Assembly (NCBI GenBank): GCA_036172245.1
Contig: JAYWIR010000048.1
Location: forward strand, 1,116,001-1,180,000
Reading direction: 5' to 3'
DNA: 64,000 bases
Source: Raillietiella orientalis
Lineage: Eukaryota
Positions 1 to 64,000 of this stretch are shown piece by piece; positions within the stretch are counted from its first letter, which is position 1, and every line of letters begins with the position of its first letter. A model generated the notes under the pieces. It was not told the DNA's origin, did no database searches, and saw nothing but the letters and a program-made list of their open reading frames with translations. The position numbers and the translations under genes were made by a program.

Positions 1-699
1 AGCTCCTCGACATCCCGGCCGGGATGCTCAGGAAGACAAATGGCGCGGGGAGTCTGTCTCGGGGAGCCCTGGCCGTCCTCCGCCAGGAGCCCGCCGGCCG
101 GCTGCACCGGCCGCTTCCGCCGCAGACGCGTCCTCCAGTGGAGCGGACCCGCGCGTTTCCGCCCAGCGATGCCGAGCGGCGAGCGCGGGCGTGCCGGGCG
201 GTGTTCCCACTGCAGTCGAGGGGAGGAGAGGGGGAGGAGGGAGGAACCTCTTCCCGTCGCCGGGCGTCGCCGGCGTCGCGAGGCGGCGGCGGCGGGGGGA
301 TAACCTCGTCCCCAAGTGACGTCATCCCGACCCGCTTGGGAGGCAGCCGAGGAGAGTTCGGCAAGGTTCGCGCGGGCGCATCGGTGGGGAGGGATGCGGT
401 GGCCACGAGAACTGCCCGGCCTAGCCCCGGGTGGGCACTGAGCCCTTCGTTCCCAACGTATGGCCCTTAAAAAGGCTCCAAACGAGTGGGCTGGAGCGAG
501 GAAGGGGCTTCCGTGTGGGCAGGGAGGGCAAGCAAATGGGTGAGCGAATGGGTGACGGGATGGGCCGGCCTAGAGACGATCATCCCGGTTCACCTGGTTA
601 CTCCGGAGAAGGAACAGCGCTCCCTGGTGCCGCCTTCCCGACAGCGAGCTTCCGTCACCCGAAGGGATGGTGGAACGCCTTCATGGCTCCTCCTCGTTC

Positions 700-1700
700 C
701 ATTTATTGTTGCTGCTCTTTATTCCCACCCCTTTCCCCCCCCCCCTCCCCGGTGACCGCTTGGCAGGCCGGCAAGTAGCCAGCCCACACTGGTGGCATCG
801 CCCGAGGGCTTCTTCGAGTTGATCCTCCGAGGAGTGGACGTGCGTGCCAGCATGCCGGCGGCGCTCCCCGCAGCGGCAAACGGGCCGCATCGACTCGGAG
901 GGATTTCCGTGCGGCGGTACTTTCAAGTACCTTGGAGTGCCCGCGAGCGACTGACAAGAAGAAGCTCCGCGAGGCGACTGCCTTCAGAAGGGGCGGAGCG
1001 CTCTCAGCACCGTTGCCACGTGGCAGCTTCCAGTTGCCCGAACGGGCCACAGAAAGGAACACTCCTGTTGTTTCCCTCTCGCGCCCCTTCTCGTTCCCAG
1101 CAGCCGCTCTATGCAGCAAGGCAAAGGTTCGATGACCTCTTGAGAAAAGCTGCGTCGGGCCTCGGGGTGTAAAAGACCTTGCTGAAGGGCCACGGAGGCC
1201 ACCCAGCGTCGGATGCTGGGATCCTGGCGCTGGGGCTGGAGCTGCAAATGTGGTTCCGAAGATCCGCCCGGTGCCTCAGGAGGTGGACGCGACATCGTGA
1301 CCTTGCTGCTCGCGCGGTTCTGAGGGATGCCGTGGGCTGCGAAGGAGCTGTCGCGAATTGGGAGCGACCCAGCTGCGCACGGCAGCAGGTGGCCTCCTGG
1401 ATGAAGGAGAATTCCAGGACAAGACCCACCAGCATCACTGCATAGCTGCTGCAACCAGCAGACTCCCGGGAACGGATATCAGACGGCTACTGGGGAAACT
1501 GCGTGGCACGGCGTTGGCCTTCCCGCTGGTCAAGATGGACGCAACTCTTCGTTGGAAGCTGCGCATGCCAGCGGCGCTCTTCCTCCTCACAGGGCAATGG
1601 AAGCCTCGATGTCCCTGGTGATCCTCGGCTGTCCACTGTCAAGTGTCGGGCGTGTCCAGGTTGTCTCCAGTGTACTGGAAGAGAGGTCTGTCCCCTACCG
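700..1700 (-). mobile_element. Degenerate Tx1/L1-like LINE ORF2 3' fragment (older copy)
   Basis: Minus-strand translations give post-RT-like 'RSFQRRVASILTSGKANAV', 'PSESMRPVCRCGE' (aligns to 'PEYLLHGLLRWGEL' at ~4530) and a Cys pair 'GRCHQCG'; heavily frameshifted; ends approximate. Confidence 0.45.
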
Positions 1701-1844
1701 TCCTCAGACTCGTGGTATCATTGCTGGGACGGGCAAATTCCCTCCGTGATTGGTCAAGACACGAATCTGGTGGAGTCACCGCCCATCAGTAAGCGCCGTT
1801 TCCCTCTCGGAGGGTACCGCGGACGGGAATTTCGTTCTAGCGAG

Positions 1845-2022
1845 GGCTCCGTTGGCGGCCGCGGTCTCCGCGCGTGGCACCAAGTCGTTTGCGTTCGCAT
1901 CCCGCCGGGGAAGGATCGACCCCGAAAAAGGGATTCTCCAACCCACCCCTCCGTTAGGGAGGGAGTGCGTCGTGGGTCCTGAATCTACCCCTCGAGATGA
2001 CGCTGGTTGGCCTGTATTCGGG
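1845..2022 (+). mobile_element. tRNA-derived SINE, 5' head (copy 1, split by a LINE insertion)
   Basis: A-box-like 'tggcggccgcggtc', degenerate B-box 'gcgttcgcatccc' (1891-1903) and core 'gatgacgctggttgg' shared with copies at 44.3, 45.1 and 51.6 kb. Confidence 0.7.
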
Positions 2023-3426
2023 TTTTCATCCGTCTTTTCCGGGGCATTTATTAAAATAAAAATAAAGTACATGTCACTAACAATGGAGTGGTAGAACACG
2101 TGGTTCTCCCACTTGAGCAAAGCTTGTCATGACCGGTACGTAGACTGGCGAGGTCCTTTCCGCGGCAACGGGAAAGAGAAAACCGAAAAAAGAAACAAAA
2201 AACAAAAAAAGGGGGGAGGAAATGTTTCCTAGGGGGAGGAAGGAGGCAGGGGGGGGAAGGGATCACATTTCCCCGGGAGACGTCCGCTGCATCCTGTACA
2301 GGATGCTGAGGGAAGTTTTATTGTTTCTTCTCCCAGGTGGGGCCATTTGGAGGCGGTCTTCAGAAAGATTGCCTCCCAGTGGACGGCGCCCCTGCCGTTC
2401 TGGCCTCTTCTTCCTGCGTTGCAGGCTGCTGCCACGATTCCACGGACACAGCAGAGAACTGCTAAACACGTAGGTGGTGGCAGAGAGGCATGCATGAAGA
2501 GGCGTTGAGAAATGTCTCTGGGACCGCCGACTGGGATTTCTAGGATCGTCGAGAGGCGGTTCCAAAGGGGTCGGAGGGCGGCGCGGTCCAGTAGGAGGCC
2601 TCCTTCTCGCCGCAACTTCCACAACGGGCATCCACACGCCCGCGTGTCCGACGATGGAGATGGGCAACGTTAACTCCTTCCACTCGAGGGAGAGGGATGC
2701 CACTGTGGAAACCAATTCACCTCCTCCGGAGGCATCGCGAGCAGCTCGCCCCACAGCGACAGTCCTTTTGGCGGGACATTCGGGGTCACAGCGCCCGTGA
2801 CCTGCCGAGATGTCTACTTTGTCCTGCAATGCAGGACGACACTTACCACCTTGCCGGAAGGTTGCGGTCCCTTGCTTCCCTTAGGGAGGGAGGGCACTTG
2901 GGTGAGGAGGCTGAACGATGCCCATAGCAGCTTGCGTGGACTGCACGCGACCTCCTGCAGCGGCTGCTGAGAGTTCCTGCCTCTCCGCAGGCGGGCGCGC
3001 TCCACCTCGCTCGAGCCGTGGGTCTTTCTCCATGCGAAAACGGACTCCTGCAGCTGGACAATGCAGTTAGCAGAGAGACAGGTGACCCAGCCGTTGTCCT
3101 CCACCAAGGCAACCATTTCACACAGCTGGAGGCCACCTTGCCTCATGCTGGTGTCGGTGGCTACGAGGACCGAAGGCAGTCCTTCGCACCCAATAATCTA
3201 TTACTAAATATACGTCTTATACTAACATAACCAAATTCAACTATATTTCCTTACGTCTAGCAATCATTGGCTGCTCTAATGGGAAGGAGGCGTGCTGGCG
3301 CGTACCAAGGCGTGATCTATCATCTCGCCGCGAGAACGGATCTTCTGGTTTGGAGATGACGCTTCATCCGCTCCACCGTGAGGAGGAGGCTTTGTCTACC
3401 ATCCCTACGCGGAGCAACCGGACTAC
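2023..3426 (-). mobile_element. 5'-truncated Tx1/L1-like LINE copy inserted into the SINE
   Basis: Reverse complement aligns with 3970-5295 (e.g. 'QLCEMVALVEDNGWVTCLSANC' vs 'QLRQMVALVEENAWISCLPANC'); same 3' UTR ending AATAAATGCCC; 'attcggg' at both 2016-2022 and 3427-3433. Confidence 0.75.
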
Positions 3427-3770
3427 ATTCGGGGTGAGGCACTGGTGGAAGCCGGAAACCTGGCCCCGATGAGTGGCCGGGATTGGAAGTTGACCCTCCG
3501 GGGTTCTTTCAGGACAGCAAGGAACCCTTCGGGATACCCCTCCGGTTGTGATAATGGAGCCGTCCTCTCCTAGGGGGAAAGCCTCATGGTGCGCGGCTGC
3601 CTTCGGGGAGCGCCCTATAACCTGAAGGGTCACACGCACCCTCGGACGATGTGGACAACGTTCAAGAGCTTCGTGAGCCTCCCCTGCCCCCTCCCGAGAA
3701 GTCGAACGGTTCGTCAGTGCTTGGCGAACCACGAAAAAAAATAGAAAACCGGAAAAAAAAAATCGGGAAG
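3427..3770 (+). mobile_element. tRNA-derived SINE, body and A-rich tail (continuation of copy 1)
   Basis: 'tgaggcactggtggaagccgg...ggccgggattggaagttgaccctcc' and 'cgcaccctcgg...cgttc' match 45280-45740; ends in an A-rich tract at ~3733-3762. Confidence 0.7.
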
Positions 3771-3899
3771 GAAAACAGCGGAACAGAAGAACCCAGAAGA
3801 ATTCCCATCGTCCTATGTCTTGCTCCCCTCCTCCACTCGTGCTTCCCCCCTCCGCATCCTGCTTTTTGTTTGCCCAACCCCCACCTGACATCAGGAGAA

Positions 3900-5295
3900 G
3901 AACCGAGTACCTCCTGAGGAAAGCCCTTTGGGGCACAGGGAGGTCCCTAGTTCGTTTAAAAGACTTGCGTGCTCCTCTTAAGGATGGAGGACTGGACCTC
4001 CTTACGCCGGAGTGGATGAAGCGCCAGCTCCAATTCAGGAGACACGTCCTCGTGGCGAGACTGTGGATCACGGCCTGGTGCACTCCAGCACGGCTCCTCG
4101 CGAAGAGCGCAACCGGCTGCGAGGGACTCGCATCCCTCCTCGTCGATCGCGAGAGATGGCTGAGGTATTACGGATACCAACTCCGCCAGATGGTTGCTTT
4201 GGTGGAGGAGAACGCCTGGATCTCCTGCCTCCCCGCAAACTGCACCGTCTGGCTCCAGGAGTGGGTCCTCGCATGGGGAAAGATCCACGGCGCGAGCGAG
4301 GCGGAGTGCTCCTGCCTGCAGCGAGGCGTCAGCACTCGCAAGTCGTCGGAGGTGATCATCCGCAACCCGCAGAAGATGCGGTGGGCCTTGTCTACTCCTC
4401 TTGCCCCAATGCTGCCCTCCCTACGGAGCGCAAAGGACAGCGTAATCCTGGCAAGGTGGGAAGTGACGTGCTGCGTAACAGCAAAGTATTGGTTGAGTGG
4501 ACAACCCGGAAAGTGACGGACAGCTGTGACCCCGAGTACCTACTCCACGGACTTCTACGCTGGGGAGAGTTGTTCAACATTCCTCCAGAGGAGGTGAAGT
4601 GGTCCCCACAAGTGGCGGGAGGAGTTGGCACTCCTGCTCTGGCACTGGGGACCCCCATGCGAAGCGCGCCTTCATCGCTGGACACGGGGAGCGCGGACGC
4701 TTAAAATAAAAGCTGCAGGAAGAAGGAAACTCTCCCGCACCTGCTGTTGAACTGTGCTGACCTCCAACCCCTTTGGGATCGCCTCGCAGAGACACTAGGA
4801 ATTCCGGCGGGTGGCCCCAGGGGCATTTTTGGATGCCTCTTCGTGCTCGTTGGCGCACTACCGCCATCCGCGTACCTCGCAGTTCTCTGCTGTGTCCACG
4901 CGATGGCGGCGGTCTAAAACGCCAGGAGAAAAGGCCGAAATGGCAGGGATGCCATCCACTGGGCGCGGATCTGCCTGAGGACCGCCTCGAGATGATCCCA
5001 CCTGGGCACAATCGGGACAGAACTTGCCAGAGTCCTGAACAAGGGATGCCTGGTGCGTACCGTGATCCCTTGCTAGGTCCCCCTTTCTCCGTGCATGATC
5101 TGCCCTCCCCTGTTTTGTGTGTGTGTGTTTTTTTTTTGTTTGCCCCTCCCCTACGCTGCCGAAGCGGACCTCGCCGATCTGCGTACCGGTATTCGGCAGG
5201 TTCATTGCGCGTGGTAGAACCGACGGCTCCACCACACCAAGGTATTTTTATTACTTTACGTAATAAATGCCCCTGCCGGGTGATAATCATCGACT
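3900..5295 (+). mobile_element. 5'-truncated Tx1/L1-like LINE (post-RT region plus 3' UTR)
   Basis: ORF 3815-4516 contains 'LWGTGRSLVRLKDLRAPLKDGGLDL', the FLW.G....V....L..P...GGLGL post-RT motif of L1/Tx1; 3' hairpin at 5211-5235 and AATAAA at 5262-5267. Confidence 0.75.
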
Positions 5296-6209
5296 CACCT
5301 CGAAATTGTCAGCATCGTCTGGTAGCTTGGGGAAGAAACCAAAGCATCCTCTTGTCCGATCAGCGCACGGACGGCTCGTTGGCCGCGCGAACTTGGACAC
5401 CTTAATGATGTTGTGGTCGATGAAGACCCAATCCTCTTCTTTGAGACTCCTAGCATCTGGTAAGGCGCCGGAAGTAGGGGGCCTCTCGGGGCATCCGTTT
5501 GCTGCCATGGTGAATAGCGCTGAGTCTAAAATACTGAGCACTTTAGCAAACAGATAATGCTTAGATCGGTCTTCCGGAAGTGTCGCCAGACCCCCAGGTC
5601 ATCCCAAACAGACCAGTTTGCTTGCTGACGGTCATTCCCGTCGAACTTCTTTATACGTCCCGGCGTGACCGGGTAACAAACACACGCTTCTAGACCTGTG
5701 CAACCTGAAGAGGAGGGAGTTTTCTTCTTTTCAGGAAGGAAGAAAAAAAAGAAAGAGAAGCGAGAACGCAGCACAGGCAGCGATTCGTGCGAATTCGAAC
5801 AGCGCAAACTTCCATTTCGTGCGAGCGAGCGCTTTCCCGAGTGCGGGCCACGCTGGAGAGCGGGAAGGGAAATTCGGTTCACGCAGGCCGGCGCATGCGC
5901 AGCCAGGGCTGCCAGGGCTGAAGTTTCCAGACGCGGCGCTCGCGCCGGAACCGCCGTCGCGTACGCGTGTGCTGCCGCCTGCCACAATATTCATTATTCT
6001 TCATGATTTGTTTTAATTGCTTGAAAAAGTTTCCGCAAGAAAATGGACAAGGGGATTATTTCTCCAGATGAAAACAGAAAAGAACAAAGCACCGTTACCG
6101 GAAGAAAGAAGAGGCGCGTGTTACACATTAGAGGAAAAATGTATTTCGAGTAAAAAGCTGTGGTAGAAGAACTAACAAATATAGGAAGAGCATTCGGAAT
6201 TAATGGATT

Positions 6210-6500
6210 AAATAATTTGAAGAATTAGAAAATGAAGATCCTGGGAACTGCTCGGTTCACACTTAAGAACTGATTGATGGTGAACCTCCTCAGGATCAAT
6301 ATAGAGCATCTGAAGGAGCAGACAGTAATGTGGGGGAAATGTGCAGACGGAGGAGTTTCGTCCTCGATGGATTTGCAGATATCTTCCCGGCTGCGGAAGA
6401 TGTGCAGCAAAAAATTATGCATGAGGCTCCAAACCTCGATCGAAGCATGCAAATGCCCGACGTGGTATCGACGGGGCACTCTGCGTCTACAAAGGGCCAC
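6210..6500 (+). mobile_element. pogo/Tigger-like transposase C-terminal remnant
   Basis: Frameshifted translation 'ELLGSH..ELIDG...RSFVLDGFADIFPAAEDVQQKIMHEAPNLDRSMQ' resembles the Tigger C-terminal pattern ELL.SH..EL...F.L..L..F......DPN.ERS. Confidence 0.5.
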
Positions 6501-7140
6501 ATGCACGTGGACCCGAAGAGAGGTGGAGACGTTCAGCCTGCGTTGCTAAGACTATCCCGAAAGGCAGCAAAGGTGCTTTTGCCGGTGTGCAGGTCGCCTT
6601 CGTGAATACGGTTTAGAATTTCTCTTCCTACTCAATCGCCCTGTCAACAGTAAACGAAGACTTCAAGTAGATTCTTTTTTTTTTCCTTTTTTTGTTGCGG
6701 TGTTTCCCCAGAAGGCCTGCAAGGACGCATCTGAAATTTTCCATCGCCTGTTTCTATCAGGATGGAGCCAGTAGCGTACTGTCACGCTGCCGGAAGATGC
6801 ACTGGAACCAGGGTTGCCAACAGAGGTTAATGGCTTTCGAAAGCCTGCGATTTTCCGGAAGAAGAATCTCCAGATTTCAATACCTAGGAATTCATTATTC
6901 TTATTAAATCATTCAGGGTTGCTTAATCGTCAGATTCAATAGTACAAAAATAAAATGCAAACAAGCAATTGATGACGTGAAATTGATGTCATTAAGCTAC
7001 TGCTGGACGTGCTCGATACATTTGTAAGGAGAGCGCCGCACTGCCGGTTTTATCACCTATAGTTAAAAGAAAACGTTAGAGCAGTCTGTAAATTCGACTA
7101 TAAACTACTACTGCTGTAAATTCTACAATTCAACAGAAAA

Positions 7141-10100
7141 GCCTTCGCGGGTGCCCTCGTGGGGCTGGTCAAGAGCAAGACGACGCCGAAAGACGTCGTC
7201 TCGATTGCAGGAGACTTTAACGTCCAACTGGACGGCAGTCGTCCATACGAAACGGATGCGGTGAACGCCTACCAGCGCAAGGCGAAGGATCTCGCCCCCA
7301 CGTGCACGGGGGCGAACCCCACGCTCATCGACCACGTGCTGCATTCCGAAGTCCTGGCTAATCCCATCCAGGGGATCTGACAACTGAGCTCCGAGATCTC
7401 GGACCATCCCCTGTTGAAGTGGAGGATGGAGTCGAAGAATCCCAGGAAGGAGAACGCAGTGCTCGGGGAGGCGCTCATCTGCATGTCCGAGTGGCATGAG
7501 TGCTACCCCCCCGTGCCAGTGCATAGTGGAGGCCTCGACCACCACTGAACGCGTGGACGACTGGGACGCCCTCAAACATACCATCCATTTATTCTCGGAC
7601 CTCCAAACCTCAGAAGCGTACAGGGAGTTCTACCAACACCAACACTTCTCCCCACTCTGAGTGCTGCAAGGATACCAGAGATGCTTCCTCGACAAGAGAG
7701 TCAAGAAAGATGTCGGACGGCTGGAAAAGCGGAACCGAACAGACACCTTCCACGTCCGTTACAATGACCAGGACTGCAGAACCTCAGAGCAAGCACTGGA
7801 TGCCTTCCAGAACCAGTACTCCGAGCAGTTCAAAAACAACTTTGCATCCTGGGGTGCAGGAACAGATTCTCCGCAACGTGAAGAAGCGCCTGGCCTCCCG
7901 TGAACAACATGAAGTGGAGGAAGACTTCACAGAGGAAGAGATCAAGAAGGCGTTCGACGGACTGCTCAAAGAGTGGCAGCGGACCCCGACAGCGTGCCCG
8001 TCACGCATTATCAGAGACACCTGCCCGCCTACCTGAGCCTATTTATCCAACTGCTGGACTGTACCATAGAAGAATGACGACTTCTCACCTTCTTCCACCG
8101 AAACAGTATGAGGCTGCCCCCCAAAGAGCGGCGGGACCTCCGCACCATCACCCAGTGGAGACCCATCTCTATGCTGAATTCGGATGCAAAGTGGATGGCA
8201 AAGATCTGGGCAAACCGACTGAAGAGCAAGCTGAATTCGGTGGTGTCTCCCACGCAGACGTGCGCCGTCCCAGCCAGATGCATGTGGAGCAACATCCAGA
8301 GCGTCCAAGCCCTCTTGGGATACAACCGTATCCTAGGGAACGACCTGGTGCTGGGTTTCTTCACCGACATTGAGAAGGTCTTCGACTCGGTGGACCACTC
8401 CATGCTGCTGAAGATCCTGAGCAGGCTGGGATTCCATAAGTTACTCGAACTCTGGGCGATTACCAAGATAATCGATGAATACAACACGCTGAAAGAAGAA
8501 TTTCAGACTTAGAGGAAATGATAGGAGATGAAAACAGTGAGCACGGTGCAAAAGAGTTAGCAGAAAACGACCTTCTCGAGAAGCAAAAGATATCATTACC
8601 AAAAGTAAAAAACCAAGCTAAAATTAGCGCGATTGCCTAAAGATGAAGATGGTCCAAGAAACGCAACATTGGAAATCAGAGTAGGGCAGTACATTTCCCA
8701 CATTCTGGGAGAGGCCAACTTTACCATCAGGGCTAACGTCGCAGAACATCGTCCAGCGAGCAGGACGTGCAGCGGGACTCCCTGAGCCCCATTCCTCTTC
8801 GTGATGTACATGGAGGTGAGCACCTTGGCCACCAACGAGGGTCGGCTAAGAGGCGTCACTCTGGAAGAGGAAAATTCCACGCACCTGGCCTACGCCAACA
8901 ACCTGTTCTTCGTGATGGCGGACAAGAGGGTTCAGGAGGTGTTCGTGGACATCATGCAGGTCATGGAATGCGGCCTCGGACCCAAGGTGAATTTCAGCAA
9001 GTTCCATCTGATCGCCATGGGAACACCGGACGTCATCCCACGGCTTCCAGATAGAGGACCAAGTAAAACATCCGAGAGTTCTCCTCAGAGACGAACCACC
9101 AGCTTTGGAGAAGCCACAGTGACCGACAATCCTGGCGCAGCTGGGAGAGGAAACCAGCCAGCACGTCGGAATCTTCTTCTCGCAGGACAAGGCCAACTTC
9201 TGGAACGGGGTAATCGGGCCGAAGTTTCTCTTCGCCGCGTCTTTCTTTCCCACCCACCCCCAAGGACGGAGAAGGAACTAGCAGATATCCAGGGGAATCT
9301 TGTCGGGAGTGGCCGAAGGCGAAGCTGAAGCACCCATGTCGCCCGCGGACGGGAGGAGGCACTGGCATACGCGCGACGTCGCCACTGCCGCGAAGCTCCA
9401 GGACCTCGCATGGGACGACTGGCTGCCCGTATTCCACCGCGCCTGCGCAAGACCGGCGCGCGGAACCCACGGTCTCATGTCTGCCATGGCGCTCCCAGCG
9501 GGCGGCTGGACAAGCATCGACCAAACATGGCTGACGATCCAGCGCCCCCTGAGGACCTGGAACCTGAAGATCGTTCCCAGAAGCAAAGAGCTCAGGGACA
9601 AGGAACTCACCAAGGTGATCCCGCTGTTCAGCCCCATCCCTTGGGACATGGAAACCTGGATCCACACATCGAAGAAGATGACGTTCCGGGATTGCTAGCG
9701 ACGCTCAACGAGTCCTCTCCCACATACAGAAAGTTCAAGGCAGGATAATCCACAGGATCCGCGAACTTTGCCAAGCCCAAGGCACAGAGTGAACCCCCAG
9801 ATCAAGAATTTAAAGATGCTGAAAGATGTCACCTCATCGGAAGCCATGGGAAGGATGAGAAGCAGACTAGGGGGACACTGCCCTCGACCCGCAGGAGATT
9901 GGGACGGTCCTCTAGAATGCCTCCTTGCCGCCGGACATTCAGGATTGCCTGCTGATGTTCTACCACGGAGGCATCCTGTATGGCACGAGGCTAAAGCACT
10001 GAACCGGGAGCCCCGACGACGACCCATGCCCGAGGGCGGATCGACGGAAGGTGAATTGCGCCTCGGCACCTGCCGAATCCTCGTCCAGGATTGGAGAATG

Positions 10101-10390
10101 CTGAGGCAGGCGACCGGAATGCACGACAGCTGGAGATGCTGCGAGGACTGTTTGAAGAAGACGGTGTGCCCCACTACAACCCCGACAATTTCTTCCTCAG
10201 GAGGACGACTCTTACGAAAGGCCACCCCCGAGCAATTTCCAGGACATCCTCCAAGGACGCCCGAAGAGGAAGATCAGCATACGTGCCTGCAGGAGAGTAT
10301 CATCCGGGACTCTCCTCCACTGCTTGCGGATGCTCAAATCCGCGGCCAGGACGATGCCGTGATTTTGCCCGCTCCGCTCGGGCCGCGGTG
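7141..10390 (+). mobile_element. L1/Tx1-clade non-LTR retrotransposon ORF2 remnant (APE endonuclease + reverse transcriptase), frameshifted
   Basis: EN motifs 'IAGDFN', 'IDHVL', 'SDHP'; RT motifs 'WRPISMLNSDAK..AKIWANRL', 'DIEKVFDSVDH', 'Q.DSLSP/FLF', 'LAYANN' (YADD equivalent), 'GPKVNFSK'. Confidence 0.9.
8442..8686 (+). pseudogene. prfA: Fragment of bacterial peptide chain release factor 1 (Wolbachia/Rickettsiales-like), nuclear insertion
   Basis: With two 1-nt frameshifts in A-runs (~8500, ~8611) it reads ELWAITKIIDEYNTLKEE/ISDLEEMIGDENSEHGAKELAENDLLEKQKISLPKVK/TKLKLARLPKDEDGPRNATLEIRVG; ends in the RF1 motif L(L)PKD.D..N..LEIR(A)G; much more A-rich than the flanking LINE. Confidence 0.8.
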
Positions 10391-10786
10391 AACCGGCAAG
10401 CGACCCACCGGTGGCCAAAGCGAAAGCGTTCGTCCGTTTGTTCTCATTTGTGCTTTATCGGTATGAGTGCGGAATGCAACCATACCGATCTTTGCCATCC
10501 ACGTTGCAACCCACCGCGAGTCGGACCGGGAAAGGTCTGTGAACTGTAATGAAATAGTCAAACGAACCTGCCGCTGCACTGCAGCGATCACCATTCAAAT
10601 CGGGAAATATTTTAATAGTAAGGAAGCGATGACTAGTGACTGAATAGTGACTCCACACCCACCAAGATCGAAACAGGGGTGGGTAAAACATCGAGGATTC
10701 TATGTAAGACCATCTACAACATCCACGATTGAAGGTTTTCTTTGCAGCCACGAAAAACCCGTGGACTTCGGCGCCCGGTGATTTAA

Positions 10787-11317
10787 CCCTTTGAGTGCCA
10801 CGGGCGCATCGATGCGTCCGACGGAAACCACCAGCGTGCGCCGTGGACGGCTCACCCATGAGGCTGGCAAATGTTTTCACCTGGTGCACGCGGCATAAGT
10901 TAACCACCATCGGGTGTTTGAGGTGGACGCGCACACTTGTGTTCTTATAATCGCCTTGGCAACGACAGCAAACAAAAATTCCATTCTTATCGGCTAACTA
11001 TCGTACATAGTTTATTCCATTTTTTTCTGACCTCTGTGATATCTTAAAAATGTGGATGAGTGATTGATTTATCCGAAATATAATGACAATTTCTAAATAG
11101 GTAATGCATGTTTGGGAAAAATGAAAATATTTTATTTACTGTGGTGTAAGTTAACAATTACAATGGTAACTTTAATCAGTACTTGATAAAGTCAGTTGGT
11201 TCCTCGATAGAGTACGCGGTACGCGAGAAAGCTTTCCGTCCACATGGATTGCAACTGCGACTCGCGTGAACACGGAACACGGAACGTCTAAATCTGATGA
11301 GATCAGCACTCTAAGGG
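10787..11317. mobile_element. piggyBac-type MITE
   Basis: TTAA (10783-10786) followed by TIR ccctttgagtgc; right end gcactctaaggg (11306-11317, 11/12 match) followed by TTCA (degenerate TTAA). Confidence 0.7.
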
Positions 11318-14300
11318 TTCAATACCGTTAGAATGCCCGCTCAGAGAGAGGAAATATTGTTAGCTGCTAGATGGGTTTCCAGAAACGCTAGAAATCTAGA
11401 AAACTAGCGGGAAATCCGCTAAATTGGCAACCCTGACTGGAGCCATTGGATGGGTTGCCAAGTGCGAGCAGCAGGCGGGAGGAAAGCGCGACCGACCAGC
11501 CGCTGCTAAAAGATCAGGGACCAGCGACAACCGCGCGCTGGTCCGGGCCGTTGGGCCCTTTGGGATGGCACGCAAAGTGCGAGGGGGAGCACGTCCGCGG
11601 GGGTTTGACTGTGGAGCCGGACTCGACAGAAAGGTCCTCGAGCGTCCGGAGGAGCGGACGCAACCCATCTTCTGCTTCCACGAAGAGAACAGGTCACCGG
11701 CACGAGCTAGGGCGCCTCCCCGCTCCCCCTTCCTTTCCTAGGGGGTTCCATCAGTTTGCGCACAGTGGGTTCTTCACGGAAGACGACTAGCAGGGGGCCC
11801 ATTGGGCATCCCTGCTTCGCTCCCTCTCCATATCTCGGTAAATCACCAATTTCCGCCCCCCCCGCATTAATCACATGCTCTTTGTTTCGTATATTTATTT
11901 ATCTCCCCCTTACTTTAAAGCGCAGGGCGGGGTCCACCCCGAGCGGAAGCTGTTGGACGGGTCTCCCGCCGATGGCCGTGACCGCTCGAGGCCGGCCCCC
12001 TCCTCCTCCTTAATTGTTTGTTTGTTGTTTTCCATAAACGCCCCAGGGGTTGACCGGATCAAGAAGCGCCTGCTGGAAAGAGTTCTCCTGTCTCTCCGGG
12101 TGCCTCACCAGCTGACCCGTCGAATCGGTCCGATTCGGAGAGAGGGATGAAAAGAGAGCCTCAGGGCGCTCGCGGACGGACTGGGATCTCAGCCGATGAC
12201 AGCGTCCTGCTTCCTCGCGCTCGGGAGCAGGCGGAGGGAGGCGGTCGTCTTACCGCCATGGCTGACACGTAGCCGGCGCCGCCATCACCTGCAAAGGGGG
12301 TGAGCAGCCGGCAGCAGCTCCCCGTTTCTTCCCCTTACTCTCCTACTCGGCACAAGTTATCTGGGGTGACGCTCATCCTTGTCAGTCTGCCTCATCTCAC
12401 CCCTATTTGTTCACCACTTTCCTGGCTTCCTTCCCTCGTACCCTACTCCCTCCCTCTGTCCCCGTCAGAACTCGGTCCCGTTTACTTTCACCCCAAGAGG
12501 GACCCATCTGACCAGGGATTCCCCCTCGATGCAGGCCCGCCGCAAGGCAGGCACGGCCTCGGAACCAGGTGCGGGTCCGGGACTGGATCAGCAGGGCCGC
12601 AAACCGGGATGGGATCCTGGCGGCGGTCCGGGCGCTCTTGGATCTTGTCACGCGGGAGAGGGCGGGGAGGTGGCGACGAGTCCTCCTCCCGGAGCCACCG
12701 GGTCCACCGAACGCAGAAACGCGGGGACGGCGGCCTCGGGCAGCAGGAAGGAGGCTAGGGAACCCCCTCCTTCTCTCTTTCCCTCTGCCTGTTCCTCCCC
12801 GAACCCACCCACATCATCTGGAAGGCCCGTTCCCTCTTCTTGAAGGAACAGCCGGCTTCCCGGAAGCAGAAGGCCCCTCCGGGGCGCGCTTGCTCGGAAC
12901 GGGCAGGTGGGCTCGCGCAGCAGGAACTAGGGACTCGACAGGACCCGAGGAGAGGGACCGTCCGCCGCCTGAGGCGCAGCACCTCCTCGGGGAGACAAGG
13001 CGAAGCCGCGGGGGGAAGTCGGGGACGGGCCAGGAGAAGGAAGGGGTCGCCATGCTCCCAGTCCTCCCGGTCCTCGACCCGCGCGTGGTGCGAGGGTCGA
13101 CCTCCTCTTCCTTGCCTCTGGGGTCAGTTGGGGACGCCCTACCGCTCTACGCCCTGCCAAGATCAGGAGGATCACCTGGTCAGGAGGAGGGCGGTCTCGC
13201 GCCTGCTTCTGGCGCGGCGCCGGCGCGACGCACCTGCCCGGATGCCACGGGCACAGAACCAGGTCGCTGCCTCGATCAGATAAGAAAGTCCGTCCGAAGC
13301 GGAGGGACGTTGCTGCATGAATCCTCCTTGAAAGAGCTGTCCGAGAGGGAAAGCGCTCCCGGCTCGGAGGAGGGGGAACTATAGGAGGTGCCGGGAGGCT
13401 TCCGATCCGCGCCTTTCGCGGCTCGAGGAGGCCGCCTTCTCCCTGGCCAGGTGATGGCGGTTCCCGCTGCGCGCCAGTCAGTGGGAAGGCGACCGCCACC
13501 CTCTTTCCGCTCGGGGAATGGGAAGGAAATGGAGGGCTGTCACTGGTTGGGACGCTCCTCCTCCCCTCTTGCATAAGAGTCCCGGCATGCTCTTCTTCGG
13601 CGCACCTCGCGGGAGAGCGGTGGCGACCGAGGGCGGTGGCTCCCTCCCTCCCTTGGGTGGTGGCGCCCACACTTTTCTCAAGAAACTTTTGGGCAGAAGG
13701 CGTGTCGACGCCGAGTCGACCGGGCGAGGATCCGAGTGCGATGCCGCCGGTCTTCCGGAACGGCAGGGACGCAACCGCGCCCGCAGGATAGTAGCGACGA
13801 GGAGGAGGGAGAGGGGAAGGCGATTCCCTGGTCACTCCAGGCGGTCGGCAGTAAGGCAGGAGCCCAGTATTCTTCTTCCCGGAAGGCGTCATCGGGGGGA
13901 GGGGACCACGCTGTTGCGACGCTGATCTCGGTCCCCGTCTCTGGGGCATGGTAGGGCACCGAGTTCCGGAGGAAGATCCACCCCATCAGCGAGGCGACTG
14001 GGAATGGACAACAGTTCGTCGTTCGTTCCTACCGGGAGGGGGGCGTCCCGCGTTCAAGGGCGGTGGCGACCTGACCGGTGCCTCGCCCTTGAGGGTGTTC
14101 GCGGAGGACCGTGTCGGTTCGGAGCTACCGCATGGTGGGTCCCTCTCCCCAGACGTCCCGCGAATCCATGAGATCAGCGTTCTCCTGGGGCGGCGCTGTG
14201 AAGTCACCGTGTCGTCGCGCGCAGGTCCCGTAGGACCTCCCGAAAGGTCTCGGCTTTGCTACCTCTCTTCCTGGAAGCGACTCTATCTTGGACTCTTCCC

Positions 14301-16610
14301 GCTCGGACTCCTGCATCCCCCGATGATGGAGAGAGCATGGGTCAACGAACGTAGTCGTAGGAAGCGGCGAGAAGCTTCCGATGGCCGGGGAAACCCAGCA
14401 TTCGGCATCTGCTACATCTTTCGGAAACTGAGCCAAACCTCGCAAACTTTCGGGCTCGCCGCTGGATGGGAGGGAAGGGAACACGTGGGGGGGTGGAGGG
14501 AGGACGGAAGACCGAATGCATTCAGCGAGATGAGGAGGCTGCGGTTCACCGGTCGGAGGCCATTGAGCAGACGATGTGAGAGGGTCGTCCGCAGCTTGGG
14601 CAGGCGACGCTCTTGCGTGATTGCAGGATCCCCCTTTCTTCGTCTTGGGGGACCACGAGCGAATCCTGCGATTATCAGAGGGGAAGGTCCTTCCTCGCCG
14701 CCTAAGGAAAAACCGTCCAGATTTCGGGAATTGAAGAGAAAACGAGCTCGCCGCTTTCCTCTTTTCAGGAAAGAGAAATGGACCCTTGTCCACTGAAGGA
14801 CACCTTCCTGGAGGCCTCTTGCCTGCTTTCCCCTTGGCTCCGGAGAGCCTCGACGGTGGAAGTCCATCCAGGACGTCTCAGTTAAGAGGAAAGGGCACAG
14901 GAAGGAGAGGAACAGCTAGGCAAACAATTCTTTAATTCTGTAAAGAGTTAAAGAATCAATGTTATATCCTTTACAATCAATGATTGCTGTAATCAGTGGT
15001 ACGAACAATTGCAGAATGCAGAATGGAAGAATTGTTTGTCAGAAGAATTACCACTTGATTGCGATGATAAAGTTGAAGGACGCAGGTACTCTCTATTTGC
15101 CAAAAGGGGAAATATGGGATGAACGAGTCCACGTGAAACTCCAACTTTGAGCTATATATTCTCTTCGTGACTGGGAACGAAATCTAATTCGAAAGCATGT
15201 AACCAAAAATTCAACATATCAGTGGATTGAACATTCGAAATGAAGAATGTGGACTGTGCCCTTTAACGTCGAAGCAGGGCGACAGAGAAGGGGGAATCTT
15301 TCTCCTGTCTCCCGTTTAATATTTTGAGCAGTGCTCGGGAAAGAAAATGGAAAAAAATGGTGCTAGTGCATCTTGTTCAGAGAAGTCTTCTATCCATCCG
15401 GAGGAACAATCAAAGAACTCTTTTGAAGATACTCTGATTTAATTTTTATTGTAATGATCATAGTGACTCTAGATGAAGAAGAAGAGAAAATGATTGATCA
15501 AGTCCGTTGATCCTTGGATGTGCAAACATAATCGCCACTTTTCTTTATTACTATTTATTATTTAATGCTTGTATAAACCTCAAGCTAAACGAAAAGTCAT
15601 CGATTTCTGAAGAGATACTCTTCCGATATATGTAAAAAGCACAAAATCAACAAATTCAAGGTTGCATTTTCGGAATGGCACTCAGCTGACTAAGTATCAA
15701 TATAGTAATAATCTACTTATGAAGCAATCAGAAAGATCTGTGAAGGACTGACTTCGGGAACGCACTGAACAAAGGGTATCCTGGAAAGGAGCATACCATG
15801 CATTTCTTTACTAATCAAATCAGGATTAAAACTTTTGAATCGAAAAAATTCAAAATCGACTGTCTGGAATGGATTGTCGCCAGCATCCGTTATCGTGAGA
15901 CGGCTTAATAGTGTCTCAGGATGACGGATTGTCGAAACTTGCTTTGCCTGGGTTGCCGTAGACATTTTGACTCCGTGCCGTGCGTCAGGCGTGCCAGCTG
16001 CATTTTTCCAACTTCTGCTCCATTTTCCGTAGGGGCGAAGTGCTTCCCGGAGAAATCCGTTCAGCTCACATCGATGCAGGATCGATCAGTCGATCCTCCA
16101 CAGTAAGAAATCGATGGGACTGTGGTCCTGAATGCTCGGTGCGGTAGATCACGTCTTGCTTTTTGTCTTTTTGTGAGTTTTTTTTTTTTTTTTTTTTTTC
16201 TAGGAGGAGCGAACTGCACGGGAATTTGAATTGGGATGCGTAAGGGCGTACGCATCTTTGGTTCTATGCTGAGTATGTGGTTCTCCTTGCACGAGATTCG
16301 AGGCTTCTACGTAAACGGTTTGCTCTAACCGTTTCGTGAAGGACGTTCATATCTCCTAAATGCATTCTCCTCCCATGCGTTTGTGAAAATCGTAAAGAAC
16401 CGAATGTGCCAATCTCTTAAACACACCCGTCAAGCAATGCATCTTCATCGGTTGGCTGCCGTACAGGCTGATTGCATGCGTTTGTGACGTACGCTTTCAA
16501 GTGGACACACTCCAAACATTTTAATCCTTGTTACGGAACGTTTTCAGCTTTTGTATTGCATGCCTGCAGCAACTGAAGTGTGGGAATCGTTTTAGAATTT
16601 CCAATTGGAA

Positions 16611-17943
16611 ATGAGTGAGGACAAGGAGCTGAAAGACCTGGTTGTTGAAGTATTGAGAAAAAATGGTACTTTGGGAAAAATAAAGGTCTGTGTGGAAATT
16701 CACTCCTAACTTTCATCCACTGTCATACTTATCGAATACAGGTTAAAATAAATCAGTGAGATAATGTACTTCCATCGTGCCATTGCTAGACCAAAAAATA
16801 ATGCAATAAAACAGAAAAACTATGTGCACTTTATTTCCTTAATTCTATTTCCAGGCTGAACTGAAGGCAAATGTTTATTTTGCACTAGAACAGCACAAAC
16901 ACTTGAAAGTAAGTTTTGTCTTTTTGTGTTTACCTGTAAAATGTCATTAATTTTTATTTCAGGAAAGAGCCTTGTTCCAGAATCCCGAACTAAGAAGCTT
17001 TCTGCTTACCCAGGAAGGAATCATTGTAGCCTCACTGGTCCAGGATTTTTTGCAGACATTCAACCTACAATTTTCTCTCAATGTCTTTAATTCAGAAACT
17101 TACACTAGTGAAGAATTCAACGTACTTAACAGGAATGCTCTTTCCAGAATGCTGAATCTCCCAAATGTAGGTAAACATACACAAATTGCAAGATTAGTGT
17201 ATTTGAGGTGTTTTAATGTTTTCATCAATTATTTTAGACAAGCAACCACTACTGAAGCATATAATCGACATAAAGAGAGATAAAACTGTGCTATTTCCTG
17301 AACACTCTGAGATGGAAGTTCAAAATTCTGAAACTCCTCACATGGAGAAACATGGTATTCACACTGAATATATGCATCAGCAGCTTGAAAGTGCTATTAC
17401 ATCTTCACTCACAGAAAACCGAAACAAGAATTATGCCACAGATAACATCAAACACTCTATAATGTGAGTGTAGGCAGTGTTATATGCTATGGATTCTCAT
17501 TTTTCTCAGAAAAGAAATTGAAAACTCAGAAATAGCAAGTGCTGCAGTATCTAATTCAAGAGCTATAACTTCAAGCAGTTTACCTTTACTGAAAAATTTT
17601 AAACACAATGCTAATCGTGATAATTTGCATGATCTGCAGAAACTATTTGTCTCAACGGAACATCAGAATCAACAAGAAGCCATGTCTGAATCAGAAACAC
17701 CTGTAGTCCCCATGTGTGAAAAGCATTCAAAAGATGGGCAGTGCAATTCTGCAGATGATAGCATATACAGCATAACTGAAGGTCCTTTAATTGGATCATC
17801 ACTAGATGACTTATCATATTTACAGGTTCGTTAAGCCGCTTTTATTTGAAGTTATAGTGTCCTTATAGGAGCAGCACCAGTTTGAAGATCAGTCTGTTTC
17901 CCATCCATCAGGCATAGGTAATGACTACATGGAAAGTGTCTGA
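16611..17943 (+). CDS. FGFR1OP: FGFR1 oncogene partner / CEP43-like centrosomal protein (LisH/FOP dimerisation domain), ~317 aa; exons 16611-16685, 16855-16908, 16963-17170, 17238-17463, 17510-17825, 17869-17943
   Basis: MSEDKELKDLVVEVLRKNGTLGKIK|AELKANVYFALEQ...EGIIVASLVQDFLQTFNLQFSLNVFNSE is the FOP N-terminus; C-terminal 'DQSVS..S...DYMESV*' matches the FOP tail; all five introns GT-AG with consistent phases; AATAAA at ~18092. Confidence 0.9.
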
Positions 17944-19349
17944 TGCAAGGACACAAATTGTTATGCACATTAGTTCCCTTCACAGTCTGTTTCTTTCCCT
18001 ACGCAGTCTATCGGAATAAGTACGTGATACCAAATTCCAAGCATCCATGTATCTATCCATGCACATGCTGATGCATTTCTAAATGTGGGGCAATAAAAAT
18101 AATGCAAGCAGTGTTTTTTTTTTTTTTTTTAATTACCTGTTCTGAGCTGTCAAGAGCTGTTCCTGGCTTTGTAATGCATTTTCTGAAGCATTTACTTGAC
18201 ATTTTCTTTTTCATAAAAAAACAGCAAACTATTACCATTTGTGGAGAAACAAGACTTTTCACAAGATGTTTTTACAAGCATTGTTGCTGTTTATACTATC
18301 TACTAATTCAAGTTACATTTGTAAACAATCTCTATGGTTATCAAACCGCTAATGAGCATTTATTAATTACCCATTGATACGTAAGTGAACATTTTTCTTC
18401 AACTAACCGTTAATAATTCTTGGGCATTCGCCACGGCTATCTGTTGTTTTACTTGTTCCATTAACTCTTCTTTCTGGCTCCCAGTTAGCTGACCGCTTGC
18501 TAGTGAATCCATTTACAAATTATTTGAATGAAACTAAATTATTCAAAAGTCCAAAGAACACCAATCAGTATAGGTAAGGGTAAAGGTGGGCATGTGATTT
18601 CGTGCCGAAGGAAGCTTGCATGGAATGCCAAATCGCATTTTTTTTTTTTTCTCTATTCATTCGAAATTTCACCTAAAAATTGAAAACTCTCATACAAAGT
18701 CTTGAAACTAAAAAAAAATCAATCTATGAATTCATGTTTTATTTATTTACCAAACAAAGTTGTATGCTTGTGTAAATCCGTTTCAAGACAAAATGTCCAT
18801 TTGATAAGAATTTCACAGTAGACTAAAGTGTGGAAAACGTACCGTTTCATTTATTTTTTTCAAAATACCGATCAGTACTACAAAATGAAATCATTTTTCT
18901 AGATAGAACTTAACATTGTAAGCAAAACCTAAAAGTAACCTAAAGTAACCACAGAATTTCAAATGCATCTAGAATGAAACTTGGAAGGAAATCACAGCTG
19001 GAATTGTGAATGAATACAGTTGAATTTCTCCTGAGAAATAGACGAGCTCTTCAGGTGATACTGAAAAATTTAGCTTTATTATACTGAGAAAACAGAAGTT
19101 CTAGAAAATTCTGATTCTTTAAAATATTTAAAAAGCTACTTTTCGTTATTCTGTTGCAGATAAAATAAGACAAATTCGTCTACCTGCTCGAATGTCAATG
19201 AATCTTCTCAGTAATGTAATTGCTCTGTAACAAAATTACAGCCAAGAATACATCTAATGTTTCAAAACTAGAAAGTGAAATCAGAGGCAAGGAATATGAT
19301 AAAAGTGAGCCATAAATCTAGTTGCAAGACTTAGACCCTTCAAACTACT

Positions 19350-19383
19350 AGTCTTAATGGTTTTGGAAGAAACCATTAAGACT
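19350..19383. repeat. Perfect 14-bp inverted repeat with 6-nt loop
   Basis: agtcttaatggttt (19350-19363) / aaaccattaagact (19370-19383). Confidence 0.85.
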
Positions 19384-20349
19384 TCAAAACTTTAGTTCTA
19401 AGAACTCAGAGAACGCTAATATTTTAAAAGCTGGATCCAAAGAAAAAGATAAATTTAACATAGAAAGGCAAAAACTATAATACACTGATAGTTGAAAGAT
19501 ACTAAAAAAAGAAATAATCAGATGCATTAAGGCATCCATGCTTTACATAAGTTTTGTGATTGCATGCAACAATTAACTGCATATCTTCAGTTTTTTTATA
19601 AGCGATCTGATATTTATAAAACGCTCCATTTCAACTATTAACTTGGAGTTCCTGGACTGTACCATGAATTATCTATGAGAAATCGTATATTATCATGTAG
19701 GAAAGTTTGCATTTTATTGTCTTGAGTTTGGTGATTTCCTGAAAATCAGCAAACTCAAGTTGCTACAATCCATTTGCATTCAATTTTGCAGCAAGCCGGA
19801 TTTCTTTCAAGCAAAGGAAAACTCCTGGAGATGCACCACGAACTTTTTGTTTAGGTGCAAATGATTCTCCTTTCGATGAAATGCTTCTGATTTGTTAACA
19901 GAGGCTTGTCGATCACAGTGAAAACAGCATAGTGGTTATGTGATATATTTGATGACAGTAATGCGAGGCGATCATTGTACCTCAGGCAAAAACGAGATTA
20001 CTGAATGAAGATTTGTGTGGACATGATAGCAAAGAATTATGTATGACCACGCATTTCAAATTCGTAGATTCGGAATTTTGTAATGAAGTATGGGAATTCT
20101 GTTAATGAAAAGTTTGAATATCCTGGGGACGAGCACAATATGGTTGCATGCAAATAAATGAACCTGCGTCGATCACTTAAGTGCTTCATGTGATCGAATT
20201 TTCATTAATTTGTGCTGTAACAGAGAAGGTTGTATCATACACACACTGTTGAATAGTAGTTTGGCTAGCTTTATCAGGACAAAAAATATATGAGATGATA
20301 AACAGACGTGAAGCATCATCTTCATCAACTCTGAAATGAGAAATACTTG

Positions 20350-21150
20350 GGAAAGGGGAGTTTTAATTAGAGTAAATTCAACAGCTCAAGAAAAGCATCA
20401 GATGACTTCGAAACATAACAAAGATAACGGCATTTCCAAGGGAAAGTATTGGACACAGCAACAAAAAGGGAAAAATGAGAGCGATTCTCCAGAGATTGGG
20501 AAGGTTTATTTTCTATTATGTTCTTCCAGCTGGAGGGATTTTCTTGAAACTCGCAAGTTACCTGGAGTGTGGATCGAAAAAAAAAAAAGACGCACAAGCA
20601 TACAAAAACTCGTAAATAATGGAACAAACACATAGAGATTACTCCGAAAAAATTCTTTCCGTGCTTTCACTGAATACCAGTTGAATACAATAAAAATTAT
20701 ACATGAAGAATTAATGGTTTATGCATATTTCAAGATGCCCATCCTGATGTGCGTCGCGAAGAAGCCTTTGCGTTGGAATGTGAAAGATTTTCACAAATGA
20801 AAGGTAACACTCGCCAAGGTGGCCATTCGATCAGCACAAGCAAATGTACCATTTCGCTCATGAGCAGTGTCCAATGCGAAAGGCTGTGCACGTCAAAATA
20901 TCGAAGTGGTTGCGTTGAAGCAGCTGTACTTACTGTACCTACGGTCTGTCGGTCGCTTGTTGTACATCGGAAGCACCAATGACTGATTGCTGGTTGTTGA
21001 ACTTCTTCACCGGAACCCCTCATTTGCTTCATTCGAATAGTCCTCATTTAAATAGGCTCCACGACTGCAGCTCTGACTTCACCGGCAAGTGATGAACTGT
21101 GTCGTAAATTGAGCCTTCATGGAAGGCCACGACTGACGGAACAAATGTGC
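20350..21150 (-). mobile_element. Highly decayed piggyBac-like transposase remnant
   Basis: Minus-strand pieces 'LRYFD', 'NGTFACA', 'INSSCII', 'KEF', 'HTP' and a Cys-rich 'TFPWKCRYLCY....CF' occur in the order expected for the piggyBac catalytic region and C-terminal cysteine-rich domain. Confidence 0.4.
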
Positions 21151-21849
21151 TTTCCACAGAGGCTTTTCTGAGAAGCAATCCAAGGTGGTTTGCATCCGTC
21201 TGCGGTGCCGGCTAACTCGCAATGGGACTCGGACATTGCTGTTGAGAAGGAGGAGAAAACAAGCGTAATAAAAACAAAAGGAGAAATGGTTAGGTAATAA
21301 ATGTATCTTATTTCAGCAGCACGGGTTTGTCAGCCAGCGCAAACATTGGGCACACCGATAACAGCAGACGAATTGCCGTCTGCCGTGAAAGAAAAGACCA
21401 AGAGATTTCATATATCTCCGGAAATGAATGAGGGCAATAAAATGCATTTCACCAGTCACTGCATTTTTTCCCAAACATCCGTGCTACATGTGAGATAAAC
21501 CAAGAGTTCGGATTCAAAGTTCGGAAGACTCCACTGCAGCTGTGGATTATTATTTTTGCAGGTGCGCAGCACTGCAGATGAACTCAGACTGGGCTGAAGA
21601 AGAAGAACAAGAGAGAGGGAGGGGGAGAGAAACGCGATGTGGAGCAAAACAGAATCGGAATGGAAAACATGGGTTTCGTTCAGAACCAAGGAAGGGACTC
21701 CCCAAATCTGCTGATGGCACCGCCTGTGCATCTGTTCCTGCATCGTTCAGCAAGAGCTTCGTACACTCCATAGATGCAGTTTCTTCGCGGATGCTGCGGG
21801 GTCGGACGTTCACTAATTCAAGGGAACCGACTTACCAGTTTTCCCGTCC

Positions 21850-21970
21850 AAAGTGAAGGGAACGCTCCGCTCCGCATCAAGCCGAGATGCTGCAGGAGCA
21901 AGGAATGGTTCCCTTGCGCCGGCAAGGAAGAAGGGAATTTTTCCATGCCAAGAAAGGATGAACTCGGAAC
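21850..21970 (-). mobile_element. Possible hAT transposase C-terminal dimerisation remnant
   Basis: 'EKFP...' and 'LAPAASRLDAERSV' resemble FP.L..LA...L..P.SS..AERSFS. Confidence 0.35.
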
Positions 21971-23157
21971 TGATTGGCTGACCTTTCCACGGATTAATTC
22001 GAAATGCGGGTCCATCTCGGCTAGATCAAGAATTGGCTTTCTTCTGTGACGCAGTAGAAACCTCCGACGACCTGAAGCCGAGCTACGGCAAAGCCGAACT
22101 GGTTTGCCCTCAGATGCTGCTCCGGGGAGGCACCTGTAAGCAAGAGGAGACTTCGTGGTCCGTCACGTCTGCCTGCCTCGGCTGCTCACAGTCCCAAAGA
22201 GCCCGCTGAACACATCCACGAGCAAGAAATGCATGAAGGGAATACATTAAACGCACTCCCCATACACCTGCTTTGATCGGTTCCAACAGGTGACTTTCCC
22301 TTGATTCCATCAAAACCAAAGTATGTAACTCTCCAATGTATTGGCCGATGGAAAATCAGATGTTTCGCAGTCTACAGCACTCTCCCATGCCCTCTGTGGG
22401 TCGTGGCATTGCCTGGACGTTTCACTTCCTCCGGTGGAAGAACGTTGGGTGGAGCCCTGATTTACTGGACCATCTTTAGTGGTCACGAAGTGAACATTTC
22501 GGTGTTGTTCTGGTGATCAGCTTGGCTTTTTGGGACATCTGAATCTTTAGCAGCTTCTCTTTAATATCCGCTCCGTGAAATCGTATGATAAACGATGAAA
22601 CAAGGAATTCTGGATCTGACCGTAATGAACGTTTCCGTCCTCACAGAATCCTTTGACGATTGGAAAGTTGTTCTTTACCGGCTTTACTCAATCGCGTACA
22701 TGATGACGTATTTTATTACGAAAAAGGGAAGTGGTTTAGAGACTGTTCCACATGTCTTTGACACATTCAGGCGTTCGCGATTTGTCCCAGTGAATTGAAG
22801 ATGTTAAGAAGAATGACTTTATTCGAAATGTAATTCTTGACAGCTGCAATCGTTTCTTTTCTTCCTGAAAAACTTGCAAGGGTGCTTATCCCTTAGGAGA
22901 TAATATGCGAGGGATGTTTTTTGATTTGCGGTCGAAACTGAGCGAATACGAGGCTCCGCTTTTTTTGTCAGGAATTGAGGCGATGAATCTCGATAGTTGG
23001 GAAAAATTGGTCATCAAGGTCAGTCGCCTGCACAAAAGAGAACCACTTTTTTTTCGAAAGCGCTGCAAAAAAAATACCTCGTCTCATAGGACAGATAAAA
23101 CACCCTGCGGTTTTGGTGGCGTGGTAAAAAGATGATTCCAGAGTTCTAATATATGTA

Positions 23158-24059
23158 CGAGGCTCATTTCAAAAGTAAGGGCGGATCGGATATAGAGAAA
23201 GAATGGAAAAGAGAAACGAAAATGCATTGGTGGTTAGAAAAAGACATATGTCCCCATGTCATTTTTTTCCCAAACACTTTTGATACCCTTGGAAGAAGCT
23301 TTTTGAAGCCCTCTTCGTAAAATTGCGCCGCCTGGGGGTTCGGTCAGCTCAGCAGCACTGCGGTTTTCAGCTCCTCCTCGCTCCCTCCCTTCGGATGGTT
23401 GAGCCACTTCTAGAGGTGCAGGAAGGGAGACGTGGTGGCCATCGGGCACGCGGTCAGGACAGGGTGATGAAAAAGTTCCCATTCGAATTGTCTGGAAATG
23501 CCTGGGACGTGGGGACAGACAGCACGTGTTGTCAAGGCGCGCGCTGTCGTGAAGGAGAAGGACCGTTGCTGATCTCAGCATCCCACGCCGTCGGTGCTGA
23601 ATGGCAAGCAGCAGTTTGGAAAGTGTTTCGGAGGAGAGTGATGGCCAACTGATGGTTGCCATAAGGTCCACCAAAAGCGCACCCTTTTGGTCCCACACAC
23701 TGCTGTCCCCACGTCCCAGACAATTCGGAAATTCAAACGGGAACTTTTGCATTACCCTGCCCTGACCGCGTGCCCAATGGCCACCACGTCTCCCTTCCTG
23801 CACCTCCAGAAGTGGCTCTACCAATCGTGGGGAGGGTGAGGAGGAGTTGAAAACCGCAGTGCTGCTGAGCTGACCGAACCCCCAGGCGGCGCAATTTTAC
23901 GCAGAGGGCTTCAAAAAGCTTCTTCCAGGGGTATCAAAAGTGTTTGGGAAAAAAATGACATGGGGACATATGTCTTTTTCTAACCACCAATGCATTTTCG
24001 TTTCTCTTTTCCATTCTTTCTCTATATCCGATCCGCCCTTACTTTTGAAATGAGCCTCG
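23158..24059. mobile_element. Palindromic mariner derivative built from two inverted transposase 3' ends
   Basis: TA at 23156-23157 and 24060-24061; ends cgaggctcatttcaaaagtaagg; ~360-bp inverted arms; decayed mariner motifs 'KGALLVD', 'AIQHRRRG', 'LLLHDSAR' (HDNAR), 'FEWELFHHP/PD', 'EEELKTAV', 'FYAEGFKKL..GYQKCL'. Confidence 0.9.
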
Positions 24060-24367
24060 TACATATATATATATATTCGTAAACCGCAATGTGCAGCTGC
24101 TGATTTTCGGTTTTTGGTGAGGTTTTACTGAAGACTGAGCCACACAAGAAATTCTTGATTGTGGAATCAACCAACTTAAAAATAGCTTTTATTAACACTT
24201 CTTCGCAGACGACGGGGCACATTTTTGAACAGATGAAGAACGGAGTCCAACGGCAGAAGCTGTACGGCCCTTTAATAGATTGCGGTTCGAAGTAGACCGG
24301 AAGGTGGGAAGCAGGCGATCCACGGGAGCCAACCGGAGGCACCGAGGTGGACGTGTCCAGCGTGCAC

Positions 24368-24415
24368 TTTCCACGTGGGTGCCCCTTCGGCGCTGCCACT
24401 GCAGCTTACGAAATC
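24368..24415 (+). pseudogene. Possible glycoside hydrolase family 1 N-terminal motif fragment
   Basis: FPRGCPFGAATAAYEI vs GH1 consensus FPxxFxFGxATAAYQIEG; no other GH1 motifs seen nearby. Confidence 0.4.
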
Positions 24416-26949
24416 CGATCGATGGATTCGATGCACGGCTGAGGTCGTCTGCAGCGTGGAGCGTTGGCTGCCACTCGAAAGCCCAAGCGGAAGAACACTT
24501 AAGTCCTGCGAAATGTCGGCTGGCGCCCTCCCTCCCCCCCCGTCGAACTGGACGTTCAATTAAGGCAGTTTATCAAAACCAAGCCGTTGCGAGGAATTCA
24601 TTAAGGGGCATTTCAGGATGGAGGAGGACGGGGGGGGGGGAAGAAGGCGGGGTGCGTCAGTTTGCTCCATTCATCAACATAAACACTAATTGAGACCGTT
24701 GCCTCTTCTCACCTCTCCTCTTGTTTGTCGCTACCCCAATTGACACGTGAGAAGCGAAAGCGCTTTTCGGTCGGGGAGGGGTGTTCGAAGCTTCCCCTTT
24801 ATCTGAGCTTTCTTTTCCACTCGACCCGGCGCTGCTGTCCCCCCCTCCCTCCCGCCGTTCGTTCGTTACGAGTTGACTTAATGAGTGCGTTTGCTGCTAT
24901 GTTCAAATGGGCGTATACAGCGCATGTTCCCCCCCTTTTTGCCTTTTTTTCCCCCAATATGCAGCAAACTGGCACTCCCTAGTTAAACGCGTGCTCCCTA
25001 GCGTGATGCTGACTGCCTGTATTTGTTTTAATCATAAGTCTTGGGCTGTTGAGGAGGCTGCGGTGATGAGTGCACGCATCGGGTCCCACGTCCTTTTCCT
25101 ACGTGATTCATTTAATTTTGCAAATGAGTACGTAAAAGTATTCGGGGATATCAGCTTTTTTTTTGCCGGTGAGGCCCGGTCTCTCGTTATCGGTGCCAAG
25201 AACAACGCCCTCCGGCGAAAGGGAAAAAAACACGGAAGGCTGGATGTGGATGGCGAGGGGGGCGCGGAAAGCGGAGATCGCAGCCGGAAAGAAGCCACGC
25301 TTTGGTGAAAGATGAAACGCGCGCGCGGGAGGAAGACGTCTCGCGCTCATCTCGACATGCGAAAGACGGTCCGAGGGGGTTGCGGAGAACCGGTCTGCTG
25401 CTTGGCAACGAAACGTCGGGAGGAGAAGAACGTTTAGGAAACTGGAAGGGGAAAAAAAGGCGGCGGGACGAAGAGGACGAGACGCGTATCTGTTTGCATT
25501 CTGCTCTTCGTGCTTTCGCTTTTTGTACCGATGCTTTCTCTCCCGGAATGTTTCTCGGATTTTCTAATTACCGGGAACGGTTGCGTGCGCGCGCGAGAGG
25601 GAGGGAGGGAGAGAGAGACTGATAAGCAAAAAAGCAAACTTGCTTTGTCAGTTTTTCGTGCAAGAAATTCTTCGCTCGCCTGAGGAACATCCTGCGAAAA
25701 ACGATAACGGGCACCGGCGCGGGAGCGCCACTGATCTACACGTGAAAATGATTGTAAGATGATAGCCGGAGAAGACCGGAGCTCCGAAAGAGTGACCCGG
25801 TGACATGTTGCATTCGCCTCGCTCCTGTGTCTGTCTGGCCCATCTCGGTTTCTCTTTGCCGGAGAGCACGCAAGGCAAGCAGCGTCGGGCCTGGTTCGTG
25901 CTTGGATGGGAACCCTGGGCGCTGTAAACATTCGCAAGTTGTGGAAATGGGAACGGCGATGGTTCCGATTCTTCAGGAAACCGTTCCAGAGAAACGGTGA
26001 GGCGAAGAAAAAAAAAGTTTTGGAGCGAGGTCATCCTCGGACCACAACAGAAATGCAGCAGTGGGCACGCCAAGAGGTCATGCAGCACTGCCAAGGTCTT
26101 TTTGTGTTGCGTCACGACGGCGGGAGGAAGAAAACGCTTCTAGCGAGAAGTTGGTGCAGAAATCCGCGCACCGACAGAACTGGACTGGGTCCAGAAAAGA
26201 CCTCTGGGGAAAACGACCTAACATTACCGCACTCCGAACCGGACCTTTGAGAGGGGAAAAACGTCCATCCACTCTTCCCTCGAGGGTCCTCGATCTCTGA
26301 GATCAGCACCCGCTGATTTGCCGATTCCTTTAATGTAAAGGCGTGCTCACTGCAAGCCGACAAATCACTCCCTGCACGGATACGTCCGTTCACTTTCGAA
26401 AGAGTTGTGGGGCTGAAGATGGGCACTGAAGACAACGGGGGGTGGAGTGGGGGGGTCTTCGTGTTTCTGCTGGGAACGCGTGTGCTTATCGTCGTACTTT
26501 CCTTCTCCGCAAAGAGTGGTCTGTAGCACGATTTTGCCGACGACTGCTTTGGTACTGATGATTTGGGGGATAGGAAGGGGGGGGGGGATTCGAAAATAAA
26601 TGCAAAAGCGTGTTCAGGTCCAGGAATGTCCGGTTGGGATTGTGAGAAGGCGATTTTTTTTTTCCTTTTTTTTGGTGTGGTTGTGTGTGGGTAGGATGGA
26701 TTGAGGTCAGAACACAGAACCAATCAAACACTTAAGCACATTTAACACGAGTGAAGATGCTCCAGTAATGGTTTTTATCACCCGAGGAGTTTTTTCTTAT
26801 GCATCCTTGCAGAGAGTCATTTCGCTTAGCAGAGGGCATCCTCAACCAGTGTGACTTGTGGATGAATCACTGGAATGACTCGGTGGCAACACTTAAGTAG
26901 AGCGCTCAGCTCCACAAAGAATCAACAGAGTTTTCTTTCTTCTTCCCCC

Positions 26950-28900
26950 CCCCCCTTCCCTTTCTTCCCTGCACCCTCCTGCCCACTGGCAAGAGACGTG
27001 GACGACTGGCTGCAAACGAACGGGAGCTTCCCGCAACGACGGATTCTGGTTCGCGCTGCGCGCTCGGAGATGGCGCTGCCCTCCGCAGCGGATGAGTACG
27101 AGTCGCGCGGGGGCCTTGCCTGGCTGCTCGTAAAAGAGAAGATCATTTGCTGCCGACCGGCGTCCTGGCAGTTTGCTGTAGTTCTTTGCAGCATTTCGGT
27201 CGGGGAAGTTCTTGCAAAGGCCCTCCGCGTATCTCGAGGAACCGAAAGCCGCCGGCCGGAGCACGTGACGAGTACCGTTGCTGAGAAACGCGTTTGCAGA
27301 TCGAAAGTGGTCGTCGCCAGGGCTGACAGGCAGACGAAAAGGGAAAGAAAGCGTCGCGGAGAAATGAAGCTGGAAAGCAGGCAAAGCATTGTTTGTTTGT
27401 TTGTTTTTCCTGCGGAAGAGGTAGCATCTGCTGCTGCCGTTCCACGGAGCCTCCCCTCCCCGGATGCCAGCTTTACACGGGAGGACGAATGGAAAGCGGA
27501 AATTTCAAGGTTGGCATGCAAATCTTCACGAAGCCAAACAAAGCGGAGTGTTGATCCAGAAGGGTGAACCGAAACACTGGAATGGGGTTCATCCACTGGC
27601 CCTCCAGAAGCCGCTCGCTCGCTCCTGAGCTCTGAGAGCTGTCCGCATTGTCTCACGAGAGTCCCTTATTTGTTCTCGGTCTTCATGTGACCCTTTCGGC
27701 TTGGCCCGAAGATAGCGAAGTGGCAGTTTGGCTCCCATTTCACGGTATGCAATCTCTCGGGCAGAGATTGCTTTACGGATTCCCCGGCAGATGATTGGAG
27801 GATGCTGGTCGATTCGCTATGGCGACCTTTGACCTTAAATGGTCGCATTCTTCGCGCGTTTGTCTCAAAGCGTGCATCGGGATTTTCTCCTCCTGTGGAC
27901 GGGGGAGGGAGGTTCGTGAGAAGGGCGTGCTCGCAGAGACAGCGTTCTCCGAGCCATCACTACAAAGTGACCGTTAATGTGATGGTTGCTGCGGTAATTG
28001 GGAGGGCAGCGCCATAAAAATTCAGCTGCATTCCCATGGAGATAGCATCTACGCGGCTTGCGCGACGACTACAGCGTGCACAGCGCAGTAGGCGCACGCG
28101 CTGCACACCTGGGGGATACGCGAATGAGCGCTGAAAACCTCGCTGTTCTTCCCAGCGTGTGGATGATGAGGAACACTCTAGAGTTGTTGCACCACACCTC
28201 CACGGCGCGCCTCTATCCTGAGAAGCACATCCGTGTCGGCAGAAGGGACGTCCCCCCTCGGGACTGCGAGTTCCGGAGATCCTGGAAAAGAGGTATCGCC
28301 TTGCACCTTGCCAGGCGGACCCCGGTGGTGCACACGAACGGAATTTGCGTCCAGGGGACGGTGGCAACACTGCCACTGCCGCGGTTCCCTGCTCGGTCGG
28401 TTTACCTGCTCCCTTCTGAAGATGGCGATGAGCACGTGGACTGCAGGCAAGCCTCAGGAGAAGCGCGCGCGCCAGCGGCGGTTGGATGCGGAAGCGGCAG
28501 GCTCGAAGGCACGCAGGAAAGCGATGCTCCCACGCCTCCGGGCAAGCCGCTGCTGAAGACCAGACGCTCCCCGTCGGCCAAGCGCCGAGAGCCGAGGACT
28601 GTGCGTGCGGCCCCTCGGAGTCCCGAGGAAGGCACGCAGAGAGAGAACCGGTGCGGCCCGCCGCGGCCACCCGCGTGCCGTCGCGCCTCCGAGGGCAAAC
28701 GGGCGCACCCTCGGGCCCGCTGCGTCGCCAGCGAGGTCAGCGCGCGCCGCGAAGCCAGGACGACGACCTGTTGCTGTTGTCCTCGGCCCGCCCGCCTGGA
28801 AGGAGAGGGCCTCTTGCATCTTGGGCGAGCGAGGCAGCCTCGTTTCAGCTTTCCTGCAGGAGTACCCAGAGAAACGAATTCTGGCACGCGACGAGAGGGA
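26950..28900 (+). mobile_element. Degenerate APE-RT LINE with many deletions
   Basis: EN-like 'RGGLAWLLVKEKI', RT-like 'SCPHCLTRVPYLFSVFM' and '..ADD', RNase H-like 'VVHTNG', C-terminal 'QDDDLLLLS' (D.HLLL.C-like). Confidence 0.45.
28222..28810 (+). repeat. Left arm of a 589-bp near-identical inverted repeat (partner 33197-33785)
   Basis: Direct reading shows near identity to the reverse complement of 33197-33785; identical ORF peptides appear in the track for both. Confidence 0.95.
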
Positions 28901-29469
28901 CGACGACGCGCGTTCCCGGCGGCCTGAGGTCAGACGGGAGCGAGAGGAGATCCGGCATGTCAGAGAAGGGTGCGAAAGGAGGGGCGACGACTCCACCGAG
29001 AGCGTCAGTCGCGCGCTCCGCGTGCTCCCTTCCGCGCGCGCACGTGCCGCCGTCCTCGGAGGCCGACGCACGCGCGTTCCGCTTGCCGGCGCCCGGCGGC
29101 GAAGCGCGCGCGCGTCGGCCGCCGGGGACGGACCGAAAGGGGCGCGATCCGCGAGGGTTCGTCTCCCCCATCCTTTCTCCCCGCCGCTCCCTTTCTCCGG
29201 GCGCGGGCATCGGACGCGCCTGCGCGCGCCGAACGCCGCCCGCCACCGCCGCGGCATACGCGCGCGCCGGACACCAACCACACCGGAACTTTCTCCGGCT
29301 CGCCCGACGCACACGCTCCGTAGATTAACGATCTGTCCGGATGCTGTCGAAGGGCGCCAAGCGGCTTTTCTCGGCGGAGGCGGAGCGCTCGCTCGCGGCG
29401 CGTAAATCGATCGGCTGCAAGCCGCGGCCCACGGGCGGCGGAGCGCGCGCTCTAGCGTAGATGTCGCGC

Positions 29470-29740
29470 TTGCCCGCTGGACTCGGTTCCTCCTCCTCCT
29501 CCTCCTCTCCCTGCTTTCTTCTTGCTCCTGCACCGTTCCTCTTTTTCTTTGCTTCCACTCTTTCCTTCCTTCCACCTCCGCCTCCTCCTCCTCCTTTTGA
29601 TCTTCCCTTCCTTTCCTCTTCCTCCTCCTCCTTATCGTCTCCCTGCATTCTTCTTGCTCCTGCACCATTCCTCCTTCCTCCCTCCTCCTTCCCTCCTCAA
29701 CTCCTTCCTTTCCTCTCCCCTTCCTCCTCTTCCTCTTCCC
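29470..29740. repeat. Pyrimidine-rich (CCT/TTC) low-complexity tract with a ~132-bp internal duplication
   Basis: 'ctccctgc(t/a)ttcttcttgctcctgcacc(g/a)ttcctc' at ~29507 and ~29639. Confidence 0.8.
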
Positions 29741-32529
29741 TCGCACCGGCGAGATCCTTCGGATGCGCGCGGCCTACTGCCGGAAAGAGGCGGCTCAAAC
29801 GATGCTGGTCGCGGGCGGTCCTTGCGCTCCCCCCTACGGTAAGAGACGCGGTAGGAGGGGAGGGAAGAAGGCTTACAGAGAGAATAAAAATCGGCCAGCA
29901 GGGGTGGACAGGGCAGATGCGGGGACGGGACGCAAGACAGAGCAGGCGCCGAGCTGGTGGAACGCGGGGGGGAGGTGCTCTCCCTTTGGCGACGGTGGAG
30001 CTGGAAAGAGGGGTGAAACGGCCGCCCTCTGCCTGGGGAAACAGGGCGGGGGAGGGGGCATGTGACCCTTTCGTCTTCCTTGCCTCTTCGAACGCAGCAG
30101 TCTCTGCACCCCCGACCGTCTCGCCAGCGACTGCCACCCGATGCGCCTTCCTCGGAGGGGCCTGGCGCGGACCGATGGCCCCACGCCGCCAGCTGCCAGA
30201 GCGCGCCTGCTGCCGCCGCCACCTCCTCCCCTTCAGCAGATGATGCGGCGAGTGCCCCCTTTTCCTCCTCCTCTAGCGAGGAGACGCCGGGGGATGCCGC
30301 TGCTGCAGCGGCAACCGTCGCGCCGTGCCTCGCTCCTCCCCGTTCCCCCAGACTCGCGGTCGTAAAACTCTTCGCGGACGCCCTCGGAGGGCTTTACGAC
30401 CCCTCGTCCGGGGCGCAGATGCAGGAGATGCGCAATGGCCCCGGGCTCGGCGAGGTCCCCTCCGGTCTCCGGGGCGACGGACGGGAAGGAAGGGCGGAGG
30501 GAGCGACGACGAGCTCGTCGCCCGGGACGCGACCCGGTCGTGAAGCCCCGGCGTAAGCATCGCATCCCGGATGAGACGCCATCTCTCGGCCGCGAGGGAG
30601 GCCGCGCTCAGACGGAGACGGGGTGACCCCCAAGGGGAGCCTTTTCCAGGGAAGGCGCGCGCACCTGCGGGGAGCCCACGATCGGGACGGGGGTCAGGCG
30701 ACCCCGATCGGTCTCCTCAAGGTAGCCTGACCCTCGGTGAGACCCTGGGAAGAGCGCATGCGCGCCGGGAAGCGAGCCTGCCCTCTCCCCTCGGCGCACC
30801 CCAGGGGGAGGAGTCCGGGGCTGGCTTGTTCGCCAGGGGTCGCCCCAAATCTTCCCGCTGCACCCTGCCATCTCGGAGGACTGCAGATACGCGCACGACA
30901 GGCAAGAGGCAGAGACAGGCGCGACGCCCAGGGGGACCCCTGCGCACTGGCCAGTGCCCGCGAGAGACTCTCCTCGTAGGCTCGGGGATCGCCCTGGAAA
31001 GGGACGGAGACAGCGCTTCACCTTCTGCAACCCCTTTCGCTGACCTCTTCCGCCCGCCGCCCACTCGAGCGGCTGCTCCGGGTCCCCCCGCCGCACTCCT
31101 CTCCTTTTTCCCACGTGGCTCACCCCTCGGACCGGGGTCCTCCAGGGTGGAGGCGGGGTGGGGGCGCAAGCGAGGGATGTTCCCCCGCCCTCGAGGAGAA
31201 GCAGCAGCGCCCCCCTCGCCTCCCCGATCCTTCGGGAGCCCGGGATCTGGTGCTCGCCTGCTGCCCAATTTCATCCCGGGCGTGGCCTACTGAGGGAGTC
31301 AAAAAAACAACAAGCGGGGCAGGGAAGGAGAGGTTGCGAAGGGTCCCGCTCTGCAGGTCCGCCGCACGACCGGAAGGAGTCCGGGGAAGAGCAGGAAGGG
31401 GGAGGCCGCGACGTCGACGCGCGCGCGCCTCGCGTCCTCCCTGCCGTCGCTTCCGGCGCCGCCGCCGCGGTCGCCGGCGGCGGCGGCGGCAGGCGATCGA
31501 TCGGTCCCGAGCGCGTCGGAGGCGATGACGACCGATCGGCCCGTGACGTCACGCGTTACCTTTGTTTCGTCCTTTCCGCGGGAAATCAATTAAACCTTCC
31601 CCCCCACCCCCCTTCCCTAATCAGATTTCGGGAGCCGTCGGGGGAGCGCGGGAAAGAGGGATGAGAGGAGGGAAACCGGGAACGCGTTTCCCTGACCGAG
31701 CTGCGGGATGAATCTTGCCGCGGCCGAGCTGAGGGACGGGAAGGGAGGAGGAGGAGGAGGGAGAGCAAGGCTGACGAGCCGAGTCCTCCCCTTCCTCGAG
31801 GCAGCGGGAACTCAGGCGGGGATCGGGCGCCGCGCGCCGGGGTTTCCCGGAACGAACGCGTGCCGTCGCGGAGCACGACGCGGCGACGCCCAAGCCCAGG
31901 GTGCCCGCGAAAAGGTAGCCTTCCCTTCCCGGAGCGCCCTCTCGGGCGGTCTCCCGCACAAGAGACCACGGGCCTCTCCAGAGCCCTCCCCCCCCCCCCT
32001 CCCCGCGCATCGCGAAAGCGCGAAGGACTCGTTGGCACCTCGACTACTTGGCGCGGGGGACTTCAGTTGCGCCCCGGCTGTTGCCGCTTTGCTGGCGCGA
32101 GCGTTCCCCGGGAACCGCCGCTCCGTCGCCGCCGGCATCGCCTGAGTGCAGCCCCTGGGTCTTGGTCCACGGAAGAGGTCGCTCCGTAGTGTCCGCACTC
32201 CGGCCGTGACCTTTCTGCCCTGAGCCCCCGCTAGAGGGTCTTCAGAAAGCAAGCAAGCGAGCGCGCAGCGCAGGGCCACCGCTCACCCACGGGTCAGGGG
32301 GGAAGGTGCACCGTAGCGGTCACATCGCGGATGTTTCCAGAGGACCGAGACGTAAGCGGGTCCAAGGGCAGCACGGGATGCAGAACTCCTGCCATCTTCC
32401 GCGCAGACACCGTGGAAGACGCTGCCATCAAGAGCGAGAGGAAAACACGCGCTCTTCGTATGCGCCCTGCTGCCCACGCGTGCACGCACGCGAGGTGCCC
32501 ATTGGAACATTCATCAGGTGACCACCAAT

Positions 32530-32850
32530 CCAATAATGTGCTCGGCGTTCCATCGCTAAGTTTGAGTATTCATACACACTACTCTGGTGTGTATTAATAC
32601 GCTAGGATACCACACACCGGCACCATACACTAATGTGGCGAATAGTAACGTTATCAGTGCGTTGGCACGATGGCTGTCGACATGGCGACACGTATCAATG
32701 CACTGTAAGGATGGCTGTTAATGCACTAATGTGACGAATATATATATGATCACTGTAGTGTATATTGGCACACAATGTGGTTAATATTAATATGCTAATG
32801 TGATGAGCGCTAATGTCTAATGTGGTAAGTGTCAATGCGCTAATGTGAGA
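32530..32850. repeat. AT-rich degenerate minisatellite (ctaatgtg motif)
   Basis: Repeated (c)taatgtg, e.g. 'cactaatgtggcgaata', 'cactaatgtgacgaata', 'gctaatgtga', 'ctaatgtgg'. Confidence 0.65.
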
Positions 32851-33129
32851 TCAACGTATCTTGGCTTTTACAAGGCTCCATTAGGGATCTCGCGTGCGAG
32901 GATGCAACTGGTCCACCTGCCGGAACATGAATCTTCATGATTAAAAAGGAAAGCTTGCCAGTTGGCGTCCCTTTGGCATCAGCCTTGGCGCGGGACGAGA
33001 CGTCGTTACCTTTGCACCTCCCAGTTGCGATAACATGATCGTTTCTGAATTCAGCAGGCAGATAAGGTCTTTCAGTCGTTTTTCCTTCGCAACGATGGGC
33101 GGCACCATCAGTCCGGAGTGGCCGACAGG

Positions 33130-34600
33130 GTGGTCAAAGTCGCAGCCATCGAAGGAAATCCGTTACGACACGCCACGGTCGCTCGAGAGTAAGGAAGCCC
33201 TCTCCTTCCAGGCGGGCGGGCCGAGGACAACAGCAACAGGTCGTCGTCCTGGCTTCGCGGCGCGCGCTGACCTCGCTGGCGACGCAGCGGGCCCGAGGGT
33301 GCGCCCGTTTGCCCTCGGAGGCGCGACGGCACGCGGGTGGCCGCGGCGGGCCGCACCGGTTCTCTCTCTGCGTGCCTTCCTCGGGACTCCGAGGGGCCGC
33401 ACGCACAGTCCTCGGCTCTCGGCGCTTGGCCGACGGGGAGCGTCTGGTCTTCAGCAGCGGCTTGCCCGGAGGCGTGGGAGCATCGCTTTCCTGCGTGCCT
33501 TCGAGCCTGCCGCTTCCGCATCCAACCGCCGCTGGCGCGCGCGCTTCTCCTGAGGCTTGCCTGCAGTCCACGTGCTCATCGCCATCTTCAGAAGGGAGCA
33601 GGTAAACCGACCGAGCAGGGGACCGCGGCAGTGGCAGTGTTGCCACCGTCCCCTGGACGCAAATTCCGTTCGTGTGCACCACCGGGGTCCGCCTGGCAAG
33701 GTGCAAGGCGATACCTCTTTTCCAGGATCTCCGGAACTCGCAGTCCCGAGGGGGGACGTCCCTTCTGCCAACATAGATGTGCTTCCCCCCGTGCGGGGAC
33801 TCTGTTGCTCCTCACGACTCGAGGGCGCAGAAATCCTCGAGTTGGCTTTCCCCCGTGAGGCAGCGGAGCGCTCCCCAGCAGAGACTCTGCAGCCTCCTAA
33901 GAAGGAAGCCCCTCTTTGGACCCTTAGTGCTTGGGGCGCGAGGCACTAACACAGTGAGGGGGCACACCCACGGACAACAGGGAACTCTTCACTGTTTCTT
34001 GCGCACGTCCCGCTCAGCAGGGGTCACCGCTCCGGGTCGCCGGCGACAGAAAGGAAGATTCCCCGGATCCTCTGAAAGACGGGGATTGCCTTGCGTGGAG
34101 TAGTTGCCTCCTGGACGTGCGAGGATGTCGATCTCGGGATCCCGCAATTCCACTCATCCCGTTGCCATGGATGAGAGTTGCATATGCGCGCTGCAGAGAT
34201 CGGAGGTTTCTGAACTCGCACATGCATGCCCCTGCCCCCTATAGGACCCCGCCCTGTTGCTGCTCTCTCAGCTCCCCCGTCTTCTGAAGCGACCTCGATC
34301 GCTGAAATGCAAGCGGTACGAAGGAGCCGCACGGGAGGAAATCCTGGAAGGGAGATCTTTGATCCTTTCTTCCTTTCGGAGAGGAGAGGAGGGAGGCATT
34401 CCGCGTTGAGATGACCACATCGAGGTCCAGATGCCGTAGCGAACAGCCGCCCCGGAAGTACCCCTTCCACTTTCACTCTCTGTGTTGCTTGTCCGCAGCA
34501 CCGCAGCTCCAGTTCCCTCCTCCTGGGATAAAGAATGGACACTAGTTCATTCTCTTCCTCTCCGATGTGCTTTCGCGTTTCATTCGTGACCCGGGAACTT
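33130..34600 (-). mobile_element. Degenerate LINE copy, inverted relative to 26950-28900
   Basis: RT-like 'RVKVEGVLPG.LFATASG' at ~34430-34480; contains the 589-bp arm; C-terminus 'LEGEGFLTLERPWRVVTDFL' parallels 'LEGEGLLHLGRAR/SLVSAFL'. Confidence 0.45.
33197..33785 (-). repeat. Right arm of the 589-bp inverted repeat
   Basis: Reverse complement of 28222-28810 with about 4 substitutions seen. Confidence 0.95.
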
Positions 34601-37600
34601 CCAGGATGAACCGGGTAGGAAAATCCTCGAAGGGTACGTTACCCCTGTCCAAAGCTCCCCAGCTGGAGATACTCCCCTCCTCACCTTGGAATTTGGGCCC
34701 TGAAGGGACGACGAATCCATCCCATCCCTCCACCTTCTCAGAGACCCCTTCCGGGATTTTCCGGTCCGTCCTCCGAGAAGTGGCAGCGGGCTGAATCCTC
34801 TAGGAAATCTTGGGGGTGCTTGGAATATCCCTCTCTTTCCTCTCCCCGCTCAATCCACCCCAGTGAGGTTCCGTAGTGCCTGCAGGAGCGTCGAGTGAGA
34901 CTTCTGCTCTCCCTCCCAGGGCATCAGAACGAGCCCTCGCGCCTGTCTGCACCCTTATTCCCCCGCGACTGGGGACGGCTCCAAACTGTAGGGGCAGTCG
35001 GAGGGAAGCTGGAGCAAAGAAGAGGGGTGAGGGTAAAGGGGGGCGGCGTTCCTTGGCCAACCGTGCGACGGGGCACGCACGTCGCTGCGGTCAGTCTTCA
35101 CGACCTCCTGTTCTTCCTCTCCACTGCCTCCCATTTGGTTGGCGGCGAGCCACCAGAGGGCGGGCAGCTCCCATTCCTTCCCGATGGAGGTGAGCAAGAA
35201 CGAATAGGAGGGGAGAGGTATTCTCGTAGCAGGGGGGTCGCTCAGCACGGTTTCCCGGTGCGCCTGTCGGCTTCACTTGTCTGCCCTCAGGGGTATGGAT
35301 CATGTCTCTTCCTCCTCTGCCTACGCGGCCGCCTCTGTGTCTGCTACCTCCCCTCCTCCTCCCTACCTCCTCCTATTTCTCCGGGTCGGCCTCCTGTGAG
35401 GAAAGCGCGAAGGGGTCGAGAAGCTTCTTGGCACCCTTGGGCTCTCCCCTGCCCCCTGACTTCCCTTCAGAGTGAGTGCCGAGCTCCCTTCCCTCCTTCC
35501 TTTCGGTTGCACCTTCCATTTTCCCTCTCCTCCTTCTGTGCTCCTCTTCCTCCTCCTCACCTCCGCGCCTTTGATCCTTCCCCTCCCCTAGTGGACTTTC
35601 AGGCCTCCCCCACGAGCAGTGCGGGAGTCGTGGTGCAGGTCGCTCGTCTCTGAGGGCAGCCCGGGGCAGCGGCCGTCCGTCCACGCGTCTCCGGCGGAGT
35701 GCGGCGCCCCCGCCGGAAGGCGCCGCCTGCGCTCTCCGCCCGCCCGGCCGCCGGGGGCGTCACCATCCCTCAGGCTTGTCCCCTGCGCGTGCCACGACGG
35801 GCAGCGCTCGCGCGCGCGCTCTTCCCCGCTGGCGGTCCCTCGAAGAGGATGCTGCATCCCGGGAAGGTTTATGGTCCGTAACGGTCTTTCCGGGGTCGCT
35901 GCCGCCGCCGCCGCTCGTTTATGGCTCCGCCCTCCGGCCCCGTTTTTTGCACGTCTGCGGAGCTCTCCAGAAGGGCAGGAACTCCAGGACCGCTTAGGGG
36001 AGGGCGCGGCTCTGCCGAACCCGCTGTCCGCCGCGGGCGGATCGGCGCCGAAAGCAGCGGGGCCTTTCCACACCTACGCCTCCTCGCACCCGGTCGTGGG
36101 GGAGAGGAGGCTACCGTCTCGAGGTCAGGAGACGACCCTCGCCGCCGCACCCTTCCAGGGGAATGTAGTCCTGAGTCGATGGCGACCCCGGGCAGTCCTC
36201 TCCTCAGAGACCCCGGAGCGCCTCCTCGCCTGCGCCCGGCTGTGCTTCCAGCCGCTTACAGGAGGCAGGTCTTTTCGCGGTGTGTTGATTGCGGAGGGTT
36301 CCGCACGGCGTCGCGCCCCTTCGCCCCCTTCAGGCACCATCTGCGCGCTCGCGCGATCTCTGTCCATCTCGGAGGCAGCAGCTTGCTGGACCGCAGCTGT
36401 TTCCGGCTCGCGAGCAGTCCCCCCTCTCCTCCCTTCCTGGCGCGAGAGACGTCCCTCCGGGAGTCTTCGCAGTCCTCCCGCGCCCGCTCGGGTCATCCTA
36501 GCAGGGAGGCGCGACGAAAGTCTTCCCCCCGCCTCCACCCTCGGCACGCGCGGTGTCTTGGCAACCCCCCGGCTCTCTTCCCTGGGCGAGCGCGTCTACC
36601 CACACGCACGCTCGGGGTGGGGGACGAACAATCTGTGCGGCAGCGGAGGAGGCCATGGCATGGTTGTGTTCCCGTCCCCCGAGCGCGTCCCCTTCTCTCC
36701 CCACTCCGCGAATCTGCATTCCTCAGCAAAAGTTGCAGCCTGCGCCGCGCGACTCGGGCGGCGCGGTTTCCATGGAGACGCACGCGCTGCTGCTTTCCTT
36801 TCCTCCTCCTCCTTCTCCCCTCAAACTTGAACTGTGGGGAGACGATGCCTCTGATGGGAAGCGGACATCCAGCAGGACCGCCTGGAGCCGTCTGGCGCCC
36901 TCCGAGTGCGGAGGGCGCGCGCACCGGGAGGACCCATTTCGGGGGAGGGGCGGAGCGAGCAGACGAGCGGGCGGCATTCCTCCCTCCCCTTCTCCCGCTT
37001 CCCCGCACGGTCCTTGACGCCTCATTTGGAATTTCATCTCCTGATGAGGCAGCGTTCGTGCCGGAGCAAGCAAAACGGCTGTCGCCATGGGCAACCGCGC
37101 ATAGACAGGGGGAATAAAAAGGCAGCAACTGCGACTCCCTGCCCCTCCTCCCTTCTGCTCCTTCAGAGCCGACATGCAACGGGCCAAGTGCCTGCCACCG
37201 CTTTCAGACAGGCGGCACCGCCTGAAGACGTTCCCGGAGCACCTCCTTCCCGGGATCATCCTGCAGACGCAAGACGACGGAAGCAAAAGGGAGGATGAAG
37301 GAGGGAATGGGACAGCAACAGCCTATCGGGTCCATTGTAAGGACAGGGAGCGGGACTCTGTCGGTCGCCTCTTTGGGAAGACCGGGTGCGGGGTGCAAGC
37401 AAAGAGCATAAAATCCTCCGGACCGTCCATCGCCTCCCTCAGGCAGGGACAGAGTTTTGACCCGCCTGCAGCAGCTCCCCGATTCCCCGGCTGCGAACCG
37501 GGAACTCCAGCAAACCGAGTGCCCAGACTCCGGGAAGCGGCGGCGGCGTTCCCTGTCCCCATGAAAGCCTCTACCCCCAGCCGCGATCTAACTTCCCCTT

Positions 37601-40600
37601 CTGCTTCCCTTGGGAATCCATGCGGCTCGCCCGCACTCTCCATTCTTTCTCTCCCTTTTTCCTCCTCTCCCCCTCCTCCTCCTCTTCCCTTCCTCGTCCT
37701 CTTCCTTCCTCCTTCCATAGTCGCCGGCTCCGGAGCAGGCGCGACGGAACCATTCGAGATCTCCCTATCCCACCGGGTTCGCGTCGGCTGCAGAGGCGGC
37801 TGCAGGGGTCGGAGGGTCTCCCGAGAGAGCCCCTCTTCCTAGGAGGTACCAGCCGCTGCCGTTTCCCGTAAAGGTTGCGAGGGCGGCTCCAGAGGGAAGG
37901 ATGATCGGGTCGCTGCTGGCTTTCAGCCCGCGCGATCAGGTTTGGCTCCCGGCGCCGCTCCTCGCCAAGCAGGCTGCTAGGGGGAGCGGGCTCTGCTCGA
38001 CGAAGGCGCCCTCCCTGCTCCAGAGATGCGCAGGGGAGTCGGGGACATTCCTTGCCCGCTCCCTCTAGAAGCGGACCGGAGCCTCTCTCTCTGGGCTACG
38101 GGCGCTCCCCGAAGAGAAATCTCTTCCTCGGAGGCTCGAGCCCAGTCCCACTTTGGGCTGCGCGGTCGTGGAGGGGGAGATCGCCGGTTCTGTGGCTTTG
38201 GGAGGAAAGAGCAAGTAGTCCGGGAAGGTGTAGGCTGGATCACCCCATGCCCCCTGGGCCAGAGTAGACGTTCTGGAGTTCGAGAGGACTCCCGCCGTCT
38301 TCCTCACGACCCACCCCTGCCCCGAGGCGGGAAACCCGTGGTCGGGGAGAGGAGGAAGATGGTCATCCACGGTCCACGCCCTTGTGGCTTCCTTCCTCCT
38401 CCTCGCTCTTCGCAACGTGACCCCGGATCGACCCGGAGGGCGAAGATGCCTTCGGTGACCTCCTCGACCCTCTTTTCCTTTCGCTCCCTCGTTCCCGACG
38501 CGACGGGGCGGCCGTGCGTCCCCTTTTTCTCCCCGCTCTCGGGTTCTGGCAGGCGCGAGAGGACGCAGGAACGAAAATGCCCCGCGGGCAGGATGGAGTC
38601 TCTCTCGGGTCAAGATCAGGTGGGAGTCCCTAGCATCACGGATTCTCGGCCAGGAAGCCCGGCCGCCCGCCGGCGCAGCGGAGTTTCACGAGAGCAGAGC
38701 TGCCCGCGTCGTCTGCGCATTCCCATGGAGGTGCACCGTTCCTAGGGGAGTTCTTCCCCCTCCTCCCCCACAGAGTGGTGGAGGCCCGGGCACTCGGTTC
38801 CCACCGGAGGACGGGAAGGAAATCCTCTTCCGGAAGAGCGAGAGCGCCCGCCGCCTGCGGTACCTCGGATGCTGAGAAGGAGAGGAAGGGGAGGAACGCG
38901 AGTGGCAACACTGCGCGTCCCCTTCTTGCCGCCGCGAAGGCGTCTCCCCTCTGCTCCACCTCCCCTCGAAGAGGAGGCGGAAACCACTGGATTTCGGTGC
39001 GCGGATGCGTTGCTCCTCCTGCCCCACCCGCTGAGGGCGACGGGAGGTCCCGGCGGGTCCCGGTGCGCGCCAGAGAGGAGGCTCTGGGAGGACGGAGACT
39101 CCCGAGCTCATGGCAAGAGTGATCAACCCTTTCGCGCCCGTTCCCCCCCCCCCCCTCGGGCTCCCCGCGAGTCCTTCTCGCAGACGCGCGGGGAGAAGGA
39201 AAAGGCGGCGATCGCGGGTGGCGCCCCTCCCCCCTCTCCCTCGCTCGCACCTTGGTGCCCGAGTGCGAACAGGCTCGCTGGACTCCCGCAGCCGGAGAGA
39301 GCATATCTATCGCCCCCCCCGCACCCGTGTGGGGCGCGCGAACCCGGTGGGGCGGCCATCCGAGAGCCCACGAGGCGATGACGCGTGCAAGGGAAGCGCC
39401 AACAAGACCCTTGTCTGCTCGTCTCGCTCGGTTCGCATGCCCCTCGGAGGACGCGGAGGATCTCGAAAAAAAGGCAGAGATGGATGCACTCCATCCTTCT
39501 GGGACGCGTCGCCCGCTTGAAATGATCGCGTGACCTTCCCCACGCTGGTCGGGTCTGGAGAGGTCGCGCCGCAGACAGCGCGCGCGCGTCCGAAACGCTG
39601 ATGACGCGACCGGAGGGACGGGAAGCAGAAGCATCCGGCAGATGAAGTGGAGGGAGGCGGACTCCTACGGAGGTGGTCCGCAAGAAGGCTTCCGGTGCAA
39701 CAGCTCCGGCTGGTGCCGCTTCCCATGGTGACCCGTCACGTATTCCGGACGCACACGCGAGCATTCCTCCTCCTCCCTTCCTTCCTTCTTCCTCCGCCTC
39801 CCTTCCTTTTCCCCGTCCTCCTCTTCCTCTTCCCTTTCTCTTCTTCTTCCTCCTTTTCTCCTTTTCCTCCTCCTTCAAAGTCCCTGGAAGGCCATCCAGC
39901 TGTCCGGAAAGGGAAGCCGTTTCTCTTAACGACCGAGACCGCCTGAGGTCTGCGGAGATGCGCGCGCGTACACGGAAAGGAAGGGGGAGGGAGATATGGA
40001 ACGCGAACCAGTTGATCCAGAAGCACACGGCCCCATTCCCCGTGGGTGAGAGGGACGGGTCTCCGGGGACGTGGGAACTGGGGACGCAGACCCGCTCCGA
40101 TGTGTCACCCGAGGAGGAGGTCGGAGAGACACGCGATCCTGGGCGGGGGAGTGCGCCAGGAGGGACTGCCGAAAAGACGGGAGCGCTGGATTCGGACGCC
40201 AGTGGCTCTCCTTTCCCGTGCGCTTCTTGGGCAGCGCCCGTCGTTCCCGGGGACGCCCCTGCCTAGGCGATCCGTCGCCGGAGAGCCGAGCGCGGTGTCG
40301 GTGGATCCGCGGTGGGTCGCCCTCCTCCCCTCATCCCTTCCTGACTGCGCGAAGGTTCTTTTCATGCTGCAGCCCGTTTCTGGGAGCCGCCCGCACGCCC
40401 CGTCTCCCACTCAGCTGCCCATCCTTCTCCGGTTCGCCAGCCGGGAGCGCGGAGGCGAAGAAGGAAGCCACCACATCTCGTCATTCCCTGGTTCCGTTCC
40501 CCTCGTCCCCGTTTTGTTTTCTCCCCTCGCTCCCTCCCTCCCCTCCCTTCCCGCCCGCAGCCCTCTGGGAAGCCCCGTCCTCGCCTCCTAGCTCAGAGCG

Positions 40601-43600
40601 CGCGTGCCGCGCCCTCATCCGCGCAGCGAGATGAATGGACCTTTTTGAAGCATCTGGCTTGTTCCCCCTCTCCCGCAGGATCCGCTTCTTCCCCGAAAGG
40701 GGAAGAATGCGCTTTGGGGAAAGGGGAATCGCTTCCTGGTCACTCTCGCGGGCGTGTCGTGGAGGAGAGCCAGGCAGCCGCGCGCCCCTCGTTCCGCCCT
40801 TCGGGGTTGCGCGCCTCGTCCCCTGTAGGGACCCTCCCCCCGTGATGGCTCGTCGATCTCTGGGAGTTGACGGGGACAGCGAGGACATCCCCACGGCAAC
40901 CCCGCTGGATCGATGGGATGAAGGCGGCGGTAGGGGCGCCGTTGAGGGGGCTAGCGGCCGAGGCCGGAGCTCGGGAGCGATGGGCGCACCTTGCCCGCCG
41001 TCTCCCAGATCCTCCTCCTTCCCCTTCGCCGCTCTCTCCTCCCGCTCTGGAGTGCCAAGCATGCATCCTCCCGGGAGCTCGCTGCGCTTTCCCGGGCGCT
41101 CCCCTCGGTGGCCGCTTTCCGGAAGCGCTCACCGAGCCCGCCCGCTGTGGGGCGATACCCGGGACCGACGCTCGACGTCGCGAAACCCCCGCGCGCGCTG
41201 CCCGGGGACTAGCGGGGGCAGCGAGGAAGAACGGCGGTTCGTTAGGGCGCCGCCTGGCAACGCGCCGAGGTAGGGACGGAATGCTTCCGCAGGTCCCAGA
41301 TGGAACCGGGCGTGGGGATGGAGAATGGGGGAGGGGGTGAAATCCTTCTCCCCTCCTCCTCTCCTCTTTCCAGGGAAGATCTTCGACAGGGGCACGAGAG
41401 AGGTGCCGCGCCTGCCACCGGCGCCCCAGACGAGAAGGCGCAGGCGGCGCGGTCCTCCTCCTCCCCTCTGCAGGAAAAAAGACACAGGCAGGAATAAGAT
41501 GCAGCAGCCTTACCGGGCGCCTCCCTTCGCCCTCTCTGCCACCGGGGTCTTCTGCGGCCATGCCTGTGGCATCGTCGGCGTCTTCCTCTCTCCGGTTCGC
41601 CGGGGGAGCGCGCGCGCGCCCATCGGCGCCCATCCTTGACAGAAACGGAGCGCTCCCGTCTCCTGAGACTCCTCCCTTCTGCCTTTTCCTTCCCACCTCT
41701 TCCTTCTCCCTTCTTCGTTCTCTTCCCGCGCCGCTGGAGCGGCCGAGGCACTTTCTCCTCTTTCCCGGAGGGGGAGGTCGCGAGAGCCCCAGGAAGGCGC
41801 TCCGCCAAGACGGGGAGGAGGGGGAGAACGGGTACGGGTCGGAGCGCTCCCCGGTGAGCGTGAAACGCGGAAGGCGCCGGGGCGGGAGGGCGTCTGCCGC
41901 ATCATCATCTCCCCGTGGAGGGAGGAGATCGATCGAGTGGGAACGCGATTGATTTGACTTCATTACGACCGCGGCTCTCCCAGGAAATTCATTTCCGCCT
42001 CGAAGATCGCCTCCGAAGCACTCCGGGAACACCGGGAACTGGAGAGCGGGCGCCGCGAGCGCGGGGGCGAAAGGAGGGGGGGAAGGGTGTGTGGGGGGGA
42101 GTACGCAGCCGAGAATTTGTGGATCTGCAGATTCCGTCGATGGAGTCGCGGAACACGGGGGCGTGGTGCGGGCAGGTGGAAGCGGGGCGCGCGAGCGATC
42201 ACTCCTCCCCTGCAGCACCGGATCGCAGCACGCGCGCGCGCGCGTGCGCTCGTCTTCAGGGCGCGCAGCTGCAGGAGCCCGAGTGCCGAGCAAACGAGAT
42301 CCGCTGCGTGGGGATGCGCATCTCTGCAAACGGTTGTTTTCGATCCCTCCCTCTCCCCATATTCCCTCCTCCCCCTCCTTTTTCCGGTCTCCGTTTTTCG
42401 AGGGTTCGGCCACTCGCTCGCGCGAGGACTGGGACGCTTCCCGGGAAGGGGCGTCCGAGCGCCGACGTGTGCCGGGACTCGCAGACTGGAAAGGAAGGCG
42501 CGCTCTCTACCGGCCCCCTCGTCGGGTCCGCCTGCCTTCCCCACGTTGACGACCCTTCTCGATCCTCGCAGAGAGGGGAACTCCTGGATGATCCGCGTGT
42601 CCCTCAGGCGGCGGCGCTGTTCATCCCGAGCCCGCGGACAAGATCCTATGGAAATTTCCCAAGTGCGCAGCGACGGCACCCGCTCCCGGCTCTCCCCGTT
42701 CCGCGTGGGGAAAGCGGCGCGCCGAGGGTTCGATTCGGGTCGGAAGGCGCGCGCGCAGGAAGACCGGGAAGAAAAAATTGGATACGCGGGGGTAACGCCC
42801 GGCTCCCGACGCGTTTCCGCGCGACGCGCCCGGAGGGACGCCGGTCTCCCTCCGACCGGAGAGCGCGGAAAGGTGCCGCTCACCGTCCGACTGCGGACGC
42901 GACGGGCTGCGGGGAGACCACGGGAGGCCAGTCGCGCGCGCGCCCCGCGGGCGTCCGCGGCTCGCGCCCGAACCGCCCGCTAATTACCGGTGCCTTCCAG
43001 GGCGTTTTTGTTTACCGTGGATCATCCTCTCGCGTGATGTGGGAGGACCCGTCCCGATGGAAGCCCGAATTCCTTTGTTCGGGTTAATTAAGGAAAAATC
43101 CCGATGCTGCCGGCGTCCTTCCCGCTCGCGTACGGAGCCAATTACTCCTCGCATGATGTACAGTTGGCATACAAAGCAAGAATAAAAGCGCGAGGGAGGG
43201 GGGAGGAACCCGCGTTCTGAGCCTTTGCCCCCAACTGGAGGCGTCCTCAGGTTACTCCTTTGATCGTCGGTCATTTACCGGCGTGCGCGCTCGCCTGTTG
43301 CGAGGCTCCCGACTAGGGAAAGCCATGGAGACTCCCCCCGGAAGAGGGAGGAATAGGGCCGGAGTCCTCCCCCTCCCCTTACCTGTATCCCGAGATCGAG
43401 AGCTCCACCCAGCTCGGTAGACGACTGTCTTCTTCCTCTCCCGTCATGGAGGCGAAAACGAGACCCGGACGGTTCCCCTTCGCTAGGCTCACTCTTCGTG
43501 TCGTCAGACCGAACTCCCTGGCCGGATCCGCGGTATCCTGGAGTTTCTGCGGGAGACCGGGTGCAGTGCACCTGTCCCTGGGAACGGAAGCGCGGGAGAA

Positions 43601-44269
43601 GCACGAAGAGCCGCACTGCCACCCTACTCCGTCGGCGTGATCCTTTCCGGGTTCCCTCCGGGGACAACCAGAGTAAGAGTTGCCTTCCGGGTTCCCTCTG
43701 AGGGTCTTTGCCTTCGGGCACCTCGTGCCTGGCAGCGCCCTCCCGCCATCCCGTCTGGACCAGAGGGAACCATCCGCACGCTTGCCCGTGGGCAGCGCGC
43801 CAGAGGAGGCAGGCGATCCCGGGCGTGGCACGGGAAGCGGGTCGCCAGGCGCGAATTGCGGGCTGCGCGAGCGGTCGTTCTGTTCCTGGAGCACGGGAGA
43901 GCGCGGGCAGATCCGTGCCTCCTGGCAGAAGGTCGAAGCGTGTTCGGCTCCAGCGGGCTTCCGCCGCGGAGCTGGTCCCCAGCTGGTCTTGGTTTCCGCG
44001 ACGGCCGCGACGGAAGAGCGGCGCTTCCGTCTCCGCCGCCGGGTTGTTCACGGACGGGCGGCGGCTCCACATGGAGGAACCGCCGGCGGACAAAGTGTCG
44101 GGACGAGCGTCGCTGCCTCGGATTTTTCCGGGAAGGAGGGGACTCCGCTCTTCCCACCGGGCACCGAGAGCCCCACCCGGGACTCGCGCCGAGATGCCGG
44201 TCGGGTGGTCGGCAAACCAGAGGCTGCATCTGCGGCACGGCAATGCAGCATCCGAGCGAGACACTTCCT

Positions 44270-44590
44270 GCCTGACCAACCACCCGCGTTGGTCATAGCA
44301 CCGAGTGTCGCAGGTTCGAATCCCGCCCGGGGAAGAACGACAGACTCCGAGAAATTGGGGGTGCATCCTGGGTTTCGAGTCCCCCCGCAGGATGACGCTG
44401 GTTGGCTTATTCGGGTGTGGCACTGGAGGAAGCCGGAAATCCCCGGATGTTCCCGTTGACTAGCCGGGATTGCGAGTTGACCTTCCCTCCGGGGTCCTTC
44501 CGGGAATCGAGGAGTCCTTCGAGGTTCCCCTCCGGCTGTGACGATGGAGCTGCCCCCCCCTCGAAGGGAGACCTTCCATGGCGTACCATC
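44270..44590 (+). mobile_element. tRNA-derived SINE copy 2 (3' truncated)
   Basis: B-box ggttcgaatccc (44313-44324) + 'gcccggggaagaac' + core 'gatgacgctggttgg...ggcactggaggaagccgg'. Confidence 0.75.
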
Positions 44591-45109
44591 GCGTCGGTCA
44601 GCTGCCCCGTGGCCTAACCACCCATTTCCTCCTTCCTGCCTGCCTGCGATCCCGCAGAAGACTTCCCACCTCACCGGTCGGCTGCTACTGCCATTCCCCT
44701 TCCTCAGAGAAATGGGGGAGGGGGGGAGGCAGCCCTGTCTGGCGTTTGAGCTGGGACTCTCCAGGATCTTCCACAGTGAGCAGCGGGTGCAACAGCCGAG
44801 CCGCGGGCGACGTTGGGCGGAAGGAACGCTGCCCTCGGGGTGGGCCCTGTCCGAGAGATGCGCTGTCGCGCCGGGACCTCCCGTGCGTCCGCAAAAGGGA
44901 TCCGGAGGAGGAAGACGTCATGCGGGAGGACCCCGCTCAGACGGCGAGGGCCTCTGGAGGTGGACGAGGGACCCGTCGCCAGGCAGCTCCTCGATCGCCT
45001 GGCGACGGGGGGAGGGAGGAGGATTGCGAGGACGATCTGGAGAGGATCCTCGACTTCCCGGAGGCGCCGCTGAAGGTCGGCTGCGTCGAGGCCACTTTCT
45101 GGCGTTGGA

Positions 45110-45740
45110 TCTCGCGTGGCCGCGGTCTCCGCGCGTGGCGCACCAGGCGTCGCGGGTTCGAATCCCGCCCGGGGAAGAACGGCCGACGCCGACAAATGGG
45201 GGGGGGGGGGGAGGGTGACGTCTTGGGTTTCTAGTTCACCCCCTCAAGATGACGCTGGTTGGTCGTGTAGACTTCGTGTGAGGCACTGGTAAAAGCCAGA
45301 TGACCCTTCTCACGGGCCGGGATCGGAAGTCAACCCTCCGTGGTTCTTCCAGCAATTAGGGAGCCGTTCAGGGCTCCTCTCCGGTCGTGAAAATGGCGAC
45401 CCTGCATCGTACACCATGTAGCTGGCGGACTGACACCTCTCCAGAGTGTCAAGGGGTGAGCTGCTCATTTCGGGGTTCCCTTCCGAGACAACCAGGATGA
45501 CAGTTCCTCTTTGAAGTCCCCTCCCAAGAGTGAGAGGAACGTACTCCTCCGTGTGGAGCCTTCCTGGGTTCACAGGGTGATCCCAGCGGGGTCGCCCCCA
45601 ACTTGAACAATTGGCACGCACCCTCGGGCGGCGTGGATAGCGTTCACAAGCTCCATGAGTCCCTTCCCGGGGCAGGCAAGCGGCTCTTCAGCATCCCTTG
45701 GGAGCCCCAAAAAAGGAAACTCGGAAAAAGAAAAGCTGGG
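45110..45740 (+). mobile_element. tRNA-derived SINE copy 3 (near full length)
   Basis: A-box-like 'tggccgcggtc', B-box ggttcgaatccc (45155-45166), shared core and body, A-rich 3' end 'ccccaaaaaaggaaactcggaaaaagaaaa'. Confidence 0.8.
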
Positions 45741-46574
45741 AGGGAAGCAGGGAAAACAGGGACGCCCAAAAGGGTTGCCATTCTCTTGCAGCACACAGGA
45801 TACGAGGGCCGAGATGACTGGAACTCGCGCCGAGGGCCCGGACGAGTGGCCGGCAGACCGGAAGCTGCGTTCGAGGCGACTCGCTGTCTCCCTGGCCGCC
45901 GCACGACGGTAAAGGAAAATCCCGTCATCTCCCCGTCGGCCCGGTTGTCCGCGGATCCATCGGCAGCGGGACGGGAGGCGGGCGTCACTACGAACCTTGT
46001 CGCAAAGGAGGGAGGGGGCGCGGGGGGAGGGGCGAGACCTCGACCGCGTGGTCAGCGAGTCGGAGGAGGAGGCTGCATACGAGGAGGGGTACTCCGCTGA
46101 AGCATCCGAGCGAGTCATCTTCCGCCCGGCTAACGAACGCGCTGAGTGACAGCACATCACGATGGCATCCCTAATTGACTTCCGCGTTCAATTTGGGATG
46201 CGTGCGGACGGGAGAGCGCCGGCACACGAGGGAGCAGGCGGCTCGCTCCGCCCGCGGGGAGACATTCCTCGGGACAGTCACCCCCACCCCCCGCTCCAAG
46301 GATGATCGATACGGACAGAAGCGAGGGAATCTCTTTCCACTCCTCCCAGCCGCGGTCAGCTCGGACGGGGGCCGGGAAACCCCGGCGCGATGACCCCCTC
46401 TAGGCGGCGCGCGTGCATCTTGCCCGCCCTCCGACGCCACGGGAGGCGCTTCGCTCCAGGCGCCGCGCTTCCTTTCGGAGCGGGCGGCTCGAGGACGAAG
46501 CGGTCCGGGTTCCGGCCTTCAAATCGGGGTTCCAATGTGGGGTAGTGGAAGTCACTTCCGGTTCGCCTGCTGGC

Positions 46575-46980
46575 GTTAGTTTCCCTTTCCCGGGTTGCCT
46601 TTTTTTGGGTCCTCAAGGGGTGCTGAAGAACCGCTCGCCTCCTCGGGAGGGGGGAGGGGCGAAGCTCCCGAACGCTGCCTACGCCGCCCGAGAGTGCCTG
46701 TGGCTTTTCGAGTTGTAGGGGGGGGAGGGAGAAACCCCGGAGGGACAGCCCTGGGAATCCAGGAAGGCTACGGAGTTGTCCCCGGGACCTCCGCCTGGTT
46801 GCCTCCGAACCTTTGCCCTGGTTGCCTCCTGAAGGTGCCCGGAAAGGATCCTCTCTTGGAATTTCTTCTCTGGAGGGAACCCGCAAGGGAACCGCTCCTT
46901 GCTCCTCTGAATAGAACCCCGAAGGGAGGCTCTCAAATTTTCCCTGAAGGGTGGCTCCCTCAGGGAGTAGCCCGCTGCTT
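46575..46980 (-). mobile_element. SINE family 3' half, inverted
   Basis: Reverse complement 'aaggagcggttcccttgcggg...agaagaaattcc' matches 51965-52010 and 'gcggttcttcagcaccccttg...caaaaaaagg' matches 45680-45720. Confidence 0.7.
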
Positions 46981-49099
46981 CGCGCTCTGGGCAGGCAAGC
47001 AGCCAACCAGTTCCACAGGGTGCGCGATGGAGAGAGTCGCTCCTGAGGCGTGCGAAGCGGCGTGGACGGAAGCGGACGGAGCGCTTCTTCTGCTTGCAAG
47101 AGAGGATGGCGCCGCTGCGGTGCGCGCGCACGGGAAGGAAGGGGGGGGGGGGGAGAAGGGGGATGGCGCGCGTGCGTGCTTCCCAGCCGTGGGACGGAGT
47201 CGAGATTCGTAATCAGCTCGCTCCTTCTTGGACGCGCGTCCTCCTCCCCAGTCCACGGGCGGAGGAGAACCGCTACTGCCTGTCGACGGCTCGCCCCGGA
47301 GTCCAACAGGCTGCACTTTCCCGGACACCCCGGGGGAACGTTCCCGCCGCCCGGCTTGCGTCGGTGGAAGCCGCACCGCCCTGCTTTTCCCTTTTCCCTT
47401 CTTGGCGCGCGCGTCGCCGATTCCCTTCCTCTCAATCTCTATCTCTCCTGTTTTCCCGCTCTTCTTCTTCTTCCTCCTCTTCCTCCTCCTCCAACTGAAC
47501 GCCCTCTCGGTTCGATCGCGTGCGATGGATGCGGCGGGCCCGAATTTTTTTCGGAACTCTCGAAACGGAAGCCTCGTGCGCGAGGCATCTGCAACCACGA
47601 AACTGGGGAGCCACACCAAACAGATGAACGCGGGGAGAGCAATAAACGAGCGGAGGGTCTCCCCCGCCCAGCCGAACCTGGAACGACCAGCGCGCTCCAG
47701 ACCGCGGAGGAGGAGGAACACGAACTCGGCTCTTCTAGGGAACGAATCGAATGCTCCCCCTCCTCCTCTCGGGAAGAGAGCAAGCAGGGCGGAGAAATCT
47801 CGCCCCTGTTGCCACGGTAGCAGCGGGTCCGGTCGGCTCCCCCTAAACACGGTTCGGGATGGGGAGGAGGAAAACGGGAGGCAGCGGCGAGCGCAACACC
47901 TTCAGGGAAGGGAGGGAGGGAGGGAGAATTCACCTCCCCCCTCCCTCCCTCCCCTTCCCGTCCCCACCTTCCTCTGAGGGACGCGGACGGAAGGGTGCCT
48001 CCGAGGCTGCCCCCTCGAGATAGGAACGGGGGAAGATGAGGGGAGGTTTCTGCCGCCGCGGTCACGGGAAGTCGTCGCGAGAGCACCAGGAGGTTGCCCG
48101 GAGGTGGAAGAAGGGGAAAAAAACAAAAAACGAGGAAAGTTCGGAGCGAGGGGGCCGAGGTCCCGGGAGGAAAGAAAGGAGGGCATCCTTTCCGCGCCTG
48201 CGAGCCCTTCCGTACCCCTTCCGCTTAAATCCCGCCGAAGAATGCGGTCCGCGGCACGCAGGGCGAGGAGAGGAGAAGCGCCGGGACCTCTCTGGATGTG
48301 CTTCGACTGCCAAGAGCGCTGGGGAGGGGGAAGGGGGGGGGGAGCGCGCCTTCCTGGGGGAAAACGCGGAGCAGCCACGCATCGCGCGAATTCCTCCCGC
48401 CCTTGCCATTCGTCTCGCATGTCTCGCGAAAGGGTTCCCGGATTTTCTGGATGCGCCTTTTCGGCGGGTTTCGTGCTCTCCTTCCATCATCGTTCCTCTT
48501 TTGTTTTTATGCGCGCCGTTCTCTCCCTCCCTCCGCCTTTTCTTCTTATCCCCTCTCCCCTTTCGGTGCCGAGGATCCCTACGTAGTTGACAACGACAGG
48601 GAAACGGCAAATATGGCGAACACGTGCGTCCCTCAGCGCACACTCACACACGCGGACACACACACACCCTTCCTTCCTTCCCCCCTCGGAGCCGACGACA
48701 ATGCGAAAAATAACGGGAGCGGAAAGCCTGTCGGGAGAGAGGGAGCACGCTTTCCATTTCGCGGAGAGCCGTCCCCTGCGCGCGCATGCGCCCTGGCAGG
48801 CGGGCTCGGAGTCGCGCGGAGACGCATTGCGGTCGACTTCGCGCGCGCGATGGCCGGCCGGCCACCTGTCGGACGGGACGGGGTGGGGCAGGGTGGAGTG
48901 TGGTGAGGGAAGGGGGGAAGAAGAAGACCCAGCCCTTCCTCCTCGCCACCCCAGGGATGCCCGCTCAGGGCGCCCTGTCCGCCTCCTCTGAGGAGATGAC
49001 CTGGGGGAGGACCGCATCGGACGGGGGTGCTGAAAAGGCGCAAGGGAAGGGAGGAAAGGAGGACCCGTTTTCATCTCTTCCGAGGAAGGAGGGGGGAGG

Positions 49100-49895
49100 G
49101 GCCATTGCCTCGGCGACCGCCTCCTGCGATCCCTACGGCACGCCGCCTCAGGGGTGCATTTAGCAAACGTAGCCAGACTAGCCGGCGGAACAGCAGCTCT
49201 GCCGTCCGCTCAGGGTTGCCAGTGGGCGGGGAGCACTCCGGCAGAAGGAAGTCGACAGAGGTGGATCACCGCCGCTTGCGGTCGTGGAGCTGCTGTCGCT
49301 CTTGCACCACCGCCCCTTTTGTCGCGTCCTCTCTGGAAAAGGTGGGGAGGGGGGAAAGGAGGAGGGAGCCCTCCGGCCCCTCTGGGAGCGCTGTGCCGCG
49401 GCCCTGGGAACTCCAGGAGGCAACTCCAGGGACGCTCTCAAACCCCTCTTCGTCCGCGACGCCCTTCGGCCAGCGGCCCCCCTTGCAGCCTTGTGCTGCC
49501 TACGCGGGATCGTCACAGCCTGGAGCAAAGCAACGGAAGGACCCAGCGACACGAATGCCATTCATTTCGCCGTCCAGTTCATCAGGATGGCAACGAGATG
49601 GCCCCACTTGGACAGGACTATCCAGCAAGACCTTGCCGACATCCTAGAGGGGATGGACCGGACTACCACCAGCGGACAGTGATCCCTTCCCGAACCCCCC
49701 CAAAGTGTATTTATTTTTTATTTTGCTTTTTTTTTTCCCTCCCCTCTGCTGCCGTGGTGGACAGCGCCGGTCTGCGTACCGGAGACCCGGCAGGTCTCTT
49801 TTAAATTGGGTGTGGTTGGACCAGTGGTCCAACCACAAATTCTTTTTTAATAAGTTTGTGAAAATAAATGCCCGGCGCACCCGGGTGAAAATCGA
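49100..49895 (+). mobile_element. Tx1/L1-like LINE 3' end copy with perfect terminal hairpin
   Basis: 'LCCLRGIVTAW...WPHL' C-terminus and 'gtgatcccttcc' as in the 2.3 and 5.0 kb copies; 12-bp stem at 49811-49837; AATAAATGCCC at 49863. Confidence 0.75.
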
Positions 49896-50639
49896 CGGGG
49901 GGGTGCGCCACGGTGGAAGATCCGCGAGGTGGGTCGCGAGCGCTGCAGAGTGCCCTCCTGCCTGGGCGCGTCCTCCCGCCGGATGTCCCTCTGCCGCCGC
50001 TCCGGCTGGTCTGCAGGGAGGAAGGGGAAGGCGGAGAGCGCCCGCCGCCTCCCCACTGTTGCTGCCCGATGGTGCGCCACCATACACATTAACAAAAAAA
50101 AAAAGGAACGAGAGGATGCCCCGGGAGATTTCCTTGCGCGCCCTGGCGCCCCCCCCCCTTCCCCTCTCGAGAGAGGACCGAAACCTCGCCGCACGCTGAA
50201 GGGCACAGCGGGCCCTCCACACTTGAGGCAAAGCGGTTTGCCTGACTCCTCTCCCCCCCCCCCCCCCCCACACACAGCGATGGATGCTGCGGCCATGGCG
50301 ACGCGCTCCGGCCACTCGAGAGAGCGGGCGACAGAGAAGAGGCTGCCGACTGTCTGCAGGAAGGTTTCTGTCTCGCGGAGGTGGCTGGGGAGGAGGAGGG
50401 ACGGTCAGCAGTGCCGCCGGCTCGGAGATCACCTGGGAAGCAGGAGGAGGAGGAGGAGGGAGAGCGCGCGTGCCCACTGCCGCCTCCGGCAAAAAGGTTT
50501 CCCTTCGCGGAGCAGAGGGGGGCGTCCTCGGGTTGGACAACTTCACCGTCGGCGGTTTTCTGGGTCGACGAAGCCCCGGGACTTCGGCGGCTCTACTCTA
50601 CACGCGGCAGCAGAGGCTGCAAGAGCATCATCACCAGCA

Positions 50640-51320
50640 CCCACTCACCGAGAGAGGGCTTCCCTCCGCTTCCGCCGTCGACCGCCTCCTGTGACCCCGA
50701 CGGCACGCCGCCTCAGGGGTGCAGCCGACAAACGCAGCCAGTCCGGCAGCAACAGAAACAGCACCGGGTGCTCTTCAAGAAACGGCAGCTCCCCGACGAA
50801 CCACCAATGAGACCCCGGTCCGGAAGTCGCGCCCTGCTGCCTCCCGAGGAGCGAGCGGGGTCGCCCTGCTCGGCTAGGCGGGGCACCCGCGTCCGTCTTC
50901 GAGTGACCTTGCGACGTCCCCCGGGGATGGAAGAGACCTCACATCGTGGGGTGATGGGTGGAGGGTGCGCTCCGCTCCTCCTCCCTTCGCACCGAGTGCA
51001 CCGTGGTCTCCATGGTCACGGGCCGCCTTCCGCACTTGCGCGCGCGCAGCGCCACCACCCTTGCTCCCTCCTCCCACCCGGGAAAGGGGCCCTGCGCTCA
51101 AGGCAGGGTGCTCTGCAAACGAGCGACAGCCGAGCAGAGTCGAGGAGTCGCGCAGGACGATCGAGATGCAAGGAGCCACCTCGGGGGAGCCCCTGGCCAT
51201 CTCGCGGAGAAGCGGGAGAAGGACGTCCCACCCTCAACCCCCCACCGCCACTTAATGTTCTCGGACCGAGTCCGCTGCTCTGCATCCCGCTGCCCCGGCA
51301 CTGGGTCACAGCGGCCTTGG
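50640..51320 (+). mobile_element. Older copy of the same Tx1/L1-like family
   Basis: 'cgaccgcctcctg(t/c)ga..cc.acggcacgccgcctcaggggtgca' shared with 49114-49158; weaker similarity downstream. Confidence 0.5.
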
Positions 51321-51589
51321 ACGCTGCGCCCGCCGACGCTCCTCGGTGTGGTTCCCCAGCAGCCTACCGGCCCCTGAAGGGGGAGGGCTCTTCTTCAGAA
51401 ATGGGGAAGCGAAAAGAACAACCCGAAGAACCCACGTTGCTCGCCAAGAGTCCCGCACCAGCGCTCGCCAGGCGCCCGGAGTCCCTAAGAGGAAGGCCGC
51501 CCAAGGTCGCTCCTGCGGACGGGAGCTGAGGTGGTCGCTTCCTGAAGGCCCCTGGTGCACCGGTGCCCCAGAGCCCACCCCTCTCCTAA

Positions 51590-52300
51590 GCGCTCGCGTG
51601 GCTACTGCCTCTGCGCGTGGCGCACCGAGCGTCGCGGGTTCGATTCACGCCCGGGGGGGGGAAGGACCCACGTCAACAAATGGGGGGAGGGGGGAATGCG
51701 CCGTGGGTTTCGAGTCCTCCTACCCGCAGAATGACGCCGCTTGGCCTGTAGGCTTCGGATACTCCCGTTGACTGGTCGGAAGTCGACCCTCCAGGCTCCT
51801 TCCAGAAACCAGGGGTTGCCCTCCAGTGATGCAAATGAAGCCGCACCATGGAGCTGGCTGATGCGCCCCTCGGGGGGCTGGCCACCCCTCCAGAGTGTGA
51901 GGAAACGGACCTTCGCGAGCAACCCTTCAGAGAAGATTTGGGAGGTTCTCTTCAGAGGGGTCACAAGGAGCGGCTCCCTTGCGGGCTCTTTCCGTAGAAG
52001 AAATTCCAGGGTGGCCCTTACAAACCGGGGGGTCGCTCTGGAGAGAATAAGGAAGAAGGTTGCCTTCGTGGTTCCCTCAGGGGACAACCAAGTCGAAGGT
52101 TCCCTTATTCGTGGTTCCCTGAGGAGTCAACCAGGGGCGGAGGTCCCTTCGTGGTTGCCTTTCAACCGTAAGAAGAACGGATTGCCTTCTCTGGAACCCC
52201 TCCTGGATTCATAGGGTGGTCCCTCAAGTGTCACCCCTGAACGCACCCTCGGCTGGCGTCAAGGAGCTTCGTGAAGGCGAACGCCTCTCGAGTTCTCGTG
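51590..52300 (+). mobile_element. tRNA-derived SINE copy 4 with expanded internal subrepeats
   Basis: 'gcgcgtggcgcaccgagcgtcgcgggttcgattc', core 'atgacgccgcttggcc', body 'ggaagtcgaccctcc', 'cgcaccctcgg'. Confidence 0.7.
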
Positions 52301-53046
52301 GCAACAGGGGAGCGGACCTGTTCTCCAGAAAAGGCCTCTACCCAGTCGTGGGGATCGGTCCTCGAGCGCCCGCCCGGTCATTCGGCGAACCGGAAGGCGT
52401 GCCTGGAAGCTGCGCTGCTGCTGCTGCTGAGTGAGGCATCTCTTCCGACGTAGGCTGCTTGGAAGGAGCAACCCATCATCTGGAGCCTCTCGCTCCTTGG
52501 ACCGGAAAAGGAGAGTCCTCTTGCGCGGTCGTCCCCGCTGCCCCGTCGTTTATGGCGCTCGGAGGAGGAGTGGCCGGGAGGCCTCGGGGGGAACGATCCC
52601 TCCTTCTCGGAAGAGGTTTTTCCCTCCTGGAGCGCGCGCGCGCAGCTGCTTTTACGACGTCCCCCGACCCTTCTCGCGCGGCTCCCGCCGAAGAAGGTTC
52701 GCGCCTCCTCCTCGTCGACGGTCGGTGACGTCGAGGGACGTCGGTTTTCGGTGAGCCGTGCGCGCGGGTGAGCGGACGGCTTCTCTTCGGGAGGCCGTAA
52801 AGCCATCATGCCTGGCTCTCGGGGCCCCCTGAATGGCAGCGGATATGAACTCGCCATAAACGGGTCAGGGAGAGCCGTGGAGGACTGGAAGAAACCGCAC
52901 GGGGAACGGGAGGGAACGCCACGGTTCCGTCGAAGGGAAGAACGGAACGCGCAGAGCGGAGCCCAAAAATGGAAGCGCGCACGCGTTATTTATTTTCCGC
53001 GGCTGCAGAGCGACGAAGAGGAGGAAGGAGGCGGGGGTGGGGGGTT

Positions 53047-53096
53047 GCGTGCGTGTGCGTGTGCGTGCGTGCGTGCGTGTGTGTGTGTGTGTGTGT
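53047..53096. repeat. (GTGC)n/(GT)n microsatellite
   Basis: Directly visible. Confidence 0.9.
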
Positions 53097-56027
53097 TTGT
53101 GGAAGGCAAGAACGTTCGTCGGTCGGTCGGGCATTCCCCGCTGCCGCGGCGGGGATAGGAGGGAAGGTTATCCCGACGGCTAAACGCACCACCACAAATA
53201 ATCGCACTTTTTTTTTTTTCTTTTTCCTCTTTCGCTGGGGGCTCTCTTCCTTTCCCGCCGCGCACGTAATGTGCGCGTAATTGCAATCTTGGAGGCATCT
53301 CCCGGGAGGTGCGAGTAAATTGAAACCGTTTGTTTCATCTGATACGGAGACAGCCGGCAGCGCTCCGCGCGCGCGAGTGGGGAGGGGAGGGGAGCGGGGA
53401 AGTGGGGAGGGGGAAGCCATGCGTTCCATTAAAAGCGCCGGCACCGACGACGATCGCGGAAAACCCGAGCGCTCCCGGATACCTCATCAAACTCGATACA
53501 ATTAACTGGCTGGCACTCCTGGAAAACTCGTAAGTAATGCAGCCCGATGCTCCTCCGTTCGGGAACATTTCCATCAGGGAAAGGTCTTCCTCCTCCTCCC
53601 AGAAATTTCCTGCCATTGCTGCTCGCCTTATTGGACTGCCGCTTCGGCTCTCTTCCCTCTTCTCCCCCCTCCCCCCTTCCTTCCCAACCCTCCTCCTCCT
53701 CCTCCTCCTCCTGTTCCTTCCGCCGTTTCATTTCCGATTTAACAAAGGGGATGCGGCGAGGCACATGGGATTCGGGAAGACAAGCACAAAATATCCGTTC
53801 CTGGCTTACCAATTCACGCTTCAATTATTAGGCAGCAAGCCGGGATGAAATCCGGAATTCTCGATGGCGTTCCATTAGAGGGAGCTCCGAGCTTTACTCA
53901 CAGCGAAAGCGACGTTTCCTGACTTAATGCTGGATTGCTCAACGTGCCATATGTCTTCTGATCCGGGAAAACGAGTAGCATGGCGGAAAAATGTGGCGCT
54001 TCCCGAGCGAAGTTCCCTCTTTGCTTGCCATGGTTTCCCCCCTCCCTCCCTCCCTCCCTCCCGCGCTGCGTCCTTTTATTTTATTTTTTATTTCCCCCCC
54101 CCCCCCACCCACCCCCGTGCCTCCCTCTCCCCGTTAATAAAGAACGCATCGTTCGCAAATGCGTAAGCGGAGATCGGGAAAACAAAACGGATCAAAACAG
54201 GGCCGGAAAAAAACGGGGCAGCCTGCGACGAGGGGGGGGGGGGGGAAGGAGGAGAGAGAGAGAGAGAGAGAGGGAAGCATGCGGAATTCGTTCGCGGGAG
54301 CCGGTCGGGATATGCGCCCTCTCCCGTAGAGCACGTGCGAAGAATTACTGTTGCCATGATTCAACGTTCGTCGCCACGGTGTCTTCTTCCCCGTCTACGG
54401 TCTCCTACAGCGCTGGAGCGAGCGCCCGGCGAACGCAGGGTGATTAACGCAGCTCGCGAAGAGATTCATCCCGGGATAGCCTCCTCCTCCTCCTCCTCCT
54501 CCTCCTCCTCTTTCCCCCCCCCCCTTTCTGTTTCTTTTCCCCTTCCTTCCCCCTCCCCTCCCCCCCCCTCTTCCCCCCGTCCCTCCCTCCGGAGCGCGGA
54601 GCGCGCTCGTCGGCGTACTTTCGAGAGAGACCTCGGACGAAACGCGCACGGCCGCCCCGAAGGGCCGCGGCGCGCCACGCACCGTCGCCGCAACGAGTCC
54701 GGGCAGAAAGCCAGGGTGCCCCCCCCCCCCCAGGGAATTGGGCTGCAGGCCGACCGAAAGGATTGCCGGGAGCCGCGCGCGCGCGAGGGAAGACCGACCA
54801 CCGGTCGATCGACACGATGGGAGGCGCGCCCCGACCGCCGGAGCTGGAAAGAATCCCCCAACTCCCTCCACCCGTGAATCGCCAGGGGCACTTCCCCCAA
54901 CTTCCGTTTCTTTTTTTTCTTTTTTTTCATCCGGATCACGTGTCCAGGAAACCTCCGCTTCTTTTCCTCCAGAGCCTCATCCCCCACTGTGTCTTAGGCA
55001 GGGATTCCTCCTGCATACCCGAGGAGAAATCTCCGGCTGCAGGGATTCCGCGAAGAAAGGAATTCCTTGCTGATTTCCTTGCCGGATTCGGAAACATTCT
55101 CCGCGATCAGCCCTGCTCCTTCGTCATCTCCCCACGCAGCTTCCGCTTCCCGAAGCGGACGGCGAAGAGCGGCCGTGTGAGTGTGCGCGCGTCTTCCGAT
55201 TAACGGGCACGGCCGCGAGTATGTGGAAAAAAAAAAAACTCCCATCATCGACTCATAAATCTCGCGCTAATAAGCGCGCAATTTTGTTCCTTTTTTCGCC
55301 TCCGTTCAAAATCCTCGTCTTTTAAAACAGCGACGAAAACCAAAAACACAGACACACGCAAAAAAACCGTCGTTCCTCTGCATCTCCCTCCCTCCCTTTC
55401 TTTCTTTTTTTTTTTCCCATTTTTTCCCGCCCTCCCTCTCTCCTCGTGGTGGAAAAATTTCAAAGCGTGGATCGAGTCCGATAAGCTCGCGAGGTGCGAC
55501 CGCGAACACGAGCGAGGAACGAAAGGAGGGTGTTGGCACCGTTAAGATACACGGACGCATCACCGAGGGAACCGCGCAGCCAGCAGGCATCCGAGGAGTG
55601 ACGACGAGTCGGCAAGCGACGATGCTGCTGCTGCTGCTGCTGCTCGGCAACGGATCCCTGAGAGGCGGGGGCGGCGGCCCACGGATCGTTCCGGCACAGA
55701 GGTGCCACGGAGAGCCGAGGGCCGAGCCACCGTTCCCGGCAGCCCCTGTCGCCTCCGCTCCTGGCCCCGAGAGGCGCCAGGAGAAGAAGAGCCGTGCGAG
55801 TCGGGGAGGAGGGAGAGAGGCGGATGCAGCATCCCGCATCCTTGGAACCGCCCTCCTGTTCGCAGGCCGGGCGCACGCGGCGCCAGCGTCGCAACAATGC
55901 GTTTGCGTCATCTGCTCTCCGAAAGGCCGCCATTTTTGCTGTTTCTTCGCGGCGTGCACGGCTACGGAACGTTTCTGACGAGCCAAGGCGTGCTCGCGCG
56001 GCGCTTGCGAAAGTGCAGCGAATTTCA

Positions 56028-56068
56028 GGTGGTGGTGGTTGTGGTGGTGGTGGTGGTGGTGGTGGTGG
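56028..56068. repeat. (GGT)n microsatellite
   Basis: Directly visible, one interruption. Confidence 0.9.
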
Positions 56069-58250
56069 CGACCTGCGTTTCCCGACGGAGGCACGCCGTT
56101 TCGGTTTCTTTTCTTTTTTTCCTTTTTTGTTTGTTGTTGTTGTTTGTTTTGTTGCGTTGCGCTGCTCTTTGCCTCGTTCTGCGCCGTCACCCCCTCTCCC
56201 TCCTCCCTCGGAAATTATGAATTATCCGCAAGCGACGATATTTTAAAAGGAAGTTTTCTCCCATGAATAAGGCCCGATGAATGCTTACGCGTCCGTGGCA
56301 ACGGTCGGACCAATGGCGTTGCGTTGATTGCGGCGAGCCTTGCCTTTTTATTCCCGGCATTTAATGAAATGCCTTCTCGCGGAGGGAGAATTCAAAGTTT
56401 TCTGGGCAGAAGCCGAGCAGCAGGAGCGATCGCAAATGAATTCCGAAGTCGTGGACGCTCGAGAAGGGAAAAGGTTTTTTTTTTTCTTTTTCCTTTTTTT
56501 GGTTCCTTTATTTCCCTCCTCCTCCCCCCCCCCCCTTCCATCCCCGGCCATCTTTTGAAGCAAAGAAGCATCGCCTGTAAAGCTAGCGGATCGCAAGGCT
56601 CGGAGGAATGCGAGAATGGAGCCACTTGCGGGAGGAAGAGGAGGAGGAGGAGGAGGGGGGGAGATTCGGCGACGTCCGAAACACGCGCTCTGGTCGGCGG
56701 GAAACCACTCTGATGTTTGCGGAGGAGGGAAGGGGGGAGGGAGAGGCGACCAGCGGCAGCAGGAAATTCGCCGCCACCGCCGTCTGAAGGATGACGGGGC
56801 CGGCGGTCCTCCTTTCCCTTCTTGCCGCCCCCTCGCTCCTTCCTTCCTCTCCCGAACGCTCGGATGCTTCCAGGAGCTTCCTTTCGGGAAAGGCGACGGG
56901 GAAAAAAGACAGCGGCGTATGGAAGAGGAGCGCATCCGTTTCCTCCCCCCTACCCCTACCCCCGCTGCCCTTTCATTGCCTTCGCGGATGATTCGCTCCT
57001 GGAGATCTGCGCTCGAGCGCGCACGGGGGACAACGGGGTTTCCGGAGGCATTCGAGGTGGAGCGGGTGGAGGGGAGGACGAGGAAGAAGGAAAGGGGGGG
57101 GGGGGGAGCGCACCGCGCGAGAGGGCGGTTCTTCCCGGACGCACGTGCGTTCCCGGACCGGCAGGCGCTAACCAGACGCAGGACGGCGTGACCTTCCCGG
57201 CAGCCTGGCGGGACTCCCGGGAGCGCCGAGAAGGGGCAGACGCCCTTTCGGAGAGTAGGAGGAGTCCCGCCACTCGCGCGCGCCCAGCGCCCGAGGAAGC
57301 CCGCGTTCCCTTTGCGGGCAGCTGGATGGCCGCGCCGCCTCCCCGGGCGGTGGCCGAGATGCCGGCTCCAAGGCAACGGCACGCCGCCGCCGATTGTCGC
57401 CATAAAAACCGCAGCGATGCGCGCCCTGGCGGCCTCCATAAACTGCCCGCCCATTTGCATGCCAAAGGAACGGGTTGAAAGGGCGGCAAGGTCGCCGGGC
57501 CAGCCGGGGGAGGGAGGGCGAGAGAGAACGTCGCTCTCATCCCAGGCCCCTCTCGGCGGCTCCGGAAGAGGGCGGGGTACGAGGGGCGGCCCTCGTTCCT
57601 CGGGACGCGGCTCCACGAAGCGGGGAAAAGGAGAAGGACGCGCGATCTCCCGGGGGCTTCCCGCGTCCGCCATCTCCTTCTACCCCGCTTTTCCTTTTGC
57701 CAGAACCCACTTTGGACCCCTGCGAGTCCCGGGGGGCGGAGGAGGAACGCATGGACCGGTCTTCCCATCCCCTCGGGCCGCAGGGTGGTGGCGGGCGGAC
57801 GTCGAGCGACTCCCGTGGGGGCCCCGGAGACGCGCCCTGGAGCTTCCCGTCCCCGAGAGCGGGGGGGCGAGTGCTCGCGGGTGCGTCCGCGGGAACATGC
57901 GCTTCCCCGGGAACGAAGGGGAAGAGGGAGATGAGCGGGGTGGGGGGTGGGGCGAAAACCGGCGACGAAACATCGCCCCGCCCTTCGGCGGCGGCGGCGG
58001 CTGCGGCCGAAACGGGAACGCGCGGAACAGGCCGGCACTCTGGGATCATCTGGAACAACCGTGTGCTGCTGCCGGCGGATGATTTATGGGCGGCCATAAT
58101 GGAGGTCCATCCCGAAGAGGCAATTCCTCACGGTTTTACAGCTTCCCTCACGTCTCCAATTAAAGTGTCAACGAGGCAACGTGCCGGGGCTAATCGTTTC
58201 TGTCTTCGGGCGGATGGCGCGCGCGGCCAGGGGGAAGGAGGAGGAGGAGG

Positions 58251-59395
58251 GGGCGGGTAGCTTACTGTCCTCCCCCTCCTCCTCCTACCCCCAGGACCCA
58301 ATCCTTCCTTTTCTTCCCGTACCCCCAAGCTCCCCGTCCAAGCCTCCCTGACGCCGCGTGCGACCGGCGCGCGCCCTCGACCGGACGACGACAACGCCAG
58401 CGAGGTGTGGGGAGGGAAGGGGAACAAAGGGAAGGAACGAGGTGGCGCGGGGCACCATCAGAAAAGGAAGCCGATGACGACGACCTCTTCCGGGGCGCGA
58501 GCAAGCGGAGCACTTCCCACCTCTCCTCTAGTGCCCACCTTCATCTCACCGCAACCCTCCCCACCCCCTTCGAAGGGGAGGAATGAGAGGGAAGGAAGGA
58601 CGGGACGGGCGTCTCCGCGGCGACGGCGATCGCCTGCCCCGAAAATACGGACGGCGCGCGAGGTCAGGGGGAGGAGGGAAGGGGCGGGTAGCTTGCTGCC
58701 CTCCTCCTTCGTCTCCTCCCCTTAAGACCCCTTCTCTCCTTTTTTTACTGCACCCCCGCGCGCCCCGTCCGAGCCTCCCCGACGCGGCGTGCGTCCGGCG
58801 CGCGCGCCCTCGGCCGGACGACGAAGACGCCAGCGGAGTGTGGGGAGGGAAGGGGGACAAAGGGGAGAACGAGGGTTCGTCGAGTTGCGGGAAGCTTAAG
58901 GGGAAGCGGAAAGATCGGCTGGCGTCCCTTGGTCTCTTCTCCCCTCCCTCTCCCTCTCTCCCGCCCCTTTCATCCCGGAGGAACCCGCAGCTGCGAGGGG
59001 CAGGAAGTCCCCGTCCCCCTTCCCGCTATGGGAAGGGGGGAAGCCGAGCGAGGGAGGGAGCGCGTGGGTCGCGAGAGCCATACCGGTGCTTCCTCCCTTC
59101 GGACGGCCGTCAAGGCTCGGGGCCGTCCCCGCCGACCCCCTTCCTCCCTCGCGGCGAAGCCCGGCTCCATGTGCTCGACATGAGACCGCCATCTGGTGGT
59201 GCTCCGCGCCGCCGGAAACGGAAGCCGACGACGACCTCTTCCGGGGCGTGAGCGAGCGGAGCCCTTCCTGCCTCTCCTCTCGTGCTCACCCTCGTCCCAC
59301 CGCAACCCCCCATCCTTCGCAGGGGAGGAGGGAGAGGGAAGGACGCGCGTCTCCACAGCGACGGCGATCGCCTGCCCCCAGAATGCGGACGGGGC
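58251..59395 (+). repeat. Diverged tandem duplication A-B-A'-X-B'
   Basis: A 58251-58442 ~ A' 58681-58875; B 58466-58660 ~ B' 59220-59395; ~330 bp extra sequence between A' and B'. Confidence 0.8.
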
Positions 59396-62231
59396 TGGAA
59401 GAAGGGTGCCCTCGGGTCCTTCCCGGCTGCAAGGGTGGGCACGCATGCTTGCCTCAGGCCATCGGCGCAGAATTTGGCTGCTCTGACCCGCGCCGATGGA
59501 GGTAGCTTCCGGGTCACAACCGCCTTCTCCTCCCGCAGGACGGGGAGAGCCAGCCTCCGGTGCCGAAGCACGGCCCTAGAGGCCCGGGGCCGAATCCTCC
59601 AAGACCCCGTTTCTCCTGCTCCCGCTCCCCCTTCGGGAGCCGCGCGCGTTTCGGGGTGAGAGAGGGGACGACAAGAGGTCTCCCCTTCGCTCCCCCGTTA
59701 CGGGACGCGCAAGAGGCAAGGGAAGAGCCGACGTCTCCTCCCTCCCTGTCCCCATCCCACCCCGCCGGCACCAGCTAGGGGGACCCTCGACCGCCCCGAC
59801 GTTTTCCAATCGGGGATGATAAACCGCCTTGCCCCGTGCGCGACCCCTGCCGAGCGTCCCGGAGGCAGGCCCTTCCCGCAGAGGGAGGGGGGGCTTCTCC
59901 GGGAAAGGGAGACTGCCGCCACTCGATGACTCCACCTATCCGACGCGCCCGTTCCGCTCCCCGTGGAGGCTCAGCCTCCAGGAGAGAGGACGTCGCCGGC
60001 GCAGAGCGTTGCTGCGATACCACGCGTCCTACCCTTCGGGTCTGGCAGCGACGAGTGTTCCGCCCGGGGCGGTGGAAAGTGGAAGAGCCACCGGAGGGGG
60101 GAGAAGTCCAGCGACAGTGCCGGAGCGCCTCCGAGCGACCACCGTCAGCCCCTCGTCCCCCCGCGATGGACGGGCTGGTAGAGTTGGTGCCAGAAAGAGG
60201 AGCCAACATCTTCCCGACCGTCGGCCAAGAAGGGACCTGCGTCTACGCTCTGGCGATGTGGAACAACCGGCTGATCCACCTCTCTCGCACGCGTCCCTCC
60301 CTACTCCGCACCCTTTCGCTCCCTGCCGCCTCGCCTTGCGAAGATACACCGAGGAAGGGAAAGGGGAGCGGCCGAGACCCCTGCTCGAGGGCGCCTTCCC
60401 TCGCGGGACGAGCAGGGACCGGTTTCGAGGGAAAGCGGGCGGCGGGGCGCACGCCAGGAAGGGGGCTGGGGATCGCGAGGTCTGCTGGACGGTCGGCGGC
60501 GAGGCAGTGGGAGAAGCTCCGCGCAGGGACGGGGAGCGGGAGCGAGGATGTGGGAACGTCCGCTCCTGGGGCGATCCGGAAGAGTTTCGCGTGCTCTTCC
60601 AGGAGGCAGAGGAGGAGGAAAGGAAGAGGAGGAGGTAGAATAGAGGAGGAGGAAGGGAAGAGGACGAATTAAGAGAGGAAGAGGGGAAAAGGAGGAGGAA
60701 AGCAAGAGAGAGAGGGATAAAGGAGGAAGAGGAGGACGCATGACAGATGGGGAGGAAGAGAGGAGGAGGAGGAGGAAAGAAAGGAAAAAGAGGAGTGCGA
60801 ACGCGTGGCGGGCACGAAGGTGAAAACGGCGGCTGTCTTTTCCGCCTCGAGTGCCGAGCGGAGGGATGGAGGGGGAAGAAGAGAGTACCGCCAGCGGCCT
60901 CCCGGCCTGGGGACGGCGGTAACCCAGGCAACCGAGAGCGTAGCAGATGGCGCGGCAGAGGAGGGCAGGCAGCGGGCGCCGAAAGGAGAAGCGCCCGTTC
61001 CCCTTGGGAGAGGAGCGGCTTCTTGACAGCCGTGAGCGCGGTCGCGGAGCTGCGAGCGGAGAGGCGCCAGCCGCTCGCGGCAGCGCGGCCGTGCAGCGGG
61101 CAGCTGCGCGCGCCATCACGGGCGGCGGCGGTCGACGGTACCCGGCGGGCGCGCGCGCGCCGCGTGCACTTGAAGCCGTTAATTGCATCTCGGGTAAGTA
61201 ATGGTCCACCATCCCGGAGGCGCGCGCGCGCCGTGCCTGATTTATCGTCTCCCTGGAAACGGACGGACGCTCCTTCATCTTCCTCCTTCTGCCCTTCCTG
61301 ACGTTTCCGCTCCGCCGTTCCTCCGCGAACGCTGGCGGGACGCGGCGTGCCGCTTCCCGGTGGAAGGGGGCGGGTGAGGGAGGTACGCGCGCCACGGGAG
61401 CGGCCTCCGGACGAGGGCGCGCCGCCCACTCCGCCCCGCGCGGCAGGGAGCGGCTCCACCTGCTGCACTGCTTTCCTCTCCTGAGGCTTTCCACCCCGTC
61501 CCACCCCACCCCAAAAAAAATTAGGGGAGAGGGGGAGGGGATTCAAGGGGGGAGAGAGAGGAAGATGAAAAAAAAAAAAAAAAAGGAACGGGCGCAACCC
61601 CTGATTGGCGTCTCCTCTCTACCCTGCACAAAGGGAGCGCCCGCATCTGTGCGCGGAGGGCGCGGGTCCTTGGGGAAGAAGCGGACCGACTCCGCGGCAG
61701 CTGCGCGTCGCGAGGGGCGACGGTGAAGAGAGCGCAGTGCACGCTGTCGCTGCGGGCGCACCGCCGGGTCACCCGCGCCCCCCACACCCGGAGGCGGCGG
61801 GGCGCAGATCAGGGCCGTGCCGTCGTCACCAGGTGATGCGGGGGGACCTTCCCTCCTCCTTGACCGGGGTCCTCCCGCAGCGCTGGCGGCAGAACGCTAG
61901 GTCCTCGGGGGCAAGGAGACGAGAGGGAGTAGTCACCTGAGGGCAGCCAAAGGGGAACGGGCGGAACCGACCGCGCCCGAGAGTCCGGAGGCGGCGCGCC
62001 GGAGGGGCAGGGAGGGACCGCCCCAACGAGGAGGCAGAAGACGAAGGGGACGACGGACGCGCGCCCCCCCGCGAAGGCGGCGGTTCCAGAAACCCTTTCC
62101 GGCCCCTCTCTCCCCCTACCTCGCGAAAAAAAAGGCGGCTTCCCGCCTCAGAGGGGGCGAGGAGCGGGGGTCTCCCTCGCCCCTTCCCTCCCCACGGGCC
62201 CCACGAAGAAGATTCCCTGTTGCTCCTCTCT

Positions 62232-62237
62232 TTTATT
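62232..62237 (-). promoter_or_regulatory. Candidate polyadenylation signal (AATAAA) of the Runx gene
   Basis: AATAAA on the minus strand ~160 nt after the stop, in otherwise very GC-rich DNA. Confidence 0.5.
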
Positions 62238-62395
62238 GTCGCTGCCGGGCGCGCGACCAGGTGCTCCGCGGGGGAGGGCGGAACGCACAGGGGGGTGGAG
62301 GGAGGGACGCCTGGGCAGCAGAAGACTAGAAGAACGAGCGTCCCTCGTTCTGGCCTCCGGGGCCGTGGAGGAGGGGGGGAAGGGGCCAGGCCAAG

Positions 62396-64000
<1,605 letters not shown>

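Follow-up and report, generated by a model that had tools for sequence, protein, structure and literature searches.

Results

A LINE reverse transcriptase is interrupted by a 245-base insert

The stretch of DNA analysed here, in the following called the window, is 64 kb long. On its forward strand we found a decayed ORF of a non-LTR (LINE) reverse transcriptase that is split into two parts. The left part (8078..8441, +) ends in ...SRLGFHK. It was recognised by the Pfam profile RVT_1 with an E-value of 5.8e-10 over profile positions 6-97 of 205, and by tblastn with P0002, a LINE relative with Exo_endo_phos domains and RVT_1, whose residues 522-625 were aligned to 8120-8434. The right part of the same reverse transcriptase (8687..9022, +) was located from its reading frames and from a tblastn match of P0002 residues 658-747 to 8762-9022 (E 0.008); a weak further match of P0002 at 9762-9998 (E 0.19) was left uncounted. 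The LINE itself is interrupted by stops and frameshifts. Relatives of its reverse transcriptase were 33-36% identical in a word-index search, and 6456 representative proteins were found at E<=0.001 among 1.84 billion representatives, the best being 44% identical. The upstream ORF at 7120-7380 had no Pfam match. Just past the recognisable LINE an open frame of 180 aa was observed on the reverse strand (10458-10997, -), for which Pfam gave no match.

Between the two LINE parts lies the insert (8442..8686, +, the orientation of the LINE). Its GC content is 0.396, compared with 0.56-0.58 in the LINE flanks, and along the sequence the GC content was 0.40-0.43 over 8400-8700 and 0.51-0.58 on both sides. 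The frame of the reverse transcriptase ends at 8440 in ...LLKILSRLGFHK and the LINE frame is back at 8687 as QYISHIL.... The initial annotation of this DNA had described an A-rich insert at 8442-8686 within the reverse transcriptase domain, with resumption of the LINE at QYISHIL; we confirmed both, and all reading frames quoted there for the insert were present. By BLAST against Wolbachia genomes the limits of homology were 8442-8685, within one base of those described. The right edge is fuzzy by up to 4 bases, because a common CAG can be aligned there after a 1-base shift.

In the assembly, the insert is joined on both sides to halves of one LINE reverse transcriptase. P0002 residue 625 was aligned at 8434 and residue 658 at 8762, leaving 27 LINE codons after the GF motif between these landmarks, compared with 32 in P0002. 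To judge from this alignment, the LINE would have lost at most about 5 codons (approx. 15 bases) at the insert, and a shortfall of 5 codons could equal the natural length variation among distant LINEs. When the junctions were inspected by eye, no target-site duplication and no convincing microhomology were seen. A junction 36-mer had no match in metagenome contigs.

The insert is read in three frames, here called pieces A (8441-8500), B (8500-8607) and C (8609-8686), which together are colinear with residues 43-118 of E. coli RF1. Read through three 1-base indels it corresponds to RF1 residues ~47-129 of 368. The A run at ~8498-8500 is short by one A and the A run at ~8603-8608 is longer by one A; the third indel is a 1-base deletion at ~8447. 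The stretch LPKD...LEIR.G at the start of RF1 domain 2 is included, and homology stops one residue before TGGEEA (approx. residue 129/368), downstream of which all sequence is LINE. In release factors, PxT is the motif of codon recognition and GGQ that of hydrolysis. The regions of both motifs are absent from the insert, which has only ~81 of the 368 RF1 codons. We concluded that the insert is without function, since it comprises only the N-terminal quarter of RF1, has neither the PxT nor the GGQ region and carries three frame-breaking indels.

The insert is a fragment of Wolbachia prfA

The insert is a gene fragment that originates from Wolbachia, a symbiont of insects and worms, and is derived from prfA, the essential single-copy gene of peptide chain release factor 1. 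In a blastn comparison with 98 sampled genomes the 245 bases matched 56 of the 60 genomes of the genus Wolbachia almost end to end, with 67-87% identity. The other 38, which represent further genera of this family, gave no match beyond 43 bases. The best match had 87% nucleotide identity and an E-value of 3e-77, and eight genomes were at 84-87%. With such an E-value per genome and 56/60 matching genomes of the genus, a chance likeness is excluded.

Three named Wolbachia genomes were reached by a scan of species-representative genomes with the wsp81F primer, and the prfA of all three passed the TIGR00019 cut-off. In one of the sampled genomes (G001) the insert match (C1:21877-22121) lies within a prfA gene at C1:21168-22223, which scored 483 bits at a cut-off of 423. 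In this genome and in G002, a second, sub-threshold TIGR00019 match each was observed (L012 and L013), RF2-like, at 272-278 bits and with one in-frame TAG in the matched frame.

The translated insert, with X at the breaks, shared 63/79 identical residues with the nearest genome (G043), 57/79 and 55/79 with PrfA of named Wolbachia, and 22/73 with E. coli RF1. A stretch of 17 residues, IIDEYNTLKEEISDLEE, was identical in PrfA of G001. The likeness to Wolbachia PrfA, which had been noted in the initial annotation, was thus borne out by direct comparison.

Profile and protein searches with the separate pieces gave little signal. Piece C alone matched TIGR00019 with 14 bits (E 0.017), below the family threshold of 423, and no match was obtained for pieces A and B. 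A Pfam search of the three pieces, taken separately, gave no match. A PDB search with piece B was likewise empty, and with piece C all nine matches were bacterial RF1 (E 0.13-0.73). When the ORFs harbouring pieces B and C, of 53 aa and 58 aa, were used in a word-index protein search, no match was found, a limit of the method and not evidence, and a scan with 8-residue patterns of the 58-aa ORF detected no relative. Several 5-residue words are common to piece B and Wolbachia PrfA.

The insert is nested in one Wolbachia clade

A maximum likelihood tree (GTR+G) was calculated from a codon alignment of 60 prfA genes and the insert. All matching genomes of the genus but one (55 of 56; the exception was G002, from which no intact ORF was extracted) provided genes, together with five genomes from other genera. 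A PrfA phylogeny had been proposed as a check in the initial annotation. The insert was placed inside the Wolbachia genus, in a clade of 12 genomes (G041, G029, G013, G044, G045, G039, G032, G038, G043, G046, G036 and G035) with SH-aLRT/UFBoot support of 100/100. Within this clade it was sister to (G043,(G046,(G036,G035))); this exact sister group was only moderately supported (81.5/92), because the insert contributes 245 bases. The named references from Psylliodes chrysocephala and Tribolium confusum belonged to two other clades, outside that of the insert. The branch of the insert had a length of 0.147 substitutions per site, compared with 0.005-0.06 in the ten short-branch members of the clade.

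Elsewhere in this single-gene tree a locus from a genome sampled as another genus of the family (L068, G087) formed a long branch within the Wolbachia-genus sample, and the genus members G017 and G006 were placed deeper than it.

An intact version of the fragment is present in a public sequencing run

One sequencing run, here called X1, was the only one listed for the window, with 4% of the sampled words; no RNA run was listed. When X1 was compared with positions 6500-11000, two short contigs covered just 8450-8534 (7 differences) and 8550-8685 (14 differences). Both homopolymer frameshifts of the insert were missing from these contigs: the A at 8498 is present, and the extra base at 8607 is not. 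The two frameshifts given in the initial annotation are thus real changes of the insert, to which the 1-base deletion at ~8447 was added in this study. At 8631, 8652 and 8654, where the window has a private base, X1 has the base of the clade consensus.

Past both ends of the insert the X1 contigs extend into prfA and not into the LINE. The flank on the upstream side was identical to G043/G046, and that on the downstream side to G041/G043/G013. As the contigs run into release-factor sequence, an intact, AT-rich bacterial prfA that is ~90% identical to the insert must exist. Over the LINE flanks no X1 contig was aligned, which is uninformative either way. A third X1 contig was weakly aligned to 10571-10616 (46 bases, 5 differences, 4 gaps), where no Wolbachia genome matched; this match is probably due to chance.

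The fragment decayed after insertion

We counted as private those changes in which the state of the insert was seen in none of ten clade members (G035 and G036 were left out). There were 26 private changes, five of which, in the first nine columns, were alignment artefacts of the 1-base deletion. Changes from AT to GC numbered 20 and changes from GC to AT 2, at 163 AT and 82 GC sites (Fisher p 0.009). The changes were spread over codon positions 1/2/3 as 7/9/10, and the GC content rose from 0.335 in the clade consensus to 0.398 in the insert. The same count applied to the ten control clade members showed no AT-to-GC excess in any of them.

We concluded that the long branch of the insert is the result of decay in a GC-rich nuclear setting and not of a divergent donor, because of the AT-to-GC excess, the even spread over codon positions and the unbiased control members. 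The strong drift from AT to GC is explained by the GC-rich surrounding genome. The donor was an ordinary member of the insert's clade, close to the bacterium in X1. In this respect our result departs from the initial annotation, which had considered a possibly divergent lineage; its reading of the insert as an old nuclear fossil is supported by the three frame-breaking indels together with the compositional drift and the spread over codon positions. From a neutral divergence of ~6-9% the insert would date back millions to tens of millions of years, if the substitution rates typical for arthropods apply.

Discussion

Origin of the insert

We favour a nuclear Wolbachia transfer as the likely origin of the insert, in which a piece of prfA was joined within a resident LINE, probably as filler in end-joining, and decayed afterwards. 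In such a scenario a double-strand break would have occurred within an already resident, old LINE copy, and a 245-base prfA piece from one Wolbachia clade would have been taken up as filler DNA during end-joining repair. Thereafter the captured piece would have drifted as junk in the host nucleus. A repair mechanism of this kind may be suggested by analogy: a passage in PMC3798261 states that numts enter the genome when double-strand breaks are sealed by non-homologous end joining. An uninterrupted copy of the LINE, which would give the empty site and with it the signature of break repair (a small deletion, microhomology), was not found in the window.

We infer that a bacterium was the direct source of the piece, and not a nuclear copy of earlier date. 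An alternative course, in which the prfA piece was copied into the break from an older and larger nuclear Wolbachia insert, is compatible with all observations, and part of the decay could then predate the arrival at this site. None of the observations directly favours it, the remainder of the 64 kb holds no further Wolbachia-like DNA, and we regard it as unlikely. Capture by the retrotransposon itself seems quite improbable. Here the LINE reverse transcriptase would have switched template to a prfA RNA and back, or an active master LINE would have spread the piece. It agrees with such a capture that the insert has the same orientation as the LINE ORF and that LINE sequence is found on both sides with little loss. 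An equal orientation is, however, expected at even odds by chance, and the capture needs two switches, the second of them back to almost the position at which the LINE RNA had been left. In addition, both the LINE and the insert are present only once in the 64-kb window, and the stretch was in no other sequencing run, which is weak evidence.

An error of the assembly, by which reads of a live Wolbachia were misjoined into the LINE, has to be considered as well. The junctions are known from the assembly only, and long-read errors also produce homopolymer indels like the two described here. A live prfA, however, would not contain 20 AT-to-GC changes distributed evenly over the codon positions together with many amino-acid changes, nor would it break off after 245 bases and be followed by the LINE frame found before it. 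Moreover, the genuine Wolbachia sequence of X1 is different from the insert at exactly these positions. Such a chimera or contamination is therefore very unlikely, with no more than a marginal chance of being correct, as the fragment does not have the sequence of a living prfA.

The motif LPKD...LEIR occurs in organellar RF1 too, and a piece of cDNA of a host mitochondrial release factor (MTRF1-like) instead of bacterial DNA could on this ground be imagined. The initial annotation had named a best match to a eukaryotic mitochondrial release factor as the result that would speak against its reading. The closest match was instead Wolbachia prfA, with the 84-87% nucleotide identity to eight genomes given above and a position nested within the genus in the tree, and the PDB matches of piece C were bacterial RF1 throughout (9/9). 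The host candidates MTRF1/MTRF1L were rejected on the blastn matches to Wolbachia and on the prfA tree, and the chance of a mitochondrial origin is negligible.

Comparison with known transfers

According to PMC3798261, about one in three of the arthropod genomes that had been sequenced up to 2007 showed Wolbachia transfer, which is now thought to be widespread. Transferred Wolbachia genes are described as mostly neutrally evolving fossils in PMC5541319, and in filarial nematodes such nuclear transfers (nuwts) and the history of Wolbachia associations are the subject of PMC12693587. The insert resembles the nuwts of arthropods and nematodes as a short piece of Wolbachia DNA that is pseudogenised, neutral and, in the assembly, joined to host sequence, and nothing categorical distinguishes it from them. 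Particular to the present case are the lone 245-base part of prfA inside the reverse transcriptase domain of a LINE, the GC-rich genome and the strong AT-to-GC drift. With numts and filler DNA at breaks it has in common the short foreign piece, the little loss of flank and the lack of a target-site duplication, for the insert as seen in the assembly; the donor here is an endosymbiotic bacterium and not the mitochondrion. Compared with bacterial RF1 (prfA, TIGR00019) it is colinear over residues ~47-129, including LPKD...LEIR.G, whereas it is a fragment without the PxT and GGQ regions and not a release factor. We concluded that the insert is most probably a genuine nuclear Wolbachia transfer of the ordinary kind and not a new kind.

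The insert records a past germ-line contact of the host's ancestors with one Wolbachia clade, and, on a small scale, it shows clearly how symbiont DNA has moved toward the base composition of a host rich in GC. Inserts of this class occur frequently and are as a rule inert. Their value is local, for genome annotation and possibly for the dating of an infection; recognition of the insert avoids false calls of a Wolbachia infection or of contamination.

Surroundings of the insert and the host

When the whole 64-kb window was compared in four pieces with five Wolbachia genomes, nothing was detected beyond 8442-8685 except matches of 25-28 bases (E 1e-4 to 1e-2). An Rfam search gave no match. A Pfam scan of 237 long ORFs, namely 230 of at least 130 aa and 7 of 105-123 aa from 15.7-22.2 kb, matched nothing but RVT_1, a single Runt exon and a single FOP_dimer ORF, and among the 230 longer ORFs only the first two. 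The GC content of the window ranged from 0.33 to 0.71; it was low at 16-20 kb (0.33-0.39), and between 28 and 64 kb it was 0.60-0.71. Many of the long ORFs, which occur in all six frames, are apparently a side effect of the high GC content. The CpG observed/expected ratio was 0.85-1.07 in 15 of 16 bins of 4 kb and 0.60 in the AT-rich bin at 16-20 kb; with values near 1 there is thus no vertebrate-like depletion of CpG.

An ORF on the reverse strand (63362-63781, -) matched the Runt domain (PF00853) with an E-value of 1.9e-13 over profile positions 89-129 of 129, the domain part lying at ~63587-63709. It represents the C-terminal third of the domain and aligned to chains of human RUNX1/RUNX2 (E 1e-10), from which it departs at many positions that these chains have in common. 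The ORF probably belongs to a gene of the Runx family of transcription factors, as one of its exons. Judged from the coding content of the window, the host of the insert is a metazoan, because both this Runt-domain exon and the FOP_dimer ORF are found in it.

There is a slim chance that the host belongs to an animal lineage without known, or without present-day, Wolbachia; its genome has an unusually high GC content and is sparsely represented among known sequences (LINE relatives <=44%). Were this the case, the insert would be the sole trace of an ancient infection by Wolbachia of this clade, and X1 would hold a living descendant close to the donor, by which the transfer and a host shift could be dated. 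The insert would gain greater weight only with a host from outside the known range of Wolbachia hosts.

The ORF in the AT-rich stretch at 16951-17283 (+) matched the FOP N-terminal dimerisation domain (FOP_dimer, PF09398) with an E-value of 2.6e-12. Its look-alikes in the Atlas were FOP/LisH clusters with a high similarity score (0.90), and it may be an exon or a retro-pseudogene.
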